Shown piece after piece: positions 1-22,590 of a stretch of DNA of 22,590 nt; within the stretch, counting starts at the first letter, position 1; every line of letters starts with the position of its first letter. The notes beneath the pieces are model-generated. The model worked only from the letters and a program-made list of their open reading frames with translations. It had not been told where the DNA came from and made no database searches. The translations under genes and the position numbers were made by a program. Origin of the DNA: a virus. The stretch spans positions 1-22,590 of the IMG/VR virus record IMGVR_UViG_3300006598_000001. The stretch is one strand, 5' to 3'.

Positions 1-7028: not shown

Positions 7029-7246
7029 ACCGCCAAAGACGATCAGCCAAAGACGTTATAATTCAATATACCAATGAGCTGCTTTTGCGTCCGCTCGACA
7101 ACGACACCAAAGCCAAGCTTTTGGCCATTGAGACCATTGCCAATCGGATGAGCTGGATGGACCTTTACAACCGTCTAAGGTTTCGCAAGGACCAGGTCGT
7201 GGTGCAGGAGGCTCAGGAAAAACCAGAGCAGTGGTGGCAAAAGTGA
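7025..7246 (+). CDS. Hypothetical protein (73 aa from GTG 7025; track start GTG 6995 is the alternative)
   Basis: GTG 7025 overlaps the micro-ORF stop (GTGA). No motif was recognised. Confidence 0.5.
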   Translation: MNRQRRSAKDVIIQYTNELLLRPLDNDTKAKLLAIETIANRMSWMDLYNRLRFRKDQVVVQEAQEKPEQWWQK

Positions 7247-7692
7247 AAATTTTGGATTTAACCGCCGGCCATCGGGCTATATGGATCGATAAAAAGCACC
7301 CAATGGCCACATATCTGGATATTCGTCCCGAAATGCATCCTGATTTTATATGCGACACTAGATCCATCCCAGAAGAAGTTGGCACCGGATTTAATTTGGT
7401 TGTTTACGATCCCCCTCATGCAAATTTTGGAGCCAAAAATAAATGGTCCGAGCGATATGGCCATTTTACCCATTTCCAGATCCTCGACTCCATAAAGCAA
7501 TCTGGCGCTGAGGCTCATCGCGTGTCGGCAGCAAATGCACTTATGGCCTTTAAATGGAGTGAGCGTTCAATAAAACTCAGTAAGGTTTTGAATCTACTTT
7601 CAACTCACTGGGAGCCATTGTTCGGAGATGTGTCAAAATATTTGAATAAGAGATCTCAAACTCATTGGGTAATGCTCAGGAGGCTGGATTGA
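7243..7692 (+). CDS. Small SAM-dependent methyltransferase (probable DNA N6-A/N4-C type)
   Basis: Motif I-like ILDLTAG, YLDIRP, and motif IV VVYDPPH. GTG 7243 overlaps the upstream stop (GTGA), with alternative GTG starts at 7231 and 7234. Confidence 0.65.
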   Translation: MKILDLTAGHRAIWIDKKHPMATYLDIRPEMHPDFICDTRSIPEEVGTGFNLVVYDPPHANFGAKNKWSERYGHFTHFQILDSIKQSGAEAHRVSAANALMAFKWSERSIKLSKVLNLLSTHWEPLFGDVSKYLNKRSQTHWVMLRRLD

Positions 7693-8096
7693 CCATTCCA
7701 CCGGATTTAATTTTGCTGGCCGCTCTGCTTTGGATTGGCTGGTATGGGATTAGTATATTAACTACGAGGTTTAAAATGAAAAAAGACACCACTGAGGTTG
7801 GTTTCATGGGCGAGATCCACCCGACAGCTTGCCTTTGCCACCCAAATCAATTCGTCACTTTGGTTTTTCAACTGCACCCGGTCCTTGGCCGGCGAATAAT
7901 CGGTCAAAAATTATTCCCGACCATTGAGGCGGCTGACGCTGCGATCAGGGAAACCGTTATGGAATTTGCCAAGGTGGTTATTGAGCAGTCAGGGCTCAAA
8001 GTCGATGAGGCGGTCAATGTGACTGTCGCTCATGGTCCAGCGGCCGACGCCAATGAGCAGCGTTATTACCAGGAAAACTCCCCTCACCTGCACTGA
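7689..8096 (+). CDS. Hypothetical protein with an N-terminal TM helix (alternative start ATG 7776)
   Basis: TTG 7689 lies 5 nt after SD aggagg and overlaps the methyltransferase stop (TTGA). It gives MTIPPDLILLAALLWIGWYGISILT. ATG 7776 also has a gagg SD. Confidence 0.5.
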   Translation: MTIPPDLILLAALLWIGWYGISILTTRFKMKKDTTEVGFMGEIHPTACLCHPNQFVTLVFQLHPVLGRRIIGQKLFPTIEAADAAIRETVMEFAKVVIEQSGLKVDEAVNVTVAHGPAADANEQRYYQENSPHLH

Positions 8097-8097
8097 A

Positions 8098-8140
8098 TTG
8101 ACACTCACTCCCATTGAGGTCAGACTTTGGTGAGTGTCAA
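8098..8140. promoter_or_regulatory. Perfect 11-bp inverted repeat (ttgacactcac / gtgagtgtcaa) with a 21-nt spacer
   Basis: Read directly. It is intergenic, immediately after the stop at 8096, with no T tract. Each arm contains TTGACA. Confidence 0.5.
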
Positions 8141-8168
8141 TGAATGGCACCAAAATCAAGGGGGACCT

Positions 8169-8366
8169 ATGAGAGTCAGAGGATCAGTGTGGAAACACGC
8201 TGGCAAAAAAGCCGGTTACAGCCAATCGATCGGCTCATACGGCTATTCCAAAGCCAACGACCGATATTTTAAGCTTACTCCTGTTAAAGGAGGCAAAAGC
8301 CGTGAGTATTCGAGTCCGCAAGCCGCAATGGCCGCTGGATGGGCTATTGTCCAGCACGGCAAATGA
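8169..8366 (+). CDS. Hypothetical small basic protein
   Basis: ATG 8169 follows SD aaggggga. It is 65 aa. Confidence 0.5.
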   Translation: MRVRGSVWKHAGKKAGYSQSIGSYGYSKANDRYFKLTPVKGGKSREYSSPQAAMAAGWAIVQHGK

Positions 8367-8638
8367 AACATGAAATAAAGCTTGAGCCACCCGAATTCAA
8401 ACGGGTGGCCTCAGGCCATAAAAACAATGTGCTGGTCGATAACGATCCTGGATACCAAATGGGCGATGAAATCCAACTCAGGGAATGGGATCCAACCCCC
8501 GTATCGCCAACCGACAAGTCGATCCCAAAGGGGTTTACAGACTCCCCGCCGCTCGAATTCAAGGTTGGTTACGTGCAAGTCCTGGACTCAAGCCGCGTTA
8601 TATTGAGCCTGCTTGCAATCAAAAAGGCCAAAGGGTAA
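8363..8638 (+). CDS. DUF3850 / ASCH-like (PUA-fold) protein
   Basis: ATGA overlap with the upstream gene. MKHEIKLEPPEFKRVASGHKNNVLVDNDPGYQMGDEIQLREWDP matches the DUF3850 pattern (HELKI.P.yF..v.sG.K.fE.R.NDR.f.vGD.l.L.E). Confidence 0.6.
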   Translation: MKHEIKLEPPEFKRVASGHKNNVLVDNDPGYQMGDEIQLREWDPTPVSPTDKSIPKGFTDSPPLEFKVGYVQVLDSSRVILSLLAIKKAKG

Positions 8639-8669
8639 CAGGCCGTGAAAAGCCTGATACGCTGTAATT

Positions 8670-10235
8670 GTGGCAAAAACTGGGAGACCAAACCTTTATC
8701 ATAAGATCAACTGGGACGAATTCGATAAGCTGGTGTCGTATCAATGCACCCAAATCGAAGTCGCTCACTTCTTTGGCGTCTCAGTGGACACCTTGGACGA
8801 CGCTTGCCGTGCTGAGCTGGGCGAGACTTTAGCGGAGATTTGGCAAAAAAGACGGTCCCTGGGTAAAGTCCGATTACGCAAAGCGCAAATGTTAAACGTC
8901 GAGCGTGGTGCTCCAGGCTGGGCGACCATGGCCATTTACCTAGATAAAAAGATGTTTCCTGCTGAAAACCCAGACACCCCCCCTCCCCCAACGGATCCCA
9001 ATCCGGTAAAGGAGGAGGACCGCATCCTCACTTTCAACGAATTTTGCATAAAATCTTATTACTTTGAGCCGTTTCCCAAACAGGAGGAAATGAGGGCCTT
9101 TGGCCTAGACCTCAACGTGACAAGGCTTTTGCTGGGTTCACGGGGTTATGGAAAAACCGATTACGTGACGATCATGGGGGTTGCTTACGACCTTTACCTC
9201 GCTTGGAAAACAGGCAAGGACCTCTCAGAGCATACCAATTTGATCATTACCAAGTCCAAGGCCCGTTGCGGTGCCCTTATTGAGGAAATCGGCAACGCCC
9301 TTGAGCGCAATGGCGTGCCTTTGGACAAGTTTACAGGCTCGGTTATCAGGATCAAAGGGTTGATCGGCCAAGATCACTCAGTTGAGGCCATTACGATCAA
9401 GACCTCGATGCGGGGACGCCACCCAAAGCGAATAATCATGGACGATCCGGTGACGGACGAGGACGTAAGCGAGGCAATGCGCGAAACCGTCAAGCGCCGA
9501 TACGATGAGGCTTACAAGCTTTGCAAAAATATCCTGATCATTGGTCAGCCGGCCCATGCGCTCGACCTTTACGCAAAGCTGCGAGGCATTATTAAAACAA
9601 TGGAGGTCCCTCACGGCCAAATCCCTGAGCTGGACGCCGATCTTGAGGCCATGAAACTTGCCGGCGTTGATCAGCATTCAATTGAAATGAGTTATCACTT
9701 AAGGATCCCAGTGGACGGAGCAGTCCCATTTGGATCGCTCAAATACACTGACGTTTATCCGGCTGGTGACTCGGTCGCGTTTATTGATCCCTCTGAGGGG
9801 GGTGATTACACGGCAATCACGATCCTTAAAATGGTCGGTCAGGGCTTTGTTATTGAGGGATACGCATGGCAACGGGCCTGGTTTTTATGCCTGGATGAAA
9901 TGGTCCCAATCGTCAAAAAGCTGGGGGTTAAAAAGCTTTGTTTTGAGACCAATACCACGGGCCAGTTTCCATTGAGCCAGCTCCGTCAGGTCTTTGGTCC
10001 AATTGGCGTTGGGGTGGTTGGCAAAAACTCTGACAGCAATAAGGAGGCCGTGATCATGGCCGCCGCGTCCATGAGCGCGATGTTACACTTGAGCAAGCAA
10101 TCGAATGCGGCTTACACTGAGCAGGTTACTGGTTACACGGCCAAGGCCAAACACGACGATGCACCGGACTCTTTGGGACGCTGTCTTGAATGGCTCGGGT
10201 TTATTAAGGGCAAATCGGTAAAGGGGAAAAAGTGA
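8670..10235 (+). CDS. terL: Terminase large subunit with a fused N-terminal small-subunit-like HTH domain
   Basis: Walker A is GSRGYGKT and Walker B is RIIMDDPV. Nuclease acidic motifs are VAFIDPSEGGDY and HDDAPDSL. The N-terminal ~95 aa (GRPNLY...IEVAHFFGVSVDTLDDACR) looks like a TerS HTH, joined by the Pro-rich linker PDTPPPPTDPNP. The GTG start lacks a clear SD. Confidence 0.85.
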   Translation: MAKTGRPNLYHKINWDEFDKLVSYQCTQIEVAHFFGVSVDTLDDACRAELGETLAEIWQKRRSLGKVRLRKAQMLNVERGAPGWATMAIYLDKKMFPAENPDTPPPPTDPNPVKEEDRILTFNEFCIKSYYFEPFPKQEEMRAFGLDLNVTRLLLGSRGYGKTDYVTIMGVAYDLYLAWKTGKDLSEHTNLIITKSKARCGALIEEIGNALERNGVPLDKFTGSVIRIKGLIGQDHSVEAITIKTSMRGRHPKRIIMDDPVTDEDVSEAMRETVKRRYDEAYKLCKNILIIGQPAHALDLYAKLRGIIKTMEVPHGQIPELDADLEAMKLAGVDQHSIEMSYHLRIPVDGAVPFGSLKYTDVYPAGDSVAFIDPSEGGDYTAITILKMVGQGFVIEGYAWQRAWFLCLDEMVPIVKKLGVKKLCFETNTTGQFPLSQLRQVFGPIGVGVVGKNSDSNKEAVIMAAASMSAMLHLSKQSNAAYTEQVTGYTAKAKHDDAPDSLGRCLEWLGFIKGKSVKGKK

Positions 10236-10369
10236 AAACCAAATACGTGACTCTCTTTATCGTTTTTGCTCTGCTTTACTTTTTAAATTCATGCTCATGT
10301 GACCAATGGTTTAATAACGGATGCGAATTCAAGGAAACTTGGGTTGGCTCATTTTTTAAGGGGGAATAA
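10232..10369 (+). CDS. 45-aa lipoprotein micro-ORF (MKTKYVTLFIVFALLYFLNSCSCDQW...)
   Basis: GTG 10232 follows SD aagggga and overlaps the terL stop (GTGA). The lipobox is L-N-S-C. Its stop overlaps the next ATG (TAATG). It is below the track cutoff. Confidence 0.5.
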   Translation: MKTKYVTLFIVFALLYFLNSCSCDQWFNNGCEFKETWVGSFFKGE

Positions 10370-10599
10370 TGGAAAAGGAGCTGGCACTCGCGCTCGACTT
10401 TAAATCGGCACCAAAAGAATTACAGGATGCTGCAACGGCCCATTTCGCCAATATCAAGGCCACCGCCAAACTGAAAACTCAGCTTGTCGAATTGAACCGT
10501 CAACTGACTGAGGCTGAGGCGTCAGGCGAAAAGACGGCAAAGGCTTACCGCGTGGCCCTGAATTCATGGGATCCGGGCCTCGATAAGGCGGCAAAATGA
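10369..10599 (+). CDS. Hypothetical coiled-coil protein
   Basis: SD aaggggga. It is 76 aa and helical/charged. Confidence 0.55.
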   Translation: MEKELALALDFKSAPKELQDAATAHFANIKATAKLKTQLVELNRQLTEAEASGEKTAKAYRVALNSWDPGLDKAAK

Positions 10600-11693
10600 G
10601 CTGGTTTTCTTTTCTGGGGGGTTCATCGAGCAAAACTGAAATGATCGATATTTACCCGATACCGATCAGCGAGAGAGATTTCGTCTCAATCGACGTTCAA
10701 AACATATATACCCGCATCCTTACTGACGTTTTGGAGCGCACCCAAGGCATCCCAGAGGACGCAAAAAACCTGCTTTGGGATAACTGCTTGGCCTCTGAAA
10801 AGCAGGACGGCTTGGTGACAATGGTCGCAAAAGCCATGGTCGGCAAATCGGACCTTTTCCTGGTCTATATCAAGGGCCTCAAAGTGATCCGCAAAGCTGA
10901 TCCCTCTGAGGAGGCTCAAATCAGAGCTGATTATAAGGCCAAAGGGGAATCGTCGGTTGGCGTTTACCTGACGTTCAAAAACTATGGACGCACCGATATG
11001 GTCAAGTTTTACTCCCAGCTTGAATACTGCTCGGTTGGGGGACTTTGGAAACAGGGTAATATCTCAAAGGCCATCCAGCTCAAATTCAGTGACCTAAGGG
11101 GGAGTGTGAGTCTCGGTGACAGCGCAGAGACCAAAACCCAGGCCCAGGCCATCGCCACGGGTTTATCTCAGGGCAAAGATATCATGCTGGATGCCAAGGA
11201 CACTGTCGAAACCGCAAAGCCTGATATGGCCGCAACCACCGCTGCAATGGATTTCATCGCTCAAAAGAGATCGTTTTATTTGGGTATGCCGGCAACCTAT
11301 TTGACCGGTGAGGCATCCAAAGGCCTTGGCGACTCTGGTAAGGGCGACAGCAAAGCCACCGAGCGCGGTCTCAAGGGGTATTATTTCAGCATTGGTAAGC
11401 CTGTTATTGAGGGCATTTTTGGCGTGAAAACCACGTTTAAGTCAGAGGATACCGAGGGCCTTGAAACCGCTCTCAAAGTCGTTGAGACGTTTGACCGCAC
11501 CAGCGATGAGCACTTGTCCAAGGACAATAAAACTCTGATCGTAAATAAAGCCTTTGGCCTCGATGAGTCTGAGGTTGGTGATGAGCCGGATCCGAATGAT
11601 CGAGCCAATCAACCCCCCGCCGCAATCGATCCAAAGACAGGTAAGCCAGTGGTGCCACCTGGGACGCCACCAACGCCGCCTCCCAAGGCGTAA
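10596..11693 (+). CDS. Portal protein (candidate, small)
   Basis: ATGA overlap with the upstream gene. It is 365 aa and lies between the terminase and the Mu F-like gene (SPP1/Mu synteny). The C-terminus is Pro-rich. The call rests on synteny only. Confidence 0.55.
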   Translation: MSWFSFLGGSSSKTEMIDIYPIPISERDFVSIDVQNIYTRILTDVLERTQGIPEDAKNLLWDNCLASEKQDGLVTMVAKAMVGKSDLFLVYIKGLKVIRKADPSEEAQIRADYKAKGESSVGVYLTFKNYGRTDMVKFYSQLEYCSVGGLWKQGNISKAIQLKFSDLRGSVSLGDSAETKTQAQAIATGLSQGKDIMLDAKDTVETAKPDMAATTAAMDFIAQKRSFYLGMPATYLTGEASKGLGDSGKGDSKATERGLKGYYFSIGKPVIEGIFGVKTTFKSEDTEGLETALKVVETFDRTSDEHLSKDNKTLIVNKAFGLDESEVGDEPDPNDRANQPPAAIDPKTGKPVVPPGTPPTPPPKA

Positions 11694-11696
11694 GGG

Positions 11697-11891
11697 ATGG
11701 GCCGCCGCACTTACAAGATGTGTGAGCGTAAACGTAAACTCAAAAGCGGGGAGGCCAATAAAATGGCATCCCGTTTCAATCAAAGGAAATACGAGTGCCC
11801 GATTTGCGGGCATTGGCATTTAACCAAAATGAAAGGCGATCAAGATGAACCGGGCGACACGACGAAAACAGGCGATCCACATAGCGAATAA
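11697..11891 (+). CDS. Small basic zinc-ribbon-like protein
   Basis: It is 64 aa and contains RKYECPICGHWHLT. Confidence 0.45.
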   Translation: MGRRTYKMCERKRKLKSGEANKMASRFNQRKYECPICGHWHLTKMKGDQDEPGDTTKTGDPHSE

Positions 11892-12021
11892 CGTGATTAA
11901 GGGCCGGCAATTGTCCGTTGCCAAAAAGCAGTATGGACTTGGCTTAGTGATAACCAATCTCATGTGTGTGATCACTTTTGGCCCATGGACTTTTGCGCTT
12001 TGGGATCGACGGCTCAAGTAA
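11845..12021 (+). CDS. Hypothetical 58-aa ORF (alternative start GTG 11893)
   Basis: It is not in the track. Its stop TAA 12019..12021 overlaps the next ATG (TAATG). The SD is weak. Confidence 0.3.
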   Translation: MNRATRRKQAIHIANNVIKGRQLSVAKKQYGLGLVITNLMCVITFGPWTFALWDRRLK

Positions 12022-12197
12022 TGCTGATTTACCTGCTGGTCTCTTTTTACATAGGCCTCTGCTTTTCGCCTGAGATACCGGTCCCAGTGCCCGTTGACTC
12101 AAGGTGCTTTGAGGCTGGGGTTTTCAATGAGGATATCGGCGACGACGACCTGGATTGCCAAAATGATCTATATTTGAATTGGAGCAAGCAACGGTGA
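12021..12197 (+). CDS. Hypothetical 58-aa membrane protein (MLIYLLVSFYIGLCF...)
   Basis: It has a TAATG overlap upstream and a GTGA overlap downstream with the Mu F-like gene. It has one hydrophobic helix and an acidic tail. Confidence 0.35.
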   Translation: MLIYLLVSFYIGLCFSPEIPVPVPVDSRCFEAGVFNEDIGDDDLDCQNDLYLNWSKQR

Positions 12198-12715
12198 GCA
12201 TTGTTTTCGATCCCCGCAATATGCTTAAAAAGGTGGCACCGGTCGCAAAAATCAAGCGAATGGTATCCAGCCGATTGTCTGTCAAAAGGACAATACTTGC
12301 GCATATTGGCTCGGATGAGTTTCCGATCGATGAGAGGTCCCTTGCAAAGGTCGCTCGAAACACTTTGCTGGGATATAAGGAGCGCATTGCCAAGGCTGTC
12401 GTTGACGCTGGATTTCAGCGGAGCGCCGGCACTGAGGAAAAACAGGCCATCCTTGACGATCCCAAGCAGCTCATTCAACGTGTCCAAAACGAGGTCGTTT
12501 ACCAAGTCCACCAGGGGATCAAAGAAAAGTATTCGGGCCAAAAGGCTCGATGGCTCCCCTCGGACGCCGATGAACCTAGACCAGAGCACCAAGCCAATTA
12601 CGGTAAGGTGTATATTATTGGTGAGGGGATTGACGGCGTTGAACCCGGCGACGAGTACGGGTGCAAATGTGGCGTTGAAATTTTAACGGATGAAACCCAG
12701 CTCGATTTGAGCTGA
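12194..12715 (+). CDS. Minor head protein, Mu gpF / SPP1 gp7-like (short form)
   Basis: The C-terminal ARWLPSDADEPRPEHQANYGKVYIIGEGIDGVEPGDEYGCKCG fits the Mu F family motif (R..H..l.G.......PG....nCRC). It follows the portal. The start is uncertain (TTG 12179, GTG 12194 or ATG 12221). Confidence 0.65.
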   Translation: MSIVFDPRNMLKKVAPVAKIKRMVSSRLSVKRTILAHIGSDEFPIDERSLAKVARNTLLGYKERIAKAVVDAGFQRSAGTEEKQAILDDPKQLIQRVQNEVVYQVHQGIKEKYSGQKARWLPSDADEPRPEHQANYGKVYIIGEGIDGVEPGDEYGCKCGVEILTDETQLDLS

Positions 12716-12734
12716 TAACCCAAGGAGTAATACG

Positions 12735-13379
12735 ATGCCAGATCCAAACCCAAACCCCAACCCGAATCCTAATCCTACACCGGATCCCAAGGACGCGGAG
12801 ATTGCGAAACTCAAGGCCGACCTTGCAGCTTTGCAAAAAACAAATCCCAACCCGGATCCCAATCCTAAGCCTGACGACGACTTGGCCCGAAAAGCCCAGT
12901 TGAAACGCGAGGAGGATGAAAAGGCCAAAAAGCATGAAAAGGCTTTGGAGGCCGCGATTGTTTTCACGACTGGTGCAAAGGAATGGCTCAAGACCAACGC
13001 AACGCTCCTCCCCAAAACCGTGCCTGGGATTTTTGAACAGGCCGAAAAGGAAAACTACGGTTCTGCGATTGAAAAGGACGCCGCGATCAAAGTCGGGATC
13101 ATTTCGGAGTTTTTTGCCCAGCAGGCCAACCTCGACTTACTTACGGCATCCCAAAAGTCTGTACTTGAAGATTTTAAAAAATTGACCAAGACTGATAAGC
13201 AGGACCGAGCGCAGCAATTATACGACTCAATTTTTGAGCCGACTTTTGAAACCCTTAAAAAGGTCAAGAGAGCTGAGCAGGTTGCAAAAGGCCACGCTCC
13301 TCAAAGTGACGCGGACGAGGCTTATCGAGAGAAGTTGATGAAAGGTTCACGAAAACACTATCTAGGGGAGAAACAGTAA
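12735..13379 (+). CDS. Scaffolding protein (candidate) with N-terminal Pro-Asn repeats
   Basis: Strong SD aaggag. It is 214 aa, highly charged and helical, and lies upstream of the decoration and capsid genes. Confidence 0.55.
   Translation: MPDPNPNPNPNPNPTPDPKDAEIAKLKADLAALQKTNPNPDPNPKPDDDLARKAQLKREEDEKAKKHEKALEAAIVFTTGAKEWLKTNATLLPKTVPGIFEQAEKENYGSAIEKDAAIKVGIISEFFAQQANLDLLTASQKSVLEDFKKLTKTDKQDRAQQLYDSIFEPTFETLKKVKRAEQVAKGHAPQSDADEAYREKLMKGSRKHYLGEKQ
12738..12788 (+). repeat. Degenerate hexanucleotide tandem repeat (ccNaaY)n encoding PDPNPNPNPNPNPTPDP
   Basis: Read directly. A second patch NPNPDPNPKPD lies at 12843..12875. Confidence 0.9.
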
Positions 13380-13380
13380 T

Positions 13381-13815
13381 ATGCCACACGACGCAAATAA
13401 AATTCAGATGGGCACCACACGGTCGAGCATCCGCGAGGTCTCAAACCACGTCGGTGCCATAGCCGCTGGAAAAGTCGTACGTTTAAAATCCGACGATACA
13501 ATCACCACTGTCGTCACTGACGGTGCAGCAGTTGGCGTTTCGATAGGTCGAGATCAATCGAGCACGACTCAAACTCATACCGCGATCGTTGACAGAGGTC
13601 TTGGGGTGCCGATCCTTTTGGACGCCGCTTATGAGCCTGAGATTGGTGAGCAGGTCGCAATCATTGACGGCACCGGCATTGCCCGAGCATACACTGGCAC
13701 GGGCGATTATTACGTAAACGCACATTTCAGCTCTGAAAAAATGAGCGCAGTCGATGAGGATGGCGCGGCCATCACCAACGGAGCTGCATATATTGATTTC
13801 CCTGGAGGCTTATAA
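13381..13815 (+). CDS. Decoration/cement-like small beta protein (DUF2190-like), paralog 1, without insert
   Basis: It is 144 aa and ends PGGL*. It aligns with the N- and C-terminal parts of 13815..14651. It lies between the scaffold and the capsid gene. Confidence 0.55.
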   Translation: MPHDANKIQMGTTRSSIREVSNHVGAIAAGKVVRLKSDDTITTVVTDGAAVGVSIGRDQSSTTQTHTAIVDRGLGVPILLDAAYEPEIGEQVAIIDGTGIARAYTGTGDYYVNAHFSSEKMSAVDEDGAAITNGAAYIDFPGGL

Positions 13816-14651
13816 TGCATAGCGCGTCAAAAGTTTTGCTGGGTTCAACCCGGTCGAACCATAAAGACGTATCGAAATACGAGTCCAGCCCAGACACTTA
13901 TCTGGCTGGTCTTTGCGTTTCGGTCGCCACCACTGGAGCCTTGAGCCTGTTAAAATCCGATGGTTTTCGAGTTGGTGTATCCCTTGGAAAAGGGTTATCT
14001 GCTGACACGAAATGCACTTCGGTTTTGAGATCAGGCAAAAAGGTCCCCGTTCGAGCGCATTTGAAACGCTCCACTGGCACCATTACCATTACCAATATTG
14101 CCAACCTAGTCGATGGCACTGACGATACTGTCACGATTGGTGGCACGGCATTTACGGCCACTGACGGAGCCGTGGTTGCTGGTCAGGCGACTTTCGACGC
14201 AAGGACTGGCACCTCGAATGCTGCGACAAGCCTTGCAGCTCAAATCAACGCTCACGCCACCGCTGGTGCAAAGGTTTACGCTGTCGCCAATGGCGCGGTC
14301 GTTACTCTTTATGCACGAGTTGAGGGTGCTGGCACTGGCCACGATGTTACGACGACCTATGAGCAGCTTGGCACGGGCACTGGAGCGACAGTCGCTCAAG
14401 CTGCTTTGGCGGGTGGTTCTAATACAATCTCCGCAATCGCTTACGCCGCTCCTGGTGGCTATATGTATATTAACGACGTGACCGGAAAAGCTGACGTTGC
14501 AATGTCAGGTTTTTCGACCGTTTCCAATGCTGTCTATGTGGCACCAACCAAAGGTGCAACGTCAGCGGTGGTTACTGGTGTAACTGAGGGATCACTTGAA
14601 AGTGTTTCCGAAGTCGCAGCAGTATTGGTTGATATGCCGGGAGGCTTATAA
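13815..14651 (+). CDS. Decoration/cement-like protein, paralog 2, carrying display-module copy B
   Basis: It is 278 aa and also ends PGGL*. The same ggaggcttataATG junction occurs at both gene ends. An internal 115-aa module is inserted after VPVRAHLKRS. Confidence 0.6.
   Translation: MHSASKVLLGSTRSNHKDVSKYESSPDTYLAGLCVSVATTGALSLLKSDGFRVGVSLGKGLSADTKCTSVLRSGKKVPVRAHLKRSTGTITITNIANLVDGTDDTVTIGGTAFTATDGAVVAGQATFDARTGTSNAATSLAAQINAHATAGAKVYAVANGAVVTLYARVEGAGTGHDVTTTYEQLGTGTGATVAQAALAGGSNTISAIAYAAPGGYMYINDVTGKADVAMSGFSTVSNAVYVAPTKGATSAVVTGVTEGSLESVSEVAAVLVDMPGGL
14073..14417 (+). repeat. Display-module copy B (STGTITITNIANLVDGTDDTVTIG...GATVAQAALAGG)
   Basis: It aligns with copies A and C. Nucleotides 14100..14128 are identical to 92..120. 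Confidence 0.85.
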
Positions 14652-14824
14652 TGGCACGCAAAAAAAAGGAAAAGGCCTCGCAGGATGAGGCCGAAAAAAT
14701 GCTTGAGACGGGGGAGGCCGAAATCCCTGTCGAGGCAATTGTCAATGAACCAGAGTCTAGTTCGGTAAATTCAGATATTGAAAAGCATCCAAAATTCAGT
14801 AAATTTAAGTCACGGGGGAAATAA
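14651..14824 (+). CDS. 57-aa Lys/Glu-rich ORF (MARKKKEKASQDEAEKMLETGEAE...)
   Basis: TAATG overlap with the upstream gene. It ends 2 nt before the capsid gene ATG. It is below the track cutoff. Confidence 0.4.
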   Translation: MARKKKEKASQDEAEKMLETGEAEIPVEAIVNEPESSSVNSDIEKHPKFSKFKSRGK

Positions 14825-14826
14825 TC

Positions 14827-15696
14827 ATGACAAACAAGGTCGCAGTACGCACCGTCGAAGAATTCATGCAGGACTACGTGCCTGTTTATCAACCGCTTTA
14901 CCCATTGTTCATGGGCAAGGCTCAGGCATACCCGCAAATCGTTGGTCAGCTTGATTTCCGTCGCGCAGACACGGTTGGTGATATCCGCGCAAAACGCATT
15001 TTGCCAAAGGATACCAATATCCACCAAATCTCGGTGGCTGAGGGCAAAAAGAGTTTTAAAAAGTATTTCAACGCTGCTCAATTCGTGCAGTCTGAATTTC
15101 AAGACCAGCAAGGTAATGAGGATATTATCAAGCAGGTTTTGGACGAAAACCAAAAATTACAGGACGAATTATTCCTGCTTGGTGAGGGCACCAGCGCCTC
15201 GACCATGCTGAATAACGGTCTGTTTTGGTCTAATGATCCCAACTATCGTTTGGAAAACTCGATTGAGATTTCCAAGGCGTCAACTGGGTATCACTTGCCT
15301 GATTTCCACACGGAGATCATGGCGTCGGCCGCTGTCGCTGATCAAATCTCTGGCAAAAAAGCCTTGATTGTTTACGGCACGATTGCCTGCGCAAAATTCG
15401 ATGGCTTGTATGCAAATACAGACCGTCCTTTCAAGTCGGTCCTTGCTGAGGTTTTGGGTGACAATTATTCACTCGTTAAGATGCCGACGGATGTAACTCC
15501 GGCGAATGCTAACGGCTGGATCATTGCCAATTTGGATCAGGTTAAAACGCACTATACGGTGCTCCCGATCCTCAAGGCTCAAGGTGTGAATGAGGAAAAA
15601 ATGTACTCATGGCACAACTTTTTGAGCGGCTCGATGATGCTCGAGGTTTTGGTTGACGACGCAATTTACCGTCAGCCATGCACTTTCGAGGCGTAA
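14827..15696 (+). CDS. Major capsid protein (candidate HK97-fold)
   Basis: It is 289 aa and lies after the scaffold and decoration genes. It is followed by a strong hairpin. The call rests on synteny. Confidence 0.65.
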   Translation: MTNKVAVRTVEEFMQDYVPVYQPLYPLFMGKAQAYPQIVGQLDFRRADTVGDIRAKRILPKDTNIHQISVAEGKKSFKKYFNAAQFVQSEFQDQQGNEDIIKQVLDENQKLQDELFLLGEGTSASTMLNNGLFWSNDPNYRLENSIEISKASTGYHLPDFHTEIMASAAVADQISGKKALIVYGTIACAKFDGLYANTDRPFKSVLAEVLGDNYSLVKMPTDVTPANANGWIIANLDQVKTHYTVLPILKAQGVNEEKMYSWHNFLSGSMMLEVLVDDAIYRQPCTFEA

Positions 15697-15725
15697 TCGA
15701 GAGTTTGATATAGAACCAAAAGAGA

Positions 15726-15759
15726 GAGGCCCTGGTTGTCTTGTTGCGGCCAGGGCCTC
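15726..15759 (+). terminator. Stem-loop after the capsid gene (partial terminator/attenuator)
   Basis: A perfect 10-bp stem, gaggccctgg / ccagggcctc, has a 14-nt loop. The downstream T tract is weak (agttattt). Confidence 0.4.
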
Positions 15760-15779
15760 AGTTATTTGAGGGGGTTTTT

Positions 15780-16046
15780 ATGCGCGATTGGCTCAATGCA
15801 ATTTTGGCATTCATCGGGACGACCTCCCTTACCGACGTTGAATACGCCGCGATCGATCAGACCGGCCTAGTCGTCCAAACATACAATCAGGCCTCATACG
15901 ATCAGCTTGCTGCTGTATTGACCTCCAGAGAGGCCGTAAGCACGCTCCAGGCTCGATTGGTTTCGTTTTATTCAGCCAAGGGTGTTGACGTCGCTGCTGT
16001 CGAAACTGGCAAGTCCAATATCTATTTGGGGGACGTTTTAAATTGA
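15780..16046 (+). CDS. Head-tail connector/adaptor (candidate)
   Basis: ATG 15780 follows SD gaggggg. It is 88 aa and is the first gene after the capsid. Confidence 0.4.
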   Translation: MRDWLNAILAFIGTTSLTDVEYAAIDQTGLVVQTYNQASYDQLAAVLTSREAVSTLQARLVSFYSAKGVDVAAVETGKSNIYLGDVLN

Positions 16047-16543
16047 AAATTGAGATGGGCAAATCATGGGGAAAAAAACTGCAAGGCCGTATCAAGCGAT
16101 ACAGCTTTGAGGTTGGCGTCTTGGACGATAAGCCTCACATGAACCCAGTCCAGCACGGCCTTTTCGAGGAGCCTCAGCTCAAATCCTATGCAGGTGGCCC
16201 GATCCGTCGAACCTCCAGAGAGGTCGGGGAGCTGACCGTCGGTGAGGTTTTGATCGATAACATGAAACGCTTGAATATCAATTTGCTGCTGCGTCCCTTT
16301 CAGGAGCGCAATTCAGATATCTTGAAATTTACTGATTACTTTTTGAGGTTCATTGTCGGCCGCAAAGGATCGAGCATAAAGCGCATCGAAAACCTGCTCC
16401 AGGCCATCGTGCGAAACCCTATCCTTAAACAGGAATATGGTCCAAACTCAGCAAATACCGCCGATGCCAAGGGGTTTCAGCGGCATTTATTCGACACCGG
16501 GCAAATGTTTAAGGCGATCAAAGCGAGGGTAAAGCGTGTTTGA
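16043..16543 (+). CDS. Head-tail joining / virion morphogenesis protein (HK97 gp10 / Mu gpG-like candidate)
   Basis: TTGA overlap with the upstream gene (alternative ATG 16055). The C-terminal LFDTGQMFKAIKARV resembles the L.DTG.L..SI motif of these families. Confidence 0.45.
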   Translation: MKIEMGKSWGKKLQGRIKRYSFEVGVLDDKPHMNPVQHGLFEEPQLKSYAGGPIRRTSREVGELTVGEVLIDNMKRLNINLLLRPFQERNSDILKFTDYFLRFIVGRKGSSIKRIENLLQAIVRNPILKQEYGPNSANTADAKGFQRHLFDTGQMFKAIKARVKRV

Positions 16544-16937
16544 AAAAGAGTTGGCCGATAAATTCAAAGCCATTTTTGCCGTCGATAAGGTGACTTACGA
16601 CACGCCGGGTGAGAGCCGGGAGCAAAATTGCCTTTTCATCGAGGTCGAAAACGCTCGAAATTCGATCAAGGATGGCCGTGCGATCTCAGTCGTGACAGGC
16701 AATGCGGTGATTTTTCAGAAAAATGAGTCGATTAAATTCGGGTTTTTTTCCAAGGCCATCGCCGAGGCACCCGCCGCACTGACCAAAGACCTGTTTTTTT
16801 TCGATATTGAGTCAAACACCCTGCGTTTCAGAGATATTGTCCAAAGGGGCTTTTCGTTCACTTATTTTTTCAATAGCCAATATGATCCAGCTATCGGTAG
16901 CATAACGAGTGTGGATATTAACATCGAGGAGTCTTAA
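16536..16937 (+). CDS. Neck / tail terminator-like protein (candidate)
   Basis: GTG 16536 follows SD gaggg. It is 133 aa and lies immediately upstream of the sheath. Confidence 0.35.
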   Translation: MFEKELADKFKAIFAVDKVTYDTPGESREQNCLFIEVENARNSIKDGRAISVVTGNAVIFQKNESIKFGFFSKAIAEAPAALTKDLFFFDIESNTLRFRDIVQRGFSFTYFFNSQYDPAIGSITSVDINIEES

Positions 16938-18281
16938 ATGGCCAAAATTTTGCTTGATTATTTTTTCAAAATTACCGCTCTAAACCCGACGCCGGCCGCC
17001 TCAACTGCATACCTGAAACAGGCTTGCGTGGTGGTGTCTCCAAAGGGTGGTTACATGGGCGCTATGGGCACGCCGGTTTTATGCACCACGAATGCTCAAA
17101 TAGCCGCCGTCACTGACAACGTCGAGGCCCAGCAGCTCCTTAGCGCAGGCCTGAGCCGTGTATATATCATGCCGGTTGACGACCTTTACCTCGCTGATTT
17201 CCTCGCTGCTGAGCCAGCTTTGAATAAGTTTTTTACTCTCTTAATTTCGAGCGATTTCGATGCTGCTGACGTTGCACCAACTGCTGCAACCGGCACCGTT
17301 ACGATCAGCTCATACGCAAATTTGATTGAGGGCAGCGACTTTGACACGATCAAAGTTGGTGGAGTGACTTTCGTTGCTCAAGCTGGTGCAGCGACACTCG
17401 GCACGGCCACATTTCGGGCCGCAACCGATAACGACACGACAGCAGAGAGTCTTAAAACTCAAATCAACGCCCATGAGGACCTAGAGGACTTGGTAATTGC
17501 CACACGCTCTGGAGCAGTGGTTACCATTACGGCCCTTGATACTGGCTCGGGTGGAAATGAAATTGCTTTGGAATATTCCGACGAGGACGGTGGATCTCCG
17601 ACAGTTGGAGCCAGTGTTTCAGGAGCGAACCTTACGGGTGGCGATGGCTTATTCCTTGGTGATTTTGACGGCGTGGTTGGCGTGACTGAGGACGAAACTC
17701 AGCTTGAATTTTTGGCCGCTCAAGCCGCAATTGAAAACCGCTGCGCATTCTTTGGTTCATCCACCAATAAAGGCAAAAATATGATGTATGCCTTTGGTAA
17801 ATTGCTCTCAAATCCAAGCGATTGGCTCAACCAGCAATTCGTGACCATGCCTTTTGACGACGCAGTTGACGTCCTTGGCGATGCTGAGGGATTTTTCGAC
17901 GATAAAATCAGCTTTTCGATCAGCGACGAGGAGTTTGGAAACAAGCTGTCACTTTTCTGCTGCGGCGGTAAAGCGATCGTTGCACCTTACATTTTACGCA
18001 ATCTCGAAATCGATCTCCAGAGCAAAGGCCTGCAATATGTTTCGGCCAATCAGCCTGGATACACCCGAACCCAAGCAGCACTCCTTGAGGATGAGCTGCA
18101 AAAGGTTATTGACGGGGATGGCCTAGAAAACGGTAACCCCGGTTACGTTGGTCGCGGCTGGATCACTGAGGGATCGGTGGCGATTTCATTGACTGAGGAC
18201 AATTTCGTGGCCTCGGGCAGTATCGACGTCCCAACCCCCCGAGCACTATGGCGAGTTAACGGAACCCTTACACAAAGTTAA
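16938..18281 (+). CDS. Tail sheath protein (candidate) carrying display-module copy C
   Basis: SD gaggag. It is 447 aa and lies directly upstream of the tube, chaperone and tape measure genes. W/J/I-like baseplate genes are present, which implies a contractile tail. Confidence 0.6.
   Translation: MAKILLDYFFKITALNPTPAASTAYLKQACVVVSPKGGYMGAMGTPVLCTTNAQIAAVTDNVEAQQLLSAGLSRVYIMPVDDLYLADFLAAEPALNKFFTLLISSDFDAADVAPTAATGTVTISSYANLIEGSDFDTIKVGGVTFVAQAGAATLGTATFRAATDNDTTAESLKTQINAHEDLEDLVIATRSGAVVTITALDTGSGGNEIALEYSDEDGGSPTVGASVSGANLTGGDGLFLGDFDGVVGVTEDETQLEFLAAQAAIENRCAFFGSSTNKGKNMMYAFGKLLSNPSDWLNQQFVTMPFDDAVDVLGDAEGFFDDKISFSISDEEFGNKLSLFCCGGKAIVAPYILRNLEIDLQSKGLQYVSANQPGYTRTQAALLEDELQKVIDGDGLENGNPGYVGRGWITEGSVAISLTEDNFVASGSIDVPTPRALWRVNGTLTQS
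17286..17642 (+). repeat. Display-module copy C (ATGTVTISSYANLIEGSDFDTIKVG...GASVSGANLTGG)
   Basis: It aligns with copies A and B. Confidence 0.85.
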
Positions 18282-18296
18282 ACAGGAGACAGCACC

Positions 18297-18716
18297 ATGA
18301 TTTTTAAACTCTATGATTGCGATATCGGTATCAAGGTCGGTGGCGTGTCTTACGACTTTGAGCACGTTGCAGAGGTTCAAATTGAGGATCCTGAGCGCAA
18401 CCGCCTTACCCGTGGCACCAACGCCTCGAATAAGGTTGGTCTGACTTACAAGGATGGCCTCAAAGATCCCAAAAAATGGACGGTCCCGATCATGAATATG
18501 AGCGCGGCCCTCAAAGCGGTGCTGGACGGCTGTTTCGACGACCAGACTCGACTCGACGTTTATTGCATTTCACGCAAGGACGGATCCAGCAAGATGGCCA
18601 AAAATGCCATCCTGACCAATCGTCCCCAGCAGCTCACTCTCGACGATACGGCTGAGAGCATGAACGTGAGCCTTGAATTTGAAACCTTTGACAGCGCGGA
18701 GAACCATAAATCGTGA
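18297..18716 (+). CDS. Tail tube protein (candidate)
   Basis: SD aggag. It is 139 aa and lies between the sheath and the chaperone. Confidence 0.55.
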   Translation: MIFKLYDCDIGIKVGGVSYDFEHVAEVQIEDPERNRLTRGTNASNKVGLTYKDGLKDPKKWTVPIMNMSAALKAVLDGCFDDQTRLDVYCISRKDGSSKMAKNAILTNRPQQLTLDDTAESMNVSLEFETFDSAENHKS

Positions 18717-19087
18717 TTAAGGTTTTACCCCTCAAGGGACCAAACACATACTGGGCGCTCATGGCTTATATCAAGCTGCTTATCGGCTTGAAACATTTGC
18801 CAGCCTATATGGGGTTGGACCTGGAGGAGTTTTTCGACAAGATTGAGGCGATGCCCGTTGAGGATCGCAAAAAGATCGTGCGCGAGGCGGTCCTTGTCGT
18901 TGCTTTGGACGAGTCCGAGGTAAATGCATTGGTCAAATTCGCCGCTGATAAAAACGGGGTGCCTTACGGCCGTGAAAACACCGCCAATATGCCTCCCGGC
19001 GAATTTATGGAGCTGCTGCACGCAGTCACTCAGGAAATTGCGGCCCTTGAACCAAACTTTTTGAGTATGCGCGAAAAAAAAAACTGA
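18713..19087 (+). CDS. Tail assembly chaperone (gpG-like, zero-frame product)
   Basis: GTGA overlap with the tube gene. It is 124 aa and ends in the slippery run gaaaaaaaaaac just before the stop. Confidence 0.6.
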   Translation: MIKVLPLKGPNTYWALMAYIKLLIGLKHLPAYMGLDLEEFFDKIEAMPVEDRKKIVREAVLVVALDESEVNALVKFAADKNGVPYGRENTANMPPGEFMELLHAVTQEIAALEPNFLSMREKKN

Positions 19088-19245
19088 AAAATTGGTCAGT
19101 TGATATCCGGGGAGTGTTCACTCGTTTCCCTGATATGTATCTGGTGGATGCAATAAATTTGGCATTCTATGAGGCTTTGCGGGAGCAGTCGCTTTTCGAC
19201 CTCATGGAAAAAGAAAGGTCAAAACGTGTTCAGCGAGGTGCTTAA
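18713..19245 (+). CDS. Chaperone frameshift fusion product (gpGT-like), -1 shift at ~19075..19081
   Basis: Hand translation of the -1 frame from 19081 gives KLKNWSVDIRGVFTRFPDMYLVDAINLAFYEALREQSLFDLMEKERSKRVQRGA*. This is a protein-like 54-aa extension overlapping the tape measure start. Confidence 0.5.
19074..19083 (+). promoter_or_regulatory. A10 slippery tract; candidate programmed -1 frameshift site
   Basis: The heptamer A-AAA-AAA is in the zero frame 1-3 codons before the stop. The -1 frame stays open to 19245. Confidence 0.55.
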
Positions 19246-20230
19246 AATCATTCCTAAGCTTGAGCCAAAGGATCTCCAGGCGATGCAAAACGCTTTGCAG
19301 TCCAGGTTTACCAAGCTGACCAAATCGTTTGGTAAAGGCCTTGTAAACGCCCTTAAAGGGGGTGGCATTGCAGGGATCGCCCTAGGGTTGATCGACAAGC
19401 TTTTGAACCCCCTCAAGGAAGTGCAGGAGGCCATCGATCGCACGCTCAAATCGTCGGACGATATCGCCACCAACGCCAACCAATTCAATACGACGGCTGG
19501 CAAGCTGCAAAAGCTTGTAACCCTCGCCAAGTCCACTGGGCTTGATCAGGACAACCTTTTTCAGCTCATTACCAAGTTTCAGGGAGCCGTTGCTCAGGCT
19601 AAGGCCAACCCAAATGATCCCGGCTCAAATTCAGTGCGAAATTTCACTGGTCAAACCGATACCGCCGAGGCGTTTTTTGGTTTCGTCCAGCAGCTCCAAA
19701 AAATGGACTCTAATCAGCGAGTCCTTGTCCAGCAGCAGGTTTTCGGGGAAAAGCAAATCCTAAAAATTGCCGACTTCATGCAGAGCATTGGCGATCCAAA
19801 GGCCCTCGCCACGATCGTTGGCCGCACCGGCATGGACAAGGTGACCTCAGAAAAGCTGACGGGATCGATCAATAAATTGGCCAACCTAAACGACCTTGCC
19901 GACTCTCTCACGGCCGGCCGTGAAATGAATGATATGGTTTCAAAGTCCGGCGTGATCAATGAGAGCATGATCCGAAACCGAGACAAGTCGGAGCGTATCC
20001 TGCTTGAGCGCGAAAACCGAAATATTGCCAATTACAATAATTTGGCCGCGATCTCTCAGTCAGTCGATAAAATCATGGGACTGGTTGAGCAAGGGACCGC
20101 CGTACTTGGTGGCCTGGTGACGAAACTGCTCCCATTCATCGACAAGATGACTGCTGCGATCGATAAATTTATGAAATCACCCATGGTGCGGGGAGTGCGC
20201 GGACTCTTTGGCGGTGGAAAGGATGAATAA
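19226..20230 (+). CDS. Tail tape measure protein (short, ~334 aa)
   Basis: It is helical and Gln/Leu/Lys-rich, with the glycine-rich hydrophobic stretch GGGIAGIALGLI. GTG 19226 follows SD aaagaaagg and is preferred over track ATG 19169, whose N-terminus MRLCGSSRFSTSW lies in the frameshift-extension region. Confidence 0.7.
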   Translation: MFSEVLKIIPKLEPKDLQAMQNALQSRFTKLTKSFGKGLVNALKGGGIAGIALGLIDKLLNPLKEVQEAIDRTLKSSDDIATNANQFNTTAGKLQKLVTLAKSTGLDQDNLFQLITKFQGAVAQAKANPNDPGSNSVRNFTGQTDTAEAFFGFVQQLQKMDSNQRVLVQQQVFGEKQILKIADFMQSIGDPKALATIVGRTGMDKVTSEKLTGSINKLANLNDLADSLTAGREMNDMVSKSGVINESMIRNRDKSERILLERENRNIANYNNLAAISQSVDKIMGLVEQGTAVLGGLVTKLLPFIDKMTAAIDKFMKSPMVRGVRGLFGGGKDE

Positions 20231-20778
20231 TGCTTGGTGGAGCTGATCCCGTTATCATTTTTCACTTGAAAAAGTTGGCTCCCTCGCTGGGAGTGCAGCT
20301 TGCAAAGATCCCAGTGATCTCTCAAGTGCCAACCCTCATCGAAATGCCTCCCATTCCGGTTTACCTGAGTGAAAAGGTTTTCAATATCGTGATAAACGGG
20401 GAGACCAAAACCGTCGATATTGAAACTGACACCGAAACTCTGACCAATGGCTCCGTCCCCGACGTGAACCAAAAGGCGATCCAGTCCAGCGTTGAAATCA
20501 GCATTGAGGGCAAAAAAGACTCAGTCGCACTCACGTTATTGTCCTCGCTGATCGATCTTGTTTTCGACAAGGTCAGCTCAAAGGAATACGCAATCAGTTG
20601 GATGCACGGTGCCACGACAATTTTTCAAGGTTTGCTGCATACGTATTCGGTTGAAACGGTTGAGGGCACCGACAAGCTTGCAATCAAAATCGGCATTTCA
20701 AAGGGGAGCAAAAACCCGACGAAACCAAATGAGGTGCCGGTCGTGCCTGGATCCGTTGGCACTTTACCTGGGGGATAA
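20230..20778 (+). CDS. Tail/baseplate assembly protein (unknown family)
   Basis: TAATG overlap with the upstream gene. It is 182 aa and occupies the position after the tape measure, as in Mu. Confidence 0.4.
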   Translation: MLGGADPVIIFHLKKLAPSLGVQLAKIPVISQVPTLIEMPPIPVYLSEKVFNIVINGETKTVDIETDTETLTNGSVPDVNQKAIQSSVEISIEGKKDSVALTLLSSLIDLVFDKVSSKEYAISWMHGATTIFQGLLHTYSVETVEGTDKLAIKIGISKGSKNPTKPNEVPVVPGSVGTLPGG

Positions 20779-21042
20779 ATGGAATTTACGTGGTTTAAAA
20801 TATTCAATACCGCCGAATTTGACGCCCTCGGGCTGGTCTCAAAGACCTATACGCTTTTTCTGGATGGCATCGGCGAAAAGGATATTTTGGTCACCAAGGG
20901 GAATGCCTATGGCCTCACTTACGAGGGGGTTTTCCTGTCCCTAAACTTGAATGATTTGAACCCATTTCCATTCGATGGTTACGGGGTTTATGTAGACGAC
21001 AACGACGACGTTTTCCTGGGGATCGAAATCGATGAGGATTAA
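20779..21042 (+). CDS. Small baseplate-module protein
   Basis: SD ggggga. It is 87 aa with an acidic C-terminus. Confidence 0.4.
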   Translation: MEFTWFKIFNTAEFDALGLVSKTYTLFLDGIGEKDILVTKGNAYGLTYEGVFLSLNLNDLNPFPFDGYGVYVDDNDDVFLGIEIDED

Positions 21043-21472
21043 GTGCCGTCACGGCTATTTCATTTTTGAGGAGACTAAGGTCGGGCAAATATCCGACTTT
21101 ATGAGTCGATTTGGATTTGAAATCGAGTCGGTCGGTGACCATTACACCTTTGCGGATTTGGTGGACACTCCGCGCCACACGATTTTGGGTGGCCCATTGC
21201 TGAATTTCGTTGCCACCAAAACCTTTGAGGGAGAGCCGTGGGAGCTATTTGAGGCCAATGGCGTTGTTTATGATTTCAACCTTGGCTTGGTTGTCCCGAT
21301 CGCAAGCGTGATTCAGGCCACCAGCATCCAACTCGCAGGAAATAGATACGTTTCACCTGGACTTATATTACCAGGATCCGTCACGGTCGATGGGGAGCGA
21401 GTGATGGATTACTCAGCCTGGTATTCACGCGACACACTCCGTTTCCTTTACTCGGAGGTCGGCTTTGTCTGA
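21032..21472 (+). CDS. Baseplate-module protein (hub candidate)
   Basis: It is 146 aa and overlaps the upstream gene by 11 nt. Confidence 0.4.
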   Translation: MRIKCRHGYFIFEETKVGQISDFMSRFGFEIESVGDHYTFADLVDTPRHTILGGPLLNFVATKTFEGEPWELFEANGVVYDFNLGLVVPIASVIQATSIQLAGNRYVSPGLILPGSVTVDGERVMDYSAWYSRDTLRFLYSEVGFV

Positions 21473-21851
21473 GATTTTAGATGCAACGTGCAACGCAACG
21501 GGGGTGGTAACGGCTGAGGGGAAACCTGTAACCGTTGCCACCGTGTTATCAGAGGGCAAGCAGCAATCGGCTGGCCTCCTTTTCATCCAGGGCGATAAGG
21601 CTTGGTTTATTCCGTCGAGTGCGACGGATATCAAGACGACAATCGAAAAGCTGATTTCGGTGATTGAAAAGACAGCCGACTCAGTCACCCAAATCGCCAC
21701 CACATTGACCTCAATTGGTGCGGGGATGACAGGACCAACGACAGCTCCCCCGCCAACGCTCGGCGCTGACGTGGTGACTTTAAATTTGAAAGTGACTGAG
21801 CTGAATGCAGTTAAAACAGAGCTGACAACGCTCAAGGGAGCATTGAAATGA
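21465..21851 (+). CDS. Baseplate spike-like protein (gpV-class candidate)
   Basis: TTG start 6 nt after SD ggagg. The N-terminal beta-rich segment TGVVTAEGKPVTVATVLSEGKQQSAGLLFIQGDKAWFIP is followed by a C-terminal coiled coil. It lies just upstream of the W-like gene. Confidence 0.35.
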   Translation: MSEILDATCNATGVVTAEGKPVTVATVLSEGKQQSAGLLFIQGDKAWFIPSSATDIKTTIEKLISVIEKTADSVTQIATTLTSIGAGMTGPTTAPPPTLGADVVTLNLKVTELNAVKTELTTLKGALK

Positions 21852-22159
21852 TCGATATCGTTGATTTCACACCCAAGGGCATGGATGTTTACGACACTCA
21901 AACTGAGAGGGCCGCCAATATCTTGTCGGTTCAAATCGGCTCACTCGAATATGCTCAGGATCTAGGCATCGATCTCCGTTACTTTTTGACCGAGAATATT
22001 AAATTTCAAAACGCCAGTTTCAAGGGTTACCTAGTCCAAAGTTTGGCCAATCGAGGGATCAATGTGGCCAGCGTGCTCGAAGTGCTTGAGGCTCTGTCGT
22101 CAAACTATACAATCAACCTGAGCCCAGAGGAAAACTCCACTGGCTGGGTGGCGAGGTAA
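21848..22159 (+). CDS. Baseplate wedge protein, gpW / gp25-like
   Basis: ATGA overlap with the upstream gene. It is 103 aa. ILSVQIGSLEYAQDLGIDL parallels P2 gpW ILRTPVGSRVMRRDYGSLL. It precedes the J-like gene. Confidence 0.5.
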   Translation: MIDIVDFTPKGMDVYDTQTERAANILSVQIGSLEYAQDLGIDLRYFLTENIKFQNASFKGYLVQSLANRGINVASVLEVLEALSSNYTINLSPEENSTGWVAR

Positions 22160-22163
22160 TTAA

Positions 22164-22590
22164 ATGGGATATGCTCAGGAAAACGGTTACACACCGGTTG
22201 ATATCGAAACAATCATGGCCTCAATCATGGCCAATATTAATACCCAATTTGAGCTGGATCCCCCATACACCATGGACACTTTCGTTGGGACCAACGCTTA
22301 CAAGTATTTTTATGCGCTTGCGCAAAAGGCTCAGGAGGGGGAGGTCAAGACCTCTGAAATTTTTCAAAAACTCCAGGGCTATTTCGATCAAATCAATGCT
22401 CGGATCTCACGACCTGTCGTAACTCAACCCGGCACCATTGAAAAAATTGAGATGGAGGGATACCAGACCTCGGTCAAGGCCATGATTGAGGCTGACGCCG
22501 GTAAGCGCCACATTTGCATTGACGTTGACGATGGGGTGCACGCAACCGGTGAAGTTGAAATCACCAGCTATGCCAACCTAGTCGATGGCA
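22164..22590 (+). CDS. Baseplate J-like protein (P2 gpJ / Mu gp47 class), 5' part; continues into 2..859 across the junction (391 aa in total)
   Basis: ATG 22164 follows SD gaggt with a 6-nt spacer. The frame is open to the window end (MGYAQENGYTPVDIETIMASIMANINTQF...) although absent from the supplied ORF track. Position 22482 corresponds to position 2, so the frame is continuous with ORF 2..859. Confidence 0.7.
   Translation, partial: MGYAQENGYTPVDIETIMASIMANINTQFELDPPYTMDTFVGTNAYKYFYALAQKAQEGEVKTSEIFQKLQGYFDQINARISRPVVTQPGTIEKIEMEGYQTSVKAMIEADAGKRHICIDVDDGVHATGEVEITSYANLVDG
22481..22590. repeat. Terminal direct repeat, copy 2 (exact copy of 1..110)
   Basis: Same 110-nt string as 1..110. 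Unique genome length is therefore 22,480 bp. Confidence 0.95.

Follow-up and report, generated by a model that had tools for sequence, protein, structure and literature searches.

Ig-like domains of phages are dispensable for assembly and are thought to give weak adhesion to surfaces. These domains (Big_2, I-set and FN3) reportedly occur on phage structural proteins, for example T4 Hoc and the C-terminus of lambda gpV, as Fraser et al. are said to have described in 2006. The extra domains of phage sheaths face outward and are the most variable part of the protein (Evseev 2022, PMC9230969), and domain III of Mu gp39 (PMC11915804) and D3 of the phiTE sheath (PMC11972413) are outward and variable extra domains of this kind. 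In lactococcal 936-group siphophages, CBMs are reused as 'bricks' in the neck passage structure, in the major tail protein extension and in the evolved Dit (Hayes et al. 2019, PMC6669499). In our study, a module of 115 to 119 residues, found inside three virion proteins of one small myovirus, has been compared with these systems.

The window, that is, the whole 22,590-nt stretch of viral DNA which was analysed, represents a circular genome of 22,480 bp with ends that overlap by 110 bp (positions 22481-22590 duplicate 1-110). Its relatives are the Bdellovibrio phages phi1402 and MAC3UK, and the carrier of the module is a phi1402-like dwarf myovirus having a contractile tail. The three proteins containing the module are termed hosts A, B and C, and the features concerned are as follows.

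1..859, forward strand: 3' part of the host A gene, which crosses the circular junction as one 391-aa open reading frame from 22164
62..406, forward strand: module copy A, 115 aa, residues 127-241 of the 391-aa baseplate J-position protein (BLASTP and profile)
13381..13815, forward strand: module-free paralog of host B, 144 aa (BLASTP)
13815..14651, forward strand: host B, 278 aa, a head-module gene between a scaffold-like gene and a major-capsid-sized gene
14070..14417, forward strand: module copy B, 116 aa, residues 86-201 of the 278-aa host B (BLASTP and profile)
16938..18281, forward strand: tail sheath gene, 447 aa, host of copy C (Foldseek of the full-length AF2 model and core identity to MAC3UK)
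17286..17642, forward strand: module copy C, 119 aa, residues 117-235 of the 447-aa tail sheath (the profile envelope has exactly these coordinates)
21848..22159, forward strand: gene of a 103-aa gp25/W-like baseplate wedge subunit, directly upstream of host A (likeness to MAC3UK_0031)
22164..22590, forward strand: 5' part of the host A gene, which runs across the junction to 859

BLASTP with the full host proteins gave 57% identity over 120 columns between copies A and C (E 1e-31), 57% over 119 columns between A and B (E 9e-32) and 45% over 121 columns between B and C (E 6e-19), and these values bear out the claim of the original prediction that the three segments align over their full length. 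All further HSPs had E >= 0.057; since no similarity was found outside the module, hosts A, B and C have the module alone in common, as had also been claimed. The translations quoted for the three copies were found to be correct. For copy B, given earlier as 14073..14417, the end was right but the start was not, as the quoted sequence begins one codon earlier at 14070. A six-frame scan with the module profile detected exactly three copies in the window, while the fourth-best match (E 0.16) arises only from the terminal overlap, where the beginning of copy A occurs a second time. Together the copies make up 345 + 348 + 357 = 1,050 nt of 22,480 bp, or 4.7%, slightly below the earlier figure of about 5% of the coding capacity of a 22.5-kb genome. 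Residues A, T, G and V are abundant in the module, and 44 columns are invariant across its copies. The invariant positions are chiefly hydrophobic or glycine, as expected of a scaffold and not of a defined site. An identical run of 29 nt is shared by copies A and B, which hints at limited gene conversion.

Host C is, on its modelled structure, a genuine tail sheath, and the earlier 'sheath' label is thus confirmed at the structural level. The top 13 PDB matches of the full-length AF2 model (pLDDT 77) in Foldseek were all phage sheaths (E 2e-9 to 2e-5), among them those of A-1(L), Mu, Milano, PhiTE, XM1 and 7-7-1, and the model was aligned with them over 520-570 columns. Moreover, the core of host C shares 56% identity with the 'putative tail sheath protein' of MAC3UK. 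A match to phrog_165 'tail sheath' (E 4.6e-5) covers the module region only; this and phrog_28344 were the sole families obtained when the module and its hosts were scanned with Pfam, NCBIfam and PHROG. A PDB sequence-profile search of the sheath core gave no match beyond the module region. hhalign of the sheath alignment against the single Mu gp39 sequence gave no signal, a single-sequence template being too weak for this purpose.

Host B is, judging from its sequence, a tandem paralog of the 144-aa gene next to it plus the module. The two proteins share 32% identity over the N-terminal 79 residues (BLASTP, E 3e-9) and a common C-terminal D-x-PGGL. After deletion of the module, host B aligns end to end with the adjoining 144-aa paralog and, again along its whole length, with paralogs of 137-151 aa from seven relatives. 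In MAC3UK a Gly-rich coiled-coil scaffold-like gene (249 aa) is followed by a 151-aa homolog and then by the major capsid protein, and the window has the same order of genes. This position and the annotation of relatives suggest that host B is a decoration protein, so the 'decoration' label given to it earlier agrees with the gene position but fails in every profile test, with no match to known decoration proteins in Pfam, PHROG, NCBIfam or PDB profile search.

In case of host A, the open reading frame 2-859 is an incomplete gene which has been cut by the window ends. Since the gene spans 22164 through the junction to 859, the module is internal in the complete 391-aa protein too (residues 127-241). 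The 103-aa product encoded upstream is 54% identical to MAC3UK_0031, which in turn matches phrog_43 'baseplate wedge subunit' (E 2.5e-4). The gene order here is 103, 391, 182 and 356 aa, and that of Mu gp46-gp49 is 145, 360, 180 and 504 aa; host A is placed after the gp25/W-like wedge subunit and before a ~180-aa gene and a fibre gene, as are Mu gp47 and P2 J. Its homolog in Dulem virus 29 (31% identity) is annotated as 'baseplate complex protein'. The gene order and the annotation of relatives therefore point to a baseplate J-like protein, and to this extent the earlier label stands. The profile tests did not reproduce it: no match to Baseplate_J or to solved J-type wedge proteins was found in Pfam, PHROG, NCBIfam or PDB profile search, and hhalign of the host A alignment against Mu gp47 gave a probability of 0.4%, the single-sequence template again being too weak.

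Homologues of the sheath, J-like and decoration proteins were compared for the module, a check suggested along with the original prediction, and its presence was found to vary gene by gene. All three genes of contigs L003 and L005 contain the module. In L002 it is missing from the J-like gene alone and in L006 from the sheath alone, and in L008 none of the three genes has it. The cultured phages phi1402 and MAC3UK have no module at all, hence it is not needed for the lifestyle of the clade. The sheath core has 973 homologs and the J-like core 868. Of the closest 120 sheath homologs, 106 contain the module, and the rest are divided equally between insert-free proteins (7) and proteins with another insert (7); of the closest 120 J-like homologs, the module is found in 71 and is absent from 49. 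Module-free sheaths (309-318 aa) and module-free J-like proteins (269-277 aa) are common in the same clade, the flanks are joined directly in insert-free sheath homologs, and the more distant Vibrio and Dulem relatives, matched over ~306 aa, have no insert. In module-bearing relatives the insertion sites in the three genes are always the same, and some J-like homologs (P0013, P0054) have the module at a second site near the C-terminus. Sheath cores with 76-78% identity have module regions of 79%, 60%, 53% or 31% identity, and the identity of module orthologs across relatives stays at 50-83%. When the 'type-2' sheath insert was examined for circular permutation, hhalign on the doubled alignment extended over one 42-column hairpin only.

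As the module is present in three, two or none of the genes, at the same sites, and as the sheath insert may be absent or swapped, the module is a true accessory insertion. Close relatives produce the same proteins in a module-free form, which shows that no host depends on the module for its core function. The module behaves as a cassette whose presence or absence is independent for each gene and which, in the sheath, can be replaced by another insert. The module-free paralog of host B and the variable presence in relatives thus bear out the earlier idea of a portable unit inserted internally. Recent intragenomic copying was rejected as the main pattern, the copies being grouped mostly by host gene and not by genome.

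The AF2 model of the module (copy C; pLDDT 89.8, pTM 0.87) has an alpha/beta fold with eight strands around one long helix (14 residues, 49-62). This helix and the lack of a Pfam match agree with the earlier view that the module is not Ig-like, Big_2 or FN3. In Foldseek, the module alone matched the A-1(L) sheath 8kee (E 4.5e-4, probability 1.00, TM 0.60) and also the PhiTE and Milano sheaths, with weaker matches to the Mu, Sf14 and 7-7-1 sheaths (E 0.055-0.075). The T7-like nozzle proteins (8i4m, 7y22, 9jyz) were matched at E 1.7e-3 to 0.4, the flagellin 9atl of Stenotrophomonas maltophilia at E 0.058 (probability 0.75), FliC of P. aeruginosa (4nx9) at E 4.0, and antibodies and pilins at E > 1. 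In sequence, the match to residues 98-198 of the 7-7-1 sheath is marginal (E 0.04), and that to Milano has E 1.5. The structural matches in BFVD included a major tail protein, a major capsid protein, baseplate J-like and Mu gp47-like proteins, sheaths and tail tubular protein B. According to the model, the fold is already known as the outward domain III/D3 of phage sheaths; the suggestion of a possibly new fold family was not borne out, since solved sheaths have an outward domain that fits the model.

A total of 1,388 cluster representatives (clusters at 50% identity) belong to the module family at E <= 0.001. Multi-copy carriers account for 86 of the top 143, and other host proteins for 113 of the top 143. 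Elsewhere the module is found in over a hundred unrelated protein contexts and in tandem arrays, with up to nine matched stretches in an exhaustive search. The gene of one protein with six copies is flanked by a capsid-sized gene and an SU10_adaptor gene, while the contigs of the tandem-array proteins P0093 and P0019 are too short to give a gene context. The module has no match in Pfam at E <= 1, including Ig families, flagellin and CBM, no model in NCBIfam matches it, and family profile scans gave no match to any known carbohydrate-binding family; CBM_5_12 occurs somewhere in 3/114 carrier proteins. PHROG 28344, which has no functional annotation, was matched by copies A and C (E 1.8e-3 to 9.8e-3) and by the full hosts A and C (E 2.2e-4 to 1.6e-3), not by copy B, and phrog_28344 matches 56/114 carrier proteins, down to E 3.9e-37. 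Because neither Pfam nor NCBIfam has an entry for this abundant family, the module goes unlabelled in thousands of phage proteins. When copy C was searched by filtered tblastn in 50,697 phage records, no match was obtained, which is probably an effect of the low-complexity filter; it is not taken as absence because proteins of Rhodobacter phage RcTitan match the module at 33-34% identity (BFVD structures).

With moderate confidence, we favour the reading that the module is a self-folding accessory domain, spliced in-frame into loops of three virion proteins, which is displayed and adhesive. In the sheath it lies where Mu-type sheaths carry the outward variable domain III/D3, and its further hosts are the gp47/J-position protein of the baseplate wedge and one of the two tandem head-module paralogs. 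Published sheath structures suggest that the sheath module would face away from the tube; exposure in hosts A and B is assumed. Many copies would be displayed on the outside of head, tail and baseplate, and the module would bind a host-surface polymer with low affinity in a multivalent manner, leading to more productive encounters. An adhesion function of this type, a role also ascribed to Ig-like domains and carbohydrate-binding modules on other phages, is plausible. Further, the module may have spread between genes by in-frame recombination, which would be helped by N- and C-terminal strands that could adjoin. A wider and tentative proposal, which we regard as possible and no better than that, is of a very large uncatalogued mobile virion-display family with an evolutionary tie to sheath domain III. 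Its in-frame cassettes would be exchanged among the genes of capsid, sheath and baseplate and would form tandem arrays in other phages; the smallest known myoviruses, with 0, 2 or 3 modules, would represent a natural allelic series, and the family would be a new class of host-surface adhesins that tune adsorption.

The module may instead be a structural brace (sheath-sheath contact or capsid cement) or a common docking surface, e.g. for folded-back fibres, and no adhesin, which we consider rather unlikely. In the wedge protein gp31 of cyanophage A-1(L), one copy of a ~100-residue insertion domain (81-180) plugs into the hub, the second copy grips the long tail fibre, and the arm of this fibre lies along a sheath groove (PMC10966104). 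Virion stability has been proposed as one role of extra sheath domains (Evseev 2022, PMC9230969), and the conserved positions of the module resemble a scaffold core. A specific structural partner is nevertheless hard to reconcile with an insert that is absent or swapped in close relatives, which assemble sheath and baseplate without it or, on a core of 76% identity, with another insert; the tandem arrays of up to nine matched stretches also look like display and not like bracing.

It is improbable that each protein family had the module from its origin as an integral part, and that in the sheath it is the normal domain III. The sheath copy does lie at the Mu-type domain III position, Agrobacterium phage sheaths are weakly matched in sequence (7-7-1 and Milano), and J-like and Mu gp47-like proteins in BFVD have a similar domain. 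The insert-free sheaths and J-like proteins common in the clade, the insert-free distant Vibrio and Dulem relatives, the insert-free host B paralog next door and the second site in P0013 and P0054 are all against it, and for hosts A and B it is largely refuted. An artefact of Ala/Thr/Gly-rich composition or of assembly, for which the composition itself and the blank filtered tblastn might be cited, has a negligible chance and is refuted by composition-adjusted E-values down to 1e-31, by the 44 invariant columns and confident fold, by the difference of 43-55% in protein, because of which the copies are not duplicated reads, and by the same three-copy layout seen independently in contigs L003 and L005.

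The displayed accessory domain which we favour is an uncatalogued addition to a known class of promiscuous virion-display domains, and it adds a non-Ig, non-CBM family to the short list of phage virion 'bricks'. The current view of how contractile tails work is unchanged by this finding. The phi1402-like clade provides an unusually clean natural experiment, having genomes of ~22 kb and near-identical cores with the domain on none, two or three parts or swapped. Since the clade varies the module naturally, the role of accessory sheath and capsid domains, long assumed and rarely tested, becomes directly testable.

In comparison to the known systems, the module resembles Ig-like domains in being a promiscuous accessory domain on many kinds of virion protein. 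Unlike their all-beta sandwich it is alpha/beta with a long helix and has no Ig-family profile match, and it lies inside internal loops whereas Ig-like domains are at protein ends. With the 936-group CBMs it shares the occurrence of related modules in several virion proteins of one phage and a presence that varies among relatives. Those CBMs have demonstrated host binding and known CBM-like folds (PMC6669499), whereas the module is a putative binder; moreover, its carrier is a myovirus, in which a head gene and the contractile sheath are among the insertion sites. The A-1(L) gp31 insertion is similar in placing ~100 residues near residue 80-130 of a J/gp6-type wedge protein, but it has a defined role in hub contact and fibre holding (PMC10966104). 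The outer domains of flagellin and the T7-like nozzle domain are variable and lie exposed on a polymer of helical or tubular form, as the module would, and their weak to moderate structural likeness is too weak for homology. The closest likeness is to the sheath domain III/D3 of Mu gp39, phiTE, A-1(L), Milano and 7-7-1, with which the module shares the position in the chain (~residues 100-230) and the predicted fold. Unlike these domains, its sequence family has no Pfam or NCBIfam model, it is also present at 45-57% identity in two non-sheath virion proteins of the same genome, and it is present, absent or replaced among close relatives.

The three translations quoted in the original prediction were reproduced from their intervals, with the start of copy B moved to 14070 (copy A, 62-406; copy B, 14070-14417; copy C, 17286-17642). 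In BLASTP comparisons of the full host proteins, similarity was confined to the module, with 57% identity for A and C (E 1e-31), 57% for A and B (E 9e-32) and 45% for B and C (E 6e-19). All remaining HSPs between the hosts had E >= 0.057, in agreement with the claim that they are otherwise dissimilar. Three-way alignment of the copies has 44 invariant columns, and a six-frame scan with a profile of the module and its metagenomic relatives found exactly three copies in the window, making up 4.7% of the DNA against the predicted 5% or so.

Positions 1-110 and 22481-22590 are an exact 110-bp terminal overlap and therefore the contig is a closed 22,480-bp genome, circular or terminally redundant. 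Its G+C content is 49.8%, which we take to lie within the Bdellovibrio range. The nearest cultured relatives are the Bdellovibrio phages phi1402 and MAC3UK, which share its gene order and are 56% identical to it in the sheath core, 52-54% in the J-position protein and 36-39% in the small head paralog; Vibrio phages also belong to the clade. The window genome is smaller than that of phi1402 (23.9 kb), described as the smallest independent myovirus known (PMC3391216). The large ORFs are all on the + strand, in myovirus order:

+ strand, large terminase (phrog_38, E 3e-40)
+ strand, portal (weak match)
+ strand, scaffold-like gene, then two small paralogs
+ strand, capsid-sized gene of 289 aa, then neck genes
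+ strand, 447-aa gene, then tube-sized, chaperone-sized and tape-measure-sized genes
+ strand, small baseplate genes, 391-aa gene, 182-aa gene and 356-aa fibre-sized gene
3695-4768, + strand, endolysin of 357 aa (phrog_7 match)

The C-terminal half of the endolysin matches phrog_7 strongly (E 7e-55) and its N-terminal residues 31-194 match phrog_3000, a family of unknown function.

The host proteins had been labelled sheath, decoration paralog and J-like; the first label is borne out by structure, and the other two follow from gene position. Sequence profiles did not recognize the core of the 447-aa protein. An AF2 model of its full length, built on 36 homologs (mean pLDDT 77; N and C arms disordered, as expected for a sheath), gave phage tail sheaths as all of its top 13 PDB matches (E 2e-9 to 2e-5, over 520-570 columns), namely those of A-1(L), Mu, Milano, PhiTE, XM1 and 7-7-1, followed by weaker matches to the pyocin R2, AFP and PVC sheaths. 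On its predicted structure this protein is a tail sheath. For copy A, the host gene starts at 22164 and ORF 2-859 is its 3' end; the whole protein has 391 aa, of which residues 127-241 are the module. The gene upstream (103 aa) is 54% identical to its MAC3UK ortholog, which matches phrog_43, the gp25/W-type wedge family; downstream are the 182-aa gene and the fibre-sized gene, an order mirroring Mu gp46-gp47-gp48-gp49. A Dulem virus 29 homolog, 31% identical, is annotated 'baseplate complex protein'. Direct profile tests for a J-type protein were negative, and the protein is J-like by position.

The 278-aa host of copy B is a tandem paralog of the 144-aa ORF at 13381-13815; with the module deleted, it aligns end to end with this ORF and with 137-151-aa orthologs from seven relatives. 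Its ortholog in MAC3UK is preceded by a scaffold-like gene (Gly-rich, with coiled coil) and followed by the gene annotated as major capsid protein, and the scaffold-to-major-capsid position is the one occupied by lambda gpD-type decoration genes. Profile searches and a PDB sequence search supported no specific family, so that it is by position that this is a putative decoration protein. Both paralogs finish D-x-PGGL-stop, then ATG (13779-13817 and 14615-14653), consistent with a tandem gene duplication in which one copy later gained the module.

The module profile and the host proteins were run against DNA related to the window: six genomes from IMG/VR (19-24 kb) and two contigs from JGI.

Module status at the three host genes in related loci
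L003: sheath, module; copy B host, module; J-position, module
L005: sheath, module; copy B host, module; J-position, module
L002: sheath, module; copy B host, module; J-position, without insert
L004: sheath, module; copy B host, module; J-position gene outside the fetched DNA
L006: sheath, different insert; copy B host, module; J-position, module
L007: sheath, different insert; copy B host gene outside the fetched DNA; J-position, without insert
L008: sheath, without insert (~309 aa); short paralog only; J-position, without insert (~270 aa)

The MAC3UK pattern resembles L007. The module is present in 106 of the 120 sheath homologs nearest to the window's; the rest divide equally, 7 without any insert (309-318 aa) and 7 with another one. 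Of the 120 nearest J-position homologs, 71 have it, always starting near residue 120-135, and 49 (269-277 aa) do not. Homologs without the module thus exist for every host, contrary to an integral, universally conserved part of each family, and the predicted internal, portable insertion is confirmed by relatives in which it is present, absent or replaced. Sheath cores 76-78% identical to that of the window have module regions 79%, 60%, 53% or 31% identical, the last being a different insert; the sheath site therefore acts as an exchange point uncoupled from the core.

The different insert (~110-130 aa) occurs at the sheath site in L006 (3594-4907), L007 (2309-3538) and MAC3UK (L009, 11344-12657) and in the proteins P0214, P0257, P0270, P0281 and P0222. 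It resembles the module in one hairpin motif only, tAk.G..GN.I.i.y (hhalign probability 87%), and could be related to it through rearrangement or permutation. In a few J-position homologs (the metagenomic P0013 and P0054) the module lies near the C-terminus, after a '...LLEY' motif, and not near residue 127, which is a second insertion site in this family. Frameshifts interrupt the decoration-like and sheath genes on two JGI contigs (L001, 10001-10839; L002, 9831-11139), so that P0006 and P0010 run out of frame at their ends; errors of sequencing or assembly are a more probable cause than biology.

Orthologous module copies are 50-83% identical to each other. By neighbour joining, the B copies except that of L002 form one cluster, sheath and J copies are intermixed, and grouping by genome is not seen; the insertions therefore predate these genomes, with mostly vertical inheritance and some exchange. 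Copies A and B have in common a 29-nt exact run, GCCAACCTAGTCGATGGCACTGACGATAC, within otherwise ~75% identical DNA (80-164 and 14088-14172), possibly the trace of a short gene conversion between them.

Searches of the window copies and of carrier proteins against Pfam-A and NCBIfam returned no family matching the module. In PHROG it hit phrog_165 (tail sheath), in the insert region, and phrog_28344 (unknown function). When 1.84 billion cluster representatives were searched exhaustively with its profile, 1,388 scored E <= 0.001 and 372 scored E <= 1e-10. Of the 143 best hits, 113 are unrelated to the three hosts; 57 carry a single copy (internal in 46) and 86 carry two to seven by a stricter local count, compared with up to nine matched stretches per protein in the exhaustive search. 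Two carriers are largely made of tandem copies: P0021 (L012, 5042-7183) has six, and in P0093 (L013, 1649-5296) as many as nine stretches matched. The gene for P0021 is flanked on its phage contig by a capsid-sized gene and an SU10_adaptor gene, a setting that points to a head fibre or decoration protein of an unrelated phage.

The AF2 model of the module, from a 14-sequence alignment (pLDDT 89.8, pTM 0.87), has eight strands and a helix at 49-62. Foldseek against the PDB matched the extra domain of the A-1(L) sheath (E 4.5e-4, TM 0.60), also those of PhiTE and Milano, and more weakly those of Sf14, Mu and 7-7-1 (E 0.055-0.075), as well as a T7-like nozzle protein domain and, more weakly, flagellin outer domains. 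Among predicted viral structures, Rhodobacter phage RcTitan proteins matched (33-34% identity, TM 0.69-0.76), and matching proteins are annotated as major tail protein, major capsid protein, tail tubular protein B, baseplate J-like, Mu gp47 homolog and tail sheath. With the module sequence profile there was a marginal match to residues 98-198 of the sheath of Agrobacterium phage 7-7-1 (E 0.04) and a weaker one to that of Milano (E 1.5). In the literature, the matching sheath region is an additional domain extending outward, a structurally divergent part of sheaths presumably added in evolution for stability or adsorption. Therefore the fold, originally thought possibly new, is not new, since it matches that of the extra domain of solved sheaths; as had been predicted, it is not Ig-like.

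The module is an autonomous, compact domain, dispensable for the core role of each host protein, present or absent independently in each gene and widely reused, also in tandem arrays; in the sheath it occupies the outward-domain position. By analogy with Ig-like domains and the carbohydrate-binding module 'bricks' of lactococcal 936 phages, it would be displayed in many copies on the surface of head, tail and baseplate and may bind a host-surface polymer weakly and multivalently. Ig-like domains on phage structural proteins were reportedly described by Fraser et al. in 2006. In 936 phages, carbohydrate-binding bricks recur in several virion proteins, and for two of them binding to host cells was demonstrated (PMC6669499). 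The leading alternative is that the module has a structural or docking function, like that of the ~100-residue insertion domain of the A-1(L) wedge protein gp31, which makes contact with the hub and keeps the long fibre in place (PMC10966104); insert-free and insert-swapped relatives speak against a fixed structural partner, although a stabilising role is still compatible with them.

Virions are well known to carry promiscuous accessory domains, and solved sheaths already contain this fold. Within the libraries and papers searched, there appear to be new a large sequence family without a Pfam or NCBIfam model, a 22.5-kb genome giving 4.7% of its DNA to three copies on three virion parts, and a clean polymorphism within one clade in which the module is present, absent or replaced.
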